NCBI GenBank assembly: GCA_963772455.1
Contig: CAVYXJ010000010.1
Location: 384,001-448,000 of the forward strand
Direction of reading: 5' to 3'
DNA length: 64,000 nucleotides
From: Candidatus Bathyarchaeota archaeon
Lineage (GTDB): Archaea > Thermoproteota > Bathyarchaeia > Bathyarchaeales > Bathycorpusculaceae
Shown here: one piece after another, positions 1-64,000 of the stretch
How the letters are laid out: every line of letters starts with the position of its first letter
Position numbering within the stretch: the first letter of the stretch is position 1
Program-made: the position numbers and the translations under genes
Notes under the pieces: generated by a model
Database searches by the model: none
Seen by the model: the letters and a program-made list of their open reading frames with translations, nothing else
What the model was told of the DNA's origin: nothing

Positions 1-184
1 TATTTAGTGGATACATGTTAGTAATGCTTAAAAATAATTTTACTGGTAAATTGGAGATAGTATACCCCTCTCGGCGCCAATTTACGGGTAAAGTACTTCA
101 GTTTTTCGCCACAAATAAATGAAATTAAAAATTATTTGCACCTGCATTAGCATACGCAAGTAAAAAAAAATGTTTTTATCATTG

Positions 185-1120
185 CTATGCAGTGCCTTTT
201 CTGAAAAATGCGGAAGCTTTCATCGCTGCCATGGCTCCCTCTCCTGCTGCAGTAACAACTTGCATCCCCCCGCAAGTGCAATCCCCTGCTGCAAAAACGC
301 CCTCTATGTTAGTCCTTTGCTGTCGATCAACAGTTAGGCAACCGGTTCTATCGGTAGTTATTCCTGCGCTTTTCACTATTGATGTCATCGGTACCCCGCC
401 CAGAGAAACAAAGACTCCGTTTGCAGCCTTTTCTGTTGCTTGTTTAGCGTCATATTCGAGAATTTTTACAGCTTTAACAACCTGGTCACCTATAATTTCA
501 GTAACTTGGCCCTTAATGATTTCAATATTAGATTTACTTTGAATTCTTGCCAGCAAGGTGCCTTCTATGTCAACCTCTCTTTCATGGGTAACCAACGTTA
601 TCTTGCTTGTAACATCAGCCAATGACAATGCATCAATGGCTGCTTCTTCGCCATTTCCCACAATTACCACTACTTTATTCCTGAAGAATGGTCCATCACA
701 GACAGCACAATAACTGACTCCGCGACCCAGAAAATCTGTCTCGCCAGGTACCCTAAGTTTTCGTCTCTGCGTTCCTGTAGCGATAATGATTGTTGAGGCT
801 TCATAGGTTTGTTTTCGGGAGACAACTTTTTTCATTTCACCCTTCAAATCCAGACCGACAACTTCCTCGTCAATTTTGAATTCTGCATGGAAACGGGTTG
901 CTTGCTGGGTCATTTTGTCAGACAATTCGCTACCCTTAATGCCTTCTGGAAAGCCTGGGAAATTCTCTATTTTTGGAGCCAACCATGCCCTACCGCCTGT
1001 GATTCCTGATTCTAAAACAACGGTTTTTAATCCCAGCCAAGCCGAATATATCGCAGCGGTTAGACCGGCAGGTCCAGCTCCAATGATTAAAGTATCGCAC
1101 TTTTGGATTTTTTCGCTCAT
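185..1120 (-). CDS. trxB: Thioredoxin reductase (FAD/NADPH disulfide reductase)
   Basis: GAGPAG FAD motif, GRGVSYCAVCDG redox CxxC, GVFAAGD C-terminal motif. Confidence 0.92.
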   Translation of the reverse strand: MSEKIQKCDTLIIGAGPAGLTAAIYSAWLGLKTVVLESGITGGRAWLAPKIENFPGFPEGIKGSELSDKMTQQATRFHAEFKIDEEVVGLDLKGEMKKVVSRKQTYEASTIIIATGTQRRKLRVPGETDFLGRGVSYCAVCDGPFFRNKVVVIVGNGEEAAIDALSLADVTSKITLVTHEREVDIEGTLLARIQSKSNIEIIKGQVTEIIGDQVVKAVKILEYDAKQATEKAANGVFVSLGGVPMTSIVKSAGITTDRTGCLTVDRQQRTNIEGVFAAGDCTCGGMQVVTAAGEGAMAAMKASAFFRKGTA

Positions 1121-1212
1121 AATAAACCCTCAACAAAAAGTAAGCACTATCTAGAAAATAATTTGTTAACTAAAATCTTTCGGATAACTAAATAAAGTAG
1201 AATTTAGAAAAA

Positions 1213-1563
1213 TTACTCATCATCAACTTTGAGGAAGCGTTTTATGGTTGCCATAATCTCTTGCAATCCCTTGGCTGACAATGGGGGATTATATGGAATC
1301 CTTAACACATCCCAACCTTGCTTTATTAGTAAGTCAGTGATTTCTTCGTCGCGTTCAATTGCTTTGTCTTTTTTATGTACCGGCATGCCATCTAAATAGA
1401 TGATTTTGCGTTTTTCCATCCAACAAAAATCTGGAATAGTTGATTTTAAAATGATTTGTTGCTGTGTTACCATGCCGCGAGTTAATCCAGACTCGCTTAA
1501 AGACTTGAAAACTTCGATTTCTGCTCTGCTAACTGTTGGATGCATGCGTTCTTTATAACTCAA
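1213..1563 (-). CDS. DUF559/Vsr-like small PD-(D/E)XK endonuclease
   Basis: SRAE...PDF...IYLDG..H...RDEEITDLLIKQGWDVLRI pattern typical of Vsr/DUF559. Confidence 0.7.
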   Translation of the reverse strand: MSYKERMHPTVSRAEIEVFKSLSESGLTRGMVTQQQIILKSTIPDFCWMEKRKIIYLDGMPVHKKDKAIERDEEITDLLIKQGWDVLRIPYNPPLSAKGLQEIMATIKRFLKVDDE

Positions 1564-1657
1564 ATTGACTCACGAAAGAAAGCATAACATTTGACCCTTA
1601 ATAAATTATATATAAAAAATCAAATAATACCTTATCTAAAATCATAACCAAAATTAG

Positions 1658-1768
1658 GCTTGACGGATCGCCAGTTGTTAACCCAAGACGCGATCAAAAG
1701 CAGTCCCCTAATCCTTCTTTAGGGGGCATAAACGATCCACATCATGGTTAACGGCTGACCCGTCAAGC
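1658..1768. ncRNA. Candidate structured ncRNA (111-nt rod-like hairpin)
   Basis: gcttgacgg/ccgtcaagc closing stem, cagttgttaacc/ggttaacggctg, gatc/gatc and cccctaa/ttagggg nested stems; GC-rich within an AT-rich intergenic region. Confidence 0.5.
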
Positions 1769-1934
1769 GTGGGTGTACCTCTTGGATGGCTATTTCTCGC
1801 AAATAAACAACTATTAGCCAACTATAAATGGAATTGTGGGTGTGTCCAGGTGACAACAAACATTAAGCTATTCCAAGAAATTTTCTGAAATAGAAATAGA
1901 AAGAAAAATTCAAACTCAATTTTTCATTTGATAG

Positions 1935-4364
1935 TTACTCGATTTTCTTTTGTTGAGTTTGCCCAGCTGGATATTCTCTAAGTTTGTCCGCCATCTCTTT
2001 TAGGTGCTTATCCACAAGGTAATTTACTGTGCCTTCTTCGAAGGTTCCATCTGCTTGCCTCTGGCCACCTTTTAATCCCGTAAGTACTTCAATGCCTTCA
2101 TCGATGGTTTTAACTGAGTAAACTTTGAATTTGCCCGTATTTACTGCTTCCACGACTTCTTCTTTAAGCATCAGATTTTGAACGTTGCTGTCAGGAATCA
2201 TTACGCCTTGTTCACCCGTTAATCCTTTGGCTTTGCAGACTTCAAAGAAACCTTCGATTTTTTCATTTACGCCGCCAATAGCTTGTACTTCTCCTTTTTG
2301 GTTAACTGATCCAGTAACTGCTATGTTCTGTTTTATTGGTAATCCGCTAAGCGATGACATAATACAGTATAGCTCGGTGCTTGAAGCGCTGTCACCTTCG
2401 ACGCCTTCATAGTTCTGTTCAAAAACTAGTCGAGCTGAAAGACTTAGAGGTTTGTCTTTGGCGTATTTATCATTTAAGTAACCGCTGAGAATCAAGACGC
2501 CTTTAGTATGGATTGGTCCACCCATTTTTGCTTCTCTTTCAATGTCTATAATGCCTTCTCGGCCCAAACCAATACTGACTGTAACGCGGGAGGGCATACC
2601 AAAAGCGAAGTCTCCTAACCCCATAACTGACAAACCGTTAACTTGCCCAACTTTCTGGTCAACTGTGTCAATTAAGAAAAAGCCACGAGTAATCATTTCT
2701 TGAATTTTTTCTTGAATCAGCTTTGAGCGATAGATTTTTTCTTCTATAGCCTTTTTGACGTGTTCCCCACTTATGAATTCAGAGTTATCTTGCGAAGCGT
2801 AATAGTTTGACTCCCGAAGAATATCGGCAATAGCAGAGAATTGTGTAGATAACTTATATTGATCCTCAATTATCCTTGAGCTATACTCAACTATTTTTGC
2901 TAAACCAGCACCATCAAGATGTTTGAGATTTTCTTTTTCGCAAAGACCACAAACGAAAGCCGCATACTGCTGAACTTTTTCGTCGGTTCTGGGCATAGTT
3001 GTGTCGAATTCTGCTTTTATTTTAAAGAGTTCTTGGAAATCAGGATCCAAGCTAAACATCATTTGATAGAGGTAAGAAGTTCCTATTAGAATAATTTTGG
3101 TCGTTAATGGAATTGGTTGGGGCTTAAGGGTTTTTACACTTAGGAATCCGTAGCGTTCTTCTGGTTCTTCAATTGACATTTTTTCGTCTCTGATGTCGCG
3201 TTTTAAACCGTCGTAGGAGAATGGATTTCGCAGCAAATCTTCGACAGGTATGATGAGGTATCCACCGTTAGCTCTATGTATTGATCCTGCTCGAATCATG
3301 CTAAAGTCAGTTGTGAGGGCGCCGAATTGAGCTTCTTTCTCTGTTCTGCCAAGCAAATTATGATATGTTGGGTTGGTCTCTACAACTACTGGGGCGCCTG
3401 TGCTGTTGGAATTATCGATGACTAGGTTTACTTCATATTTTTTGTAAGGTTCTTCTCTCATCCAGGGCATTGGAAAAGGAAACTGCTGTTCGGGTTCACC
3501 TCTCCTAATGAACTGCTGCAGATTTTCTAAAATATCATTTTCTACCTCTTTAAGGTAAGTTGTAACTTCAGAATAAACCCGATATTTGTCTGCAAGACCC
3601 TCCATCTGGTTTCCCAAGGCATAGAGGGCAACTTCCTTGTTTAGTTTCTTTAAAGCTTCATGGATTTTACGTTCCATATCGATTAATTGCCGCATTGTGG
3701 TTCGAAATTCTGATTCTAATGCTTCTCTTTTCTCATTAAATTTATCCTTTATTTTTTGGGGGAGCGCCAACAATTCTTCATCGCTAAGTGGTTTACCATC
3801 TAAAACTGGAACCAGCAGAATACCGATGGGGGTGGTTTGAATAACGAATCCTTCACTTTGAGCTTTGATGCTTAATTCGTTGATTAATTGTTTACGTTGA
3901 TTTTCCAACTCTTTAATTGTTGCTTCTCTTTTGGCAACGTAGTCGTCGCTTTCAAAAGCTTTCGGAAGCGCAGTTTTTGCATTCTCAATGAAGTTTTTGA
4001 GGTCTTCACGGAATTCTTTACCTTTTCCTGCCTGCAACTTTATTGCTTTTGGCTCATATTGATTGCTAAAATTGTTGACATAGCACCAGTCAGGTGGAAC
4101 AGGCTGGGTTTTAGCTTGAGCTTCTACAAAGTTTTTAACTGCAGTTTTTCTCCCTGTTCCAGGGTAACCCGCAACATATACATTAAATCCGTGATTTTTT
4201 ATACCTAATCCGAATTTTAAGGCTCTGACAGCTCTTTCTTGACCGATGATTTCGCTAAGTGGAATTAGGTCTTTGGTCGAGTTGCAATGCATAAAATCAG
4301 AATTACAAATATTCCGTAGTTTCTCTACTGGTAACTGGTTAATCAAATTAAAAATCTCCTGCAA
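1935..4364 (-). CDS. Lon-like protease (LonC/AAA_32 type with Lon_C domain)
   Basis: IGQERA, HRANGGYL, GQVNGL, EGDSASSTE (catalytic Ser) and NEKIEGF (catalytic Lys); true start may be slightly downstream (~4346). Confidence 0.88.
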   Translation of the reverse strand: MQEIFNLINQLPVEKLRNICNSDFMHCNSTKDLIPLSEIIGQERAVRALKFGLGIKNHGFNVYVAGYPGTGRKTAVKNFVEAQAKTQPVPPDWCYVNNFSNQYEPKAIKLQAGKGKEFREDLKNFIENAKTALPKAFESDDYVAKREATIKELENQRKQLINELSIKAQSEGFVIQTTPIGILLVPVLDGKPLSDEELLALPQKIKDKFNEKREALESEFRTTMRQLIDMERKIHEALKKLNKEVALYALGNQMEGLADKYRVYSEVTTYLKEVENDILENLQQFIRRGEPEQQFPFPMPWMREEPYKKYEVNLVIDNSNSTGAPVVVETNPTYHNLLGRTEKEAQFGALTTDFSMIRAGSIHRANGGYLIIPVEDLLRNPFSYDGLKRDIRDEKMSIEEPEERYGFLSVKTLKPQPIPLTTKIILIGTSYLYQMMFSLDPDFQELFKIKAEFDTTMPRTDEKVQQYAAFVCGLCEKENLKHLDGAGLAKIVEYSSRIIEDQYKLSTQFSAIADILRESNYYASQDNSEFISGEHVKKAIEEKIYRSKLIQEKIQEMITRGFFLIDTVDQKVGQVNGLSVMGLGDFAFGMPSRVTVSIGLGREGIIDIEREAKMGGPIHTKGVLILSGYLNDKYAKDKPLSLSARLVFEQNYEGVEGDSASSTELYCIMSSLSGLPIKQNIAVTGSVNQKGEVQAIGGVNEKIEGFFEVCKAKGLTGEQGVMIPDSNVQNLMLKEEVVEAVNTGKFKVYSVKTIDEGIEVLTGLKGGQRQADGTFEEGTVNYLVDKHLKEMADKLREYPAGQTQQKKIE

Positions 4365-4438
4365 ACTACTCTAGAAAACTCGCTTTTAACTTTTAACTGT
4401 TTCTGCCAAGCGGCAACACGCTAAAGTTATTGTTCGGA

Positions 4439-4681
4439 TTACATTAACGATTGAACTCTGCCTACTTTGCCATCTACTAGACGAACTTTGATTCCGTGTG
4501 GATGCGTTGGGCTGCTGGTTAGTAATTCTTTAACGATGCCCTCGGTTAATTTTCCGCTTTTCTGGTCCTGCTTCAACACAATTCTTACGTGGACGCCCGG
4601 CTTGATTTGGATTCTTGAAGGCTGCATTTGCTTTAATGCATACATTCGGGGCTTATTTGCATTCGCATGAATTAAATTCAA
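4439..4681 (-). CDS. YwbE/DUF2196 family protein
   Basis: IVLKQDQKSGKLTEG...LLTSSPTHPHGIKVRLVDGKVGRV signature. Confidence 0.85.
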   Translation of the reverse strand: MNLIHANANKPRMYALKQMQPSRIQIKPGVHVRIVLKQDQKSGKLTEGIVKELLTSSPTHPHGIKVRLVDGKVGRVQSLM

Positions 4682-4694
4682 ATGTTCTTAGAAT

Positions 4695-5243
4695 TTAGAA
4701 CACAAATTGTATGAATTTCTTTATAATTTCTTGGTTTCTTACCTCAGGATGAAATAAGACTCCAAAGATGTCCTTTTGTTTGTGTTTTATTGCTTGAATA
4801 CATTTTGTGGACTCAGCTAGAACTTCGAAAGTTTTGGGTTCTTTGATTGAGTAGTTATGGAGTACATATGCTTTGAAATCGCCTTGGAACAAGGGGTTTT
4901 CTTTAAGGGTTGAAATTTCAGCCATTCCAATCTGCACGCATCTAACCAACGGTTCATCGAAGAGTAGACTGATAGTTTGCATACCAGCGCAAATGCCCAG
5001 AATCGGCTTGCCGCATGTCTTAATCCACGTGAACTTGTCCACTTGTTTCAAAGTTGCGTGGTCTTTTAATGCAGTTCCGGAAAGCACAATTTTTCTGTAA
5101 CAACTTAGTTCTGCAGGTTCAATGTCCAAAAAATGTTTAATCCTGAATTCTTCAACTGGTCGGACAACTGCAACAATTGGCAAAACAAACTCGTTAAACG
5201 ACAACGAATCTTTTTTCCAGTTCATATCAACAATAAGAATCAT
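4695..5243 (-). CDS. Class I glutamine amidotransferase (GMP synthase subunit A-like)
   Basis: PILGICAGMQ nucleophile elbow and GVLFHPE catalytic His-Glu. Confidence 0.85.
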   Translation of the reverse strand: MILIVDMNWKKDSLSFNEFVLPIVAVVRPVEEFRIKHFLDIEPAELSCYRKIVLSGTALKDHATLKQVDKFTWIKTCGKPILGICAGMQTISLLFDEPLVRCVQIGMAEISTLKENPLFQGDFKAYVLHNYSIKEPKTFEVLAESTKCIQAIKHKQKDIFGVLFHPEVRNQEIIKKFIQFVF

Positions 5244-5920
5244 TTGGGAATCAGCCTTGCCTGCTTAATAATGAAGTTTCCGCAGTTGCCCTTAGCTTCA
5301 GTAGTGCAACTAACAATTTCAATTTTCTGCTTAAAGAGTGGTGCATCCAAAACGGTAGTCTCTATCTCTCCGCCTTCACCTGAGGGGCTAATGCCATATT
5401 GACCCTGAAGCTGAACCAATCGGGCTATCACAAGTGGATCTATTCGCGCTCCAAGCCATCTTTCGTCAAGTGGATACGCGAAAACACCAGAAATAATTAT
5501 CTCAAAATTCTTTGCAACAAGTGTTTTTAGAAGCACTTGTTGGTCATATTTCCAAAGAGGGTTAAAGCACCAAACATCAAGATGATTGCAAATTCGTTGA
5601 ACCCTTGAAGCCTGATATACCGATTCTAAAGCCCCAGTAACTACACCTTCGATTTGGAATTTTTCTTTCGCTTTGGCAATCGCCACCTCCAAATCAATCA
5701 GTTCCTCCTCTTTCTTCCCCTCCGAAACTAACGAAACCAACGGCAACTCCATTGCCTTGGCTTGAAGCTCTGTCACTTCAATATTCGGAGTATGGAACAT
5801 GTAACTTTCCTTATTTTTAGAAACCACGGTGATTAAACAGCTTACTTCTTCTTTTTCTGCCGCTAAATGCAGAGCAAACGTCGAATCCTTGCCGCCGGAA
5901 AATAATACTCCAAGTCGCAT
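5240..5920 (-). CDS. dph6: Diphthine--ammonia ligase (Dph6, PP-loop ATPase)
   Basis: MRLGVLFSGGKDS PP-loop, SYMFHTPN, GEGGEIET; ATG at 5920 chosen. Confidence 0.88.
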   Translation of the reverse strand: MRLGVLFSGGKDSTFALHLAAEKEEVSCLITVVSKNKESYMFHTPNIEVTELQAKAMELPLVSLVSEGKKEEELIDLEVAIAKAKEKFQIEGVVTGALESVYQASRVQRICNHLDVWCFNPLWKYDQQVLLKTLVAKNFEIIISGVFAYPLDERWLGARIDPLVIARLVQLQGQYGISPSGEGGEIETTVLDAPLFKQKIEIVSCTTEAKGNCGNFIIKQARLIPK

Positions 5921-5973
5921 GAGCAGTTTAAAGAAAAAAGGTTGTTTATATTTCTGCTTGAAAACCCTTTTTC

Positions 5974-7164
5974 TTACACTTTCACGTCGCAAACATTATC
6001 GATTTTCTTTAAAATCTCAAGAACCTTACGATCAACTTTCTTATGCAAAACGTAAACCGAGATAGCATAGCCACTTTTTCCAATTTGCCGCGAATAATTC
6101 GCCCGAATGTTGATGTCGTTATCAGCTAAGACTTTATCGATGTTTGCGAAAACTCCTGGAACATCTCGATGATGGATGAAAAGGGTATGGACGGTTTTCT
6201 CTTCCAATTCGATACTTTCGCCAGCGTTCACTGCGTTAGTGAAGTCTCCACCTAAAAGATAACTTGAGACAACGCGAGCAATCTCAGTGGAGGTTTCCCT
6301 TTGGGCTTCAGTCGTTGATGCGCCAAGGTGACTACTTAAAACTATATTGTCAAGTTCTTTGAGTTGGTCTTTGAATTCGGCACCCTCCGTTTTCGGTTCT
6401 TCAACATAGACGTCAGTTGCAGCACCAGCGATTTTCCCTTCTTTAAGGGCTTTGTAGAGTGCTTGTTGGTTAATGTTGCTGCCTCGGGAAGTATTAATCA
6501 CAAAAGCAGTAGGCTTCATTAATGCGAATTCTTTTTCTCCGAGTATTGCTTCTTTGCCGCCCGTGTGGATACTAATGTAATCTGCTTTTGCAAGCACTTC
6601 CTCTTTAGTCATGAATTTTATGCCGGATTCAAGGCAGGGTTTAATGTCGTGGCCAATGATTTCCATTTCAAAGCCACGTTTAGCGATTTGAGCAACCTTT
6701 TGCCCGATTCTACCACAACCCAAAAGTCCCAAAGTTTTGTATGCAAGTTCGGTGCCTTTGAGTTTATCCTTTTTCCAAACTCCATTTTTCAAAGAGAAAT
6801 GAGTTTGAGGAGTCTTTCTTGAGATGCTGAGCATTAAACCAATAGTTAACTCCGCAACTGCATTGGTGCTTCCATAAGGTGCAATTTTTACAACTATGCC
6901 AAACTCGCAAGCCGCGGCAGCATCAATGTTATCAAAGCCAACGCCCGCTCTTCCAACAATTTTGAGCTTACCTTTGGCACCAGCTTCCAAAACCTCTCGT
7001 GTAACCTTCGTAGCGCTTCTAACAACTAACGCATCAAACTGACCAATATCAGCTATAAGCGCAGATAAGTCTCTTTTTTTAGTGTCAGTTTCCACGCCAG
7101 CGTCTTGAAAGATTTTTAAGCCTTCTTTCTCTAAACCGTCATTCAATAATACCTTCATGCTCAA
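5974..7164 (-). CDS. serA: D-3-phosphoglycerate dehydrogenase with C-terminal ACT domain
   Basis: VRSATKV, GRAGVGFDNID, GCGRIG, SHLGASTTEAQ, HRDVPGV ACT domain. Confidence 0.88.
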   Translation of the reverse strand: MSMKVLLNDGLEKEGLKIFQDAGVETDTKKRDLSALIADIGQFDALVVRSATKVTREVLEAGAKGKLKIVGRAGVGFDNIDAAAACEFGIVVKIAPYGSTNAVAELTIGLMLSISRKTPQTHFSLKNGVWKKDKLKGTELAYKTLGLLGCGRIGQKVAQIAKRGFEMEIIGHDIKPCLESGIKFMTKEEVLAKADYISIHTGGKEAILGEKEFALMKPTAFVINTSRGSNINQQALYKALKEGKIAGAATDVYVEEPKTEGAEFKDQLKELDNIVLSSHLGASTTEAQRETSTEIARVVSSYLLGGDFTNAVNAGESIELEEKTVHTLFIHHRDVPGVFANIDKVLADNDINIRANYSRQIGKSGYAISVYVLHKKVDRKVLEILKKIDNVCDVKV

Positions 7165-7240
7165 GGTCTCCAGTAAAGATTATTTAAAAAGTTGAAGGAT
7201 GATGTGGATAATAAAGTTCTCTGAAAAAACGTTCTCTTGT

Positions 7241-7552
7241 TTATGCCTTAACCTTGGCTTTCACTGTGTTTCTTGGTTTGCGAACTCTTGTAGATGCTAT
7301 ATCATAAGTTGATTTTACATGGCAGTAAGGGCATTTCAACTGTCGCATATTCCTTTGAATTAATGACGTTATGGTAGCGCCAGGTACCCAATGAAAATTA
7401 AAGGTTTTTCTACAATTTGGGCATGTCAATCTTGAAATGTAATGGGGGCCATACCTTGGAAGAAGAATGAAAATCAATACAAAACCTATAGCTGCAGTTA
7501 AGAATAGAATTGAAAGGAAATCGAAGGTCATGGGTTTCAATGGTAAAAGCAA
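7241..7552 (-). CDS. Hypothetical membrane-anchored zinc-ribbon protein
   Basis: N-terminal hydrophobic helix, CPNC and CPYC pairs. Confidence 0.6.
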   Translation of the reverse strand: MLLPLKPMTFDFLSILFLTAAIGFVLIFILLPRYGPHYISRLTCPNCRKTFNFHWVPGATITSLIQRNMRQLKCPYCHVKSTYDIASTRVRKPRNTVKAKVKA

Positions 7553-7603
7553 AATGTAACTTTATTAATCTTTAGCACGCAAAAAAAGGAAAAGAAAGAA
7601 GGA

Positions 7604-8941
7604 CTACGCCTTTTTGGTGTAGCTTAAAGCTTCTTCGACGTTTTGGAATCCATATTTTACTCCGCTGAACTCCTTCTTAAGCACCAAAATATCCACTTTA
7701 ACTTGGGCTGGAGTGCGTTTACCCTTGATTACATCCAGCATTAGGTCGCAAAGGTGCTTGACATCGCCTTCAGTAAAACCACGGCGAGTTATGTCTTGGA
7801 AACCAACTCGTAATCCCGAGGGGTTTTCCTTGCTGCTTTGATCATCATAGGGAAGCAGGTTTTTGTTAAGGACAATATTTGCATCTTCGAGATCTTGGGC
7901 GATTTTATTGCCGCCGCCATAACTGCGGATATCTAAAGCGATTTGATGACTTTTGGTGAAACCTTTGTTCTCAGCGAGAACTTTTACACCGTTTTCACAG
8001 AGATATTGTCCTGCTGCTTGTGCGTTTTTAACTATTTGTCCAGCTAATTTTTGACCAAAAACCTTCATTTCCAAGGCAGCTATGCCAAGTGCTGGTAATC
8101 TACCTAAATGAGTGCTTGATGCGCTAAGTGGGAAAACTGCGAATTGAATTTTCTTTACAGCTTTCTCCATTGCTGGGCTGTTTGGGCTTCCCATGATTAC
8201 ACCGCCTTGTGGACCAGGGAAGGTTTTATGAGTTGAGGAAGTGATAAAATCTGCACCTTCACGAAGTGGATCTTGGAATTGTCCACCTGCAATTAAACCA
8301 AGTACATGTGAGGCATCATAGGCTATGTATGCACCAACTTCTTCGCAGACCGCTCGCAATTCTTTTATCGGGTGCGGAAATAGGAATAGACTTCCGCCGA
8401 AAGTGACTATCCCCGGTTTTGCAGCTCTGATTACCCAAGCAGATTTTTCTGCGTCAATGTTGAACTCATCAATATTATAAACGTGGTTTATGTTGTCTAA
8501 ACCTAAGATGTTGCCTGCTAAACCTGTATAATCATGACTAATGTGTGCACCACAACTAAGGGGTGTGACAACCATTTTGTTATTCTTTGAAGCTAAAGAC
8601 AAACCCTTGAAAGTCGCCAAGTTCGCATGCGTACCCGAAACTAATCGAACATCTGCCCAAGTACTCTTAAACAAACTCTTCATGATGTCAGTCGCATAAT
8701 CCTCGATTTGCGACATGTACTTTTGCCCTTGATAATACCGCCTCTTAACGTGCCCTTGAGCATCGTTTTCTCCTTCAGCGTACCTGCAATCTAGGTCGTG
8801 TGAGAGATCGAGCATTTGATTGACAGCTGGAGATTTGAGTCCTTCGCTTGCAATCATGTTTATGCATTCTTTTTCACGATATTGTTCGTGTTTTTTTGAT
8901 GCTTCTAGTATGTCTTGGACTAATTCTGGCAGATCTTTCAT
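7604..8941 (-). CDS. glyA: Serine hydroxymethyltransferase
   Basis: INMIASE, RYAEG, YYQG, SSTHKTFPGPQGG PLP-lysine motif. Confidence 0.95.
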   Translation of the reverse strand: MKDLPELVQDILEASKKHEQYREKECINMIASEGLKSPAVNQMLDLSHDLDCRYAEGENDAQGHVKRRYYQGQKYMSQIEDYATDIMKSLFKSTWADVRLVSGTHANLATFKGLSLASKNNKMVVTPLSCGAHISHDYTGLAGNILGLDNINHVYNIDEFNIDAEKSAWVIRAAKPGIVTFGGSLFLFPHPIKELRAVCEEVGAYIAYDASHVLGLIAGGQFQDPLREGADFITSSTHKTFPGPQGGVIMGSPNSPAMEKAVKKIQFAVFPLSASSTHLGRLPALGIAALEMKVFGQKLAGQIVKNAQAAGQYLCENGVKVLAENKGFTKSHQIALDIRSYGGGNKIAQDLEDANIVLNKNLLPYDDQSSKENPSGLRVGFQDITRRGFTEGDVKHLCDLMLDVIKGKRTPAQVKVDILVLKKEFSGVKYGFQNVEEALSYTKKA

Positions 8942-9063
8942 TCTAAACTCTCCGCTGGATAATCAACGGAATTGGTCTTTGCAGTATTTAGCCGTTACTG
9001 GGGCTAGATATGAGTTCACGGGTTGGTGATGCTTTTAATCGTGGTGTTGGATGGATGTTATAT

Positions 9064-9119
9064 TTTAGGCATGCCTAAACATTTATATGGTTCAGAAATC
9101 CAATTTAGGTATACCTAAA
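9064..9119 (+). promoter_or_regulatory. Two DtxR-family operator palindromes flanking the TATA box of the dtxR-feoB operon
   Basis: Perfect 16-bp palindromes TTTAGGCATGCCTAAA (9064-9079) and TTTAGGTATACCTAAA (9104-9119); TTTATA at 9082. Confidence 0.8.
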
Positions 9120-9135
9120 AAAGGGTGTCAAGAAA

Positions 9136-9867
9136 ATGGAGCAAAAAACAACCCAAGACTATCTCAAAGCAATCTACGGTCTATCCAAAAATGGCGACTT
9201 GGTTAGCACTAGCGAAATCTCCCAAAAACTTGACGTTGCCCCAGCTAGCGTAACAGAAATGCTAAAAAAACTCTCTCAAGAAGGCTACATAAAATACTCA
9301 CCATACCACGGAAGCACCCTAAGTGAAAAAGGACTCCAAAAAGCCCAAAAAATAGCTCGCAAACATCGTCTTCTCGAAAAATGGCTCTCAGACGTTTTGC
9401 ACATTGGAAAAGACAAAGTTCACAAAGAAGCATGCCAAATGGAACATGCCTTATCAGACGAAGCAGAAGAATCATTGTGCCGTCTTCTAAAACACCCTGA
9501 CACATGCTCAGACGATGGCAAAATTATTCCAGCATGTGACCTACCCTTCTCGAACTGTGAAGAATGCGTTCAACTACACAACCAAGGACTAGAAGAAGTT
9601 GGAAAACGAAACGCAAACTTAACTCCAATCCGCGAATTAAAAGGAGGCAAATACGGCAAAATCAGCTTTATCCGAGGCGAACACAAAATTCTCCAACGAC
9701 TTTTGGACATGGGGCTAACACCTGGAACACAAATAAAAGTAATTAAAGTCGCACCACTCAACGGACCAGTTGAAGTGTCAGTACGAGGATCCAAATTGGC
9801 TTTGGGACAAGATATCGCCTGCAACGTTTTTGTTGAAATTGATCAACCACTCCTAGAAGGAAAATAA
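9136..9867 (+). CDS. DtxR/MntR-family metal-dependent repressor with C-terminal FeoA domain
   Basis: DYLKAIY, PASVTEMLKKL HTH, RKHRLLE, EACQMEH; RLLDMGLTPG FeoA domain. Confidence 0.92.
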   Translation: MEQKTTQDYLKAIYGLSKNGDLVSTSEISQKLDVAPASVTEMLKKLSQEGYIKYSPYHGSTLSEKGLQKAQKIARKHRLLEKWLSDVLHIGKDKVHKEACQMEHALSDEAEESLCRLLKHPDTCSDDGKIIPACDLPFSNCEECVQLHNQGLEEVGKRNANLTPIRELKGGKYGKISFIRGEHKILQRLLDMGLTPGTQIKVIKVAPLNGPVEVSVRGSKLALGQDIACNVFVEIDQPLLEGK

Positions 9868-9870
9868 TTC

Positions 9871-11853
9871 GTGTCTTGTCATTCTACCTCAAACTCTAAA
9901 GGAAAAACATTCAACGGCAAAAATTGTAAGCCGCTAACTTTTGCGTTGGCAGGTAACGCAAACGTTGGGAAAAGCGTAATATTTAACCGACTTACAGAAT
10001 CAAATCAAATTATTGGCAATTGGCCTGGAAAAACTGTAGACCGCGCTGAAGGAACCTTGAGTTTTGAGGGGCATGAAATAAAAGTTATAGATTTGCCTGG
10101 GATCTACTCTTTTTCAACTTTCTCTTTAGAAGAGTTGGTTTCCCGTGATTATGTTGCATTAGAAAAACCAGATGTAGTCATAAACGTAGTTGATGCTTCC
10201 GTTTTGGAACGAAACCTGTTTTTCACGCTTCAGCTGCTCGAAATGCAGGCGCCTCTTGTTTTATGCTTAAATCAGGTGGACGTTGCTAAGAGTAAAGGTA
10301 TTATTATCAACAAAGAAAAACTCCAAGAAGCTCTTGGAGTTCCAGTTGTTTTTGCGGTAGCTACTCGGGGCGATGGCATCTATGAGTTAGTAAGTCAATC
10401 CGTCAATGTTGCAACTCACAAATTAAAATCCAAACATCTAAAGTACAGGAAAGACCTCGAAGAGAAAATTGAGAAGCTAAGCCAGATAATTGAAAAAGAA
10501 AATCTCCAGCTTCAGTACCCTTCGCGCTGGATCGCAATCAAATTGCTTGAAGGCGATAGTGAAATCACCAAAATCGTCGCTGAAAAATCCGAGATAGTCG
10601 CTGATTCAGCAAAGACTATAACACATGAACTGGAAGAAAGCTGCCAAGAAAAATGCTTCTCTATTATTGCATCTGAAAGATACGCGCTGGCTAGCTCAAT
10701 TGCCGCCTCAGCACTTCAACAAAGTGAAATAAAAAAAACTTTCTCAGACAAACTTGAATGGGTAACAACCCACAGAGTGCTAGGATATTTTACGTCAGTA
10801 GGAGTAATAGCCGGATTGCTACTTTGGACTTTTTTTGTAGGAAATGGGTTATCTATCCTCATTTCTAATGGTTTAAGTCTCATAAAACCAGTAGACCCAG
10901 CTCTATCATTATCTCAACCACTTTTATCAATAATATTGAACGGTGTCTGGGGCGGCTTCAACGCAGGATTAACCTTAATCATCCCATTCGTAATTCCGTT
11001 TTTCTTACTGTTAGCTTTCGTTGAAAATTCGGGCATTTTAACCCGAGTTGCGTTCATGATGGATAGTGCTATGCATAAAATGGGTCTACATGGCAAGGCG
11101 TTAATCCCCATAATTCTTGGGTATGGCTGTAGCGTGCCAGCAATTCAAGCATGCAAAATAATGGAAACTAGACGTGAGCGGTTGTTAGCTGCTTTTGCCA
11201 TAACATTCGCTCCATGCTCCGCAAGGACAATAGTGCTCTTTGGTATGGTGGGATTATTCGTGGGCATTCAATGGGCGCTGCTTCTATACGTTGTTGACAT
11301 AATTCTAATCTTTGGTTTAGGTAGAATCGCCATGAAGGTTGTTCCTGGAAAATCAACTGGCTTAATTATGGAAATGAGCAGTTTCAAGATGCCTTCGCTT
11401 AAAGTGGTGCTAAAACAGACATGGACTAGAACCAAATCGATAATCTACTTAGTCTTCCCCATATACATCGTTGGCAGTGCAATTATCCAGGTTTTGTACT
11501 ATTACAATGTGTTAACGCCTTTTAGTAATGCTTTGTCGCCTTTGACAGTTATGTGGCTTGGTTTACCTGTTGAGGCAGGAGTTTTGCTCATTCTTGGTAT
11601 TGTACGTAAAGAATTCGTTTTGTTAGGAGCTATTGCGATTTTTGGCACATCCAATTTGGCGCTTCACTTCTCTTCCGTACAGCTTGTAGTAATGGCGTTG
11701 GTTGCAATGCTTTACATCCCGTGTTTATCAACTGTGGCAATTCTTGGAAAAGAGTTCGGCTGGAAAGCAACTACGATTATTTCATTAGCTAACGTAGCTG
11801 CTGCTTTGGTTATCGGGGGTTTAGCCTTTAGGCTTTTGAGTCTTTTCATATAA
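9871..11853 (+). CDS. feoB: Ferrous iron transporter FeoB
   Basis: [26 protein letters not shown] GTPase motifs; GYGCSVPA gate; multiple TM helices. Confidence 0.95.
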
Positions 11854-11936
11854 GATATTAAAAATGTAAATTAACAGGTAAACTATTTCTCCTGAAAGGA
11901 AAATAAACCCCATATGCCTGATTTGGAAGTTAAGTT

Positions 11937-12050
11937 ATGTCTGCTCCGAATTGTCCATGCCCAAAAAAAGAATGTCCGCATCACAGTAAATGCGAAGAAT
12001 GCGTTCCTCACCACAAAGAAAGAAATGAATTGCCTTACTGCGCAAGGTAG
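11937..12050 (+). CDS. 37-aa Cys/His-rich microprotein (not in ORF track)
   Basis: MSAPNCPCPKKECPHHSKCEECVPHHKERNELPYCAR; 6 Cys and 4 His. Confidence 0.6.
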   Translation: MSAPNCPCPKKECPHHSKCEECVPHHKERNELPYCAR

Positions 12051-12058
12051 CAAGTCTT

Positions 12059-12319
12059 ATGGCTAAAGATGCAGAAAAAGATTACAAACAAAAAAGGAGA
12101 AACGTCCAGGTTTATTTTTGGAATATCGTTGGTGTAGTTGAGCACATTTCATTGCCTAAACTTAAGGATGCTATCAAAAAAGAGTTCAAATGCAGTGATG
12201 AACGTTTTGTTCAAGCTCAACTTACGCTTATGCAAACAGAATCAATGATAAAAGTCCAAAATAGAGTTAAAGTATGGATAAATCAACCCGACACTTCTAA
12301 AAATAAAACTCTAACTTGA
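12059..12319 (+). CDS. Hypothetical protein (possible winged-helix)
   Basis: 86-aa ORF starting 8 nt after the microprotein. Confidence 0.5.
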   Translation: MAKDAEKDYKQKRRNVQVYFWNIVGVVEHISLPKLKDAIKKEFKCSDERFVQAQLTLMQTESMIKVQNRVKVWINQPDTSKNKTLT

Positions 12320-12339
12320 AAAAATTGAGAGCCGTAAAG

Positions 12340-12579
12340 TTATTGGATTATTTCGCCTACTGCTAACTTTTGGCCTACTTGAACAATTTTAACTTTCACC
12401 AGATCTCGAGGCTTTGCTTTTGGAACCTGAATGATATATCCCCGAATATTAGACATGCCATCCCCATTTGGACATAAACCATTAATATTTACATCTAATT
12501 CTTCTCCCAACTCAACGGGGGGCTTCTTTTCAACATGTTTGATTTTAAATTGTCCGCCTTTTACTCTTCTATGGACCAT
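12340..12579 (-). CDS. Single TRAM-domain RNA-binding protein
   Basis: PPVELGEELDVNI..L..NGDG....RGY.I.VP.AK..D.VKVKI archaeal TRAM pattern. Confidence 0.85.
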   Translation of the reverse strand: MVHRRVKGGQFKIKHVEKKPPVELGEELDVNINGLCPNGDGMSNIRGYIIQVPKAKPRDLVKVKIVQVGQKLAVGEIIQ

Positions 12580-12786
12580 TACAAAACCTTTCCATTATTC
12601 CATTTTTAATTAGAGCGATAAGCGCTTAAGTCTTCCGTAAGCAACCATTGATTTTTAGGGAGTTTGGATGTTCTTTTTACAATAAAATAATAATTATTGA
12701 AGAAACTTACCTTGAAAACACTTAAATCAGAAAAGAAAGGCAAAACTTCTATATGTCAGGTGTAAGTTTGAATAGCACAGATCGAT

Positions 12787-12966
12787 ATGAACCCAGATAA
12801 TTATAAGTCGATAAGAAACAAGCCAAAACGAAACAGTCCAATCAGCAGATCTAAAGCCCGAATGCTCGCTAAACCAACGCTAGCTCCCGCTACTCAAAAA
12901 CTGCGCGATAACTACAAAACTAGAACTGAATGGGCAACCAAGATACTTCCTAAACTAAAAGAATAA
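12787..12966 (+). CDS. Small basic hypothetical protein (59 aa)
   Basis: MNPDNYKSIRNKPKRNSP...WATKILPKLKE; below ORF-track cutoff. Confidence 0.4.
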   Translation: MNPDNYKSIRNKPKRNSPISRSKARMLAKPTLAPATQKLRDNYKTRTEWATKILPKLKE

Positions 12967-13107
12967 TCTTAAAAGTTTTGGTTTCTAAACTTTATTTCTA
13001 ATTAATTGATTTCTGCAATAGCTATGTTGGGCTATGCTTCAAAATAGATAGTACAACAGTAACTTTTATAATGAATAATTTTCTTCAAGAATGGAAAGTG
13101 AAGTTAT

Positions 13108-13341
13108 ATGACTGAATCAATCCAAAAAAGAGTTCAGGAAGCCCTTAATGAAATAAGACCGCAAATCCAAGCTGATGGCGGAGATGTAGAACTTGTATCA
13201 ATTGAAAAACAAACTGTTAAAGTTCGCTTGACTGGACATTGTGCAGGTTGTCCGATGGCGGCGATGACTCTTAAAAACGGCGTAGAAGCACTTATCAAAC
13301 AAAGGGTTCCAGAGATACAAAAAGTTGAATCGGTACAATAA
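13108..13341 (+). CDS. NifU/Nfu-type Fe-S cluster scaffold domain protein
   Basis: IRPQIQADGGDVELV...GHCAGCP...TLKNGVE. Confidence 0.9.
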   Translation: MTESIQKRVQEALNEIRPQIQADGGDVELVSIEKQTVKVRLTGHCAGCPMAAMTLKNGVEALIKQRVPEIQKVESVQ

Positions 13342-13699
13342 TTAACACCCAATTTGTTTCTCTTCTATTTCTTGTTTATTTTTAAGATTTGGTATTTAAG
13401 AGATAAAAAGTATAATAAAATTTTAAATATGAATTCTGTTTTCATAAAGCATTAGAATAAGAAATTCCTTTTCTCATTAACTGGGTTCAGAGAGAACTGC
13501 ATTTGATGGTTCGCCATCACCCTTTGCATCTTCGCCAAAACTCTGGGCCCAAGCTTGCTTACTACCTATTTTTTCAAGAAATTCAAAAATGGCTTATTTT
13601 TCTTTTCATGAAAGTGGAAGTTTTTCCATATAATAACTCAAATGGTTTAGAACACGATTACAAGGAAAACAATGTCGATTTACTAAAATAGAAATATCA

Positions 13700-13777
13700 T
13701 GGTGGGGCTCCCCGGATTTGAACCGGAGTCTATAGAGCCCAAGTCTACAAGCCTAGACCAAGCTAGCCGAGAGCCCC
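13700..13777 (-). tRNA. tRNA-Pro(TGG)
   Basis: Cloverleaf GGGGCTC...GAGCCCC-A-CCA, anticodon loop CTTGGGC, GGTTCAAATCC T-arm. Confidence 0.95.
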
Positions 13778-13916
13778 ACTGTGGTGCAGAGAACATAATT
13801 TCGCAAGAACCATAAAAACCTTAGCTACCCTTCCGAAGATTTTGAAGTTTTAGAGCTATCTTGACTATCTGCATGCCAGAAAGCGCTTTAAAGCAAAATG
13901 TGCATAGCTGTAGGCA

Positions 13917-14495
13917 GTGACTGATTTGCCAAGAGAATTTATTCTTTTTTCTCGTATAGGACAAACTGACTCAAATTTCCGCAGTCTCCACGATGCTGGG
14001 AGACTTGACATCGTACACGAATGCATAGTTAGCAGTCTCTTTCTCTCTCATGGTTTGCGCAGGGACGTTACTTTTCATGCTATACTTAATGGTCCACCAA
14101 CCCCTCCTGTTCACATTCAAATCGACGGAGAAACCCTCTACGATGTGAGAACAGATATGGACACTTGGCAAGCAATCCTCAAAAAAACCTTACAGGGCAA
14201 ACAGCATCCAGGCATCACAAAAGACAAGACAAGTTTTGAAGCCCTTGTGAAAACAAGAGCTCAAACCCGCAAAATATATGTTTTAGAAGAAGACGGAAGA
14301 GACCTGAGTGAAGTTGAACTCGAAGAAAATAGCCTATTTATCCTGGGCGACCACGTTGGGTTACCAAAAAAAGCCGAAATCTTTGCACAGCGGTTTGGAG
14401 AAAAAATCAGCCTTGGAAAAAAACCCTATTTAGCGGCTTCATGCATCACAATAATCAACTATACCCTTGACAAACAAACTAAAGTCAGCTCTTAA
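13917..14495 (+). CDS. trmY: tRNA (pseudouridine54-N1)-methyltransferase
   Basis: AGRLDIV, SHGLRRDV, FILGDHVGL SPOUT motif. Confidence 0.88.
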   Translation: MTDLPREFILFSRIGQTDSNFRSLHDAGRLDIVHECIVSSLFLSHGLRRDVTFHAILNGPPTPPVHIQIDGETLYDVRTDMDTWQAILKKTLQGKQHPGITKDKTSFEALVKTRAQTRKIYVLEEDGRDLSEVELEENSLFILGDHVGLPKKAEIFAQRFGEKISLGKKPYLAASCITIINYTLDKQTKVSS

Positions 14496-15486
14496 AATGC
14501 TCCCAGCCACGCGCCTCAATAAGTTTTTCCTCGCCATTAGCTCTGAGAATAATTTGCTTTTCATGAGTAGCTTTTCCAATAGGCAAAAGTTGTCCACCAA
14601 CTGCTTCAACTGCAGCTAAGGCTGTTGCCCAACCTTCGGGCTTAACCGTTAAAACCAACTCATATTCTTCGCCGCCATAAAGCGCCAAATCAGACGGATC
14701 AAGATTGTTTAGCTTTGCAAACTTCTTCACTTCAGGAGCAACAGGAATCTTATCTAATTCAAAACCCACGTTACTCGAGTGAGCGAGTTCATGAAGAGTC
14801 CAAGCTAATCCGTCGCTGGAATCCATCGAAGATGAAACCACACCACATCTCCCTAACGTCAAACCCTCCAACAGCTTAGCATTTGGAATTAAGACTGAAT
14901 CCACAAACGTTTTTGTATTCTTTGAAACTAAACAGCCGCCAAGCAGCATACGCAACCCAGCAGCTGATTTGCCGAAAAACCCTGTAACTGCCAAAACATC
15001 ACCCGCCTTTGCGCTACTGCGTAGCATCAATGCTGATTTATTTGCTGTCCCATAAAGTGAGACAGAAATGATCAGGTCAGAAGCTTCACTTGTGTCGCCA
15101 CCGATGATGTAAGCACCATATTCTCGAGCTCCAGAATTTAGGCCGTTAGCGATTTCTTCAATATTTTTTTGAGTAAAGTCTGCAGGTAATCCTAATGCAA
15201 CTAGGGCTGCTATTGGCTGGACACCTTTTGAAGCAAAATCGCTTATGTTCATTACTAATGCTTTTCTTGCAGCTTGAAAAAGAGTCATTTCTTGGGGAAC
15301 GTCCGTTTTTCCTACAAGCATATCAGTTTTAAGAACGGCGACCTGTTTTTGATCAAGGGTCACTGCTGAAACATCATCTCCGAATGGAACCGGAATGTTA
15401 GGAAGCGGGGTAAGGTGGGATTGAATAATTTGAATTATTCTATGTTCACCCAAAATTTTAGCTGTCGAATTTCTGGCAGTATTCAT
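14485..15486 (-). CDS. thiL: Thiamine-monophosphate kinase
   Basis: GDDVSAV, NISDFASKG, IGGDT, DSSDGL, GGEEYEL. Confidence 0.92.
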   Translation of the reverse strand: MNTARNSTAKILGEHRIIQIIQSHLTPLPNIPVPFGDDVSAVTLDQKQVAVLKTDMLVGKTDVPQEMTLFQAARKALVMNISDFASKGVQPIAALVALGLPADFTQKNIEEIANGLNSGAREYGAYIIGGDTSEASDLIISVSLYGTANKSALMLRSSAKAGDVLAVTGFFGKSAAGLRMLLGGCLVSKNTKTFVDSVLIPNAKLLEGLTLGRCGVVSSSMDSSDGLAWTLHELAHSSNVGFELDKIPVAPEVKKFAKLNNLDPSDLALYGGEEYELVLTVKPEGWATALAAVEAVGGQLLPIGKATHEKQIILRANGEEKLIEARGWEHFKS

Positions 15487-15585
15487 TTGATATGCACTCC
15501 AGTTTTGAATGATTGTTTATTGCTTTTAAGGTTGAGGTTTGTGAAACTTTAAAAATTGGTACCGTGTTGTTTAGCGTTTAATGGT

Positions 15586-15659
15586 GCCTCGATAGCTCAG
15601 CCCAGTAGAGCGGCTGCCTCGTAAGCAGCAGGCCGCGGGAGCAAGGCCCGCTCGAGGCT
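15586..15659 (+). tRNA. tRNA-Thr(CGT), non-canonical T-loop
   Basis: Acceptor GCCTCGA/TCGAGGC, anticodon arm GCTGC-CTCGTAA-GCAGC; T-loop AGCAAGG. Confidence 0.88.
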
Positions 15660-15763
15660 TTTGGCTTTTTGTGTAGCTGTGTTGTGCAAATGAACGTTTA
15701 CTGTGCTCTGCGGATATGTTTATTAAATATTGCGACACCCATGTTTCCTAAGGTGAATGGCAA

Positions 15764-16099
15764 ATGCGCCTTTTTTCACACAGTTCAGACGAAAAACTAC
15801 AATGCCCCTACAAGGGGTGCGAAAAACACTTCGATCGTCCAACGATGATTACAGATGACTCTGTTATTCCTCGCCAAACACATTATGCATGTCCATTCTG
15901 TATGTCACGATTAGAATTAGATACAGCTAAACAAAAGATCGTAGGCGTCCGGGCAACCGAGTATCCAATGGTTTTTGATTCACCTGCTAAATGTGCGCAT
16001 TTTAATGGACTTTTGAACGCGCCTCCTGGAAGCATGTCAACTCTGGATGAATGTTTAATTTGTCCTAAAGTGTTGCAATGCAATAACCGCAAAAAATAG
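15764..16099 (+). CDS. Hypothetical Cys-rich zinc-finger protein
   Basis: CPYKGC, CPFC, CAH, CLIC...C; GGTGA RBS upstream. Confidence 0.65.
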   Translation: MRLFSHSSDEKLQCPYKGCEKHFDRPTMITDDSVIPRQTHYACPFCMSRLELDTAKQKIVGVRATEYPMVFDSPAKCAHFNGLLNAPPGSMSTLDECLICPKVLQCNNRKK

Positions 16100-16195
16100 A
16101 TATTTAATTTTTTTAAATTCGTATGCACTAAAAAAGTTTGTAAGATACTGCTTATTGGACTAAACCATAAAAAGTCGACTCATAATCTTTTTTTT

Positions 16196-16260
16196 GGGTC
16201 AGCGTTGATTGACGATCTCTCAAAGCTTTAGGCTCAAAGCCGTCGCCTTACATCATCCCC
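16196..16260 (-). ncRNA. Candidate C/D-box guide sRNA
   Basis: ggg-ATGATGT (box C-like)...TTGA (D')...CTGA-ccc (box D); terminal GGG/CCC stem; 65 nt. Confidence 0.55.
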
Positions 16261-16627
16261 AACTAAACGATGTTTGTGCAGATTTATCTATTTTGATTAA
16301 GACGATTGAAAAACTAAAAAAGGAAAAAATCGTGTGAATTATTGGTTTAGGCAATCAGCTGATTAACGAAGTTTTGTGCTAGGCATCAAGTCTTCACTAC
16401 TTCCAATTTGACAACGATAGCCTTTTACAATCTAGGATCTGAACGGGGTAGCCTGGATAGTTTAATTTGAGTTCAAAAATCCAAAAATTTAGTAGGAAAA
16501 TTGAAGCAAAAACAATGTATTCCTCAATCTGCTTGGGCAAATTTAACGTCATTTGACGAATCTAAACCCTTAAACCACTCCAAGGATAGGGTAACATATA
16601 CGGCTTATTTGAGAGGTGAAAAAGGAC

Positions 16628-16696
16628 ATGATATTCGAAGAAGAAGATGAATGGGAAGAAAGCGAAGACGAGGAATGGGAAGAAGAAGAATGGTAA
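16628..16696 (+). CDS. 22-aa acidic Trp-containing microprotein
   Basis: MIFEEEDEWEESEDEEWEEEEW; strong GAGGTGA RBS at 16613-16619. Confidence 0.55.
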   Translation: MIFEEEDEWEESEDEEWEEEEW

Positions 16697-16984
16697 GTTG
16701 AACCATAAACCACAATTTTGTATATCTTTCTTTTAAGCATAATTTTCGAATGGCTTGAGTTAATTTCTATTAATCGTGTTTGATGATGAGAAGTTGCAAC
16801 TTATCTTTTCGAATGTTTTCAAAAACTGTGGAAATAAACCCGATTAAAAAACCAGCTAAACCTAAAAAATACTAACACAAACAAGATTTTTATTCAAAAT
16901 AATGTTGTCCACTTAAACTCAACTTTTATCGTTCAAGGTTTACATTTATAACTATCTTGTTGGCATCATTTAACGACGCTTACA

Positions 16985-18802
16985 ATGACCCGAATCGCAG
17001 TATTAAATGAAGATAAATGCAAAGTCAAGAAATGCAATTCGTTATGTGTTAGCTTCTGCCCTATGGTGCGAAGCAAAGTTGAGGCTATTAGAGTTGAAGG
17101 AAGCAAAGCTATCATTGCAGAAACTCTTTGCAGCGGCTGCGGGATATGTGTCAAAAAATGTCCTTTCAAAGCCATCAGCATTGTCAATTTACCCAACGAG
17201 CTTGAAAAAGACTGCAGCCACAGATTCAGCGAAAACAGCTTCAAACTTTTCCGTCTACCCATGCCTTCACCTGGAACCGTTTTAGGATTGCTGGGTCAAA
17301 ACGGGATAGGCAAAAGCACTACACTTAAGGTTTTTTCAGGCGAAATCAAACCCAACCTCGGCAGATTCGATAACCCCCCAGATTGGGCAGAAATTATTCA
17401 ATATTATCGGGGTTCAAGCCTTCAGGACTATTTTTCAAAGTTAAGTGAGAAAAAACTTAAAGTCAGCAGCAAACCCCAATACGTCGACAAGATTCCTAAA
17501 GCAATAACTGGCAAAGCTGGTGACCTTTTAGAAAAAGTTGATGAGAGAAAACAACTTGATTCTATTGCTGAAGAGCTTGAGCTCAAGAAGATATGGGATA
17601 GACCCCTTGATGTCCTTAGTGGTGGAGAACTTCAGCGGGTTGCAGTTGCAGCTGCGCTTAGTAGAGACTCAGATGTTTACCTATTCGATGAGCCATCAAG
17701 CTACTTAGATGTTAAGCAAAGGCTTGTAGTTGCAAGAGCTATCCGCAGCCTCAAAGAACAGCAGAAAACAATAGTTGTAGCAGAACACGACTTGGCCATA
17801 ATCGACTATTTATCTGATCAAATCTGCGTTTTCTACGGTGAACCAGGAGTATACGGCGTCGTTTCGCACACTCATGGCGTACGCACAGGAATCAACATTT
17901 ACCTGCAAGGATACATCCCAGACGAAAACATCAAGTTCAGAAAAGAACCCATAATCTTCCATGAAAAACCGCCATCCACAGGCGAAATGATTGGTGAACC
18001 ACTGCTTAAATGGGAAAAAATGGAGAAGACCTTCAAAGGATTCAAACTTACCATTGAACCAGGCGAAATACGCACTGGAGAAATCGTGGGTATCCTTGGA
18101 CCAAACGGAATCGGAAAAACCACCTTTGTAAAGATTTTAGCTGGCGTAGAAGAAGCGGATGAGAAACAAAAGCTTGGAAAATTAACTGTCAGTTACAAAC
18201 CTCAGTATATTGCACCAGACTACGAAGGCACTGTTCAAGAATTGCTCATGAATGTAGCTAAAGAAAACTTTACCTCTAGCTGGTATAAGACCGAAATTGC
18301 CCAACCACTTCGGCTCCAAGTTTTAATGGACCGCAACGTTATGGAACTTAGTGGTGGAGAACTCCAAAAAGTCGCCATCGCCGCATGTCTAAGTCGCAAA
18401 ACCGACATGTTCCTTCTCGACGAGCCAAGCGCGTATCTTGATGTTGAAGAGCGTCTTAATATAGCCAAAACCATTCGACGCGTAGTCGAAGCCCACGGCA
18501 CCCCAGCCTTCGTAGTTGAACACGATGTAGTAACCCAAGATTTCATTGCAGACAGACTAATGATCTTCAACGGTGATCCAGGTGTCACTGGGTTAGCTCA
18601 TCCACCAACTAGCTTAAGGCAAGGAATGAATACGTTCCTCAAAGAAATGGACATAACCTTCCGACGTGATTCGCTCACTTTCAGACCCAGAGTTAACAAA
18701 GAAGATTCACAAATGGACAAATTCCAGAAAGAAATTGGCGAATACTACTACACCAAAACCACTAAGCCAGAAAAAGAAAAACAAGGACCAACTAAAAAAT
18801 AA
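16985..18802 (+). CDS. Ribosome recycling ATPase ABCE1/RLI
   Basis: N-terminal 4Fe-4S cysteines (CSGCGICVKKCPF), two GxNGIGK P-loops, LSGGELQ twice. Confidence 0.96.
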   Translation: MTRIAVLNEDKCKVKKCNSLCVSFCPMVRSKVEAIRVEGSKAIIAETLCSGCGICVKKCPFKAISIVNLPNELEKDCSHRFSENSFKLFRLPMPSPGTVLGLLGQNGIGKSTTLKVFSGEIKPNLGRFDNPPDWAEIIQYYRGSSLQDYFSKLSEKKLKVSSKPQYVDKIPKAITGKAGDLLEKVDERKQLDSIAEELELKKIWDRPLDVLSGGELQRVAVAAALSRDSDVYLFDEPSSYLDVKQRLVVARAIRSLKEQQKTIVVAEHDLAIIDYLSDQICVFYGEPGVYGVVSHTHGVRTGINIYLQGYIPDENIKFRKEPIIFHEKPPSTGEMIGEPLLKWEKMEKTFKGFKLTIEPGEIRTGEIVGILGPNGIGKTTFVKILAGVEEADEKQKLGKLTVSYKPQYIAPDYEGTVQELLMNVAKENFTSSWYKTEIAQPLRLQVLMDRNVMELSGGELQKVAIAACLSRKTDMFLLDEPSAYLDVEERLNIAKTIRRVVEAHGTPAFVVEHDVVTQDFIADRLMIFNGDPGVTGLAHPPTSLRQGMNTFLKEMDITFRRDSLTFRPRVNKEDSQMDKFQKEIGEYYYTKTTKPEKEKQGPTKK

Positions 18803-19102
18803 ATTGACCTCGAATTTTTCAAAGAGCAAAGTGAAAGTGAAATCTAAATTAATGGTTTTGTTAGTTCAAAATTATATATTTGAAAACGCAACGTTATATT
18901 TTTATTAAAACGGCATAAAGCATCTTATTCAGCACTATGAACGATATTTTTACATGTTTAAAGCAAAAATATCCATTGAGGTATGTGTTGGATAAGTTTT
19001 AGAACAAGAGTTTTCTTAGTGTAATGCAGTTAACTTAAAGAACAAGCAGCAAATATACTAAAGTTCGCAAACTTAAAACAGGGAAAGTGGTGTAGGCTAC
19101 AA

Positions 19103-20629
19103 GTGGCTCAAGCAACCTTCGAAGAAATTAGCGCATCGGACTTTTTCTACCGAAACCGAGACATCGCAGGCTTAACTAACCCATCCCGCGCAATCTTCGT
19201 AGCCATAAGAGAAATTGTAGAAAACTCATTAGATGCAGCGGAAAGCCAAAAAATTCCACCAGACGTATACGTACGCTTATCCTATGAGGGAGAAGCCACC
19301 AAGGAAACTCAAATCTACAAACTTCGAGTTGAAGACAACGGAAGTGGAATACCACCCAGATTCATTCCATCAGCGTTTGGTCAAGTGCTCTACGGCAGCA
19401 AGTACAAACTCAAACAGGCAAGAGGCACTTTTGGCTTAGGCGGCAAAATGGCAGTACTCTACGGACAAATCACAACCCACCAACCAGTTTTTGTGACATC
19501 AAGCACAGGGCAAGAGAAAATTTATAGCTTCAAATTAATGATCGATATCCAACGCAATAAACCCATCATTTTAGACCGCAAAGTCCTCATCAACAAGGAC
19601 CAATGGCGTGGAACCATCGTTGAATTCACGTTGGAAGGCGATTACCTTAGGGCTATGCCCAAAATCATTGAGTACTTCAAGCAAACGGCTATGGTTAACC
19701 CCTATGCAAACATAACGTTTGTTGATCCTAAAGGCAGACTCTACAAGTTTGTCCGAGGAACGACCGTTATGCCTGAGTCACCCAAAGAAACCATGCCGCA
19801 TCCATACGGCGTGGATGTTGAACTCCTTCAAAGGCTAATCCAGATAACAACTAGCAATAATATGTCTGACTTTTTGAAAGTTCACTTTCACAGAGTAGGC
19901 GGAATAACAGCTCAAAAATTCCTTGATTTTGCAGGTATTCCTCCAAGCAAAAACCCCAAAAAACTATCACACGAAGAAATTGTACGGTTAATGCAGAACC
20001 TCAAAAAATACAAGGATTTCCTGCCGCCAGACGCCAGCTGTCTCTCACCTCTGGGTGAAGATTTGCTTAAAGCTGGTATCATTAAGGAGCTTAAGCCAGA
20101 ATATCTTGTTGTGCATCAGCGTAAACCATCCACATATGCTGGTCACCCATTCATCGTTGAGTTAGCTATGGCATATGGAGGCGATGTGCCCAAGCGAGGC
20201 ACTTTCGTGATTTACCGTTTTGCCAACAAAATCCCGCTGTTGTACGATGAGGCAAGCGATGTTTCTTACCGTGTAATAGCAGCCATGAATTGGCGTCGCT
20301 ACAAAGTTGCGCCTGAAATGCCAATTGCAATAGTCGTACACATCTGCAGTACTAAAGTTCCATACAAGACAGTGGGAAAAGAATTCATTTCTGACCGACC
20401 AGAAGTGCGAAGAGAAGTTGCAAACGCTCTGCGTGAAGTTGCGCGTCAACTGCAACATTTCCTCTCAAAACAGGAACACGTGCACAATGAAAAGAAACGA
20501 CTAGGTATTTTCAGCAAGTACCTCCCAAAAATCGCCGAATTCTCAACCACATTAGCTGGAGAAACGAGGAAACCTGACATAGAAAAATTACTAAAGAGTG
20601 TACAGAAGTATGGCGCAGAAGAAAATTAA
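19103..20629 (+). CDS. top6B: DNA topoisomerase VI subunit B
   Basis: EIVENSLDA, EDNGSGI, QARGTFGLG GHKL motifs; RFANKIPL. Confidence 0.95.
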   Translation: MAQATFEEISASDFFYRNRDIAGLTNPSRAIFVAIREIVENSLDAAESQKIPPDVYVRLSYEGEATKETQIYKLRVEDNGSGIPPRFIPSAFGQVLYGSKYKLKQARGTFGLGGKMAVLYGQITTHQPVFVTSSTGQEKIYSFKLMIDIQRNKPIILDRKVLINKDQWRGTIVEFTLEGDYLRAMPKIIEYFKQTAMVNPYANITFVDPKGRLYKFVRGTTVMPESPKETMPHPYGVDVELLQRLIQITTSNNMSDFLKVHFHRVGGITAQKFLDFAGIPPSKNPKKLSHEEIVRLMQNLKKYKDFLPPDASCLSPLGEDLLKAGIIKELKPEYLVVHQRKPSTYAGHPFIVELAMAYGGDVPKRGTFVIYRFANKIPLLYDEASDVSYRVIAAMNWRRYKVAPEMPIAIVVHICSTKVPYKTVGKEFISDRPEVRREVANALREVARQLQHFLSKQEHVHNEKKRLGIFSKYLPKIAEFSTTLAGETRKPDIEKLLKSVQKYGAEEN

Positions 20630-21731
20630 GATAACTGAAAGAAAACAAGAGGTCCTCAGGAGTCTCAAGAGCTTTGGCACTTCGATTTACAAGCAACTCG
20701 ACCAATGCGTTTTCCCTACAGTTAAAATGCCCAGCCGCTCTACGGAGAACATCAATTATGATCCAGCTCTGCGTCAATTCATATTAGGCGAAAAAAACGT
20801 TGACAGAAGCACACGAAACATTCGCCACATTAAACCATTTACTCAACTTGCTTGGGTTGCAATGTTTAGCAATGAACTCACTAGTCAACGTAAAACCTCA
20901 ACTTTAAGAGATGTCTACTACTCTGCACAAGCCTACGAGATGACCTTTGCTGATCAGCAGGAATCAAACAACATAATCACCGACCTTGAAACACTCACAG
21001 GTTTTGCAAGAGAAGACTTCAATATTTTCCCCGAAGAACGAAGCGCAATTTTCGGAGATTTAGAGATTGGTTATACCGTTCCGGGCTATGAAGGTAAAAC
21101 CGTGAATTTAACTAGTCATCCAGACGGTGTACTCATTGGGCCAGCGGTTACCTCTGCAGAGTTCATAAAAACCACTGCTGATAAAGTCATAGCCATAGAG
21201 AAAGGTGCCCTGTTCACAAGGTTTATCGAAGAAAACGTCCATAACAAACATAAATCGCTTTTGATTTCGTGTGGTGGGCAAGCACCAAGACAAACCCGTA
21301 GCTTCATCCGTCGATTACATGATGAGCTCGGGCTGCCAGTCTACATCTTGACTGATGGTGATCCATGGGGAATGCACATTGCCCAAGTCATTATTTCTGG
21401 TTCAGCCAACGCAGCACACCTCCGCGACCTAAACACTCCAGACGCAGTTTGGAGCGGCGTTTGGGCATCAGACATTGTGGAATACAAATTACCAACCGAT
21501 CCACTTGATGAAGTAGACATTAAACGGCTCAACGAATTAGCCCGAGATCCAAGATACCAAAACGACCCCATCTGGCAACGTGAAATCAAACTTGCCCTCA
21601 AGATTAAGCGTAAGACAGAATTGGAAGCTTTCAGTAGATACGGCTTAACTTACATAGTGGATGAGTATTTACCAACTAAACTCGATCAGAAACCCAAAGA
21701 GGAAGGCCGCGAGACAGGCAAGAAAGGATAG
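20610..21731 (+). CDS. top6A: DNA topoisomerase VI subunit A
   Basis: STLRDVYY catalytic Tyr, IEK, TDGDPWG TOPRIM, KTELEA; overlaps top6B. Confidence 0.95.
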   Translation: MAQKKIKITERKQEVLRSLKSFGTSIYKQLDQCVFPTVKMPSRSTENINYDPALRQFILGEKNVDRSTRNIRHIKPFTQLAWVAMFSNELTSQRKTSTLRDVYYSAQAYEMTFADQQESNNIITDLETLTGFAREDFNIFPEERSAIFGDLEIGYTVPGYEGKTVNLTSHPDGVLIGPAVTSAEFIKTTADKVIAIEKGALFTRFIEENVHNKHKSLLISCGGQAPRQTRSFIRRLHDELGLPVYILTDGDPWGMHIAQVIISGSANAAHLRDLNTPDAVWSGVWASDIVEYKLPTDPLDEVDIKRLNELARDPRYQNDPIWQREIKLALKIKRKTELEAFSRYGLTYIVDEYLPTKLDQKPKEEGRETGKKG

Positions 21732-22071
21732 TAACAAGCTCAAGTTTTAATAATCCTTGATTTTAACTTGGAATGCTAACATAGCATATGAAAAATACTT
21801 CTTGCTTGTTATAAAAATGATTTTTTAATGAATGATTTATCTTTTTTTCTTTCGGTAAGACGCTATTGAGTATCCGCTGCGATGACTCTTCAGTCATTAA
21901 GAAATCCACTCCATAAGCGACGCCTACCCAATTATCCCTAAACACAACATTTTTTTATAAAAACATTCACATTTAATGTAAACTGAAACCAAAGTTTTTT
22001 TTGCTTAGACAAAGTTTTTATGCGCGTTTGAAACTCTTACAATTCCCCGTTAAGACAAAGGATGATTCAAG

Positions 22072-22893
22072 ATGGCCCTACAAAAAGGAGATTTCATATT
22101 AATCGATTATGTAGCGAAAGTTAAAGAAACAAACGAAGTTTTTGACACAACAAAAGAAGATGTAGCAAAAAAAGAGCATCTCCACAAAGAAGGACAAGTA
22201 CATGAACCAGAACTTGTGGTTGTTGGTGAAGGCTGGGTTCTAAAAGCACTTGATGAAGCTTTAACAACATTGGAATTAAACAAACCTTGTACCGTTGAAA
22301 TTTCACCTGAAAAAGGCTTCGGACAAAGAGACCCAGAAAAAATCAAACGAGTTCCAATAAAACAACTCTATGCAAAAGAAATTAACCCAGTCATTGGAGC
22401 ACGCATAGAATACCAAGGAAAGAACGCAACTATTCGCTCCATAGGCGCAGGAAGAGTCCTTCTTGACTTTAACGCTCCTTTAGCCGGAAGAACCCTCATT
22501 TATGACGTTACAGTAACAAACAAACTAGACAAAATCCCAGAAAAAATCGGCGCCTTAGTTCACCGCAGAGTACCAGTAGTTGAACAAGATAAATTCAAAT
22601 TAACACTAAAAGGCTGTGACTTAACAATAGATATGCCTGAAGAAACTTTCTATGTTGAAGGCATACAAATCGCTAAACGCGGTATAGCCATGGACATTCA
22701 AAAGTTTGTTCCTGAATTATCTGAAACAAAGTTTGTTGAAACCTTCAAAGCTGAACCTAAACCAGTCACAGCTACTCCAACTCCAACATCGACAACTCCA
22801 AAAACTGAACCAGAAACAAAAACAGAAGCAGAAGCTACAGCAGAAACGAAACCTGCAAAAACTCCAAAAGCAGCAAAAGCTGCTAAGGCATAA
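22072..22893 (+). CDS. Long-type archaeal FKBP peptidyl-prolyl isomerase (SlyD-like)
   Basis: VFDTT, PEKGFGQRD, LDFNAPLAGRTL; Thr/Pro/Ala/Lys low-complexity tail. Confidence 0.9.
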   Translation: MALQKGDFILIDYVAKVKETNEVFDTTKEDVAKKEHLHKEGQVHEPELVVVGEGWVLKALDEALTTLELNKPCTVEISPEKGFGQRDPEKIKRVPIKQLYAKEINPVIGARIEYQGKNATIRSIGAGRVLLDFNAPLAGRTLIYDVTVTNKLDKIPEKIGALVHRRVPVVEQDKFKLTLKGCDLTIDMPEETFYVEGIQIAKRGIAMDIQKFVPELSETKFVETFKAEPKPVTATPTPTSTTPKTEPETKTEAEATAETKPAKTPKAAKAAKA

Positions 22894-23029
22894 CTGTTCC
22901 AAACAGTTTTTTCTTTAATTTAATTATCATTTTTTGAATTTTGCTGATGCAATTAGGCACATTTTTTTTCAGTTGAAAACAGATATTAAATCTTAAAGAA
23001 TTTACACAATTCAATCTATCTATCTGGAT

Positions 23030-24118
23030 TTAGTCTATTGTTCCTGTTGCCTTCGCTACTCTCTCACATGCTTCAGTGTTAAGGTTTAGCTTATGCAGGA
23101 TTGTAAATCGTTCAGGTCTTATTTTCGGTGCTAACTCAAGTGCTTCTATCAAGTCTGTATCTTTTACACCTAATTCAGCGGCGGTCGTTGGTGCACCAAG
23201 TTGTTTAAGAGTTTTTTTTATACTTTGCCAATTTGCTCTATAAAGATAAGCAGTCAAAATTGCGCCGACACCGCATTGTTCTCCGTGCATAGCTTGGTTT
23301 GATCTTACCCTATCTAATGCATGGCTAAAGAGGTGTTCAGAGCCACTACAGGGACGACTGCTTCCAGCAATGCTCATTGCAACTCCACAACTAATCAAAG
23401 CCTCAAGAAGAACTCGTAAGCCTTCATCTTGTCTATAAACAATTAAATCAGCGTTCTCAGTCACCAATTTAGCACTCATCAAGGCTAAACTTGCAGCATA
23501 TCCACCATAATACTCGTTATTTTCCATGTGAGCCAGCTTCCAATCTTTCACAGATGAGAACTTGGAGATTACATCTCCGCATCCGCTAACCACAAACCGC
23601 CAAGGAGCCTTGGAAATCACTTCAGTATCCGCAATTATTGCCAACGGTGCTTGTGCTAAAATGGAGTATGGCTTGTCTGAACCTTTGATTGAAGCAAGGG
23701 GGCTTGCAATTCCATCATGAGAAACTGTAGTTGGAATGCTGATGAAGGGAATGTTTTGGGTGCAAGAACTGATTTTTGCTGCATCAATAATAGTTCCACC
23801 GCCAACACCGAATAGAACTTGGGGTAATGTAGCCTCGATTCGTTGTTCAATTGATATTAAATCTTTTTCGGACATGGCTTTTATCTGAAGAACATCAACT
23901 TTCAAACCCGCTTGCTCAAGAAGGCAGCAAACGGTTTTTCCAGCTAACTCATAGCTCTTTGAACCGGCAATTACCAAAGCTTTTCCCTTAATATTTAATC
24001 GTCTTACAACTTCGGGAACTCGGCTTAGGGTGCCGTTTCCAACAATGACCTCACGTGGAAGCTGCATGTAATGGTAACTTAAACTCAAATTAGACCACTG
24101 TTTAACTTGCAAAGACAT
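23030..24118 (-). CDS. egsA: sn-glycerol-1-phosphate dehydrogenase
   Basis: GVGGGTIID, PTTVSHDGIAS, SRPCSGSEHLFSHALD, HGEQCG. Confidence 0.95.
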   Translation of the reverse strand: MSLQVKQWSNLSLSYHYMQLPREVIVGNGTLSRVPEVVRRLNIKGKALVIAGSKSYELAGKTVCCLLEQAGLKVDVLQIKAMSEKDLISIEQRIEATLPQVLFGVGGGTIIDAAKISSCTQNIPFISIPTTVSHDGIASPLASIKGSDKPYSILAQAPLAIIADTEVISKAPWRFVVSGCGDVISKFSSVKDWKLAHMENNEYYGGYAASLALMSAKLVTENADLIVYRQDEGLRVLLEALISCGVAMSIAGSSRPCSGSEHLFSHALDRVRSNQAMHGEQCGVGAILTAYLYRANWQSIKKTLKQLGAPTTAAELGVKDTDLIEALELAPKIRPERFTILHKLNLNTEACERVAKATGTID

Positions 24119-24368
24119 AGTTCGGGATGGATGCTTTAAAACTTTGGGAAATATAGCACATTTACAACCAAGATATCTGAGATAAAAAGTTCAATTAAAG
24201 GAAAAAAAATAACACTAATGGTTCATCCATAAAATAAACATCTTTTGATGTGGTTTTAGGTCCAAATAATATTTGAAAAACAAATGCATAATCAAATTTT
24301 GCTTCTAAAATATGTCATGCTTAAATACCGATTATTCGTTTATTGGTTTTTAAGGAGACACAAAAAAC

Positions 24369-24647
24369 ATGCCCGCCATTGAAGTCGGCAGAATATGCGT
24401 AAAACAAATAGGTCGAGAAAACGGCAAAAAATGCGTCATCATCGACGTCATGGATAAAAGCTTCGTCTTAATAACAGGACCCAAAAAAGTAACAAGCGTT
24501 AAACGAAGACGCGTTAACCTTAACCATATCATGCCCCTACAAGACAAAATTGAAATAAAAAGAGGCGCTTCAGATGAAGAAGTTGCCCAATGCTTAGAGG
24601 CTTCAGGCAAACTCAAAGAAATGACTGAATCAATAAAAACAGCCTAG
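24369..24647 (+). CDS. rpl14e: 50S ribosomal protein L14e
   Basis: MPAIEVGRICVK..GRE.GKKCVI.D..DK.FVLITGPK. Confidence 0.95.
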   Translation: MPAIEVGRICVKQIGRENGKKCVIIDVMDKSFVLITGPKKVTSVKRRRVNLNHIMPLQDKIEIKRGASDEEVAQCLEASGKLKEMTESIKTA

Positions 24648-24710
24648 TTTTAAACTTTAATTACTTCAAATTTCTTTTTCTTAAAGCCAGTTAGGAGAAA
24701 AAAGCCGAGA

Positions 24711-25742
24711 ATGCCCAGAACAACCCCTCCATGGGAAATCAAACGTGAACTTTTAACCAAAACAGAGGACACTACCAACCCAAAATATGGCTGTAAACCA
24801 TCTGAGCGACCGGCAAAAGAATACATCAAATACGGAACCATTAATTTGGATAAACCGGCTGGTCCAACAAGTCACGAGGTTGCTGCTTGGGTTAAAAGGA
24901 TCATGCATCTTGAAGCAATTGGACATGGAGGAACCCTTGACCCTAAAGTAACAGGCATTTTACCCATTACATTAGAAGACGCAACAAAAATGGTTCAAGC
25001 CCTTCTCTACAGTGGCAAAGAATACATCTGCGTCATGAAACTGCACGGTGACGTTCGTGAAGACCAAGTTAAACGTGTTCTTGTAGAGTTTGAAGATGAA
25101 ATTTATCAACGTCCACCACTTCGTTCTGCAGTTAAACGGCAACTAAGAACAAGGCGAATTTACTATAATGAATTTTTAGAGTTTGATGGGCGAAATGTGC
25201 TCTTTAAAGTTGGCTGCGAAGGTGGCACATACATTCGTAAACTCTGTTTTGACATCGGTGAAATCCTCGGAGTTGGGGGACATATGCAAGAACTTCGACG
25301 TTCACGTGCTGGACCTTTCATTGAAACCAGCGCAAAAAAAGTAACCTTGCATGATGTGGCTTATTGGTTTGGCGAGTATGAAGAGAAAAAGGAACAATCG
25401 ATTTTATGTAAATTCATTGAGCCCATGGAAGTTGCATTGATGCAATTACCGAAAATTGTTATTCGCGACTCGGCTGTTGATGCAATATGTCATGGCGCTA
25501 ATTTGACTGCGCCAGGTGTGCTGCAAGTTGATACAGGAATCATAAAAGGCTCGACAATCGCGATTTTCACCCTGAAAGGTGAGGCTGTTGCATTGGCGAA
25601 GGCTCTTGTTTCAACTCAGGAAATCATGGATTTGAACCATGGAGCTGTTGCTGAACTTGCAAGAGTGTTAATGCCGCGGGGCACCTACCCAAAAGTCTGG
25701 AAGACTGGTAGCGCACATGAGCAAAAACCCAAAGCACGTTGA
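24711..25742 (+). CDS. cbf5: H/ACA RNA-guided pseudouridine synthase Cbf5
   Basis: DKPAGPTSHEV, GHGGTLDPKVTG, GTYIRKLC, C-terminal PUA domain. Confidence 0.95.
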   Translation: MPRTTPPWEIKRELLTKTEDTTNPKYGCKPSERPAKEYIKYGTINLDKPAGPTSHEVAAWVKRIMHLEAIGHGGTLDPKVTGILPITLEDATKMVQALLYSGKEYICVMKLHGDVREDQVKRVLVEFEDEIYQRPPLRSAVKRQLRTRRIYYNEFLEFDGRNVLFKVGCEGGTYIRKLCFDIGEILGVGGHMQELRRSRAGPFIETSAKKVTLHDVAYWFGEYEEKKEQSILCKFIEPMEVALMQLPKIVIRDSAVDAICHGANLTAPGVLQVDTGIIKGSTIAIFTLKGEAVALAKALVSTQEIMDLNHGAVAELARVLMPRGTYPKVWKTGSAHEQKPKAR

Positions 25743-26338
25743 GCACTATTTTTCTTCTGCGCCTCAGTCCCATGAACGTTTCGGGCTTATTCGAACTAGC
25801 TTATGCGGTAAATCCTTCGAGTTTTTAACTGCATCAAGCGTTTTTTCGAAACGAAAAATTGATTGCGGTACTAGATTGCTCATTGAATCTATGATTCTCC
25901 CCACAACAGGATACATTCTTGACTTAGGATGCGGATACGGAGCTGTGGGCATCTCTGTTGCAAAATTTAATCCTAAATTAAATGTGATCATGACAGATGT
26001 AAATGCACGTGCAGTGCGTTTAGCTAAGAAAAACTTAACATTAAACAGAGTATATCAATGCTGAGGTACGGTACGGATTCTTTTATGAACCTGTCGAAGA
26101 TTTCAAGTTCAATTGCGTTCTCTCTAATCCACCTGTGAGTGCAGGTATGGAAACAGTAAAAGCAATTGTGACAGGCGCTCCAAAAGTGATGGCGCCAGAA
26201 GCAAGTTTTCAGATGGTTATACGATCTAAAATAGGAGCAAAAATATTGCCCGCATTGTTTACAGAAACCTTTGGCAACTGTGAGGTTGTTGCACGAGAAA
26301 GCGGTTTTCGAGTACTTATGGGCAAATCGAAAGGTTAA
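25717..26338 (+). pseudogene. RsmC/MTS-like class I SAM methyltransferase, frameshifted near 26053
   Basis: VFSKRKIDCGT, LDLGCGYG in the first ORF; removing one base near 26053 gives RVINAEVRYG..YEPV...SNPPVSAG, joining the second ORF. Confidence 0.75.
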
Positions 26339-26644
26339 AGAATTCTTAAGTAAAATTTTTTAATGCCTTTCGAATTATTCGTCTTCTTGAAATTATAATT
26401 CCTGTAAATCTGAACCAAAGTAGATCAAAAGTCTTATTTCTCGAATAAAAGTGGTATTTGCATTTTTATTGAAATCGGAACCAAGTTGTTACTTCTAATT
26501 ATGTTTAGGTGTAGATGGTCAAAAAAGGGATTCTGTCCAATAATTCCACAGTTGAGACAAGAAATAATTTTTGCTAAAGTACCGCAAACTTGAAAAAGCT
26601 ATTCTGCCATAACAGAAGAAAACAGTGTTAGGCAGTGGACTAAA

Positions 26645-26878
26645 ATGAAGTTAAATAAAGTCGACGAAAAAGTCTTCAAAACCCTCAAAGAGGAAGGTAA
26701 GGAATTAACTCTTCAAGAATTAACTGACAAAACGGGTGAACCCTGCAAAAAAGTTTTCAAGTCACTTAAGAAGTTTTTCGAGCACGAAATCATCGAGACC
26801 AAAGCACGCAAATATTCGTTAACCGGCAAGGATCCAGCGGCAAAAGAAGAAGAACCCGAATCTGCACCTGAAGAATAA
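26645..26878 (+). CDS. Small winged-helix DNA-binding protein
   Basis: KELTLQELTDKTGE..KKVFKSLKKFFEHEII HTH-like pattern. Confidence 0.6.
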   Translation: MKLNKVDEKVFKTLKEEGKELTLQELTDKTGEPCKKVFKSLKKFFEHEIIETKARKYSLTGKDPAAKEEEPESAPEE

Positions 26879-26885
26879 AAATTTT

Positions 26886-26962
26886 TGGAGCCTCGAGCGG
26901 GCCTTGCTCCCGCGGCCTGCTGCTTACAAGGCAGCCGCTCTACTGGGCTGAGCTATCGAGGC
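26886..26962 (-). tRNA. tRNA-Thr(TGT), non-canonical T-loop
   Basis: Identical to the 15586 gene except anticodon position 34; encoded CCA. Confidence 0.88.
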
Positions 26963-27514
26963 ACCCAACCAACAAACCCAGATTACACCAACAAATAAAC
27001 CTTACACAAATAAAAGTTACTACTGTCGCAAAATCATTTTTTATTTGTTTTCTATTAAAAAAAATTTATTGAATGAACCAGACAGATAGAAAGGTCAAAA
27101 TTTCATGAGGAGTTATGGACACGGTTGTTGTGAGAACATGATAGCTCTTAAAAGGTCCTGCAGACAACTTAACGTTTCTTTTAAAATAGTGTCTGGCCTA
27201 TCTGAAATGGTGCAAAATATTCTCTTGTTGTTCTATAAAGAACGACAATCTTATATGACTGAGTGTAGCTAGTAAGGTTCCCCACATATGCAACTCGGCA
27301 ACGAAATGTTTGCGCGAGTGAAGAAGCAAAAGAAGCAAGCGATGTATCAAAACCCCGACGACAACCTCACTGCAGCTCAACGATACACTTATATTAACGG
27401 AATCTGCTTCTATTGCAATTCAGCAATATGGGTTATACCATAAAAACTGATGCAACTCCCCACCTAATCAGTGTGGAGTGAAGGGTGAGTTGAGTTCCTG
27501 ATCACTGGGAATTC

Positions 27515-27620
27515 ACAATGACACCATGCATAGGCCAAACAACAACGACGCAACACACTATATACGAGAAATATGTGTTTCACCAAACGCCAAACAGACA
27601 CTACCATTGGCCCGAAACAT
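27515..27620 (+). repeat. 5' arm of 23S processing stem (pairs with 30635-30730) with a BHB-like motif
   Basis: ccatgcataggccaaac/gtttggtctatgcatgg; cagacactac/gtagtgtctg; bulges aaa and ata around cgcc/agcg. Confidence 0.85.
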
Positions 27621-27621
27621 G

Positions 27622-30633
<3,012 letters not shown>

Positions 30634-30988
30634 GATGTCGAGTCAATGTAGTGTCTGAGCGATATTTGGTTGAGACGCATATTTCGGTGTAGTGTGATGT
30701 AGTGTTTGGTCTATGCATGGCGTAACTGTCATATTGCTTAGAATTTTCTTTTTTTTTATTATTTTTGTTATTTTATGGATAGAGTAAAGAAAGATTTTTA
30801 TTAAAAAATCATGTTGTATTTGGTTTTTCATTGTTTACTTATGGGTGTTAGTTTGTAGCCTTTTTTTTATTTGATAATCTGAGTAGTTAACTGTTGGGAT
30901 TGAAGCTGGGAAAACAATTGTCCCGATTAGTTTAGTTGTTTTTGAGTAAAAGTTAAATCTTCATTACAGCTAAGATTCGCTGATTGAG

Positions 30989-31228
30989 ATGGATAGAGTG
31001 CCTCTTTGCCCTACATGTTTTATTGAGATGAAACCTAAATGCAACAAAGAAAAAAAGGTAATTTATCATCAATGCCCCCAATGCGGGACCCTCATATTAT
31101 TCACTCATTCGGGCATTAATCTGTTATTTAAAATAGACTTTTGTATGATTAGTGTGAGCAAAATGTTATTTTGCATACGAGTTTTGAAAAAGACATTCGC
31201 TTATGAAAAGGATCAGGAGATGAAATAG
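30989..31228 (+). CDS. Small zinc-ribbon hypothetical protein
   Basis: CPTC...CPQCG; C-terminal part uncertain. Confidence 0.4.
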   Translation: MDRVPLCPTCFIEMKPKCNKEKKVIYHQCPQCGTLILFTHSGINLLFKIDFCMISVSKMLFCIRVLKKTFAYEKDQEMK

Positions 31229-31239
31229 ATTCTTAAAAA

Positions 31240-31467
31240 TCAGGCGTGGACAACAGTTTCAGTTATGGTTATGCCACTAATTTCAAACACAGTATCTCGA
31301 ATGCGTCGTACATCCTCAAGGTCTTTTCCTTCTGCATAAAGAATAACGTCATAGTTACCCATAACAGAATGTGAAACTTTTACCCCTTGAATCTTAAGTG
31401 ATGCATGAACAACATTCTTGGATTCTCCTATCCTGGTTTTAATTAACATATAGAAAGGCACTACCAT
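31240..31467 (-). CDS. Stand-alone Lrp/AsnC ligand-binding (RAM) domain protein
   Basis: IQGVKVSHSVMGNYDVIL...ISGITITET pattern, no HTH. Confidence 0.8.
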   Translation of the reverse strand: MVVPFYMLIKTRIGESKNVVHASLKIQGVKVSHSVMGNYDVILYAEGKDLEDVRRIRDTVFEISGITITETVVHA

Positions 31468-31716
31468 AGTGTTTCCCCAATGTAGAATTATGTGAATGCC
31501 AAAATGTAAATCTTGCTGTATTTTTCACGCCATTGACAAGAATAGATTTGTATTTGGAATTGTCCCAAAGTCATTTGTAAGAGGCTAAGCGTGAAGGAAG
31601 TGATGTTGATTATGAAACTATCAATGTAGCAGTTGTTTGACTCCTAATTAATCTCGACCTGAATCCTGTATTCATAAAATCTATTATGTTGTAAGTGAAT
31701 GTGTTTTTGATCCAAA

Positions 31717-31851
31717 ATGAAGAGTCAAAAAGTTGAAACTTGCACATTGGAGTTTCCGATTATGGTTGACTTTTTTGATTTAGGCACTGTTGAACAGGTA
31801 GTTGAAGAAGCCTTCATTAAAGAACCACGGAAACGAAAAAGAAAAACCTAA
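31717..31851 (+). CDS. Small hypothetical protein (44 aa)
   Basis: MKSQKVETCTLEFPIMVDFFDLG...EPRKRKRKT. Confidence 0.3.
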   Translation: MKSQKVETCTLEFPIMVDFFDLGTVEQVVEEAFIKEPRKRKRKT

Positions 31852-31930
31852 AAATCATAAACAAACTTTATTAAAAATTGAAAAAAAATAGAAATTGTAA
31901 TCTAAAAAAAGTGAAGTTTTGGCGATTGCT

Positions 31931-32141
31931 TTATTCGCCCCAGTCTTCACCTTCAATCGTTAACTCTTGAAGATCTATGCATCCACCTCCATCACTTATT
32001 TTTTTGACTTCAAGTTCAAGACCGCAACCTGGACAACTTAGGATTTCTCCTTTTTCCAGATCGTTGGGGACATTTAGTTGGAATTCGCAGTCTGGACATT
32101 TAGCATTTGTTTTGTTTATTTGGATTTTTTGGGTTAATCAT
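31931..32141 (-). CDS. lysW: LysW amino-group carrier protein (start out of frame by one base)
   Basis: KCPDCE...GEILSCPGCGLELEV...IEGEDWGE; EDWGE C-terminus is the LysW hallmark; ATG at 32141 needs a 1-nt deletion. Confidence 0.85.
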
Positions 32142-32336
32142 TATTCTTTTCTCTTTTTGATTGTTAATTCTTTAAAGGAAAAGATTTCTTTTAAATATTG
32201 TGACATTTATGTCACAAATTATACTATTTGTGTTCCATTTGGGACAATAGTACTTTTATCTATTTACTACAGAAAATTATTGAAGTAACTTCAGCAACAA
32301 CTAAATTATGGTAACTAGATTAGATAGCAGGTGATG

Positions 32337-33402
32337 ATGGATTAGGGTAATTTTCCATTTGGATATGGATCATTTTTATACAGCTCTTGAAGAGCGAGAG
32401 CACCCAGAAATTAAGGGAAGACCCGTCATTGTAGGTTCTGACCCAAAAGAAGGAAAAGGCAGAGGAGTCGTTAGCACAAGTAATTATGAAGCAAGAAAGT
32501 CTGGAGTGCGTTCAGGTATGCCTATTTCTCAAGCATGGCGGCTTTGTCCACGTGCAGTTTATTTGCCGCCGAACTTTCAATTGTACATCAAAGTTTCTGA
32601 CGAAATCATGGAAATAGCTCGTAAGTATGCTTGGAAGTTTGAGCAGTGGGGAATTGACGAAGCCTTTTTGGATGTAAGTGACAAGGTTTGGGACTGGACG
32701 GGGGCGAAGTTGTTGGCCCTTCAGATTAAGCAAGAAATTAAGGACAAAGAGGGAATCACAGCATCGATAGGTGTGGGACCAAATAAATTGGTGGCTAAAA
32801 TTGCAAGCGATTATCAGAAGCCCGATGGTTTAACCATCGTCAAAGAAGAGGAAGTGGAAAAATTCCTTGATCCCTTACCTGTGCGCAAGTTGCTTTGGGT
32901 GGGGCGCAAAACCGAGCCAAAACTTAAGGAACTGGGAATAAACACTATTGGCGACTTAGCCAGCTACGACCCAACAAAGCTCTCTTCGATGTTTGGAGCG
33001 ATGGGTTTGCAGATGCATATTCTATCTAAGGGAATTGACAAAAGCGAAGTCGAGGAACGTGTGGGCGTCAAAAGCGTTAGTCACGAAACCACGTTTGAAG
33101 AAGATACAGCAGACTCCACAATTATTTTTCAAGCATTAGATGCACTCTGTGAAAATGTTTTAAGGGAAACCGTAGATCAACACTTGCTTTTTAAAACTGT
33201 AACTGTAAAAATTCGTTATCAAGGCTTTGAGACTCACACAAGAAGCAAAACCCTACCTTTCTTGACTAACCGTCTTCGCGACCTGCAAAAAACCGCCAAC
33301 GAATTGCTTTTTACCTATTTACAAAAAGACCGAAAGGTCAGGTTGATTGGAGTGAGAGTTTCAAGTTTGGTTTCTGGAGAAAAACAGCGTACATTGGTTT
33401 AG
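32337..33402 (+). CDS. dinB: Y-family DNA polymerase IV (DinB/Dpo4)
   Basis: RVIFHLDMDHFY, NYEARKSGVRSGMP, IDEAFLD, AKIASDYQKPDG; ATG at 32337 is one base out of frame. Confidence 0.93.
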
Positions 33403-33950
33403 AGTTCAGTAATTTTTTTGGGTACAAGAAGTTTTCCATATTCTTCTTCGCTGGCTACATCGCTCAGTGATTTTCTTGTTCGAACAATATTTAAGAGTTT
33501 ACTGGAAAGGTCAATGTTGTTCTCTGGGTATCCGACTGCGAGCATTATTAGGACTTCAAAGTTTTCTGGGATTTTTAAAACGGTTTTAACTTCTTTTTCG
33601 TTGAAACTTCCAACACAGCAGGTTCCTAAACCCAAGCTGGTGGCAACTAAAACCATGTTCTCCATCGCCAATGCAACGTCGATGGCATACCAATCGGGCG
33701 AAGCTTTTTTGTCACCGCATGCAACAATCACAAGCGGGGATTGGTTAAGGAACTTTGCCCAAGTACCCCCAGACAATGCTTTACGTTTTTCAGGATCAGT
33801 AACTGCGATGAAGTGCCAGGGTTCAATGTTTTTCGCTGAAGGAGCCAGCCGACCAGCCTCCAAAATTTTCTCGAGTTTTTCTCTTTCAACTGGCTTGTCT
33901 TGGTAGTTGCGGATTGAATGCCGTTCCTGAACAGCTTCAAAAACATCCAT
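33399..33950 (-). CDS. Nitroreductase family protein
   Basis: RHSIRNY, APSAKNIEPWHF, SLGLGTC. Confidence 0.9.
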   Translation of the reverse strand: MDVFEAVQERHSIRNYQDKPVEREKLEKILEAGRLAPSAKNIEPWHFIAVTDPEKRKALSGGTWAKFLNQSPLVIVACGDKKASPDWYAIDVALAMENMVLVATSLGLGTCCVGSFNEKEVKTVLKIPENFEVLIMLAVGYPENNIDLSSKLLNIVRTRKSLSDVASEEEYGKLLVPKKITEL

Positions 33951-34050
33951 TTTAAGAGCTTCCTAACTAGAAAATAACCTTAAGTCTAATATTGGTTTTT
34001 ACCTGTTAGTTTTTTGTTATATTATCAAGTAGCGTCTTTTTCTTTGCTGA

Positions 34051-34707
34051 TTATTCTTCATATTTTGTTGGATCAGTGATGCTTGCTTCTTTGAAGGCTT
34101 TTTTGCGGTTGTTGCAGGATTCGCATTTGCCACAGTGTTTGACTCTATCACGATAACAGGACCATGTTAATTCAAAGGGTACGCCTAGTTCCGCGCCATC
34201 TTTGAATAGGTCAGATTTGCGTTTGCCGCTGAAGGGTGCTTGAATAATGATTTCTTCGCAGGTCCCCAATTGGGCAGCTTTCTCGAAGGCTTCGTAGAAT
34301 TCTCGTCGGCAGTCAGGGTAGAAGGGTTCATCTGAGCCTTGGGCGCCATAAAAAATTGTGTTAGCTCCAACAGCGACGGCGTAGGCTACTGCTGTAGAAA
34401 GGAAAATTGCATTTCGAAATGGTACAATGATTGGAGCAGTGAACTCCGAGGTCAAAGGAATTTCGGTATTGCAAAGTGACGTTACATCGTTAAAGATTTC
34501 TTTTAAGGCAGAGAGGTCAATAATTTTTGTAGTTGTGCCTAATTTTTTGGCGATTTGTTTGGCACATTCAGTTTCTTTTACGGCGATTTGTCCATAGTTG
34601 AAGGTAATGGGGTAAATTTGGTAGCCTTGGTTTTTTGCCCAGTAAGCGACTGTTGCAGAGTCTGGTCCACCGCTAAGAACGATAACACATTTTTTTGGAA
34701 GTTTCAT
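34051..34707 (-). CDS. queC: 7-cyano-7-deazaguanine (preQ0) synthase
   Basis: LSGGPDS, VPFRNAIF, YPDCR, TWSCY, HCGKCESC. Confidence 0.95.
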   Translation of the reverse strand: MKLPKKCVIVLSGGPDSATVAYWAKNQGYQIYPITFNYGQIAVKETECAKQIAKKLGTTTKIIDLSALKEIFNDVTSLCNTEIPLTSEFTAPIIVPFRNAIFLSTAVAYAVAVGANTIFYGAQGSDEPFYPDCRREFYEAFEKAAQLGTCEEIIIQAPFSGKRKSDLFKDGAELGVPFELTWSCYRDRVKHCGKCESCNNRKKAFKEASITDPTKYEE

Positions 34708-35241
34708 TTATTCTGCCTTCTGCATTTGTGGTTTCTTGTATTCTCCGAACCATCTTTGGAATATTTCAGTTCTCTTTAATAACTTGAAAATTGGCCATCC
34801 GATGAGTACGCTTGCAATGGCGTTTCCAAGGGCAACGTATGCTATGGTGGGAAGAAGCGGTAGCCCGTAAAGGTAGGATAACATCCAACCGACTGTTGTG
34901 CCTAAAACTGCAGAATAAGCTATGCAGGTTCCAATTACTGTGAAGTCTTTTTTGATGCGTTTGTAACCGTAGTAGACTAAAAAGGACATGGCAAACGAAG
35001 GTATAGTGTTTAGCAAGTCAATTGGACCTGCTGTTGAGAATATGTTACCAACGAATACTCCAAGTGTGTGACCAAAAACTCCCGCTAAACCAAGTAATGG
35101 AACAATAGCGAGCAAAGAGTCTGCTATTCGAATTTGAATTGGTCCATAAGAGAATGGTCCGAGAACAACAACTAGCGCTGCATAGAGTGCAGCATAAATC
35201 GCTATTAGAGCAATATTTTTAGTTCGTATTTTCAAGTGCAT
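34708..35241 (-). CDS. queT: QueT-family ECF S-component (7-deazaguanine precursor transporter)
   Basis: AIYAALYAAL...PFSYGPIQIRIADSL signature; abuts queC. Confidence 0.85.
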   Translation of the reverse strand: MHLKIRTKNIALIAIYAALYAALVVVLGPFSYGPIQIRIADSLLAIVPLLGLAGVFGHTLGVFVGNIFSTAGPIDLLNTIPSFAMSFLVYYGYKRIKKDFTVIGTCIAYSAVLGTTVGWMLSYLYGLPLLPTIAYVALGNAIASVLIGWPIFKLLKRTEIFQRWFGEYKKPQMQKAE

Positions 35242-35315
35242 TTTTCTCCCTACTCCCGGGTTTTATTTTGGTTGGCGGAACGGGTAGGAGAATTCACTCA
35301 CCCGCCAATTGCCCC
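35242..35315 (-). promoter_or_regulatory. Putative riboswitch-like leader of queT-queC
   Basis: TTGGCGG/CCGCCAA stem, A-rich AAAATAAAA tail, loop CTCCTACCCG able to pair with SD region CGGGAGTAGGGAG. Confidence 0.5.
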
Positions 35316-35394
35316 ATTAATTATTTGAGTTGCCTAAAAATGTTGTGAAAGATTTCATCGTAACTTGCGTTTGTTTGGTATATTTAAACTAATG

Positions 35395-35430
35395 TTAGTC
35401 AAGAAAGTTTGACTAAACTTAGTCAAGAAA
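35395..35430. repeat. Alternating direct/inverted TTAGTCAA triplet (putative operator)
   Basis: TTAGTCAA 35395-35402, TTGACTAA 35409-35416, TTAGTCAA 35419-35426, just after TATTTAAA. Confidence 0.55.
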
Positions 35431-35536
35431 CCTTTACGAAAATGCATTTATCAAGTGAAAAATAAAGCATGTCTATAGGAGAGCGAGGGACATGGCATTA
35501 AACCACTATGTAATAAATCATAGACTTCTAATACAA

Positions 35537-35662
35537 ATGCAAAAGAAAGGTTGCATTTTTTGCGCCATATGCCACCAACCTATTGTTGAAGGGCAGCGAG
35601 TGGCTTCAAGAAAATCTACAGCTGTACGTCATGAAGAATGTTATCAGAAATCATTTATTTAA
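35537..35662 (+). CDS. 41-aa zinc-finger microprotein
   Basis: MQKKGCIFCAICHQPIVEGQRVASRKSTAVRHEECYQKSFI; CxxC...HxxC. Confidence 0.5.
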   Translation: MQKKGCIFCAICHQPIVEGQRVASRKSTAVRHEECYQKSFI

Positions 35663-35868
35663 AAATTCGTAGAAACGATAAAAAATGAATTGATAAGACC
35701 AATTGCTCCAAACTTGTAATCACTGGCAAATTGCATGGATAACCCCGTCGCCAAGCTAACCAGATACCCTTTGCGAAATATTAATTAGGCTCTCGGAAAG
35801 ATTAGATGATGCTACTTCCTAGTGGATGTTACATTCCGTGAAACGGAGTTTTAGGGAGAACAAAACCT

Positions 35869-36513
35869 ATGTCACAAAACAATACAACTAGCCAACTAGT
35901 CCTAAAAGGCACAACAACAATCGGCGTCGTCTGCAAAGATGGCGTGATTTTAGCTTCGGACACTCGAGTAACAATGGGATATTACGTTGCACACAAATTC
36001 GGCAAAAAAGTTTACAAAATAGACGATCACATGGGTATGACCATCGCCGGAACCGTTGCAGACGCACAAAGAGTAGTTGATATATTGACCGCTAATGCGC
36101 ATCTTTACAAAATTAACCTTGGTCGCCCAATGCCGATTAGTTCAGCTGCAAGGTTAGTGGCGAACCTTCTGTTTTCAGCTAGATATGTGCCCCTTTCGAC
36201 ACAGGTTTTAGTCGGAGGCATAGATGAAACTGGACCTCACGTTTACAATTTAGATCCATACGGAAGTTTAACTGAAGAAAAATCTGTTTCAACTGGTTCA
36301 GGATCACTAGTTGCATACGGTATTCTTGAAGACAAGTTCCGTGAAGGCATGACTATCAAAGAATTACTTCCAATTATAGCCAAATCTGTTAATGCAGCAA
36401 TGAAACGTGACGTTGCAAGCGGCAACAATTACAACATTATTGTAATTGACCAATACGGTTACAAAGAATTGTCAGACAAGGAGAAATCTGACCTTCTCAA
36501 AGCAGGAAGTTAA
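35869..36513 (+). CDS. psmB: Proteasome subunit beta
   Basis: LKGTTTIG propeptide/catalytic Thr, AGTVADAQ, TGSGS, RDVASG. Confidence 0.95.
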   Translation: MSQNNTTSQLVLKGTTTIGVVCKDGVILASDTRVTMGYYVAHKFGKKVYKIDDHMGMTIAGTVADAQRVVDILTANAHLYKINLGRPMPISSAARLVANLLFSARYVPLSTQVLVGGIDETGPHVYNLDPYGSLTEEKSVSTGSGSLVAYGILEDKFREGMTIKELLPIIAKSVNAAMKRDVASGNNYNIIVIDQYGYKELSDKEKSDLLKAGS

Positions 36514-36518
36514 GGACT

Positions 36519-38453
36519 GTGGCTAGAACACAAGAAAAACGAACGCAAGACAAAGATAAAATTGAAATTAGCCAATATATTCTTGAAAAAGTCCCCCGTG
36601 AAGCAGAGGTAACTAGAATTGAATACGAAGGTCCAATGCTTGCGGTTTATACTAAAAAACCAGAAATCTTAGTTGATCAAAGCAGCATTGTTGCTGAAAT
36701 CGTCGGTGTTATTCGAAAAAGAATAGTTATTAGACCCGACCCATCCGTGCGCATTCCTGAAGTAGAAGCAGAGAAAATCGCACGTGAACTAATTCCTCCA
36801 GAAGCTGAGATAACAGATATTAATTTTGACCCAAGTCTTGGCGAAATTATCATTGAAACCAAAAAGCCTGGTTTAGTCATCGGTAGAAATGGCGCTGTAT
36901 TGCAGGAGATCATTAAGAAGACCAAATGGCGTCCTCACGTATTGCGAAGTCCGCCGATAAAATCCAAGATTGTTACTCACATGCGTCATTACCTTCATTC
37001 AGAAAGCAAGGAACGTGAACGTATCTTGCGCACTGTTGGTGAACGCATTTTTAGACCAAAAACCTATGACGTTGGAGATGTTCGAATGACAGTTCTTGGT
37101 GGCGCTCAAGAAGTTGGTCGTTCAGCATTTCTAATAAAAACACGTGAAAGCAGCGTATTGCTTGACTGTGGGATTAATCCAGGTTCGAATAGACCTTTTG
37201 AGTCGTTTCCACGTTTTGACTGTCCCGAGTTCCAGATAGATTCACTTGATGCCGTAGTAATTAGTCATGCCCACCTTGATCACTGCGGTTTAACCCCTTT
37301 TCTCTTCAAATACGGTTATGATGGTCCAGTTTATTGTACTGCTCCAACATCAAATTTGATGACTATGTTGCAGCTTGATTATTTGGATGTTGCCAGTAAA
37401 CAAGGTGTTACGCCGTTTTATGACCAAAAAGATGTGCGCGAATGCGTTTTGCACACTATACCTCTTAGGTATGGTGTGGTTACTGACATTGCCCCCGACA
37501 TCCGATTGACATTGCATAATTCAGGTCACATCTTAGGCGGTGCAATGGTTCACCTGCATATCGGTGAAGGTTTACACAACATCGTTTACACAAGCGACTA
37601 CAAGTTTGCTCGAACAATGCTTTTAGAAGCTGCGGCAACTGAGTTTCCACGCATTGAGACCGTGATTACAGAGAGCACTTACGGTGGAACAGAAGATTTC
37701 ATGCCCTCTAGAGTTGATGCAGAAGAAGCCATGACAAAAGTCATCAACCAAACTCTAGAACGCAAAGGCAAAGTTCTCATTCCAGTCCCAGCAGTAGGCA
37801 GAGCCCAAGAAATCATGCTTATCATCGACGGTTACATGAAACGAGGCTTGATGAAAGAAGCTCCAGTATTCATTGAAGGTATGATCAGTGAAGCAACAGC
37901 CATCCATACGGCTTACCCAGAATATCTTGGTAGAGAAGTACGCCACAGTATCCTCCACGAGGAAGTTAACCCGTTCCAATCAGATTATTTTACCATCGTT
38001 GAACACCCAAGTGTTCGTCAAAGCATAATTGATGGCGAACCATGCATTGTTCTAGCAACTTCAGGCATGCTTGAAGGCGGACCAGTAATTGAATACTTCA
38101 AGAGTTGGGCGCACGACGACAAAAACACAATCATTTTTGTCAGTTACCAGATTGAAGGAACCATGGGCAAACGTGTACAAAAAGGCGTTGGGGAAGTAAC
38201 CATGATGGATAACGAAGGCAAAATGGCAGCAATATCCGTCAAGATGCAAACAGAATCAATCGAAGGTTTTTCAGGACACTCTGACAGACGCCAACTCGTA
38301 AACTACTTAACTCACTTAACACCTAAACCGGAACGAATCTTTGTTGTGCACGGCGAAAAACAGAAAACAATGAACTTCGCCAACTTCATGGATGCTAAAG
38401 CAGGCATACACACAGTTGTTCCAGCCATTCTTGAAACCTATAGGCTACTATAA
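36519..38453 (+). CDS. aCPSF1/FttA KH-domain beta-CASP ribonuclease
   Basis: N-terminal KH domains, EVGRS, SHAHLDH, GFSGHSD, VHGE; follows psmB. Confidence 0.95.
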   Translation: MARTQEKRTQDKDKIEISQYILEKVPREAEVTRIEYEGPMLAVYTKKPEILVDQSSIVAEIVGVIRKRIVIRPDPSVRIPEVEAEKIARELIPPEAEITDINFDPSLGEIIIETKKPGLVIGRNGAVLQEIIKKTKWRPHVLRSPPIKSKIVTHMRHYLHSESKERERILRTVGERIFRPKTYDVGDVRMTVLGGAQEVGRSAFLIKTRESSVLLDCGINPGSNRPFESFPRFDCPEFQIDSLDAVVISHAHLDHCGLTPFLFKYGYDGPVYCTAPTSNLMTMLQLDYLDVASKQGVTPFYDQKDVRECVLHTIPLRYGVVTDIAPDIRLTLHNSGHILGGAMVHLHIGEGLHNIVYTSDYKFARTMLLEAAATEFPRIETVITESTYGGTEDFMPSRVDAEEAMTKVINQTLERKGKVLIPVPAVGRAQEIMLIIDGYMKRGLMKEAPVFIEGMISEATAIHTAYPEYLGREVRHSILHEEVNPFQSDYFTIVEHPSVRQSIIDGEPCIVLATSGMLEGGPVIEYFKSWAHDDKNTIIFVSYQIEGTMGKRVQKGVGEVTMMDNEGKMAAISVKMQTESIEGFSGHSDRRQLVNYLTHLTPKPERIFVVHGEKQKTMNFANFMDAKAGIHTVVPAILETYRLL

Positions 38454-38476
38454 GCTAAAATAGAAACTTTAGAAAT

Positions 38477-39061
38477 TTACGCTGATGTAGGTAAAGGACT
38501 ACTGGAGACCGGTGCAGGCGATTTTTCTCGCCAAATCCGTATAGTTTTTGGGCAAATAACTACTCGTTCTTCACCTAGTCGTGCAATGTCGCCGCCTATC
38601 GAATCAGAAAATTCATAGAGATCATTTACTGCGGTCTTTACGTCTTCTATGCTTTTACTGGCGAGCGGAGTTACTCGTAAAATGATGATGTTGCCGTTTT
38701 TGACTTCGGTTTTTATAGTTTCAATGTCGGATAGTTCACGCAAAGGCATTGCTTTTAAGTATGTTTTGTTTGGAGTTTCGGGTTTTTGTTCCGCGGGTGG
38801 TTGAGTGATTTCTTGTTTTTGCTCGACAGTTGGTGCAATGTTTTCTTGCGTTTGCTCTTGGACAAGTGAAGGGGCTTGTTGCGGTAGCTCTTGAGTCGAT
38901 ACTAAAGGTTCTTCTTTTGTTTCTTGAACGGGTGCAATGGGTTCTTGCGGTGATTCAGTCTCAATCGGAGCAGGAGCTTCTACTTTGGGTTCTTCTTGAG
39001 GAGGCACGGCTGGGTTTTCTTGATCTGTATGTTTCTTTTTGCGGAATAGATTGAAAGGCAA
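38477..39061 (-). CDS. sepF: Cell division protein SepF with long Pro/Glu/Gln linker
   Basis: N-terminal MPFNLFRKKK amphipathic stub; EVKNGNIIILRVTPL...GGDIARLGEERVVICP core. Confidence 0.85.
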   Translation of the reverse strand: MPFNLFRKKKHTDQENPAVPPQEEPKVEAPAPIETESPQEPIAPVQETKEEPLVSTQELPQQAPSLVQEQTQENIAPTVEQKQEITQPPAEQKPETPNKTYLKAMPLRELSDIETIKTEVKNGNIIILRVTPLASKSIEDVKTAVNDLYEFSDSIGGDIARLGEERVVICPKTIRIWREKSPAPVSSSPLPTSA

Positions 39062-39231
39062 TTTTTTCTCCCCTAAACCCTCTATTATTGATGCTTTAAC
39101 AGTTAAGCGTTTCTTCCCTTTAACTTTGACACAGAGCTTCAGTTTAGATTTGTTGGTACAAGAATATTTGATTTGTGCTAGAACTTTCTTTACTTTATGA
39201 TTTTCTTAGCTAAAAGGTTCGCAAACAAGGT

Positions 39232-39585
39232 TTAAACAAAGAGAATTATAAGATTATTTACTATAACGATGAAAAGGAAAATCATTAAGCCTAAATAGAC
39301 TACTTTCATCAACATGCTTGAGTATCTGAATGACTTGCTTTCTTTATTTAGAGTTTTGTTTAAGCTTCTTTTAGCTAAAATATAGGTGAAACCTATCAGG
39401 AAAGTTGCTGAAATTTTTACGACTAAGAACGCAATAATGTTTGTGCTGACAATGCCCGTCATTAATGGATTCAACTCTGTAGCTCCAAAATAGAGAACTC
39501 CAATAACAGTCGTTAGGCAATCGATGGAACCCATTAGTATTAAAATGAAACTTGGAAATACATCTGACTTTATCCCGTAATACAT
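39232..39585 (-). CDS. Small membrane protein (DUF5658-like)
   Basis: DCLTTVIG...GATELNPLM motif with 3 TM helices. Confidence 0.65.
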   Translation of the reverse strand: MYYGIKSDVFPSFILILMGSIDCLTTVIGVLYFGATELNPLMTGIVSTNIIAFLVVKISATFLIGFTYILAKRSLNKTLNKESKSFRYSSMLMKVVYLGLMIFLFIVIVNNLIILFV

Positions 39586-39873
39586 CGAAGCCTTCTCCTT
39601 CTCCCTGCTTCCCCTTTTTTCTCAAACATGTTTTGCTGTCAATGCATAAGAAGTAAATTACTGAACTCGATATATTCCTGATTCAAAAACAGCAAAAAAG
39701 CTCTCTTCAACGAGGCTTAATACATAATAGTGCATACACCAAAATAAACTTTTCCAATCTAAAAAAAGATATTCTTTTGCCAGTCGTTCTAAAATGACTG
39801 GTTGAAAGTCTCTGGTTTATGCGCATAAGCCTTATATTTTAAAGGGTTAACCTCTTTTGCTGAAGGATCCACG

Positions 39874-40947
39874 ATGCACAAAAGACTTTTGATTCCTGGT
39901 CCAACAGAAGTTAGCCAAGAAATCCTAAGAGAACAGACTCAACCAATGATTGGTCACCGAGAAAAAGAGTTTGCCGAGTTTTACGGTGGAATAACAAGTA
40001 AACTCACCAAATTTTTCGAGTTGAAAGAAGACTGTAAACCCACAGTAACCACTTCTTCGGGAACATTATGGTTTGACATAATAGGTAGAAGCATCGTGAA
40101 ACAAAAAGCGTTAGTGTGTGTTAACGGCGCTTTCTCTCAGAGATGCGCGCAAACTATCGCCTCCTGCGGTAAAACAGCAGACATCTTAGATGTTGAATGG
40201 GGCAAAGCTGTTACGCCTGAAGTGGTTGCAGCTAAACTTGATGGTGGCAACTATGATACCTTAACAGTTTGCCATAATGAAACATCAACAGGCGTTAGAA
40301 GCCCAATTGCGGAAATTGGAGCAATGGTGCACAAAGAATACCCGGAGGTTATTTATGCAGTAGATGCGGTTTCTTCAATGGCAGGCGATAAAACTTTACC
40401 CAGTGAAATCGGCTGCGACATCGTTTTCGGATCGACACAAAAATGTTTTGCTCTACCCCCAGGGTTAGCAATTGCCCTTGTCAATGATTGCGCAATTGAG
40501 CGAGCTAAACAAGTTCCAAACAGAGGAGCTTATACCGATCTTATAGACATTTTCGAGTTTGAAAAGAAACATCAAACCCCCTTCACCCCAAACATTTCAC
40601 TTCTATACGCCTTAAACAGACGAATGGACCTTTTACTTGAAGAAACTTACGACAAGGTATACCAACGTCATTTAGACATGGCAAACTTCACCCAAAAATG
40701 GGCAAGAAAACATTTTGCTATGTTCCCAGAATCTGGATCTGAATCAATTACAGTCAGCTGTATCCAAAATACCCAAGCCAAAAACGTAAAAGATCTAAAC
40801 CAAAAACTCGCTGAAAAAGGATACATGATCTCAGGTGGATACGGTAAACTGGCGGAAAAAACTTTCCGAATCGGGCATATGGGCGAATGGAACCTAAGCG
40901 GTATCAAAGAAGTCATAGACTTAATTGACCAGATATGGGGATTATAA
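39874..40947 (+). CDS. Class V aminotransferase (serine/phosphoserine-glyoxylate type)
   Basis: LIPGPT, HNETSTG, VDAVSS, STQKCFALPPG, FRIGHMG. Confidence 0.9.
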   Translation: MHKRLLIPGPTEVSQEILREQTQPMIGHREKEFAEFYGGITSKLTKFFELKEDCKPTVTTSSGTLWFDIIGRSIVKQKALVCVNGAFSQRCAQTIASCGKTADILDVEWGKAVTPEVVAAKLDGGNYDTLTVCHNETSTGVRSPIAEIGAMVHKEYPEVIYAVDAVSSMAGDKTLPSEIGCDIVFGSTQKCFALPPGLAIALVNDCAIERAKQVPNRGAYTDLIDIFEFEKKHQTPFTPNISLLYALNRRMDLLLEETYDKVYQRHLDMANFTQKWARKHFAMFPESGSESITVSCIQNTQAKNVKDLNQKLAEKGYMISGGYGKLAEKTFRIGHMGEWNLSGIKEVIDLIDQIWGL

Positions 40948-41850
40948 GTGGCCATTAAGATTCTGGTTAGCGACAAAATATTTGACGAAGGCATAAAAAT
41001 TCTTCAGGAAAAAGGATACGAAGTCACCTGTGCATGGGATATGCCAAAGTCGGAATTGCCAAAAATTATTTCTGACTATGATGTGTTAATTGTGCGGTCA
41101 GCCACCAAAGTTAAAGGTGAATTGCTTGATAACGCTAAAAAACTCAAAGTTATCGGTCGTGCAGGTGAAGGCTTAGACAACATAGATTTCGAAAAAGCTC
41201 AAAAACTCGGCATTTCACTAGTTAATACACCACATGTTTCCTACATGAGCGTCGCAGAATTAACAATAGGCTATATGTTAGCTTTATCAAGAAACATTGT
41301 TCAGGGCACAACAAGTCTCCGAAACGGGGAATGGGAAAAAGAGAAATTAATGGGTCATGAAGTCAACGGAAAAACCTTGGGCATCATTGGATGTGGCTAC
41401 ATCGGCAAAAATGTCGAGCGTTTAGCAATAGCTCTTGGCATGAAAGTTTTACCCGTTGAGGAATGTGTTTATGACCGGTTCGTTCCACTTGGCCATATGC
41501 TCCCCCAAGCAGATTTCATTACAATTCACGTCCCGTTAACATCACACACACGTCATATGATTTCTGTAAAAGAATTTAACCTAATGAAAAATGGAGTAAT
41601 GCTTATTGATTGTTCTCGAGGCGGAGTGGTCGATCAAGAAGCACTCTACCAAGCCTTAGTTTCAGGCAAAGTTGCCGGGGCGGCATTGGATGTTTTTGAA
41701 GAAGAACCACCAAAAAACAACAAACTCTTAAAATTAAACAATGTTATCGCCACGCCACATATGGGTGCTCAAACAAGTGAAGCGCAGCTAAAGGCAAGCT
41801 TACAAATAGCTTATGGAGTTATTGAAGCGCTTAAAAAAACTGTGAGCTGA
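40948..41850 (+). CDS. serA: D-3-phosphoglycerate dehydrogenase (short, no ACT)
   Basis: VRSATKV, GRAGEGLDNID, TPHMGAQT.EAQ; abuts the aminotransferase. Confidence 0.8.
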   Translation: MAIKILVSDKIFDEGIKILQEKGYEVTCAWDMPKSELPKIISDYDVLIVRSATKVKGELLDNAKKLKVIGRAGEGLDNIDFEKAQKLGISLVNTPHVSYMSVAELTIGYMLALSRNIVQGTTSLRNGEWEKEKLMGHEVNGKTLGIIGCGYIGKNVERLAIALGMKVLPVEECVYDRFVPLGHMLPQADFITIHVPLTSHTRHMISVKEFNLMKNGVMLIDCSRGGVVDQEALYQALVSGKVAGAALDVFEEEPPKNNKLLKLNNVIATPHMGAQTSEAQLKASLQIAYGVIEALKKTVS

Positions 41851-41855
41851 AGTGT

Positions 41856-43133
41856 TTGGTTGACATAAGACCCTTTAAAGCCATTAGGTATACAAGTGAA
41901 GCTGGCGACCCAGAGGATTTGATTACTCAACCATATGATAAAATTGATTTACAAATGCAAAAAGAATACTATGCGAAATCACCGTACAATTACTGTCGCT
42001 TAATTCTGCCCATAGAGGAAAACAAGTATCAAGTTGCAAAAGAACGCATAATGCAATGGCTAAAAAAAGGCGTAATGTCAAAAGAAAACCAATCAGCAAT
42101 TTTTGTTTCACGCCAAGAATTCACCTTAGAGGGCAAAAAATATGTGCGAACAGGAATAATCGCTGCCCTAAAGCTCTACAATTATAGCGAAAACATGGTA
42201 TTTCCACACGAAGGTACCTACAAAGCGCCTAAAGCTGATCGCTTAAATATGTTGCGCACTGTTCAAAAGGACCTTGAACCAGTATTTTTAATTTATCAGG
42301 ACCAAGAAAAGAAAACAATTGCTTTTCTCGAGGAAATAGCTAAAACCGAACCAGTAACAGAAGTCACGGATTCCTTGAAAGTTAAGCATACTATTTGGAA
42401 AGTAACTGATCCTGAGAAAATAAGTCAGTTGCAAGCGGTGATGGGCTCCAAAACAATGGTAATAACAGATGGTCACCACCGCTATGAAAGCGCAATTGCT
42501 TATCGGGATGAAATTCGCGGTAAAGGCAACTATAACGAAGATTCAGCATTCAACTTCCACATGAGCTACATTGTGCCTGTTCAAGAAGAAGGCTTGGTCG
42601 TTTTGCCAACCCACAGGCTTCTCAAAGAATACAAGTTAACATCTGAGCTTTTGGAAGCATTCAAGTTTTTCTTTGAGGTTCATGACATTGAGCCAGATGT
42701 TAAGGGAATAGAGAATTTCTTAAAACAACACGTTAACGAACATGCTTTCTGTATCTACGATGGCTCAAAAGCTTATGGTTTAACGCTCAAACACGATAAA
42801 GCGGTCTATGACTTTGTGAACGCTAATGTATCGAAGGAAACAAAAATTTTTGATGTGGTAATCCTGCGTGATATAGTTTTCAAATTTATTTTAAAAACTG
42901 GTGAGTTAAACATGGACGAAAATATCCTCTACGTGCGTTGGACCCAAGCAGCAGTTGAGAAGGTTAACACTGGGGAAGCCAGCATAGCGTTCCTTGTTAA
43001 TCCAATTAGCGCTAAAACAGTTGCAGAAATAGCGCAACAACACGAACTTTTGCCAGAAAAAAGCACGGATTTTTATCCCAAGATGGTGTCTGGTCTTATG
43101 ATGATGGATATTTCTGCTAGCGAAAAACTCTAA
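41856..43133 (+). CDS. DUF1015 family protein
   Basis: IRPFKAIRY, PYD, PHE.T, ITDGHHRYE, LPTHR, KSTDFYPK. Confidence 0.88.
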   Translation: MVDIRPFKAIRYTSEAGDPEDLITQPYDKIDLQMQKEYYAKSPYNYCRLILPIEENKYQVAKERIMQWLKKGVMSKENQSAIFVSRQEFTLEGKKYVRTGIIAALKLYNYSENMVFPHEGTYKAPKADRLNMLRTVQKDLEPVFLIYQDQEKKTIAFLEEIAKTEPVTEVTDSLKVKHTIWKVTDPEKISQLQAVMGSKTMVITDGHHRYESAIAYRDEIRGKGNYNEDSAFNFHMSYIVPVQEEGLVVLPTHRLLKEYKLTSELLEAFKFFFEVHDIEPDVKGIENFLKQHVNEHAFCIYDGSKAYGLTLKHDKAVYDFVNANVSKETKIFDVVILRDIVFKFILKTGELNMDENILYVRWTQAAVEKVNTGEASIAFLVNPISAKTVAEIAQQHELLPEKSTDFYPKMVSGLMMMDISASEKL

Positions 43134-43223
43134 AAGCTTTTTCTAATTTAGCTCTTTCTTGATGAAAAATATTATAAGTCATTGACAAAAAATAGAGCTA
43201 AATTAAAAAAAGAGGAAAGAAAA

Positions 43224-43973
43224 ATGACTGAATCAGAAAAAATTACATTACCAACTCCAATTCCACCCACAAAAAAATACATTGCAGAATTAATCGGAAC
43301 AATGGTGCTGGTTTTGATGGGCTGCGGCAGCGCTGTTATTGCAGGCGCGAACCTTAGTGGTATAAATGGTAACGGAACAGTAGGCATCTCCTTTGCTTTC
43401 GGTCTTGCAGTATTAGCAATGGTTTACGCCATCGGCGCAATTTCAGGTTGCCATATTAACCCTGCAATTTCAATATCAATGTTTGTTGCTGGAAAATTAA
43501 ACGGAAAAGACACGGCATTCTACGTTATTTTTCAATGTGTAGGCGCAATAATCGGTGCGGGAATACTCTATGCAATAGCAGTTGGAAATCCAGCGTATAA
43601 TTTAGCAATAAACGGTTTGGGACAAAACGGTTATGACACTGCTTCGCCTGGAGGTTACAATATGGTTTCCGCTTTAATCGCTGAAATAGTCTTAACTTTC
43701 ATATTCTTGCTTGTCATCTTCGGCTCAACAAGTGAACGTGCACCAAAAGGATTTGCGGGAATTTCAATCGGCTTAACTTTAGTGCTTATTCATCTTGTAG
43801 CAATACCTATTGATGGCACATCAGTAAATCCAGCTAGAAGCCTTGGACCAGCATTATTCGCAGGATTAACTTCAGGCAGTGTAGCACTAAGTCAACTTTG
43901 GCTATTCATCGTCGCACCAATAATCGGCGGCATCTTAGCTGCAATAGTCTGGAAAATATTTAAGCAAAAATAA
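43224..43973 (+). CDS. Aquaporin (MIP family, AqpZ-like)
   Basis: SGCHINPAIS and TSVNPARS NPA motifs. Confidence 0.93.
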   Translation: MTESEKITLPTPIPPTKKYIAELIGTMVLVLMGCGSAVIAGANLSGINGNGTVGISFAFGLAVLAMVYAIGAISGCHINPAISISMFVAGKLNGKDTAFYVIFQCVGAIIGAGILYAIAVGNPAYNLAINGLGQNGYDTASPGGYNMVSALIAEIVLTFIFLLVIFGSTSERAPKGFAGISIGLTLVLIHLVAIPIDGTSVNPARSLGPALFAGLTSGSVALSQLWLFIVAPIIGGILAAIVWKIFKQK

Positions 43974-44016
43974 AACAATAACTTCCTTTTCTTTTTTGTC
44001 TAAAAATTAAAAAAGA

Positions 44017-44163
44017 TTATTTTACAAACTTTGTGGAATGTCTTTTGAAACGTTTCTTACAGACAAGACTGCAAAAATAATATGTTTCACCGTCATAAGA
44101 AATTTTGAATTTAGCTGTATTCTCGTCTAGAACTGTTCCGCAAACAGGATCTCTAAATGACAT
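44017..44163 (-). CDS. YHS-domain small protein (48 aa, not in ORF track)
   Basis: MSFRDPVCGTVLDE...YDGETYYFCSLVCKKRF. Confidence 0.85.
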   Translation of the reverse strand: MSFRDPVCGTVLDENTAKFKISYDGETYYFCSLVCKKRFKRHSTKFVK

Positions 44164-44308
44164 TACTTGTAGGTAACCCTCATCCACAAGATTCTACTTT
44201 CTGCCTATTATGGTTAGTGGTGGCACAGGACAAAACAAAAACGATTTTACTCCTCAAAATGTGCACTTGACAAATAAAGCGTATTGAAGCGGAAAACATG
44301 AAAAATAG

Positions 44309-44572
44309 TTAGTCGTCTTCGGCGTCTTCTTTAGCTAATTCAACTGCAATTTGATCATCATGACCGACGGCGTTTTTACGTGTTTCTTTTTTGCTAGGAC
44401 CTTCTTCTTCTCTCCCTCTCATGAAGCCTTCTTCAGCAGCAGTGATTTCATCATCGTCGAGCATTTCTTCTCTTTCTTTTGAGTTGTATATGTCTTCGGT
44501 TTCTTCTTCTACGTCAGGTTTGGGGTCTCCAGTGAATAAGTATGGTAGGGGTTTTTTTTTGGCTTTACTCAT
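44309..44572 (-). CDS. Small acidic hypothetical protein
   Basis: EDIY....REEMLDDDEITAAEEGFMRG; GAGGT RBS. Confidence 0.65.
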   Translation of the reverse strand: MSKAKKKPLPYLFTGDPKPDVEEETEDIYNSKEREEMLDDDEITAAEEGFMRGREEEGPSKKETRKNAVGHDDQIAVELAKEDAEDD

Positions 44573-45073
44573 TTTCTTTTACCTCTCAATTTTAAGCTTT
44601 AAAGCTCATGCATATTCTAATTCAACTTGTTTTAAGAGCTTTTATGACTATGTGATTGAGCTTTGACAGTCACATAATTCATTCGTGTTTTTGTTGATTA
44701 TATTAATCAAAACACAATCCTATTTATCGTTGCTTGTATTTGGAGGCTCTTAGATATTTTTTGCAATAAGAACTTGGATTAGTTGATAAAACTCCCATCT
44801 TGCTATCTTTTTTTAATTCAAGATATTTTTTATGTTTTTAATTCTCTTGATTTGTAAAAATAATGCAAAAAATGGAAAATCTGATGTTTTTAATGTCAAA
44901 ATCTTTGTTTTTTCGCAAATAACGGTTTTTAACGTATCCTTTATCTCAAAACTTGCTAAAGCTTTTTATAAGCCGAACAAGCCTTTTGAGTTGTCACATT
45001 AATCATGCTATCACCAAAGCTTCTGAAGCTTTTAGAGACATCATGAAATATCCTGTGGCAGAAGAAACAAAAT

Positions 45074-46234
45074 ATGCAAATTCAATCATTTAAGGACTTG
45101 CCATTATCAGGAGAAGTCCTAAAAAGTATAGCAGAACTCGGGTTTGATAGTCTTTTTCCAATTCAAGCTCAAGCAATTATTCCCTTGCTCGAAGGCAAAG
45201 ATGTCATCGGGCAAGCACAAACCGGAACGGGAAAAACAGCCGCTTTCGGCGTACCCATGGTTCAACGATTAAATCGTGAAATCCGTGGAGTTCAAGGATT
45301 GATATTAGTACCAACCCGTGAATTAGCCGTGCAAGTAGCAGAACAAATGGCGCTTTTTTCTAAATACGCCAAACTGAAAGTTTTAGCTGTTTACGGTGGA
45401 GAATCCATCAACAAACAAATCCACGCATTAGCAAGCGGAGTCCACATAGTTGTTGGTACTCCTGGAAGATTAATCGATCTCATGGAAAGACGTGTATTGA
45501 ATCTTTCAAATGTTAAAGTGGTGGTTCTAGATGAAGCTGATCGCATGCTTGACATGGGCTTTACCGAAGATGTTGAATTCATTCTCTCAAAAACACCCAA
45601 AGACAGGCAAACTAGCCTTTTTAGTGCAACCATTGAACAATCAGTAATGCGAGTATGCAACAGGTATATGAAAAACCCCGAGAAAATCTTGGTAAGCAAA
45701 GACGAAATCGCATTAACCCAAATGAAACAATTCTACACTGTCGTCAACCAAAACGGCAAATTCGGAGCACTCTGTGACATCCTACATGATGATCGCGTTG
45801 ACAAAGCAATAATTTTCTGCCGAACCCGCAGAGAAACCAGCCGCCTCTCAGACCAACTTTATCGCAAAGGTTGCAGAGTACAAGCATTACATGCAGGCTT
45901 CACACAAGCACAAAGAGACCGAGCAATCTGCGACTTCAAAGCTGGACGATTAAACTTGCTCGTAGCAACTGACGTTGCAGCAAGAGGCTTAGATATCGGA
46001 GGAATAACACACATTATCAACTACGACGTACCAAACGATGCACCAGTCTACTTCCATCGCATAGGTAGAACAGCACGCAAAGGCGAAGAAGGCACAGCAA
46101 TTACACTAGTAAGCTACGGCGAAATGTCAAATTTTAACCAAATCAAATCGCTGACCAAAACCAAAATCGAAGAAATCAAACCATCAACAACAACCGAACG
46201 CGGCGACGACTCGGGAATCCAAAGCTTTTACTAA
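45074..46234 (+). CDS. DEAD-box RNA helicase
   Basis: Q motif, GTGKT, PTRELA, GTPGR, DEAD, SAT, ARGLD, HRIGRTAR. Confidence 0.96.
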   Translation: MQIQSFKDLPLSGEVLKSIAELGFDSLFPIQAQAIIPLLEGKDVIGQAQTGTGKTAAFGVPMVQRLNREIRGVQGLILVPTRELAVQVAEQMALFSKYAKLKVLAVYGGESINKQIHALASGVHIVVGTPGRLIDLMERRVLNLSNVKVVVLDEADRMLDMGFTEDVEFILSKTPKDRQTSLFSATIEQSVMRVCNRYMKNPEKILVSKDEIALTQMKQFYTVVNQNGKFGALCDILHDDRVDKAIIFCRTRRETSRLSDQLYRKGCRVQALHAGFTQAQRDRAICDFKAGRLNLLVATDVAARGLDIGGITHIINYDVPNDAPVYFHRIGRTARKGEEGTAITLVSYGEMSNFNQIKSLTKTKIEEIKPSTTTERGDDSGIQSFY

Positions 46235-46335
46235 AAAGCTTTCTTTATTTTCTTTTTATTAATTAAATTTTCAAAAAATAATTATTAAATAGTGATTAGT
46301 TACAACTTCAATATAGGTTCTGAGGATTTCTTTAA

Positions 46336-47049
46336 ATGAACGACAAAAAAGAAATTCAAAGAAAAAAATCCGTCAAGCATCTCAAGTCCACGCTAAAAAA
46401 TCTTAGTCAAAAAACTGATTCTACCCAACTTCCTTCGGATTTAAATCTTAAGCGTTTTGAAAAGAGCATGAATATTGACTATGAAAAATGGCATGATGGA
46501 TTAGGGTATGATTTAGATGCAATAAAATCGGCTTCAGCGACGGAACGCAAAACAATTGAACAGATTTTAATTCAACATAATCCTCGGGATTGGAGAGACA
46601 TTGAAGCCATGTCGCAAATCGCAACAGCAAACGCTCGAAAAACAATTAAGAGGGCGATGAACGACCCAAACCCCAATGTCCGAATTGCCGTTACAAGATA
46701 TGCTCCAAAATTAGTGTCTAAAAGAGACCGAAGCAAATCGCTGATTAACGCATTGCAGAATGCAGAATTATTTGGTGGTCTCTCACAAACTCTTGATGAC
46801 ATCGAAAAATATCATCCAAAGGAAATCAAGGAAGCTCTCATAAAGGGATTGTTAAGTCGCAAGGGAGAAGTCGCAACTCTCTTTGCAGCAATGCTCTTTT
46901 ACATATACGGAAAAGCTGATGAGCCTTTTGATATGAACCAAAGACCTTTCTTTCTACGCTTTAACACTGAAAACAAAACAGAAAGATTAGCGGTATTCTT
47001 AGAACTATGCAAAACACTAAACATTAAACCTGAAAAATATTTGGCATAA
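46336..47049 (+). CDS. HEAT-repeat-like hypothetical protein
   Basis: AMNDPNPNVRIAV HEAT-like segment, helical composition. Confidence 0.6.
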   Translation: MNDKKEIQRKKSVKHLKSTLKNLSQKTDSTQLPSDLNLKRFEKSMNIDYEKWHDGLGYDLDAIKSASATERKTIEQILIQHNPRDWRDIEAMSQIATANARKTIKRAMNDPNPNVRIAVTRYAPKLVSKRDRSKSLINALQNAELFGGLSQTLDDIEKYHPKEIKEALIKGLLSRKGEVATLFAAMLFYIYGKADEPFDMNQRPFFLRFNTENKTERLAVFLELCKTLNIKPEKYLA

Positions 47050-47566
47050 AAACGTAAAATAAAAAGAGAACTGCCTTTGAGGACTATTTTTAATGTTTGG
47101 TATCATCTATTAGATCCGAATTGCAGAATTGCCAGAATCTTCGATATTAGGTCAGTTTCCGTAGTTAGGGCAGAAAGTGGCCGTCGATTGGAGAGTATTC
47201 AGTTTTATTAAAGAAACATTGCTGATTTTTTAGTCAGATTGTTTTGGTTTTCACTCAAGAAATTAGTATTTCTTGAGAAAACTCAATGCAACAAAGGTGT
47301 TATCGTTACAACAAAAAACAATACTGCTAATAAAAAAGGAATAATAGCTCTAAAAGGGCTGTCCTTAATTATAACTTTAGTGAATAACCTAATAATTTGT
47401 GTTTTTTGTATTTTGTAATCTATTTTGCTAAAGCGTCTATTTCTAATCATTTTATTAACTCTTACGACGTGCACGTTTGTTAGTATCTTCAATCTTTTTA
47501 AAAATTATGAATTCTAAATCACTAAAATTCTAAATTTTCCTAGAAAAACGGGAAAAGACCATTATT

Positions 47567-47612
47567 GGAGGATTTGAACCCTCGACCCCCAACTTAGGAA
47601 GCTGGTGCTCTA
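47567..47612 (-). repeat. Partial duplication of tRNA-Arg (att-like direct repeat)
   Basis: 47570-47612 matches 48341-48383 at 42 of 43 nt. Confidence 0.85.
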
Positions 47613-47693
47613 AGCCATTTCGCATGTTCTTAGGCGGGAAGGTTTTTATTCAGTACTTACGTTTATTATGTGTAATAAACATGTACGGGAGTA

Positions 47694-47921
47694 GTGTGCG
47701 TGAGTAACATTACTGTAAGAGTTCCAGAGGAGCTAAAAGGGCGCATGAGACGCTGCAAAAGCGTTAACTGGAGCGATGTTGCAAGAAAGGCGTTTGAAGA
47801 GGCTGCAAGTAAAGAAGAGATGCAATGCGCTGCAGAGGCAATCAAAAAACTTCGATTGGAGAGCAAAGTTGAATGGGATGGCGCTAGGGAGATAAGAAAA
47901 TGGCGAGACGCCGGAACGTAG
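47694..47921 (+). CDS. RHH antitoxin (VapB-like)
   Basis: SNITVRVPEELK..M.....VNWSDVARK...EIRKWRD; overlaps the PIN gene. Confidence 0.85.
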   Translation: MCVSNITVRVPEELKGRMRRCKSVNWSDVARKAFEEAASKEEMQCAAEAIKKLRLESKVEWDGAREIRKWRDAGT

Positions 47922-48322
47922 TACTAGACTCTTCAGTAGTCGTCAAATGGTTTAGCACAGAAACAAAATCAGATGAGGCACTAAAACTCTTAGATTCCTA
48001 TATACAAGGAACAGTTGAGTTGACAATCTCGGAAATTCTAATTTGCGAGGTTGGTAACGCTTTAAGATACAAACCTGATTACGATACACAGAAATGGAAA
48101 ACTGCCCTTACTCAACTATTCAACCTCCACATGGATGTGACTCACCTGAACGAAAACCTCACATATAGAACAGGCGAGATAGCCTACGAGGGAAAAATAA
48201 CGTTTTATGACGCTCTACCCATTGCGATTGCTGAAAACAAAAAAACAGTCTGTATTACAGCAGATGGAGAGACACAATACAAAAAACTCCAGCCAAAGGG
48301 ATACCCTGTCGAACTTTTATAG
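47900..48322 (+). CDS. vapC: PIN-domain toxin VapC
   Basis: VVLDSSVVVKW, EVGNAL, TFYDA, ITAD. Confidence 0.9.
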   Translation: MARRRNVVLDSSVVVKWFSTETKSDEALKLLDSYIQGTVELTISEILICEVGNALRYKPDYDTQKWKTALTQLFNLHMDVTHLNENLTYRTGEIAYEGKITFYDALPIAIAENKKTVCITADGETQYKKLQPKGYPVELL

Positions 48323-48326
48323 TAAA

Positions 48327-48404
48327 TGGCGGGCGGGGAGGGATTTGAACCCTCGACCCCCAACTTAGGAGGCTGGTGCTCTATCCGTACTGAGCTACTC
48401 GCCC
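48327..48404 (-). tRNA. tRNA-Arg(CCT)
   Basis: GGGCGAGTAGCTCAG...CCAGC-CTCCTAA-GTTGG...GGTTCAAATCC...GCCA. Confidence 0.95.
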
Positions 48405-48700
48405 AACTATTCTTTAAAATGGTGCTTGATTCTGCCTTATCTAGGTCAATATTGGCATTGTGACCAATGTGACCATTCTCGTTTGATATGTTGGGATATG
48501 TTTCTTTGGGCATTTCATTAAGTTTTCTCTGAATGTAAGCTAAGGATTGCTGATGATATGTAAACTGTGGCTTACCATTCATTCTGCATTTGTAATGTCT
48601 AGCTCTTGCGTATTTGATGTCTCCATTCTTATTATAGAAAACTTGGATAGAATCTAACTTGGTGCAACCTTCACTCCAATCAAACACATTTTATTTTCAT
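48405..48700 (-). pseudogene. Degraded ORF reading into tRNA-Arg; possible integrase N-terminal fragment
   Basis: MKIKC-(13-nt disruption)-EGCTKL.SIQVFYNKNGDIKYARARHY; frame continues through the tRNA. Confidence 0.35.
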
Positions 48701-48833
48701 GAAGATTCATCTCTATACTAGGAGCTCACCTGATTGCTAAAGGAACTATATAATGACCATTAAAACTAGTTCTTTAGAGCTATTGATTACTTTGCTCAAA
48801 GGTTATTTAAAGAAAGAATAAATCTACTGTTAG

Positions 48834-49166
48834 TTGAGGGTTAGCTTGTCCCTAAGAAAGATGAAAGCAGGTTATGCAATTGTAGCAGGTATCGGTGTTT
48901 TAGTTGGAGTGTTAGGCATCAGTTCAATGGTGTATTTTTTTACTGTTAAACAAGTTATGGGGCATTCAAACTCTATCTATGGGAACTATTTTGTTGCTGG
49001 CTTAATTTGCATTGTTTTTGCTATTGCTGTACTTAGAATTACTATTCCAGCATTTCTGCCTCTTAAGAAGACTAACTTACCCACCAACAGAACTTGTCAA
49101 TATTGTGGAGCAATAGTGGATGAGGATGATTTATCTTGCAAGAAGTGCAAGAAACAACTTGATTGA
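48834..49166 (+). CDS. Membrane protein with C-terminal zinc ribbon
   Basis: Two TM helices then CQYCG...CKKC. Confidence 0.6.
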   Translation: MRVSLSLRKMKAGYAIVAGIGVLVGVLGISSMVYFFTVKQVMGHSNSIYGNYFVAGLICIVFAIAVLRITIPAFLPLKKTNLPTNRTCQYCGAIVDEDDLSCKKCKKQLD

Positions 49167-49294
49167 ATAATTAACTGTTCTAAGGTATAACACTGAGTCT
49201 ACAAAATCTGCTATCATCGTTTTATAATTATAAAGGACTATTTTTTGAGCTTAGTTTTTGTGAATTTAAATAGTAAGATATTTAATAACTGATT

Positions 49295-49486
49295 ATGGCA
49301 TTTGAACTAATTCCTTTTCCAATCTCAATCATCTTTGCATTGGTTTTTATAATTGCATGGGTAGCAATCTTATGGAAGTTAAGAAAAACAGGAAAAATCT
49401 ACTCTATTTTGTTTAAGCTAAGTGTTATTGCAGGAGCAATTCTGATAGTTGCTTTCATTTATGGAATAATTGCAAATATGCTTTAG
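49295..49486 (+). CDS. Small membrane protein
   Basis: Two hydrophobic helices, 63 aa. Confidence 0.5.
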   Translation: MAFELIPFPISIIFALVFIIAWVAILWKLRKTGKIYSILFKLSVIAGAILIVAFIYGIIANML

Positions 49487-49577
49487 CAGCTTTAGTCTGT
49501 CAGCTTTCAATCACTAAGAACTAGTTTGAGCAAATCCTATATGTAAACTGATTGCATTAGAAAATAGGGATTAACTG

Positions 49578-49868
49578 ATGATGAGATTTAGGAGCATTAT
49601 CATTGTTAATGCTGTATTGATTATGTTTTTTATTGTTGCTAATTATGCTGTTTGGAATATGGTGAACAGTAACACTCATCTTGGCAATACTATTATGAAT
49701 CCAATCAATGTTATTGAGTCTATGTGGGGAGATGTTGTTGATGGCAAAGGTGAGAGGATTGGAGGACTTAGTATTATGCCTAACTTTCCCTTTTGGCTAT
49801 TCTTTGCTACAATAGCAGTAAATCTATACTTTATCTATAATCTGAGTAAAAAACCAAATATGCACTAA
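49578..49868 (+). CDS. Small membrane protein
   Basis: Two TM helices, PNFPFWLFF..IAVNLYFI. Confidence 0.55.
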   Translation: MMRFRSIIIVNAVLIMFFIVANYAVWNMVNSNTHLGNTIMNPINVIESMWGDVVDGKGERIGGLSIMPNFPFWLFFATIAVNLYFIYNLSKKPNMH

Positions 49869-50051
49869 ATATGCTCTATCAGCTTAGTCAGACTTAGTTT
49901 ATACATCTAATAAACAAAGGAGATTGCTTAGATGTATAATGCTTGCATATGCTATAGTTTCTTCAGCCTTTTTCTTATGTATATCAGATTTTAGAATGGT
50001 TATTACTTATTTTATTTCTTTATGAAATAATAACAAATTAATTCTAAATGC

Positions 50052-50279
50052 TTATTTATCAATTCCTGATGAAATGCCAGTTGAAAGGTGCAAATTGCTT
50101 ATTTCATCAACATTATCATTCGGTAGTGCGATTTCTCTTTTATTCAGGATAATATCACTATTTACTGCAGCTATGCATTTGGCGTTATCAATTAGGATCG
50201 CCAGTTTCTTATAAGCTACAAAATAATCAAGAAATCTTTCAGCTTCTTCATTTTCAAATACTTGTTTATTTTCCTTCAT
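50052..50279 (-). CDS. Hypothetical protein
   Basis: 75-aa ORF only. Confidence 0.3.
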   Translation of the reverse strand: MKENKQVFENEEAERFLDYFVAYKKLAILIDNAKCIAAVNSDIILNKREIALPNDNVDEISNLHLSTGISSGIDK

Positions 50280-50773
50280 TTAAATCACATTGAGTCATTC
50301 TTTGTTTATTGAATATTAAGACATAACGTTTGTTAATATGCACGTATATACGTCCAATGGTCAAAAGAGACAATTATCAATTTCGAATAATTTATTAATT
50401 AAAAGAAGAAAGCAAAAACTCCAACGAAAAACAATCTTTTTTCAATAAATCTCTAAAATCAAATCAGCCATGAATAAGTACAATATTCATATTTTTATAT
50501 TAAACAAATTATGTTAAATTGTAGATATAATCTGATTCATTATTGGTGACTGTAAAGTAATGATGACATTTTCCGCAGTGAAATGCCTCAATAGTAAAAC
50601 AGTGATTCTTTAACACTCTAGAAGGTTTGTTTACTTCTTTACCACAGCTAGGACAATGCGTCATATAATTCATTATTTCTTCGACAAAAATAGCTTATTA
50701 GACTTGTGAACTCAGAATAAGTAATAATGTTGCTTAAAAGAAACCATTCTTGAGTAGAACAAGAAGAAAAAAA

Positions 50774-50975
50774 TGTGGTTGAGTCTAAACCCCACTGCAA
50801 CACCGCCTAGTCAAATAACGCTTGCCAAGACTTATCCTCGATCTGATCTCAGATTCATCCGGCAGACGCTTAAGGACCAATACTGCGTGTCACCGTGAAG
50901 CTTGTTCCTCAACCGGCAACTACAACATACCTTTTGACGGAATATAATGTTATGTTGGCACCTTAAGCCGCCAAC
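50774..50975 (-). ncRNA. Candidate ~200-nt structured ncRNA divergent from tRNA-Leu
   Basis: ggcggcttaaggtgccaa/ttggtccttaagcgtctgcc stem, inner gttgccg/cggtgac and tgagg/cttca stems, followed by a T-tract. Confidence 0.5.
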
Positions 50976-51038
50976 TAGAAACAGTTGAATTAGATGCAAA
51001 AAACTTAAACAATAGCGCGCAGTCATTACGGTGCTGGT

Positions 51039-51161
51039 GCCGGGGTATCCGAGCCAGGTCTAAATGGGCGGCCAGATAACAATTTGCCCCTAAGATATGG
51101 AGGAGGACTTAAGATCCTCTGGCGCAGGCCTTCGTGGGTTCAAGTCCCACCCCCGGCACCA
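51039..51161 (+). tRNA. tRNA-Leu(TAA) with ~35-nt intron in the D-arm (about 51064-51098)
   Basis: GCCGGGG/CCCCGGC-A-CCA, GAGGA-CTTAAGA-TCCTC, long variable arm; insert forms a gtct/agat helix with 3-nt bulges. Confidence 0.9.
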
Positions 51162-51344
51162 TTTAAAAATAAATTAATAAAACAATGTGGATTTTTTGTT
51201 ATTTTGATAAAAATCCTTCAGTTTTATACCTTTATTTTTAAGGCTTCGACAGCTTTTCAAAATGTTTTTTTGCTTTCTGTCAGGAGCACATCTTAGCATT
51301 TCCACTAAAAAAATAATATTGCAACCTTTTAGTATTCCAATCTG

Positions 51345-52739
51345 CTACTGTGTTTTTGGGTTCAATGGGAATTTTAAGGAAAAAGTTGTTCCTTTATTGA
51401 TTGTACTCTCAACTGTAATGGTTCCACCGTGGGCCTCTATAATTCTTTTGCAAATTGCCAATCCAAAACCCATACCCTGAGCTTTTGTTGTAAATAATGG
51501 TGTAAAGATTTTGTCCATTACTTCAGGTTTCATTCCACTTCCAGTATCAGCAAAAGTTATTTCAAGTTTATCCCCATTTTGACGGCTATTTATCTCAAGT
51601 ATTCCTCCTTTTTCCGACATTGCATCTATAGCGTTTGTAATTATATTGGTAAAAACTCGGGTAATCTTGTTTGAATCTGCCATTATAGTTGGAGAACTTT
51701 GAATATGATCCACGATCTTGATGTTCTTAGGAATCTTTATCGTAAGTAGAACATAATCTATCATGGATTTAGGCGTGCACACTTCCACCTCTAAACGAAT
51801 TTCCCGACTATAATCGAGTAAATCATTGATTATTTTATTAGAGTACTCAATGGCATTTTCTATTATGCTAAGCATTTGTAAACCGCTATCTCCCACAAAA
51901 CTACCTTGTTTTTTCCTTAGAAAATAAGTTGCATTTTTTATTCCTGCTAAAGGATTGCGAAGGTCATGTCCGATCATTCCGGCTAATTCTCCAATTGCCG
52001 CTAACCGTTCTGATTTGAGAACCCTATTTTGAGCTTCAATAAGTTCTTTTGTTCGCTCTTCAACTAACTCAGCCAAATTATCAGCATGTTTCTTTAAAAC
52101 GTCTTGTAAAGCTTGTCGATGAACAAATTCTTCGTATGTTCTTCTTCTATACAAATGGATCTGATGAGCACTAAACCCAGCAATCAAGTATGATGCAATT
52201 AGACTGAAAACCATTGTGTACATGATTGAAATCTCCGATTGATTGCCTAGAATTATTATTAAAATTTCGCCAATAACCATAACTGACGCCAGAATGCTTT
52301 GAAACAAAAATCTCAGTGGAACAACTAAATAAAAAATAAATAATGACATAAGAGTTACAACTGAGTGAAATATGAAATTTTCAGGTCGTGACATGTTGAT
52401 TATGCCACCGCCAATAATCAAAATTAAAGTTGTCAAAAAAACAAGACGATCGTAGACGGAGTGATTTTTTATTTTTCCCATATAGGCTACTTCAAAAACT
52501 ATGATGGAAAGAAGAATTAGGCGAATTGTTGCTAGGCCAAAAAACATTGAAGAATAACCGAAAAAAGCATAATCATTAAAGACAAAACCCAAGATTGGAA
52601 TTGCGAATAGCAACGCTGCCTTTCTATATTGATTGATGTCTGATGATAGATAAAAATTACGAAAATTTTTCTCAAGGGTATAGTCTTTGTTTTTGCTATT
52701 ATTAGAGTTACTGAAGGCTTGGTATAGCTTTTCCAGCAG
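51345..52739 (-). CDS. Membrane-bound sensor histidine kinase
   Basis: GHDLRNPL H-box, NAIDAM, DTGSGM, PLFTTK, GMGFGL; frame open upstream to 52739. Confidence 0.92.
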   Translation of the reverse strand: MLEKLYQAFSNSNNSKNKDYTLEKNFRNFYLSSDINQYRKAALLFAIPILGFVFNDYAFFGYSSMFFGLATIRLILLSIIVFEVAYMGKIKNHSVYDRLVFLTTLILIIGGGIINMSRPENFIFHSVVTLMSLFIFYLVVPLRFLFQSILASVMVIGEILIIILGNQSEISIMYTMVFSLIASYLIAGFSAHQIHLYRRRTYEEFVHRQALQDVLKKHADNLAELVEERTKELIEAQNRVLKSERLAAIGELAGMIGHDLRNPLAGIKNATYFLRKKQGSFVGDSGLQMLSIIENAIEYSNKIINDLLDYSREIRLEVEVCTPKSMIDYVLLTIKIPKNIKIVDHIQSSPTIMADSNKITRVFTNIITNAIDAMSEKGGILEINSRQNGDKLEITFADTGSGMKPEVMDKIFTPLFTTKAQGMGFGLAICKRIIEAHGGTITVESTINKGTTFSLKFPLNPKTQ

Positions 52740-52921
52740 TTTTCACCTTTTTAGGATCTCAATTTTTGTATTTGCTCTTGAACATTTTCCTTATCATTGG
52801 TAATTGGAAAATATAAGAATAATGAATTTATTTTGTTTAGAGTTTGAAATTTTGCAACGGATGAACCTGAAATAATTCGAGTTGGCAATAGTCTTTTATC
52901 TTAAAGTAACCAAGAACTTGC

Positions 52922-53395
52922 ATGGATAAAGAAGAAGATTTGTTAGTAGTAGAAAGAGTTAAAGCAGAAACTTTCGATGATTTTTTGGGTTTAATCGATA
53001 AACTTGCTGAATTTGAAAAGCTGGCTCCACCTGATGAAGAAGCGAAAAAAAGGCTACGACGTGACTGTTTATCTGACAAACCCAAATATGAGGCGTTCAT
53101 GGGAAAAATTGAAGATAAACCCGTTTCATATATAATTTATTTCTTTACTTACTCAAGCTTTCTTGCATTACCAACTCTTTTTCTTGAAGATATTTTTGTT
53201 CTTAACGAATATAGACGAAAAGGAGTAGGTCAAAAAATGTTTGATTTCCTAAAAAAAACTGCTAAACGCGAGGGATGCGGCAGATTAGAGTTTACGGTTT
53301 TGAAATGGAATACGACAGCGCAGGAATTCTATGAAAAAAATAAAGCCAAACGTTTGGAGTGGTTTTTATATCGTTTGGTAAACGAAGATTTTTAG
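52922..53395 (+). CDS. GNAT N-acetyltransferase (spermidine acetyltransferase-like)
   Basis: LFLEDIFV..EYRRKGVG, VLKWNTTAQEFY. Confidence 0.88.
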   Translation: MDKEEDLLVVERVKAETFDDFLGLIDKLAEFEKLAPPDEEAKKRLRRDCLSDKPKYEAFMGKIEDKPVSYIIYFFTYSSFLALPTLFLEDIFVLNEYRRKGVGQKMFDFLKKTAKREGCGRLEFTVLKWNTTAQEFYEKNKAKRLEWFLYRLVNEDF

Positions 53396-54276
53396 ATTGG
53401 CTCACATGAAGGCTTAGCTGCTTTTCTCTGCAGATAAGAGTTAATTGCATCTATAAGGGCTTCACAGGCAAACCATCGTTCTTCCAAGGAAGTATCTGTC
53501 TCCAAGGTATGGACTATTCTGCGGAATTTCTTAATTTCATCCAGGACAGGTTCTTTTTTTCTGTCGAATTCAGCTTTAAGTTCCTTTTGTTTGGCACTAA
53601 AATCCAGCATAACCAATTCAAGTTCAGTTTGCTTATCGCTTAATTCCTTCACTATAACCATTTCTTTTTGTTCTCTTTTCTTCTTGGAGATGCCGTGGAA
53701 AAATCCGGTTTTCATCCGAATTACCTCGTCCTGTTCTTTTTTCAGTTGATGTATTACCTTATAGAGACACTTGGTCTCTCTGTTTCTTTGACCCTTAATC
53801 GCCCCTGTTAAAGTTGCATATTCTTCTTTGATTTGTTTTAAGCGAGTTCTCCAATCTGAAAGATTATTTAGTTCTTGATCAAGTGCCGTTTCCTTTCGGC
53901 GTATTACTTCAAGTTGATCCTTTATGCTGGAAAATATTTGTGCGCACTCATTCAAGAATTGATCATCTGCAACTATGTTCGGGTGTGACTTAAACTCGTC
54001 TAGAACAACAATTATGTTTGTTAGCCAACGGTCAAAATGCTCGCTGAATGGTGAAGAACCAAACTTCTGGCTACCCAAAGTGTGAAGTTGCTTAAGGGTT
54101 AATTGGGAGACTTCACTTTCAGTTGCAGGCTGCTTTTCTTCCCTTATTGGTTTTGTAGTGCCTCTGCCAACACGTTTTCTATCTTTTCGTTTTTCGCGAA
54201 GGGTTTTTTTGTATACGTGAATTGCGCCTTTAGGCGACTTTATGCGAGGCTGATATCCCATAACAAGAGTTATCAT
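53392..54276 (-). CDS. Coiled-coil hypothetical protein
   Basis: Long K/E-rich heptad helices. Confidence 0.6.
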   Translation of the reverse strand: MITLVMGYQPRIKSPKGAIHVYKKTLREKRKDRKRVGRGTTKPIREEKQPATESEVSQLTLKQLHTLGSQKFGSSPFSEHFDRWLTNIIVVLDEFKSHPNIVADDQFLNECAQIFSSIKDQLEVIRRKETALDQELNNLSDWRTRLKQIKEEYATLTGAIKGQRNRETKCLYKVIHQLKKEQDEVIRMKTGFFHGISKKKREQKEMVIVKELSDKQTELELVMLDFSAKQKELKAEFDRKKEPVLDEIKKFRRIVHTLETDTSLEERWFACEALIDAINSYLQRKAAKPSCEPI

Positions 54277-54629
54277 TCTTTAAGTATTTAGTCTGTACCC
54301 TATTGGCTTGACTCTTAGGTTCTTTTTCTTTTCGACCCAGCCAAGATTTTGTTTCAATTGCTAAGACGGTGCCTAACAACGGGATAAGTTACGCCTGAGA
54401 AAATGACCAAGGCTGCAACTATGATAATTACAATTGAAGCTATACTCAAAACTGTTTTTGATTTACCCATTTAATATATCTCCATTTCAAGTTTAATGGT
54501 CTAAGTCGTAAAATAATTCATGTTGTAGCGAAGTAACGATCACAATTTTTGCTGACTTAATAGCAAAAACTGGAAATGTAGGTATCTAAGTCGTAGTGGT
54601 GAGTCTTCAAATGATATTAAGTCAGCGGA

Positions 54630-54923
54630 TTACCAATTCCACGGAAACACTTGAGGATAGTAAATTACAGCTATAATTATAATGACTACGGCAATTAAAA
54701 GACCTGTTACTATGCCTCTTTTTGCGTTATACGATAATCCACGTTTGGGAGCAGATGATTTTTGAGCATTAAGGTTTGTATTGGTGACAGGCTGAGTTAT
54801 TGGGGGTGTTGAACTATTCTGGGGTAGGGCTTTTCCGCAGAATGCACAAAATGGCACATTATCTTTATTTTGTTTACCGCAAAAAGGGCAAAACATTATT
54901 TTATCTCCAATACCACTAAGCAA
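54630..54923 (-). CDS. Zinc-ribbon membrane-anchored protein
   Basis: MFCPFCGKQN..NVPFCAFCG, C-terminal TM helix. Confidence 0.7.
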   Translation of the reverse strand: MLSGIGDKIMFCPFCGKQNKDNVPFCAFCGKALPQNSSTPPITQPVTNTNLNAQKSSAPKRGLSYNAKRGIVTGLLIAVVIIIIAVIYYPQVFPWNW

Positions 54924-55250
54924 TTCAGGGCAATAAAGTTTGCTAAGAAAGTCCTTTGTTTTTCAACTTTTAACAACTATGAGATACTCAAAGGTGTGCT
55001 TGCCCTTACATACGCATTAGAAAAACAACAACAAATTAGCTTCGGAATATTTTACTTCACTTCAGATTCTTGTTTTTCAAGTTAGAATTATCAACTTTAA
55101 ATCAATCATTTTAATGCTCAGTTGGTTGGTGAAGCGCGCCTGTGAAACAGTTGATTAACCCCTTCTCCCTTTCAACCGGAGTTGTTCAATAGCGAAGAAG
55201 GAACAAACTCACCATTACGCTATTTTCATCATCAAAAATTCTTTCGAATT

Positions 55251-55679
55251 TTACCCACGATTGCCATAGCTTTTATTCATACAATCTTGGCAATAATTTC
55301 GCTTAAACCTCTTTATTCGCCTAGGCTGAAAGAGTTTTCCACAAGAACTACATTTGATTTGGTTAATTGTCTTAGGATCGAGCAGTTTAAGTCTTCGCTC
55401 TATCTCATTTTTAACGTCTGAATCGTTTTCACCAAGCAAAGCGTGTGTCAACAATGTTTTAGCTTGTTCTTCACATTTATCCCCGAACATCTTTGAAAAG
55501 ACATTGTTTTTTTTCTGATCAACACTAATCTGAGAAGGAAGCATGCAGATAAAATTTGAAGGATAGCTCTTTGATTTATCTGAGTCAACTACGGCAAAGC
55601 GGTAGTGCCTGCCTACATAGTTGCCTTCAAGGCTATCTTGAGTAAATATTTGTAACTTGAACTTCACAATAACACCCAC
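55251..55679 (-). CDS. Hypothetical protein with C-terminal zinc finger
   Basis: CSSCG...CQDC. Confidence 0.6.
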   Translation of the reverse strand: MGVIVKFKLQIFTQDSLEGNYVGRHYRFAVVDSDKSKSYPSNFICMLPSQISVDQKKNNVFSKMFGDKCEEQAKTLLTHALLGENDSDVKNEIERRLKLLDPKTINQIKCSSCGKLFQPRRIKRFKRNYCQDCMNKSYGNRG

Positions 55680-56002
55680 ACGTATAGATAGCGCTTAGCA
55701 AGCTAATATCTATAATCATTTAAAACCAGAATTTCACAAATAAATATCTTTGTATAAAAAATTAAGGCGAATAGAACAGCGACCGCAAAAACGAATGTAG
55801 TTTTGCTTTGTTGATTAATTACTTCAAGAGGTAAACGCTTATTTCATGTCTTTCTTCGTCAAGGTTGGGACTTTTTTAATTTGGTTGATTTGAACTGTAT
55901 TTATGGATGCAAGTTGTATTACAAATGTAATACAGATGAAAACGCTTTTATGTAATCCTACCTTGAAGGCTCTAATTATCAAATCAAAAGGAGAACGTTA
56001 AA

Positions 56003-56584
56003 TTGATGCAAAGTAGTGCAAAACGAGTTTCAATAATTGCAATAACAGCAGCCCTTTATACCGTATTTTTCTTCTTATCATTCGCAATTGGTGTACCAAC
56101 TTTCACAGTACTTTATCTCCCAATTATTCTACTAGGTGTCTTCCCGCTTTGGTTTGGATGGGCAGGATTAGTCGGCAGCATGATTGGAGCATTTATAGGC
56201 GGCGTTTACGTTGAAGGCTTGCCACTTTACCTAGCTTGGGTAGAAATTACAACGGCGATAGTCATTTTCGGATTAAATTGGCTCCTTATTCCCAAATCAG
56301 CCGCCGAAGCCAAAACAACAAAAGGAATCATAATCCTCTCAAGCATCTATGCTTTAACCCTATTTGTTGGGACATGTTTTATACTCTGGCAGTTTACAGC
56401 TGTCGGTTTGTTCCCTGCGGAAGTTGCTTGGCCTCTATTGCCCGGTACTTTTGCTCTTAACTTACCCATTGCATTAATCGCGTGTCCAGCTTTGATTAGG
56501 GCTGTTACGCCTAAACTCAAAAGTTGGGCAATGTACTCAGGCAGCTTTGCAGAATGGCGAAATCGCTCCAAAAAAACTGCATAA
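56003..56584 (+). CDS. ECF S-component-like membrane protein
   Basis: IAITAALY, FPLWFG.AGLVG..IGAFIG, 5-6 TM helices. Confidence 0.6.
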   Translation: MMQSSAKRVSIIAITAALYTVFFFLSFAIGVPTFTVLYLPIILLGVFPLWFGWAGLVGSMIGAFIGGVYVEGLPLYLAWVEITTAIVIFGLNWLLIPKSAAEAKTTKGIIILSSIYALTLFVGTCFILWQFTAVGLFPAEVAWPLLPGTFALNLPIALIACPALIRAVTPKLKSWAMYSGSFAEWRNRSKKTA

Positions 56585-56662
56585 TACCTCTCAACTCTTC
56601 TTTTTATCAAAATAGAAAATACTTTTAAGCTAATAGTCCTTAAGGCAATTTGAGCGGTAACT

Positions 56663-57184
56663 ATGAAAATCCAAATTCTAAAACTAACGCCTGAATCTCT
56701 CGTCAGATTACTCCAAGGCAAAGCAACCATGTTTGCAACTAACTTACCGTGTGACACCGAAATATTAGATATAAAACTGGATTTTTTCACCCAACAAGTT
56801 TCCATCGTTATTAGAAGTGAAAGTTTCGAGGACATTTCTGAAAATGTCCCACCTCCTCAGCTTCAATTATCTAAGTCCACTGAATTCAAAAGCACATCAA
56901 AACTAGCAACAGTCGTAAAGCCCCAAATTGTTGCTGAAACTAAGTCTATGGTTGCAAAGCTTCCTCAACCCCAACCTAGTAGAATGGCTTCTAAAATGGA
57001 AAACGAGTTTAGCCCCGAACAACGCAAACTACTAAGTTTTACTGCGAAAGAAAACTGCGTAGTTGTTAAGCCAATAATGTTTCTGAAGGCCGAATGGGAT
57101 GACATCAACGAGGTTGTACGGAGTTTAGGCGGTAAATGGGTTAAAGGCGATATAATCAGTTACTGGGAAATCCCATTGCAGTAG
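56663..57184 (+). CDS. Hypothetical protein
   Basis: 173 aa; C-terminal EWDDINEVVRSLGGKWV...WEIP. Confidence 0.6.
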   Translation: MKIQILKLTPESLVRLLQGKATMFATNLPCDTEILDIKLDFFTQQVSIVIRSESFEDISENVPPPQLQLSKSTEFKSTSKLATVVKPQIVAETKSMVAKLPQPQPSRMASKMENEFSPEQRKLLSFTAKENCVVVKPIMFLKAEWDDINEVVRSLGGKWVKGDIISYWEIPLQ

Positions 57185-57197
57185 GACTGTTGTTAAC

Positions 57198-57629
57198 TTG
57201 AGTAAGAAACGAAAAAACTTTAAACAAGAAAACGCTAATCAGAATAGTAGTGAGCCAAAGATGGAAAAAACTGATAAACCTCTAACAAGAGACGCATTAG
57301 TCGCAATGCAAGTTATAGACGCAAAAGGACGACTTATAGGGAAAGTAAAGGATGTTGCTTTCGCCGTTGGAAAAATGGGTATAGCACTAACAATTGAAAA
57401 CGATGATGGCGAAACTCAAAACGTTGCATGGGAAGATGTTCAAGCAGCTTCAGACTTCATACTTCTAAAACCTCAAGCCATTCATCAAACCGCATATCAA
57501 CCTGCTCAAACAATAGCACAACCTGTTCAACAATCAACGCAACCGCTATGCCCAACATGTGGTAAGCCTCTGACATGGATTCCGCAATACCAACGATGGT
57601 ACTGCTACAACGACAAAAAATACGTCTAA
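57198..57629 (+). CDS. PRC-barrel protein with C-terminal zinc ribbon
   Basis: VIDAKGRLIGKVKDV...WEDVQAASDFILLK; CPTCGKPLTWIPQYQRWYCYND. Confidence 0.78.
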   Translation: MSKKRKNFKQENANQNSSEPKMEKTDKPLTRDALVAMQVIDAKGRLIGKVKDVAFAVGKMGIALTIENDDGETQNVAWEDVQAASDFILLKPQAIHQTAYQPAQTIAQPVQQSTQPLCPTCGKPLTWIPQYQRWYCYNDKKYV

Positions 57630-57844
57630 AACCTAAAATCATCAATATTTTCTTTATTTTCTAGCATATATTTGACTAATTAATTTTAGAGACTAAAGCC
57701 TCCTTGATAAAAGAAAAAAAAATATTTTCTTTTCCATGAAAATCAAGTATTGGGTATTAAGAAATAAGTAAATAAAAATAATTTTGAGAAATCAAAAAAT
57801 TAACCGCTTTATACTAAAATAAAGCGAGTGATAGTTTTGCAGAT

Positions 57845-58471
57845 TTAACTTTCTATAGGCTTTTCTAAAATGGTTATTGTTCCATTTTTTCCAAGTCGCA
57901 GCTGCTTTTCGCCCTTAAACATTGCCACATGGGCGTTCTTGATTTCTATGTATTCGCCAGCATGGACGCTATTAATCTGCTCATCCCAAAGACACAGGAG
58001 AATTTTTCCTGATTCATCGCCAATTGTGGCATTAGAAACAACTGCGTTGTCCCTAAATTGAGTGTGAACTTTGGCCGGTTCCGCAGTTTGCAAAACTTCC
58101 GCTGTAACATTTATTTTTTTCATACCAACACGCAAATTTTCTATCTTGAAATGTGAAGGCGCTGGGTTTTGTCTAGCAATTTCTTTTCGAACCTTGCTCG
58201 TGTCCATTGAGTGGTCGAATGAAACATCGGTTCTTGCAAGTGTTTCATCTGGAACTCGGAACTGTGCAACTACTTTAGTATCTTTTGTTATTAGGAAAAT
58301 GGCTTGGGTAGTTACGTTTCCTCGATACTCCACAGTTAAATCTGAAACAGACATTGGTTTGCTTTGTTCTTTTGCATTAATTAGGGCTTGAAAGAGTTCG
58401 GTTGGGTAAACTTCATGCTGAGTAGCAATGAAGGCAAGTTGGTCTTCTAATGTGGGCTTTTTTGGTTTCAT
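57845..58471 (-). CDS. OB-fold single-stranded DNA-binding protein (SSB/RPA-like) with N-terminal extension
   Basis: KIENLRVGMKKINV.AEV...VSNATIGDESGKI.LCLWD...IKNAHV..FKGEKQL.LGK. Confidence 0.82.
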   Translation of the reverse strand: MKPKKPTLEDQLAFIATQHEVYPTELFQALINAKEQSKPMSVSDLTVEYRGNVTTQAIFLITKDTKVVAQFRVPDETLARTDVSFDHSMDTSKVRKEIARQNPAPSHFKIENLRVGMKKINVTAEVLQTAEPAKVHTQFRDNAVVSNATIGDESGKILLCLWDEQINSVHAGEYIEIKNAHVAMFKGEKQLRLGKNGTITILEKPIES

Positions 58472-58738
58472 ACTTTATTTTGTTCTCCTTTCAATTTAGC
58501 GAATAATCTTGAAAATAGCAAACTAGTTAGCCCTAAAATTTACTTTTTCCTCGATTAACTTCCGCAATTTAATAGTAAGGTTACTTTAGCTATATAGGTG
58601 TAACTATAAAAAAACGGGTTTCTCATGGACAACTATCCTCCTTGTGGAAGGCACTCAAAAGCTGACGAGGGCTTCCAAAAAGCAAAAAGCATAGCTTCTG
58701 CATATGAATTATAGAGCGCTTATTTTTGGAGTTATATT

Positions 58739-59614
58739 ATGACCGAAAACCTAAGAGACTTAACCAAAGTTGACTTAAAAAACCTCGATAAAATCTTCTA
58801 TCCCAAAAACGAAGTAACCAAAGGACAAGTAATAGAATACTACGTTCGAATGGCGCCAAAGATTCTTCCTTTAATTGCAGATAGACCACTGGTCTTAACT
58901 AGGTATCCTGACGGTATTGAAGGTGACAAAGTCAGGTTTTTTGAAAAGAACGCTCCCGAAGGCACACCTAAATGGGTTAAAACCCAAATAATCTACTCCC
59001 CAACATCAAAACGAAATGTTTACTACATAGTATGCAACGACTTGGATACTCTCATTTGGCTGGCAAACTTGGCTGCATTGGAAATCCATATGCCATTTTC
59101 CAAAATTGACGATTTAGACAAGCCCGACATGTTATTCTTTGATGTAGACCCCGAACCACCAGCAACGTTGAGTGATGCTGCTGAAGTTGCATTGCTGCTT
59201 AAAGACAAACTATTGGAATTGGGGCTCACACCTTACGTTAAAACTTCGGGCAAAAAAGGTTTACATGTCGTAATCCCCATAGTTGCCAAACACCCGTTTG
59301 AGAAAACGAGAGCTTTCGTGCATAAAGTTGGAATCGAACTTGCAAAAGAAAACGAAATAGTAGTTTCTGAATTCAAGGATACAAAAAAACCAGGAAAAGT
59401 TTTTGCCGATTACTTGCAGAATTCTCCAATGCGAACTATGGTTGTTCCCTACAGTTTAAGGCCGACAACTGAAGCTACAGTTTCAGCGCCTTTAGAATGG
59501 AGCGAAGTGAAGAAAGGAATAAACCCTTCCGACTATACTATTTCTACAGTAGTTAAACGCACGAGTAATCCGTGGAAAGATATTTTTGAAAAAAGATGTG
59601 AACTGGAGATTTAA
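58739..59614 (+). CDS. NHEJ primase-polymerase (LigD Pol domain)
   Basis: NLDKIFYP, RPLVLTRYPDGI, FDVDPEP, KTSGKKGLH, DYLQN, PYSLR. Confidence 0.93.
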   Translation: MTENLRDLTKVDLKNLDKIFYPKNEVTKGQVIEYYVRMAPKILPLIADRPLVLTRYPDGIEGDKVRFFEKNAPEGTPKWVKTQIIYSPTSKRNVYYIVCNDLDTLIWLANLAALEIHMPFSKIDDLDKPDMLFFDVDPEPPATLSDAAEVALLLKDKLLELGLTPYVKTSGKKGLHVVIPIVAKHPFEKTRAFVHKVGIELAKENEIVVSEFKDTKKPGKVFADYLQNSPMRTMVVPYSLRPTTEATVSAPLEWSEVKKGINPSDYTISTVVKRTSNPWKDIFEKRCELEI

Positions 59615-59616
59615 TT

Positions 59617-60441
59617 ATGGAACAAGAAAATATTGAAGACCCCCCTTCTGAAAAAACCAGTGCTTCAGCCCCAAGTAGATCCATTTGGTCAGGAAACATT
59701 ACGATTGGCTTAGTTAATGTTCCCGTTAAATTGTTCTCAATGATTTACGATAAGGGTATAGCATTTCATTTTCTGCACAAAACTGATGGTCAACCATTAA
59801 AATACGTTAAAATGTGCACTAAAGACGACAAAATAGTGCCTTGGAACGAGGTAGTAAGAGGATACGAAGTATCAAAAAATGAATTCATAACATTCGATCA
59901 AAATGAACTCAACCAAGCTAAACCCGAATCAGACAAGCGAATTCGCATAAGCAAATTTGTTGATTATTTCTCAGTTGACCCAGTTTACTTTGACAGAACG
60001 TACGCTTTATTGCCAGACAAAAGCAAAGATGCCTACGGGCTGCTTTTAAAGGCACTTGAAAAAACCAACAAAGCAGGGGCAGGCAGAATCACGTTACGAA
60101 CGAAAGAATACCCAGCGCTTCTTCACACATACAAAGGCGCCTTAGTCTTAACAACGCTCCGATACTCATACGATGTAGTAAACCCAACAGATTTTGAACC
60201 CCTGCACAAACTTGAAACACCCCCGAAAGCGGAATTAGATCTTGCAGTAAAAATCGTAACTGACCTATCAGGGGAATTCGATATAACAGAATTCGAAGAC
60301 ACATACCAGAAAAGAATCAAAGAACTGGTAAAACAAAAAGTTAAAGGCGAAAAAATTCACATTGAGAGACCTCCAGAAGTTGAAGCCAAGGGACTCATGG
60401 TTGCACTTCGAGAAACGCTCAAGCAGTTGGAGACGAAATGA
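59617..60441 (+). CDS. ku: Ku DNA end-binding protein
   Basis: RSIWSGNITIGLVNVPVKL, VRGYEV, DPVYFDRTY.L.P, AYGLL..AL, EDTY. Confidence 0.95.
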   Translation: MEQENIEDPPSEKTSASAPSRSIWSGNITIGLVNVPVKLFSMIYDKGIAFHFLHKTDGQPLKYVKMCTKDDKIVPWNEVVRGYEVSKNEFITFDQNELNQAKPESDKRIRISKFVDYFSVDPVYFDRTYALLPDKSKDAYGLLLKALEKTNKAGAGRITLRTKEYPALLHTYKGALVLTTLRYSYDVVNPTDFEPLHKLETPPKAELDLAVKIVTDLSGEFDITEFEDTYQKRIKELVKQKVKGEKIHIERPPEVEAKGLMVALRETLKQLETK

Positions 60442-61898
60442 GTCGCCACATTTACCGCCCAATGCTTGCAAAGGTTGCCGAAGAAGCTTTTTCAGATAAA
60501 GAATGGTTTTTTGAAGTAAAATGGGACGGATTTCGAGCAATTGCCTACATTGAAGAATCTTTCAGCCTCAAGAGCCGTAACGAAAAAGAACTTAAAGGCA
60601 ACTTTCCAGAACTGCAGGAACTAAAAAAACTTGCCAAAAACATAGTTGTTGACGGCGAAATCATCGTTATGCGAGAAGGCAAACCCGACTTCCAATCGTT
60701 GCTTGAACGCGGGAAAGCTGTTTCTGAAGGAGAGATTCAAAGGCAAGAAAATCGGTTACCTGCAATCTACATTGTTTTTGACATCTTAGAGAAAGATGGA
60801 AAATCCCTAACTAAACTCCCATTGACTGAACGAAAAACAATCCTTAAAGATTCTCTAGTGGAAGGCTCAAACGTAATTTTATGTGATTTTATTGAGGAAA
60901 AAGGCGAAGCCTATTTTCAATCAGTTTTAGAAAAGGGCTTAGAAGGGGTAGTGGCAAAAAAGAAAGATAGTCTGTATGAAGAAGGTTTGCGGACTGGGAG
61001 TTGGCTAAAAATAAAAAAACTCAAAACATGCGATTGTATAATTTTCGGTTATACCAGGGGCAGCGAATCAAGAGGAGCAACCTTTGGAGCCCTTCTCATA
61101 GGCGTATACGACGAAAAAGGTAAGCCAATTTATCTAGGCAAAGTTGGAACGGGTTTCACGCAAGAGATGATTAGAATTTTAGTTGATAAATTTGAAAAAA
61201 TAACAACAGAAGCTCCACCATTTAAGCCGGAAGTTGGCGATGTTGTGTATTGGCTTGAACCAAAACTTGTCTGTGAAGTTGCCTACCAAGTGGCTACGAG
61301 GGATCTAAGATTACGTATGGCACGTTTCAAACGTTTAAGAGATGACAAACCACCTGAACAATGCACCATTGATCAAATAATCGAGATTAAGAAAACAGAA
61401 GTCGACGAAACTAATGATAAGACAAGGCAGAAAAGTGAAGAAGAATCCGAAAAGCTTTCAGAATACTCTAAAAAACGCCACTTCGAAGAAACACCCGAAC
61501 CCATAGCCACAATAGAAAAAAAAGACGGTAAACTAATTTATGTAATTCAAGAGCACCATGCAAGAGCTCTCCACTTTGACCTTAGATTGGAAAAGGATGG
61601 TGTGTTAAAAAGTTGGGCTGTTCCAAAAGGAATCCCTGAAGGTCCGGAAAAACATTTGGCAGTGGAGGTTGAAGATCACCCTTTTGAATACGCAAGTTTT
61701 GAGGGCACAATTCCTAAGGGGCAATATGGTGCCGGGACAGTAAAAATCTGGGACAAAGGGCACTACGAGCCTAAACTCTGGGAAAAAGACAAAATTGAAG
61801 TTACCCTAAATGGTGAACGTCTCAATGGGCGCTACGTTCTGATTCGACTCAAGAGAGCAGGAGAAAAAGATTGGCTCTTGTTTAAAGGAAAAGAATAA
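60438..61898 (+). CDS. ligD: LigD-type ATP-dependent DNA ligase fused to C-terminal 3'-phosphoesterase domain
   Basis: EVKWDGFR, DGEI, FDIL, EGVVAK, WLKIK; PE motifs YSKKRHFEETPEP, IQEHHARALHFDLRLE, SWAVPKG, EDHP.EY. Confidence 0.93.
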   Translation: MSRHIYRPMLAKVAEEAFSDKEWFFEVKWDGFRAIAYIEESFSLKSRNEKELKGNFPELQELKKLAKNIVVDGEIIVMREGKPDFQSLLERGKAVSEGEIQRQENRLPAIYIVFDILEKDGKSLTKLPLTERKTILKDSLVEGSNVILCDFIEEKGEAYFQSVLEKGLEGVVAKKKDSLYEEGLRTGSWLKIKKLKTCDCIIFGYTRGSESRGATFGALLIGVYDEKGKPIYLGKVGTGFTQEMIRILVDKFEKITTEAPPFKPEVGDVVYWLEPKLVCEVAYQVATRDLRLRMARFKRLRDDKPPEQCTIDQIIEIKKTEVDETNDKTRQKSEEESEKLSEYSKKRHFEETPEPIATIEKKDGKLIYVIQEHHARALHFDLRLEKDGVLKSWAVPKGIPEGPEKHLAVEVEDHPFEYASFEGTIPKGQYGAGTVKIWDKGHYEPKLWEKDKIEVTLNGERLNGRYVLIRLKRAGEKDWLLFKGKE

Positions 61899-61899
61899 T

Positions 61900-62642
61900 A
61901 TGCAAAACCTCCATTTAGGAACAATTGGATTTAGCTATAATTTCTGGAAAGGAAAATTTTACCCAAACAAAACTTGTCAAAAAACTACTTGGCTTATTAC
62001 TCCACGCAATTCAATACAGTAGAAATTGACAGCAGCTTCTACCGAATTCCAACATCTCAAACAGTAGAAAACTGGAAAAAACAAGTTCCAGAAGGATTTC
62101 TTTTCTCGTTAAAATTTCCCCAAATAATAACTCACATAAAAATGCTAAAAGACTGCCAATACGAAACTAATATTTTTCTTGAAAGAGCAAGCCTTCTTGA
62201 AAAAAAACTTGGAGCTTTACTTTTGCAGTTTCCACCCAATTTCAGCACAAAACACCTCGCTGACATGGAGTTTTTCTTACAAAAACTGCCTACAATCCAT
62301 CGTTACGTCGTTGAAGTCAGAAACAAAAGCTGGTTAAACCAAGAATTTTATTCAATTTTAAAAGCTAATAACATTGCTTTGGCAACGTCAGATAGCCCAC
62401 TAATGGCTCAAATCAACGAAGTAACAGCCGATTTCCTATATTTTAGATGGGAAGGTGACCGAAAAAAAGTCAACGGTACTTTAGGTAAGGCTGAAGCCGA
62501 CAAATCCAAGGATTTGAAGTTGGTAGCAGAAAAAATCAAACCTTTCTTAGATAAACAGACAACTCTCTTTGGGTACTTTGGCAAATACTACTCAGGCTAC
62601 CCCCCCTCAGACATCGTTAGCCTTCAATCATTAATCAAATAA
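61900..62642 (+). CDS. DUF72 (YecE-like) protein; frameshift near 61974
   Basis: MQNLHLGTIGFSYNFWKGKFYP then shifted LAYYSTQFNTVEIDSSFYRIP, KFPQIITH, LLQFPP, VEVRNKSW. Confidence 0.85.
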
Positions 62643-62741
62643 AGGATATTCACAAATTTCAGCGGGCATTACAAATTAAAAGTCAGGAATGGATTTTAAG
62701 CCACAAAACCAATAACAATACGCAGGAAAGAGTGATCTCCT

Positions 62742-63352
62742 ATGTTCTTTAGACAAATTCAACAACACAGCGACAATTTCTCGTACATTATAGCCGATGA
62801 GGATACACTTGACGCAGCAGTTGTAGATTCAAGTTATAATGCTGACGAAATAATAAAAATAATAAAAAACGAGAAAATTACAATTAAAATACATTGTTAA
62901 TACACATGGTCACTCTGACCACACCGCTGGAAATATAGAACTTCAATCGATCTTTGGAGCAAAAATAGTTGCTCATAAACAAACTAAAATTCACCCTGAC
63001 CTCCTCAGTGGATGAGGGCAAAACACTTAGAATTGGAAAAATATCATTAAAAATTATTTACACACCCGGACACACCGCCGATAGCATCTGCCTCCTTGTT
63101 AACGACCAGAAACTGCTAACGGGCGACACCTTGTTTGTCGGCGAATGTGGAAGAACCGATTTTCCCGGTGGCAACACAATAAGTATGTACGAGAGCCTCA
63201 ATAGACTTCAAAAACTAAGCGACAACATGAAGTTTATCCTGGACACGACTACGGATTAAGCCATCATCAACAATCAGGGGAAGAAAAAAAATCGAACTAC
63301 ACTCTGCAACCACGGAGCTTAAGGAATTTATCGAGTTTATGAGTCAGCCTTA
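62742..63352 (+). pseudogene. Metallo-beta-lactamase/glyoxalase II-like hydrolase, multiply frameshifted
   Basis: NFSYII, THGHSDH, TPGHT, TGDTLF...GRTDFPGG and YPGHDY spread over different frames. Confidence 0.8.
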
Positions 63353-64000
63353 ACAAGTTTTCTTCTTCTTGGAAATACGACGATTATTACTAAAACAACA
63401 ATAAACAAGACGATGAATGGATAAATTTCTGGATGAATCAAGATCTCAAATATGATAATCAAAAACTGAACTACTGAATTATTTGCGTAAGTTTGGGGGG
63501 ATGAGTTTTGCTGCGAAACAGGCAATCCATTGTAAGTTATGCTTTTGGGCAAAATTACCTGATTAACCAAACTATTTACTGGGTAAAATGTGGATGAGTA
63601 TGTTTTCCAGTTAAAAACTGTAGCTACACCATAGACATCAAGATTGGAGATCTCTATAGTTGGACTTCTCATGTTATAGACTGGATACATCAAATCTTCC
63701 GTGTAGTTGCTATGTCCTAAACCTAAACTATGTCCCAGTTCATGGATAGCAACATTCTGCATGTCTCCTTCATTCAATGTGTCGCCATGGCGAGTGTGTG
63801 CGGAAAGTCTAACTGTACAATTAATTATAGTGTTTTGGTAGTTTGCAGAGATTTGTGATAATCCAACTTCGTCTGTTGTGTTACTAAAGGGGGACTCAAG
63901 CCAATTGATATAAATATCATAACCCGGCTGCAAAGTGCTAGAAATTGTCGGTTGAATTCTAAGGCTTGATAAATATGAATAGTCTGAGTAGTTAGAAGCA
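63337..64000 (-). CDS. Matrixin-like (metzincin) zinc metalloprotease with C-terminal membrane anchor, 5'-truncated by window
   Basis: HELGHSLGLGH zinc motif, LMYP Met-turn, C-terminal TM plus RRRK. Confidence 0.85.
   Translation of the reverse strand, partial: ASNYSDYSYLSSLRIQPTISSTLQPGYDIYINWLESPFSNTTDEVGLSQISANYQNTIINCTVRLSAHTRHGDTLNEGDMQNVAIHELGHSLGLGHSNYTEDLMYPVYNMRSPTIEISNLDVYGVATVFNWKTYSSTFYPVNSLVNQVILPKSITYNGLPVSQQNSSPQTYANNSVVQFLIIIFEILIHPEIYPFIVLFIVVLVIIVVFPRRRKLVKADS

Follow-up and report, generated by a model that had tools for sequence, protein, structure and literature searches.

What is the long hairpin that lies between a Lon-type protease gene and a small nuclease gene in a Bathyarchaeia genome, and does it have anything to do with the nuclease? 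The stretch of DNA analysed here (the window) comprises 64,000 nucleotides of the genome of a Bathyarchaeia member of the Bathy-6 / 'Ca. Bathycorpusculum'-like type. It carries a gene for a 116-aa protein with a DUF559 / Vsr-like PD-(D/E)xK nuclease fold (1213-1563, minus strand), a thioredoxin-reductase-like gene (TrxR) further left and, beyond the intergenic region 1564-1934, the gene for a Lon-type protease of 809 aa (1935-4364, minus strand). The initial annotation had described a rod-shaped element in this intergenic region and offered three explanations, namely an independent non-coding RNA, a nuclease-associated RNA (antitoxin or guide-like) and a MITE-like remnant. We found that the hairpin belongs to a free-standing minus-strand gene (~1801 to ~1646) that encodes a structured small RNA of about 156 nt. 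It is highly probable that this is an independent, expressed small RNA and that its connection with the nuclease is one of synteny. Few uncultured archaea are as abundant in soils, peat and sediments as the Bathyarchaeia, and a well-delimited, covarying RNA offers a handle for a first study of an RNA-protein complex or RNA regulon in this lineage.

Repeat search resolved the inverted repeat into the arms 1658-1676/1750-1768 and 1672-1683/1746-1757. Folding of 1640-1790 gave -57.6 kcal/mol on the minus strand (z -4.52, with none of 200 shuffles equally good) and -52.4 kcal/mol on the plus strand (z -3.71, with 1 of 200 shuffles equally good), and the full unit of ~156 nt folded at -57.9 kcal/mol (z -3.89, 0 of 200). 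The region also forms a GC island, with a GC content of 0.50 in 1651-1800 versus 0.28-0.34 in the intergenic flanks. A covariance model of the 111-nt rod (1658-1768, minus strand) has five helices, P1 to P5, with 33 pairs, the lower stem P1 being formed by 1757-1768 and 1658-1669. The nested stems and bulges described at first sight are thus confirmed by the repeat search, the fold z-scores and the covariation given below. The same cannot be said of 50861-50972, which had been taken for a similar rod: it is not significantly structured (z -1.27 and -1.32) and gave no covariance-model match.

For comparative analysis a set of 93 distinct homologous sequences was used, most of them retrieved with an exact 23-mer of the 5′ arm. 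A first covariance model (R1) built from 18 close sequences recovered all 95 sequences supplied to it, these 93 and two from another genus. Two-sided changes were found in 27 of the 33 pairs of the 95-sequence alignment, 92.1% of the cells were paired, and double-change cells numbered 244 versus 69 expected, with 0 of 500 shuffles reaching the observed values; since the alignment was fitted to the model, these pair counts lean towards the structure. In controls with slid partners, pairing fell to at most 50.8%. The minus-strand rod was the more stable one in 87 of the 93 homologues, with means of -48.2 versus -38.3 kcal/mol, and G-U pairs were frequent, pair 50-217 being GU in 74 of the 95 sequences. 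As G-U pairs become A-C mismatches on the plus strand, this pattern and the fold asymmetry place the RNA on the minus strand, the same as that of the DUF559 and Lon genes, and a plus-strand RNA is ruled out.

The functional unit was found to be larger than the hairpin reported initially, which is real but extends on the minus strand into a unit of ~1646-1801. An alignment of the 20 best loci with their flanks revealed a conserved block from ~1645 to ~1860. Read on the plus strand, it consists of a conserved run GTAACCAAAAGTAG, the varying rod with its compensating changes, 30 invariant bases (1771-1800), about 20 variable bases, a near-invariant TATAAAT and a conserved TTGTGnnTGT-N9-ACAACAA. 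A broader covariance model (R2), built from the 95 sequences, matched 1644-1803 on the minus strand with 162.5 bits (E 3.9e-43), and this match together with a contig from an RNA library delimits the transcription unit at 1646-1801. In the orientation of the RNA, a single-stranded 5′ arm of 33 nt (1769-1801), defined by alignment and fold, precedes the rod. Directly after the rod comes a 3′ tail with a U4 tract (1646-1657), defined by the model consensus, in which four or five U follow the rod, and by the contig end at 1646. The U-tract is likely an archaeal oligo-U terminator, at which transcription would end.

The gene has its own promoter. The minus-strand TATA-like box recorded near 1828 is that of the RNA: the box (TTTATA, 1822-1829, minus strand) is near-invariant in the 20 loci, is separated from the arm start by ~21 variable bases and lies ~21-24 nt upstream of 1801, a distance that fits the contig end at this base. 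Further upstream is a conserved element (TTGTTG ... [CG][CT]CACAA, 1834-1860, minus strand), which is common to the paralogue and to the homologues of other genera; the latter (genera g44 and g26) show the same ACAGTCACAA-TATA arrangement. The 5S, SRP and tRNA genes of this genome lack the element in their promoters, and it is probably a half-site of a transcription factor. Transcription would accordingly be initiated ~21-24 nt downstream of a TATA box that has a special upstream element. The octamer GTGGGTGT had been reported at 1769 and again at 1837. A second copy does exist, at 1836-1843, and relatives read GTGACTGT or GTGATTGT there; as the second copy is not conserved, the repeat is a coincidence of this genome. 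A small ORF after the SD-like GAGGT of the arm was considered and rejected, as only some members of the genus have its ATG (this genome reads ACG) and the frame would cross covarying stems.

The small RNA is apparently expressed. Four RNA-library runs held small shares of the stretch, and their contigs were aligned at 80% likeness; the evidence thus consists of assembled contigs of relatives (~87% identical) and not of raw reads of this organism. One 177-nt contig of run X16, from a relative, aligns to exactly 1646-1801 with 14 differing letters and 6 gaps. The 20 letters left over abut 1801 and are presumably Illumina adapter read-through, which indicates that many inserts ended at that base. 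The word depth of this contig was 53 versus 3.5-4 for the DUF559 contigs, although such depths are not a measure of expression and do not rank it. Presumed adapter was seen at three contig ends in runs X15 and X16, one on the RNA and the other two on DUF559, and always in one orientation; with three contigs only, this is weak evidence that the RNA is transcribed with the same polarity as the minus-strand DUF559 mRNA. Two other contigs cross the proposed boundaries: one of depth 10 in run X20 extends from 1703 across the TATA box and another 140 nt upstream, and one of depth 4 in run X15 joins DUF559 to position 1692 inside the rod (1358-1692). Read-through or longer transcripts therefore exist, or DNA was present, as can be the case in RNA libraries. 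No conclusion on absence of transcription can be drawn from runs X19 and X20 or from parts of the stretch that no contig covers.

The number of copies and their location bear on the proposal that the element is a MITE or other mobile-element remnant, or else simply an unusually large terminator of the Lon gene upstream. In size and as an inverted repeat it is MITE-like, and it lies downstream of Lon on the same strand. However, BLAST of 1650-1780 found one full match in the genome of 2,445,428 bases, the six others being 14-19 nt long with E of at least 0.97, so that the suggested genome-wide search yielded a single copy and no dispersed repeats. In most genomes of the same genus, too, there is a single full-length copy with 69-87% identity (29 of 36 gave a match at E of at most 1), in a fixed syntenic position and with compensatory pair changes. 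In addition, the RNA's own promoter lies between Lon and the rod, and many relatives have a further small ORF between Lon and the RNA. A MITE or terminator origin is in practice refuted.

The RNA has a narrow taxonomic range. The BLAST query 1650-1780 gave nothing convincing in other genera. The R2 model, run over 151 genomes of the family, found the RNA in its own genus and in g44 and g26, three genera of one family. The g44 matches scored 64 and 58 bits, with a weak third at 21 bits in another g44 genome; in g26 two copies scored 41.7 and 39.3 bits and others 31 and 27 bits, and one genome had two copies in tandem. No match was found in 105 genomes of the ten other families sampled in the same taxonomic order, where the stricter filters used can lose weak matches. 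Contigs with the conserved 23-mer belonged nearly all to Bathyarchaeota/Bathyarchaeia, including 'Ca. Bathycorpusculum' and 'Bathy6' bins, and the few bins with other names are taken for binning errors. We conclude that this is a previously undescribed RNA family, present only in one Bathyarchaeia family, in a Bathy-6/Bathycorpusculum-like genus and two neighbouring genera. Its covariance model can be used for annotation. A weak R2 match was also seen in a fourth genus, g129 (21 bits, E 0.008).

The neighbouring DUF559 gene is sound. Its product matched Pfam DUF559 with 33.2 bits (cut-off 20.6), its invariant residues include PDFCW, LDG, H and D, and a Vsr-like nuclease fold is predicted. In the AlphaFold model (pLDDT 79.4) the best Foldseek match was Vsr (1cw0_A, TM 0.70, E 1.2e-3, just above the 0.001 line), followed by the I-Bth0305I catalytic domain (3r3p) and a Neisseria DUF559 protein (3hrl). 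A search of the sequence against PDB chains gave one chance-level match only, NCBIfam gave only sub-threshold Vsr and DUF559 matches, and no match was obtained with the defence-system models of PADLOC.

The initial annotation placed the hairpin ~95 nt upstream of the endonuclease gene, and the rod does end 95 nt from its TTG start at 1563. In all 20 loci examined in the genus, and in 2 of 3 g44 loci, the RNA gene immediately precedes DUF559 on the same strand, and the locus is a vertically inherited core synteny with TrxR and Lon. DUF559 orthologues (57-75% identical) were found in 33 of 151 genomes and in 10 of 70 genera of the family, and when 29 DUF559 loci were scanned with R1 with filters off, the RNA was present in 4 (two in this genus, g1, and two in g44) and absent from the other 25. 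Even within the genus, one species (L173) lacks the RNA. The hairpin is thus absent beside most orthologous nucleases outside the genus, yet it is transcribed. In g26 the copies of the RNA adjoin trm1, ilvC, an NTPase gene and an rpoH-like gene, on contigs other than that of DUF559. The TATA-like box near 1606, initially assigned to the plus strand, was identified as the minus-strand BRE/TATA promoter of DUF559 (1596-1613), which is not part of the RNA: a box of the AAGTTATTAAGG type lies ~35-50 nt before the conserved TTG/GTG start of DUF559 in all genera, with or without the RNA, and DUF559 is therefore transcribed from its own promoter. From the g26 homologues far from DUF559, the 25 of 29 loci lacking the RNA and this separate promoter, it follows that the link with the nuclease is synteny. 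These data are also a warning against assuming a functional tie whenever a striking hairpin lies next to a nuclease gene.

A nuclease-associated RNA, either a type III-like antitoxin binding DUF559 or a guide directing it, is accordingly very improbable. The gene order of RNA, terminator and small nuclease gene on one strand does resemble ToxI-ToxN, and a constant scaffold with a 5′ arm is guide-RNA-like. In contrast to ToxI, however, the RNA has no tandem repeat units: the only tandem repeat in 1400-2000 is a 6-nt unit with 2.7 copies at 1887-1902, and no direct repeat families were found there. The neighbour has a Vsr-like DNA-nuclease fold, which is not a known RNA-guided or RNA-cleaving toxin family, and DUF559 matched no defence model and has its own promoter. 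RNA and nuclease are uncoupled in g26 and in most DUF559-bearing genera, and no further match to the arm was found in the genome, nor any in viral contigs.

The same adjacency could mean that the RNA is a cis element of DUF559, acting as a structured leader or attenuator or by transcriptional interference, with its terminator setting the flow into DUF559. The U-tract of the RNA ends ~35 nt before the DUF559 TATA box, and the X15 contig bridges the two genes. On the other side stand the BRE/TATA box that DUF559 keeps in all genera, the loci without the RNA, a spacing of ~370-470 nt between RNA and DUF559 in two relatives, and the g26 copies, one of which (locus L188) has no gene downstream on the RNA's strand. 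In addition, the paralogue of the RNA in this genome lies in a 1.1-kb stretch without ORFs of at least 80 aa. As a general explanation a cis element is improbable; given the adjacency in 20 of 20 loci, a local effect on DUF559 through interference or read-through is possible within the genus, and it cannot be the general function of the RNA. The independent RNA considered initially is the reading that stands, backed by a conserved TATA box of its own, by covariation, by a discrete contig from a metatranscriptome and by stand-alone homologues in another genus.

The function of such an independent RNA has to account for the arm. While the rod varies in sequence down to ~70% identity within the genus, the arm core (1771-1800) was identical in 20 of 20 loci, 4 of which carry one extra T. 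These loci are the sole unbiased set for arm invariance, the BLAST query 1650-1780 having held only the first 10 bases of the core; in the 93-sequence set the invariance is by construction, as most loci were retrieved with the exact 23-mer of the arm. With up to 3 mismatches allowed, a single copy of the 30-mer core per genome was found in 37 of 56 further genomes from the genus, some misses being due to the one-base insertion, and none in the other genera among the 98 sampled in the taxonomic order. Alignment of the g44 and g26 arms showed that the arm is near-fixed inside each genus and that its 7-nt centre, AGCCAUC, is kept in all three genera and is followed by a loosely kept pattern. In the centroid fold only 5 pairs, all unsupported, involve the arm, which is otherwise single-stranded. 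Pairing of the arm with the U-rich internal loop or the 3′ tail, as drawn in the MFE and centroid folds, was rejected, as the partner positions vary and the arm is constant.

The main rival to a protein-based function is a base-pairing regulatory RNA, in which the arm is a seed for mRNAs or a stable RNA and the rod and U-tract serve only stability and termination. The order of a conserved unpaired 5′ end, a stable hairpin and a U-tract is what such an RNA would have, and 8 nt of the arm are complementary to GGAUGGCU, which lies close to the 5′ end of 23S rRNA (position 27-34). However, we estimate the chance of a 7-8-mer finding a complement in 5.3 kb of stable RNA at roughly three in ten, so this match is what chance would often give. 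Ungapped complementarity of the 36-nt arm over the genome, with G-U allowed, reached at best 36, versus 34-43 for the best of 15 shuffled arms, and BLAST-short of the arm found only 10-12-mers, or 15-mers with one mismatch, in the genome. Duplex energies of the arm with pre-16S, pre-23S and pre-5S RNA and the 5′ regions of DUF559, Lon and TrxR were no better than those of 25 shuffles; an earlier, cruder rRNA duplex test had used long windows and was uninformative. The 30 invariant bases also far exceed the need of a seed. The exact arm 20-mer had 0 matches in viral contigs and occurred in 82 stretches of metagenome contigs, and in 78 of the 80 loci put to the model the whole RNA was present. 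The two rod-less loci (L265 and L275) are the same AT-rich sequence from two samples and probably represent a chance 20-mer match in a very large collection. A base-pairing function is unlikely on this evidence, in which a short seed could have escaped notice.

A second RNA of the same kind was found in this genome. This paralogue (type B, as against type A for the RNA of the window) lies on C12 at ~197220-197360, scored 13.7 bits with R2 and is also present in at least 6 other genomes of the genus. It was first suspected from weak second R2 matches and was confirmed by a scan for the promoter motif and a search for the lower-stem pattern. Types A and B have in common the sequence of the lower stem (TTGGCGGATC ... 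GGTCCGCCAA), that of P3 (GACGCGAA / TTCGCGTC) and the promoter element (CTTGTnGCTGTnG ... CCAGTCACAAAGTTATTTAT); the last points to co-regulation. The 5′ end of type B is unlike that of type A, being short and varying among species. The lower rod (P1-P3) is thus conserved in sequence as well as in structure, and in both paralogues.

Taken as a whole, the data are best explained by an independent small RNA gene whose product acts in trans, with a scaffold-plus-arm RNP as its proposed form; this explanation is more likely than not. The RNA would then act in trans and not on the neighbouring DUF559 gene, the lower rod being a putative protein-binding platform and the invariant 5′ arm a putative recognition module of the RNP that may contact a protein or a short nucleic-acid site. 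The RNP mechanism itself is drawn from the anatomy of the RNA and is held tentatively, at somewhat less than even odds. A bolder and rather improbable extension is that the two paralogues define an archaeal 'scaffold-plus-arm' class of RNAs with a dedicated promoter element. In such a class the constant lower rod (P1-P3) would load the protein and the 5′ end would programme the target of the RNP, so that the type A arm might act as a fixed guide or adaptor dedicated to a single conserved target in the cell. One such target could be the site GGAUGGCU at the pre-23S rRNA 5′ end, the RNA then working like an assembly RNA of the U8/U3 type.

Comparison with known RNAs found resemblances of architecture. 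Y RNAs (RF00019) are the Ro60/Rsr-bound RNAs of animals and some bacteria. The present RNA appears to resemble them in size (~100-150 nt), in the pairing of 5′ and 3′ parts into a rod with a sequence-conserved lower stem, in pyrimidine/U-rich internal loops, in an oligo-U 3′ end and in having few paralogues with a variable upper part. Y RNAs lack a 33-nt single-stranded 5′ arm, however, and neither an Rfam match nor a TROVE gene was found here: TROVE/Ro (PF05731) had no match in the genome, which is 92.4% complete, and control genomes gave the expected results. The resemblance is architectural and is not homology. With bacterial sRNAs of the RybB/OmrA type the RNA shares a single-stranded 5′ end as the most conserved part, a stable hairpin with a U-tract behind it and a free-standing gene with its own regulated promoter, but it is archaeal, has a far longer rod (~40 bp) and an arm of 30 nt, and has no target above chance. 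It recalls 6S RNA, an abundant rod-shaped RNA in which shape outweighs sequence and which works by protein binding; 6S RNA is bacterial, and the RNA described here has no large central bubble and no Rfam match, and is sequence-conserved in its lower stem and arm. The GC-rich orphan ncRNAs of AT-rich archaea (HgcC/E/F/G class) are likewise stable structured RNAs in GC islands (0.50 versus ~0.30 here), but the RNA matched no Rfam family in sequence or structure, these included.

At the gathering score, Rfam 15 found only an archaeal LSU rRNA and 4 tRNAs in the window, and at E up to 10 it gave three weak unrelated matches in 1500-2000, none on the rod. No relevant Rfam match was obtained with the paralogue or with the g26 and g44 homologues, ARAGORN found no tRNA or tmRNA at the element, and inspection by eye found no convincing K-turn, C/D box, H/ACA or bulge-helix-bulge motif. 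The literature on non-coding or small RNAs of Bathyarchaeia/Bathyarchaeota and on Bathycorpusculum, in the parts accessible to us, contained no paper on such RNAs. On present evidence this is a new RNA family and not a new kind of system. Nor is it a 5S, SRP or RNase P RNA in disguise: all three were found elsewhere in the genome above their cut-offs, 5S on C13, SRP on C2 and C5 and RNase P on C12, and the SSU RNA also lies elsewhere in the genome.

A paralogue of the type A rod RNA, the small RNA of about 156 nt encoded at window positions 1646 to 1801 on the minus strand, was found elsewhere in the same genome, on the minus strand of contig C12 at about 197220-197360 (positions 2721-2861 of the excerpt L226). 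This type B RNA shares with type A the sequences of its lower stem, P1, and of its P3 helix, as well as the promoter element; its 5′ end is short and differs from species to species. At least six further genomes of the genus carry type B as well.

Between the gene for the protease Lon and the type A promoter, many relatives carry a conserved ORF of 45-57 amino acids on the same strand (for example loci L008, L015, L018, L019 and L026), which encodes a single hydrophobic helix with the pattern M..LLP..IF.F..GW.MY..GDQK.... The genome containing the window has no such ORF, with only about 75 nt separating the Lon stop codon from the promoter element. An exact 20-mer from the 33-nt single-stranded 5′ arm of type A (window 1769-1801) was found once in an unrelated AT-rich sequence that recurs in two samples, on metagenome contigs L265 and L275 (37.7 and 158.8 kb); neither has any rod, and the match is probably due to chance.

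Outside the window, strongly folding rod-like stretches are located at C9:177683(+), C12:168215(+), C23:4315(+) and C7:137435(-); over 200 nt their fold energies range from -37 to -61 kcal/mol. All four are preceded by promoters of the form TTGT...[AT][AC][TC]CACA[AT]-TATA, several have CU-rich loops resembling an anti-Shine-Dalgarno sequence, and those on C12 and C23 are near-duplicates of each other. These four stretches are possibly a group of small RNAs under common regulation. The second rod proposed in the initial annotation, at window 50861-50972, proved no more stable than shuffled sequences, with a z-score of about -1.3 on both strands; nor did it match the RNA model of the type A rod. 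On the plus strand at 51030-51170, what looks by eye like an intron-interrupted long-arm tRNA of the Ser/Leu type was reported neither by ARAGORN nor by Rfam at the gathering score.

The 23S rRNA gene (window 27608-30645) has no adjoining 16S gene; the latter is located at C9:175231-176724, and the 5S gene lies on a third contig. The rRNA genes therefore appear to be unlinked, or else the assembly is broken at this place. Two SRP RNA matches of 158.2 bits each (C2:8678-8992 and C5:140801-141115), whose 90-nt upstream sequences differ by one base, represent either a true duplication or an assembly duplicate.

A palindrome-like motif, TGTGA(C/T)-N-(A/G)TCACA, occurs at 45 sites in the genome, among 1031 half-site occurrences by plain count, for example at C7:7927(-), C10:416204(-) and C21:31150-31163. 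TATA-like boxes lie directly downstream, and both RNA genes and protein genes are preceded by this arrangement; the motif looks like a binding site for a single transcription factor.

Follow-up and report, generated by a model that had tools for sequence, protein, structure and literature searches.

A conserved leader RNA before queT-queC in Bathyarchaeia, a predicted preQ0-sensing riboswitch

Described 7-deazaguanine riboswitches and the queT-queC leader

According to the passages of PMC11625349 that deal with these classes, preQ1-I riboswitches require a specificity C, as UC or AC, directly before the 3' strand of their P1 stem, and in type III of this class the Shine-Dalgarno (SD) sequence is paired inside the knot, while preQ1-II and preQ1-III share a ten-base C/U pocket with U-A-U triples. 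The same passages place preQ1-II (the COG4708 or queT motif) before queT, where its pseudoknot occludes the SD and thus controls translation. preQ1-II has been reported from Bacillota only, and preQ1-III (RF02680), also a pseudoknot in queT leaders, is about 100 nt long with five helices. As to archaea, a 2021 paper, in the part that bears on this question, gives the fluoride switch as the one natural riboswitch of archaea that had been determined by experiment, and presumes that in Thermococcus it acts on translation (PMC8241225). A 2017 census states, where it treats archaea, that these use few known riboswitch classes, and sparingly, and that bacteria share the fluoride and TPP classes (PMC5473149).

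The window analysed here is a 64,000-nt stretch of a Candidatus Bathyarchaeota genome. In it, the leader of queT-queC occupies positions 35310-35242 of the minus strand and contains a copy of a conserved RNA motif some 60 nt long (Table 1). An earlier note, made from the letters of this DNA, had proposed a 7-deazaguanine switch at this place; the sequence that it quoted matches exactly at 35315-35239 on the minus strand, but the 5' GGGGC that it counted into the element sits upstream of the predicted transcription start near 35310. Its naming of the downstream genes is borne out by profile matches, that of QueC being above the curated cut-off. As queC starts directly 3' of the queT stop, so that the two genes abut, its translation is probably coupled to that of queT. 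The ATG that was taken for the queT start is in place, but the in-frame TTG at 35235 may be the real start codon: it lies 10 nt downstream of the GGAG, the ATG only 4 nt, the mode of the family is 8-10, and several close relatives have only TTG at this site.

Table 1. Features of the queT-queC leader and of the genes behind it (window positions)
Feature	Position	Strand	Remarks
TATA-like box TTTTTAGG	35333..35340	-	predicted transcription start near A35310
P1 5' strand UUGGCGG	35302..35308	-	GCG invariant in 66/66 model-selected copies
Loop L1	35291..35301	-	near-invariant G-U, then GAGUGA; G and U 66/66
L1 GAGUGA	within 35291..35301	-	5' strand of predicted inner (anti-anti-SD) helix
Anti-SD strand CUCCUACCCG	35281..35290	-	P2 5' strand; 3' part doubles as inner-helix 3' strand
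L2 (variable base + conserved U) and P1 3' strand CCGCCAA	35272..35280	-	
Loop L3	35259..35271	-	ends in conserved A-N-AAA-H-CC; predicted pocket part
P2 3' strand	35246..35258	-	CGG, linker, Shine-Dalgarno GGGAG
queT	34708..35241	-	ECF S-component, QueT family; PF06177, E 5.6e-23; start ATG 35241 or TTG 35235
queC	34051..34707	-	7-cyano-7-deazaguanine synthase; TIGR00364, 196 bits, cut-off 150

Both pairings drawn in the earlier note can be traced in the letters. The 7-bp stem P1 joins 35308-35302 with 35278-35272, and the L1 G next to it pairs with the U that precedes the 3' strand of P1 (P1'). The loop-SD pairing, P2, joins the anti-SD CTCCTACCCG (35290-35281) to its complement at 35258-35246, which gives an H-type pseudoknot, and its anti-SD/SD part covaries among relatives (see below). 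The 3' end of the 16S rRNA of this genome (GAUCACCUCCU) is complementary to the SD of the leader. The genome uses SD sequences, SD-like words being present before 258 of its 732 long ORFs and, in a control window, before 51 of 732.

Seen against preQ1-I (types I-III), the motif is alike in its small H-type pseudoknot, its A-rich L3, the U after P1 and the control of queT/queC; the SD paired inside the knot is a likeness to type III. The U follows the G-U pair atop the P1 5' strand in 66/66 copies selected by the covariance model described below, and AAA is near-invariant. However, as the earlier note had suspected, the fit is imperfect, since there is no conserved specificity C and no Rfam score: the base before P1' is U in 60/66 model-selected copies and a gap in the other 6/66, and in 173 copies the preceding base is U 149 times, C 17 times and A 7 times. 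The last Watson-Crick pair of P1, at the place of the G-C pocket floor of preQ1-I, is G-C in 165 of these 173 copies and flipped to C-G in the other 8, although the invariant G-U could substitute for such a floor. The motif differs further in its long two-part P2, an inner competing helix, the tail A-N-AAA-H-CCC and its archaeal range.

In contrast to preQ1-II, the motif has neither an extra hairpin after the first stem nor a hairpin in L3. Its loop begins with G-U-G and is devoid of the conserved CUU, the C/U pocket and the U-A-U triples of preQ1-II and preQ1-III, which have four or five pairing regions where the motif has three helices; it is also shorter than preQ1-III and free of the pocket bases of that class. 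The Rfam models of preQ1-II and preQ1-III matched neither the region of the window nor 10 homologous loci, and at E<=10 Rfam 15 as a whole, the preQ1 models included, gave nothing relevant at this leader or in these 10 loci. The motif works like preQ1-I type III or preQ1-II, and belongs to neither. With the fluoride and TPP riboswitches it has in common the position in archaeal leaders but not, in the sets searched, their spread in bacteria. We found no published description in the open literature, while supplements of motif-discovery studies and subscription journals could hold one.

Conservation, covariation and gene context

Taken singly, the leader sequence is inconspicuous: its nested folding has a z-score of 0.10 and 104 of 200 shuffles fold equally well, hence the case rests on comparison. 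The earlier note had made its proposal depend on conservation and covariation in orthologous leaders, and both were found. The motif lies in the leaders of 27 of the best 30 queT loci, and a covariance model built from 23 copies finds, apart from one site in this genome, matches in 94/151 genomes of the class (73/95 of the high-quality ones), in 29/151 genomes of the phylum and in 26/151 genomes around an Asgard-titled record, but in 0/151 around a Clostridia-titled record, the sole bacterial phylum sampled; Euryarchaeota, Thermoplasmatota and DPANN lay outside this search. QueT-like matches are present in 232/301 class genomes. One long match from the phylum (L221, 26 bits) was excluded; it does not precede queT or queC.

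A pattern scan of species genomes points the same way. Among the matches listed, at least 119, all 80 archaeal-titled ones pass the model and 38/39 bacterial-titled ones fail it; the single exception (L164) scores 28 bits and has no queT or queC match downstream. None of the 38 viral pattern matches passes. The archaeal titles among the matches listed are Bathyarchaeia, Nitrososphaerota, Methanomethylicus, Thermoprotei, Promethearchaeota and Hodarchaeota. In the sets searched, the motif is nearly confined to archaea.

Among the 66 copies that the model alone selected, GCG, the G-U that follows P1, CGC, AAA and CCC are invariant or nearly so; in L3 the A is kept in 65/66, the three bases of AAA in 66, 65 and 66, and CC in 66/66. 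Several of these near-invariant bases are unpaired, as a predicted binding pocket would lead one to expect. Two structural subtypes, useful as natural mutants for defining a minimal aptamer, stand out: an Asgard-group form (L234-L249) with a 2-nt insertion before L2 and the non-standard SD UGCGAG, and a second one (L018, L189-L193, L220) with AA in place of GG in the CCG/CGG helix.

Of the cells of the seed alignment, 94.9% are paired. It has a covariation score of 0.230, where shuffles reach 0.108 and slid registers do not exceed 0.141. For larger samples, 173 distinct copies were parsed; the pattern used for this has the core bases fixed, and core counts in this set thus hold by construction. 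Changes were placed on a FastTree QueT tree of 121 copies. In P1, the flips from G-C to C-G have four origins on this tree, with both sides changing together, though they supply 3 independent pairs only; the outer pair of P1 changed in the same direction in 6.7 and in the opposite direction in 0 of 9 independent pairs (p 0.016). P2 is stronger with its true partner (mean -16.0 kcal/mol) than with swapped ones (-13.8 +/- 0.16; 173 copies). The distal anti-SD/SD part, which is absent from the search pattern, behaves likewise in a held-out metagenome set of 115 copies (-12.0 against -10.1 +/- 0.17 kcal/mol); these permutation controls ignore relatedness. The length of the anti-SD C-run tracks that of the SD G-run in 81/95 copies where both are readable, although as a trait on the tree this falls short of the 0.05 level (p 0.06). 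SD variants are mirrored in the loop (CUCGCA/UGCGAG, CAUCUC/GAGAUG, CCGA/UCGG), while CCG/CGG hardly covaries, with one clear double change, and is lost in 7/173 copies.

When 128 distinct copies were chosen by the RNA rather than by the protein, the next gene was queT in 116, a QueE-like gene in 5, an ECF-S-like gene in 4 and the contig end in 3; among Asgard-group copies 25/26 precede queT, and one Bathyarchaeia copy (L013) lies directly before queC. In the held-out metagenome scan, the matches listed (at least 120) include 116 distinct ones, of which 103 lie before queT, 2 before QueE-like and 2 before ECF-S-like genes; of the rest, 5 stand at a contig end and 4 do not pass the model. The QueE-like radical SAM genes have QueE as their best match, with scores below the curated cut-offs. 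Downstream genes are thus almost only those of 7-deazaguanine transport or synthesis.

At six loci (L054:1567-2268, L060:1564-2259, L185, L186, L328 and L389) a membrane protein of about 232 aa replaces queT behind the motif. It has no Pfam or NCBIfam match in the four copies scanned, its comparison with the QueT profile is not significant, and only the Atlas labels it as an ECF S-component (score 0.94); it is a candidate for a new 7-deazaguanine transporter. Separately, QueC without QueD is common in the class (35 against 13 of 151 genomes; compare 34051-35241 in the window), which suggests that these archaea salvage 7-carboxy-7-deazaguanine via QueT.

Transcription start and the two predicted states

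The TATA-like box (Table 1), taken with the canonical archaeal spacing of TATA elements, -30 to -23 from the start, places the predicted start of transcription near 35310, at the foot of P1. Upstream of GCGG, the 173 copies show an A+T peak at 29-35 nt and an A-rich, BRE-like zone at 37-40 nt; the held-out set repeats both, with A+T of 90% at -30. A sigma-70 promoter scan is unsuited to archaea. The earlier note had held that a start downstream of the element would speak against it; the predicted promoter lies upstream. Metatranscriptome contigs of relatives join the leader and queT. This hints, though weakly, at transcription of the leader and at a nearby 5' end, and the placing of the element in the UTR rests on these contigs together with the TATA spacing. 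In five runs, belonging to five study codes, contigs end at 35297-35298, inside L1, with adapter directly behind in two of these runs and an uncertain library type in one; one fragment reaches 35303, and others, including one from a run that is probably DNA, extend further upstream. Missing contig cover is uninformative. The predicted start does not explain the sharp contig end in L1.

The hairpin that the earlier note proposed as a means of freeing the SD did not fare well. It is drawable, at -11.6 kcal/mol where P1 has -16.7, but it shows no compensatory change: it is weaker than P1 in 173/173 copies, carries a C-C mismatch in all 8 copies with the P1 flip, and has no same-direction change on the QueT tree. 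Most copies still allow it, and it may occur as a transient form. The nested minimum usually combines P1 with a helix within the P1 loop, formed in most copies by GAGUGG with CCACCC. The central pair of this inner helix is U-A in 115, G-C in 19 and C-G in 4 of 171 copies; true loops reach -14.3 against -13.6 +/- 0.14 for swapped halves (0/5000 permutations, 108 unique loops, relatedness again ignored); and on the tree its changes run in the same direction in about 5 of 11 pairs and never in the opposite one (p 0.06, short of the 0.05 level). The inner helix is thus the better candidate for the ON state. Both it and P2 covary, and in copies whose inner helix closes a loop of four bases the two are mutually exclusive, because this helix then overlaps the anti-SD.

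The median stacking energy of P2 exceeds the gain from the inner helix by 11.5 kcal/mol, before any pseudoknot penalty, and such penalties are of this order. The present copy has a weak inner helix, at -3.1 where the mean is -8.4 kcal/mol, and its P2 stacking amounts to -17.5; owing to this gap of 14.4, the copy may lean towards OFF, and the knot might form here even when no ligand is bound.

In the mechanism that we propose, transcription would begin at the foot of P1, so that the element would make up the whole 5' UTR. When the ligand is absent, P1 would close and the inner helix (GAGUGG/CCACCC) would hold the anti-SD, leaving the SD free. When preQ0 is present, near-invariant bases at the P1/P2 junction (the G-U pair, the U, the anchoring G-C pair and A-N-AAA-H-CC) would build a pocket by which P2 (CCG/CGG and anti-SD/SD) is favoured. 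P2 would then shut off queT and the coupled queC, and would limit both the import and the synthesis of archaeosine precursors. The leader would in this manner act as an OFF switch on translation, burying the queT SD in a pseudoknot, and would form a new riboswitch class with preQ0 as its predicted ligand.

Predicted ligand and competing explanations

The leader is a real, strongly conserved cis-regulatory RNA, with features generally expected of a riboswitch: a conserved, covarying cis element of a predicted 5' UTR before functionally coherent genes. Its P2 and inner helix, which overlap, may serve as the expression platform. Judged from comparison of sequences, it is likely a small-molecule riboswitch, and probably one of an undescribed, archaea-centred class; that it represses translation in dependence on preQ0 we consider fairly probable. 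The earlier proposal of an undescribed archaeal switch before queT-queC stands as regards conservation, covariation, the lack of Rfam matches, the upstream promoter and the gene context, and gives way in its ON hairpin and in preQ1 as a ligand.

As to the ligand, this genome (92% complete) has ArcTGT, and neither a QueF or QueD match nor a QueE above the cut-off. Among 151 class genomes, ArcTGT passes the cut-off in 138, QueC in 35, QueD in 13 and QueF in 1. ArcTGT inserts preQ0, as stated in the relevant part of PMC4770233. The prevalence of ArcTGT and the near absence of QueF favour preQ0 over preQ1 as the predicted ligand and make preQ1, which had been considered as the sensed compound, unlikely. 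preQ0 would also be the single compound that importers have in common with queC-only salvagers and de novo makers; an OFF switch on queT, queC and queE would fit end-product feedback. Gene context does not separate preQ0 from related compounds. A second arcTGT-like copy (G000:C1:159-1524, L223) is in two pieces in different frames, the intact gene being on C4.

The same riboswitch with another ligand (the free archaeosine base, 7-amido- or 7-carboxy-7-deazaguanine, or preQ1) is a rival reading that we regard as unlikely. The same structural evidence applies to it, and the presence of queT-queC in this genome, where a QueD match and an above-cut-off QueE are absent, suggests uptake of a precursor that comes before preQ0. 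On the other hand, it makes little sense for queC to be repressed by its own substrate, and most class genomes are devoid of QueC as well as QueF.

Next, and improbable in our judgement, is a protein-bound translational operator, in which idle ArcTGT, QueC or another regulator would stabilise the knot. The invariant loop bases could be a protein site, and a part of PMC4770233 suggests that ArcTGT may act on RNAs other than tRNA. However, the motif is nearly invariant from Bathyarchaeia to the Asgard groups and occurs where QueC is absent, and among the first genes downstream, to which the survey was confined, there is no regulator.

The sharp contig ends inside L1, with adapter directly behind in two runs, might instead mean that the fold acts mainly on RNA processing or early termination, through a nuclease cut or self-cleavage in L1, and less on access of the ribosome. 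We hold this to be quite improbable: the ends come from contigs only, and from relatives, the bases at 35297-35298 vary, other contigs extend upstream, and the SD pairing covaries. Moreover, a loss of 10-15 nt at cDNA 5' ends would produce the same contig ends.

A little less probable still is a far-diverged preQ1-I type with the same binding mode, for which the small H-type pseudoknot, the U after the P1 closing pair, the A-rich L3 and the que genes could be cited, against a P1' without the invariant specificity C before it, an A-run with three more conserved bases behind it, a P2 of much greater length and the missing Rfam score. Least credible of all is a DNA element, namely an inverted-repeat operator with ATAAA as the TATA box, about 25 nt before the ATG, of a leaderless transcript, as ATAAA is not constant at its T (T 92, G 33, C 32 and A 16 of 173), a separate TATA lies upstream, the pairings are interleaved and tolerate G-U, and the leader is present in contigs from RNA libraries.

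Returning to the preQ0-sensing riboswitch, we lean, if only slightly, towards a broader reading, by which no earlier class would be native to archaea, here the TACK and Asgard lineages, or selective for preQ0. It would have a new pocket, act as a strand-exchange switch of archaeosine-precursor salvage and mark an unannotated ECF S-component family as 7-deazaguanine transporters. That most Bathyarchaeia carry the motif, and that it extends to Methanomethylicia, Nitrososphaeria and Asgard groups, would alter the sparse picture of archaeal riboswitches. If the reading is true, the motif would be a fourth RNA solution for 7-deazaguanine sensing, probably with the preQ0/preQ1 selectivity reversed, and the supply of archaeosine would be under feedback control; it could also yield a compact translational switch for archaeal genetics.

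Beyond the queT leader, and facing away from queT, lies an element of about 58 nt (35394-35452, plus strand) composed of TTAGTCAA/TTGACTAA repeats with a BRE/TATA-like end after them. More than 25 copies similar to it occur in the genome; it matches many unrelated contigs and is probably the operator-promoter of a large regulon. Just behind it, at 35492-35662 on the plus strand, is an ORF of 56 aa with Cys and His residues (CxxCxxC...HxxC) and an SD-like run.

Follow-up and report, generated by a model that had tools for sequence, protein, structure and literature searches.

The archaeal NHEJ system with which the locus described here can be compared is the AP-NHEJ of Methanocella paludicola, which, in the accessible part of PMC4797286, shares with it four activities, a separate polymerase and the catalytic residues. 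The phosphoesterase (PE) of M. paludicola is a stand-alone protein of 198 aa according to the available text of PMC3082917, unlike the PE found here, which is fused behind the ligase. Bacterial LigD has the same domains and active sites and is accompanied by an adjacent Ku; as far as PMC8656161 is accessible, its domains are ordered Pol-PE-Lig in M. tuberculosis, PE-Lig-Pol in P. aeruginosa and Lig-Pol in B. subtilis. By contrast, the present locus encodes a two-domain Lig-PE and a free Pol. A complete NHEJ set from the same phylum has already been published for Nitrososphaerales, where the available sections of PMC7554672 report a gain from bacteria and a loss in Nitrososphaera. Ku is described as present in very few archaea in the accessible portion of a 2025 paper (PMC12019639), and a 2025 Ku survey covers 19 archaea, Bathyarchaeia not among them. 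In a survey from 2020, Ku occurred together with a ligase in only 10 of the 243 archaeal genomes covered (PMC7719229, available in part); its supplement was searched by terms, and Lig-PE proteins may stand there under other notation. No description of NHEJ, LigD or Ku in Bathyarchaeia was found in our literature search, from which subscription journals mostly fell outside.

The window, that is, the whole stretch of 64,000 nucleotides that was analysed, contains an intact four-gene cassette which, judged from its sequence and by analogy with characterised systems, probably serves to repair double-strand breaks through end joining and is conserved in many Bathyarchaeia. The cassette begins with a stand-alone NHEJ primase-polymerase of the LigD Pol type (Pol, 291 aa, 58739..59614, + strand). 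A likely ribosome-binding site, GGAG, precedes it (58728..58731, + strand), and GGAG is also located 5' of the start in 6/7 relatives. Next come a prokaryotic Ku of 274 aa with a short C-terminus (59617..60441, + strand) and a Lig-PE fusion of 486 aa (60438..61898, + strand), in which an ATP-dependent ligase (aa 8-304) is followed by a linker and a 3'-phosphoesterase. The fourth member is a gene for a DUF72 TIM-barrel protein (61900..62642, + strand), absent from the M. paludicola set in the accessible text; its ATG at 61900 lies 1 nt past the Lig-PE stop, the frame shifts near 61968, where one base is missing, and the stop is at 62642. All four genes are on one strand, spaced by 2, -4 (an ATGA overlap) and 1 nt. 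The tight packing of Pol, Ku and ligase genes in the original prediction, a 2-nt gap and then an ATGA overlap, is thus confirmed, and its three ORFs stand, but the adjoining DUF72 gene had been overlooked. A scan for sigma-70 promoters gave results below chance, the sigma-70 consensus being ill-suited to an archaeal host.

Profile (HMM) searches bear out the prediction of a complete NHEJ set, with four NHEJ-specific NCBIfam models matched over their cut-offs: TIGR02778 for Pol (247.6 bits, cut-off 214.7), TIGR02772 for Ku (244.5 bits, cut-off 150), TIGR02779 for the ligase (271.7 bits, cut-off 227.75) and TIGR02777 for PE (189.3 bits, cut-off 144). In Pfam, Pol matches LigD_Prim-Pol with an E-value of 3e-81 and Ku matches the Ku family with 4e-38. 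TIGR02776, the model of three-domain bacterial LigD, scores under its cut-off, Pol being a separate ORF with Ku in between. The best PDB match of Pol is the NHEJ polymerase of M. paludicola (5dmu, E 5e-47), and the second-best matches are 5op0 and 6sa0 (E 2e-44), both of which we take to be Prim-PolC. For the PE part of Lig-PE the best match is 3p43 (E 8e-47). By these testable features of its sequence the cassette belongs to archaeo-prokaryotic NHEJ.

The active sites are conserved as well. Pol residues D135, D137, S170, H176, D224 and R241 are invariant in 99/99 full-length homologues, and AEP motifs I-III are present; three residue labels, those of the Pol phosphate pocket, are our assumption. 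Ligase residues K28, D30, R33, R47, E74, E169, K174, R185, K191 and K193 are kept in 82-83/83 orthologues. The active site of PE consists of H373, H379, D381, R383, E412, H414 and Y418, six of which (H373, H379, D381, R383, H414 and Y418) are catalytic residues invariant in 83/83. The PE domain with its N-peptide (R347, H348, E354) occupies 61455..61892 on the + strand (TIGR02777, aa 340-485). In the N-peptide R347 and E354 are invariant, and the position of Pseudomonas Asp15, which the accessible text of PMC3082917 describes as required for 3'-phosphatase activity, is taken by His348. Across the 83 orthologues this position holds D in 28, N in 26, H in 22 and R in 5, and 3p43 likewise carries His there. 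The earlier statement that all catalytic motifs look intact therefore holds for the nearly invariant residues of 99 Pol and 83 Lig-PE proteins, but not for the variable Asp15 position of PE. These counts apply to proteins passing an 88% coverage filter, with split ORFs in L101, L102 and L104, which look like assembly indels, excluded; catalytic positions were assigned by motif, with numbering from PMC8656161, PMC3082917 and PDB alignments. Compared with two close relatives, dN/dS is 0.07-0.10 for Pol, 0.02-0.03 for Ku, 0.07-0.09 for Lig-PE and 0.13-0.14 for DUF72. These low values indicate purifying selection on the cassette, of which Ku is the most constrained gene.

The location of PE C-terminal to the ligase, as predicted, is borne out by the Pfam domains A_M (aa 8-193), A_C (aa 213-304) and LigD_N (aa 371-470). 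The same three domains are present in 120/120 of the Lig-PE homologues listed, with a coverage of 98-100%, and 13-37 aa separate the end of the ligase from the PE N-peptide. In two termite-gut records an ATGA stop-start splits Lig-PE within the linker, at a point occupied by a Met in fused relatives, so that about one base separates fusion from fission. Since these two lineages have split Lig-PE again, the fusion is probably helpful rather than essential. Among the best 150 of 33,881 cluster representatives we found 84 PE-Lig-Pol, 44 PE-Lig, 9 Pol-PE-Lig, 7 Lig-PE (some of them fragments), 5 Lig-PE-Pol and 1 Lig, and 4/5 of the Lig-PE-Pol proteins in this set carry bacterial names. Bacterial Lig-PE-Pol proteins, from Blastocatellia, Planctomycetota, Parapedobacter and Opitutia, resemble the window's fusion in having the ligase before PE in one chain but, unlike it, carry the polymerase fused at the C-terminus. 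Thus, the architecture called unusual has the order predicted without being unique in placing the ligase before PE. The ligases of the bacterial proteins branch at four different positions, none of them inside the archaeal clade, which suggests that the ligase-then-PE order likely arose more than once. Not found described, and hence apparently new, are the gene order, the two-domain Lig-PE fusion and the accessory DUF72.

Ku was matched in 22/41 relatives and, more broadly, in 130/401 genomes of Bathyarchaeia from 23/132 genera, 124 of them over the cut-off. It is present in 45/56 genomes of the host genus. A draw from the phylum gave Ku in 7/301 genomes, with a sole case outside the class among ~255; the family of this case has Ku in 2/32. 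In the phylum holding Ca. Methanoperedens, which we take to be Halobacteriota in GTDB, Ku is found in 47/251 genomes. The operon is therefore not the rarity it had been taken for. Being already widespread and described had been named as what would speak against the original prediction; widespread it is, but a description was not found in the literature. Outside the genus, loci were surveyed in the 41 fetched out of 84 Ku-positive genomes of the class. In 33/41 the locus is of the cassette type, with Pol-Ku-Lig-PE-DUF72 in this order in 30, DUF72 missing in one and PE in two; the synteny proposed as a check across Bathyarchaeia is thus kept in 30/33 non-genus loci. The remaining 8/41, all from one family, are of an unrelated type (type 2) with a divergent Pol and an unfused ligase at ~37% identity, and three of these 8 add DUF72 and a separate PE. 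Within the host genus the order is kept in 13/19 loci, three being cut by contig ends, one having no Pol in the stretch and two lacking DUF72. Among 40 loci of the Methanoperedens phylum, two have Pol-Ku-Lig-PE, as does L079. Ku lies within the cassette at every complete locus examined. Two loci titled as other organisms, L055 and L059, were treated as mislabelled rather than as transfers; their genes match those of the window at 58-81% and 66-75%, respectively, and the neighbours are of the Bathycorpusculum type.

The DUF72 protein matches PF01904 with an E-value of 2e-54. Its frameshift corresponds to a one-base gap against 5/5 relatives, and a contig of run X1, ~96% alike, contains the base absent from the window. 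Two genes just 3' of the cassette are also broken in the window's assembly and intact in relatives. Because the relatives and run X1 have the base and the downstream genes are broken too, the frameshift is probably an assembly error, although it may be a strain-specific mutation. The predicted structure of an intact orthologue (pLDDT 92) resembles 1vpq with a TM-score of 0.85. In a fold search with this model no nuclease was singled out, UVDE ranking 20-21 (TM 0.58, E 6e-4) amid many unrelated TIM barrels. For the family (TM1631, PDB 1vpq) the available text of PMC3828134 predicts a resemblance to endonuclease IV, and that of PMC11791011 terms it UVDE-related and enriched near polB2 operons. 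The fold and the predicted link to DNA repair are shared with our protein, but the published association is with polB2 operons, as far as these sources are accessible, and here it is with a Ku-LigD locus. No published link between DUF72 and NHEJ was found in a literature search with subscription journals mostly outside its scope.

Since DUF72 proteins of any kind occur in 354/401 genomes of Bathyarchaeia, presence of the family is uninformative, and one orthologue was used as the query instead. The DUF72 proteins of the cassette group together in a single clade (100/96), to which neither the paralogues nor the type-2 copies belong. This clade is present in 91/105 genomes with a cassette Ku versus 4/273 without Ku, at a score cut chosen post hoc as the weakest match beside Ku and among genomes that include non-independent kin. 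Left out of the count are 23 genomes of type 2 (allocated by genus; 8 checked), and two marginal Ku matches are taken as negative. The four Ku-less genomes carry the gene behind PE or Lig-PE in two cases and at contig ends in the other two. DUF72 keeps its place where other genes have been inserted into the cassette. However, it is missing from 14/105 cassette genomes, making it the member most often lost, and from 41/41 loci of the Methanoperedens phylum, including L079 and L170 with their Pol-Ku-Lig-PE order; DUF72 is thus dispensable to the cassette. In three g127 genomes an unrelated Ku-Lig locus has a DUF72 from another clade. In a small sample of 7 out of 184 bacterial plasmid records, from an incompletely annotated set, none had Ku or LigD annotated within 5 kb of DUF72.

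The trees bear on where the cassette came from. The ligase tree, built from 83 rows, unites every cassette copy in a single archaeal clade of 29 rows (SH-aLRT 100), which excludes bacterial Lig-PE-Pol and all named bacteria, two rows being unnamed representatives; no bacterial donor of the cassette is seen in this sample. The nearest outside branches in the Ku tree are other archaea (two bacteria included), and the host genus forms one clade. Most sampled genera are single clades in the trees, families are not. The data reject a monophyletic grouping of the host's order (p-AU 0.017) but not one of all Bathyarchaeia copies (p-AU 0.21), so class-level vertical descent with losses is possible. 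The Ku, ligase and concatenated trees were built by quick searches. From these patterns we infer that the cassette is old, inherited within genera and often lost, and it has likely moved between archaeal lineages. The 79 related loci are mostly from Bathyarchaeota/Bathyarchaeia, three being from Ca. Bathycorpusculum, whose Ku copies share a clade with that of the window (SH-aLRT 100). They bear out the Bathyarchaeia-like host proposed earlier, most likely Ca. Bathycorpusculum, and an archaeal 23S rRNA is located within the window. The component types are bacterial and the ligase-then-PE order exists in bacterial Lig-PE-Pol, which would fit a recent bacterial gain by the host genome, or else a chimeric contig. 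Yet either is extremely improbable. There is no sign of the composition break at ~58.6 kb of which the original prediction had warned: GC is 0.37-0.40, the tetranucleotide distance at the locus ranks at the 75th percentile among 598 windows of the genome, and composition is thus native. Synteny with relatives extends to the flanking SSB, PRC and MBL genes, the region is covered by independent contigs from four runs, Ku is present in most genomes of the genus (45/56), and the archaeal ligase clade leaves out the bacterial Lig-PE-Pol ligases. Native composition, synteny and the frequency of Ku in the genus refute a recent bacterial transfer. Lateral acquisition, as originally predicted, could accordingly stand only as an old event, given also the single genus clade of Ku, and an ancient bacterial source may lie behind the cassette.

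For characterised NHEJ proteins the enzyme steps are given in the accessible parts of PMC4797286, PMC8656161 and PMC3082917. By analogy with Methanocella, Mycobacterium and Pseudomonas, a Ku dimer would attach to both DNA ends and hold them. The free Pol would fill gaps with ribonucleotides and might displace strands, the Mn-dependent PE would trim surplus 3' ribonucleotides and 3' phosphates, and sealing of the nick would fall to the ligase, carried on the same chain. The Lig-PE fusion would couple trimming with sealing, Pol staying free. The parts are encoded in the window, and we infer the steps by analogy; the chemistry of the cassette is probably textbook. A weaker guess concerns DUF72, which on the grounds of gene order, co-occurrence and the two in-silico papers might tentatively be predicted to prepare damaged ends for end joining by incising or cleaning them. 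Alternatively, the cassette could, in the manner of mycobacterial LigC and Prim-PolC, be chiefly an excision-repair system for single-strand or clustered damage, with DUF72 nicking the lesion, Pol adding ribonucleotides, PE and ligase finishing, and Ku mattering only where two lesions meet. The endonuclease IV-like prediction for DUF72 (PMC3828134), its UVDE-related label and proximity to polB2 operons (PMC11791011), the near-best scores of 5op0 and 6sa0 against Pol (E 2e-44 vs 5e-47) and the function of LigC and Prim-PolC in gap repair, stated in the accessible part of PMC12019639, are consistent with this. Such a role is nevertheless quite improbable, as Ku, the cassette gene under the strongest constraint (dN/dS 0.02-0.03), is found inside every complete locus examined, the supposed nickase is the member lost most often, and Pol and ligase score over NHEJ-specific cut-offs.

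End joining would also be retained if DUF72 were a passenger, captured once beside the ligase gene and co-transcribed in a role unrelated to the rest, an ordinary NHEJ set. The occurrence of some DUF72 in 354/401 Bathyarchaeia, its lack at L079, L170 and in 14/105 cassette genomes, and the missing Ku/LigD link at 7 bacterial plasmid genes point that way. On the other side, the cassette clade of DUF72 is found without the cassette in only 4/273 genomes, all explained or at contig ends, its position is kept despite gene insertions, and a different DUF72 clade is present at the unrelated Ku-Lig locus; we regard the passenger role as rather unlikely. Similarly doubtful is the broadest reading, in which about a quarter of Bathyarchaeia would carry one archaeal-born mobile cassette with DUF72 as a fifth NHEJ enzyme for the cleaning of damaged ends, recruited twice to Ku-ligase loci.

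With 124/401 Bathyarchaeia over the Ku cut-off and mostly one cassette, end joining by the route preferred here is likely common in this abundant uncultured class. The two-domain Lig-PE offers a small natural model for the hand-off from end healing to sealing, the natural split forms being a control, and the tie between one DUF72 clade and the cassette makes an unknown family directly testable. If DUF72 did prove to be an NHEJ enzyme, this would be the first defined pathway for a widespread unknown family, and an archaeal-born mobile cassette, if true, would overturn the view of NHEJ as marginal in archaea. The divergent SSB-like OB-fold gene next to the cassette (57845..58471, - strand, assigned by profile matches) is probably not a further member and was rejected as such: it is found in 13/19 loci of the genus versus 0/33 loci of other genera, being confined to the host genus. 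The host genome also contains an Mre11-like gene with a Rad50-like ORF next to it, the Rad50 label having been given by eye, and two further ATP-dependent ligases, so the cassette is an addition to other routes of repair.

Several related loci from other genomes (L plus a number, with coordinates within the locus) depart from the host's four-gene NHEJ cassette of Pol, Ku, the Lig-PE fusion and DUF72. Lig and PE are separate genes with an ATGA overlap in termite-gut lineages (L077:4957-4960 and L100:4829-4832), and an adjoining DUF72 gene is absent from the cassettes of these two loci and of L056 and L093. The interval between Pol and Ku holds a gene for a 4Fe-4S domain-containing aldo/keto reductase in L046:1824-3031 and in 13 more loci of the host's genus (g1, likely Ca. 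Bathycorpusculum), an insertion limited to part of that genus. In three loci of another genus, g94, Pol is separated from Ku by a conserved gene of 218-235 aa (L149:6777-7433, L150:4729-5436 and L151:5156-5815). One of the three copies was searched against Pfam and gave no matches; a stretch of this gene, judged by eye, may be PD-(D/E)xK-like. Two copies of Ku-Lig-PE-DUF72 lie tail to tail in L070:1719-7989, a doubling that may reflect either duplication or an assembly artefact.

The complete four-gene cassette is also found on an 8-kb contig (L158) of a genome from the same phylum but outside Bathyarchaeia (G564), where its presence may reflect either transfer or mis-binning. Within Bathyarchaeia, family f34 has an unrelated second type of NHEJ locus, consisting of divergent Pol, Ku and ligase (L134-L136, L138-L140, L142 and L143); second-type loci of the genus g127 contain DUF72 and a convergent PE in addition.

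Other layouts were encountered as well. Four genomes of the phylum holding Ca. Methanoperedens encode a direct fusion of Ku to an ATP-dependent ligase as a single protein of 649-667 aa (L184:5927-7897, L202:5930-7879, L203:1337-3340 and, in part, L173). A PE-Pol fusion of ~450 aa is found after Ku, then ligase, in L174, L182, L183, L199, L201 and L205, and the order Ku, ligase, PE-Pol is, as predicted from these genes, a further archaeal NHEJ layout. Highly divergent Ku is present in L175 and L176:5252-6676, with no matches to ligase, Pol or PE beside it within the fetched stretches; the open frame in L176 has ~210 additional N-terminal residues, to which Pfam gave no match.

Median genome size in g1 is 2.5 Mb for Ku-positive (n=45) and 2.0 Mb for Ku-negative genomes (n=11), the sizes being rounded and the genomes related, hence non-independent. 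Two genes broken in the host assembly are intact in relatives, namely, those for a metallo-beta-lactamase-fold protein (window 62742-63259) and a glycosyltransferase (G000:C10:448693-450032, in the host's own genome). A tandem pair of DUF72-like paralogues is located away from the NHEJ genes, on another host contig (G000:C12:88513-90251). No 16S rRNA match was obtained within the window, which contains an archaeal 23S rRNA (27608-30645) and four detected tRNAs.
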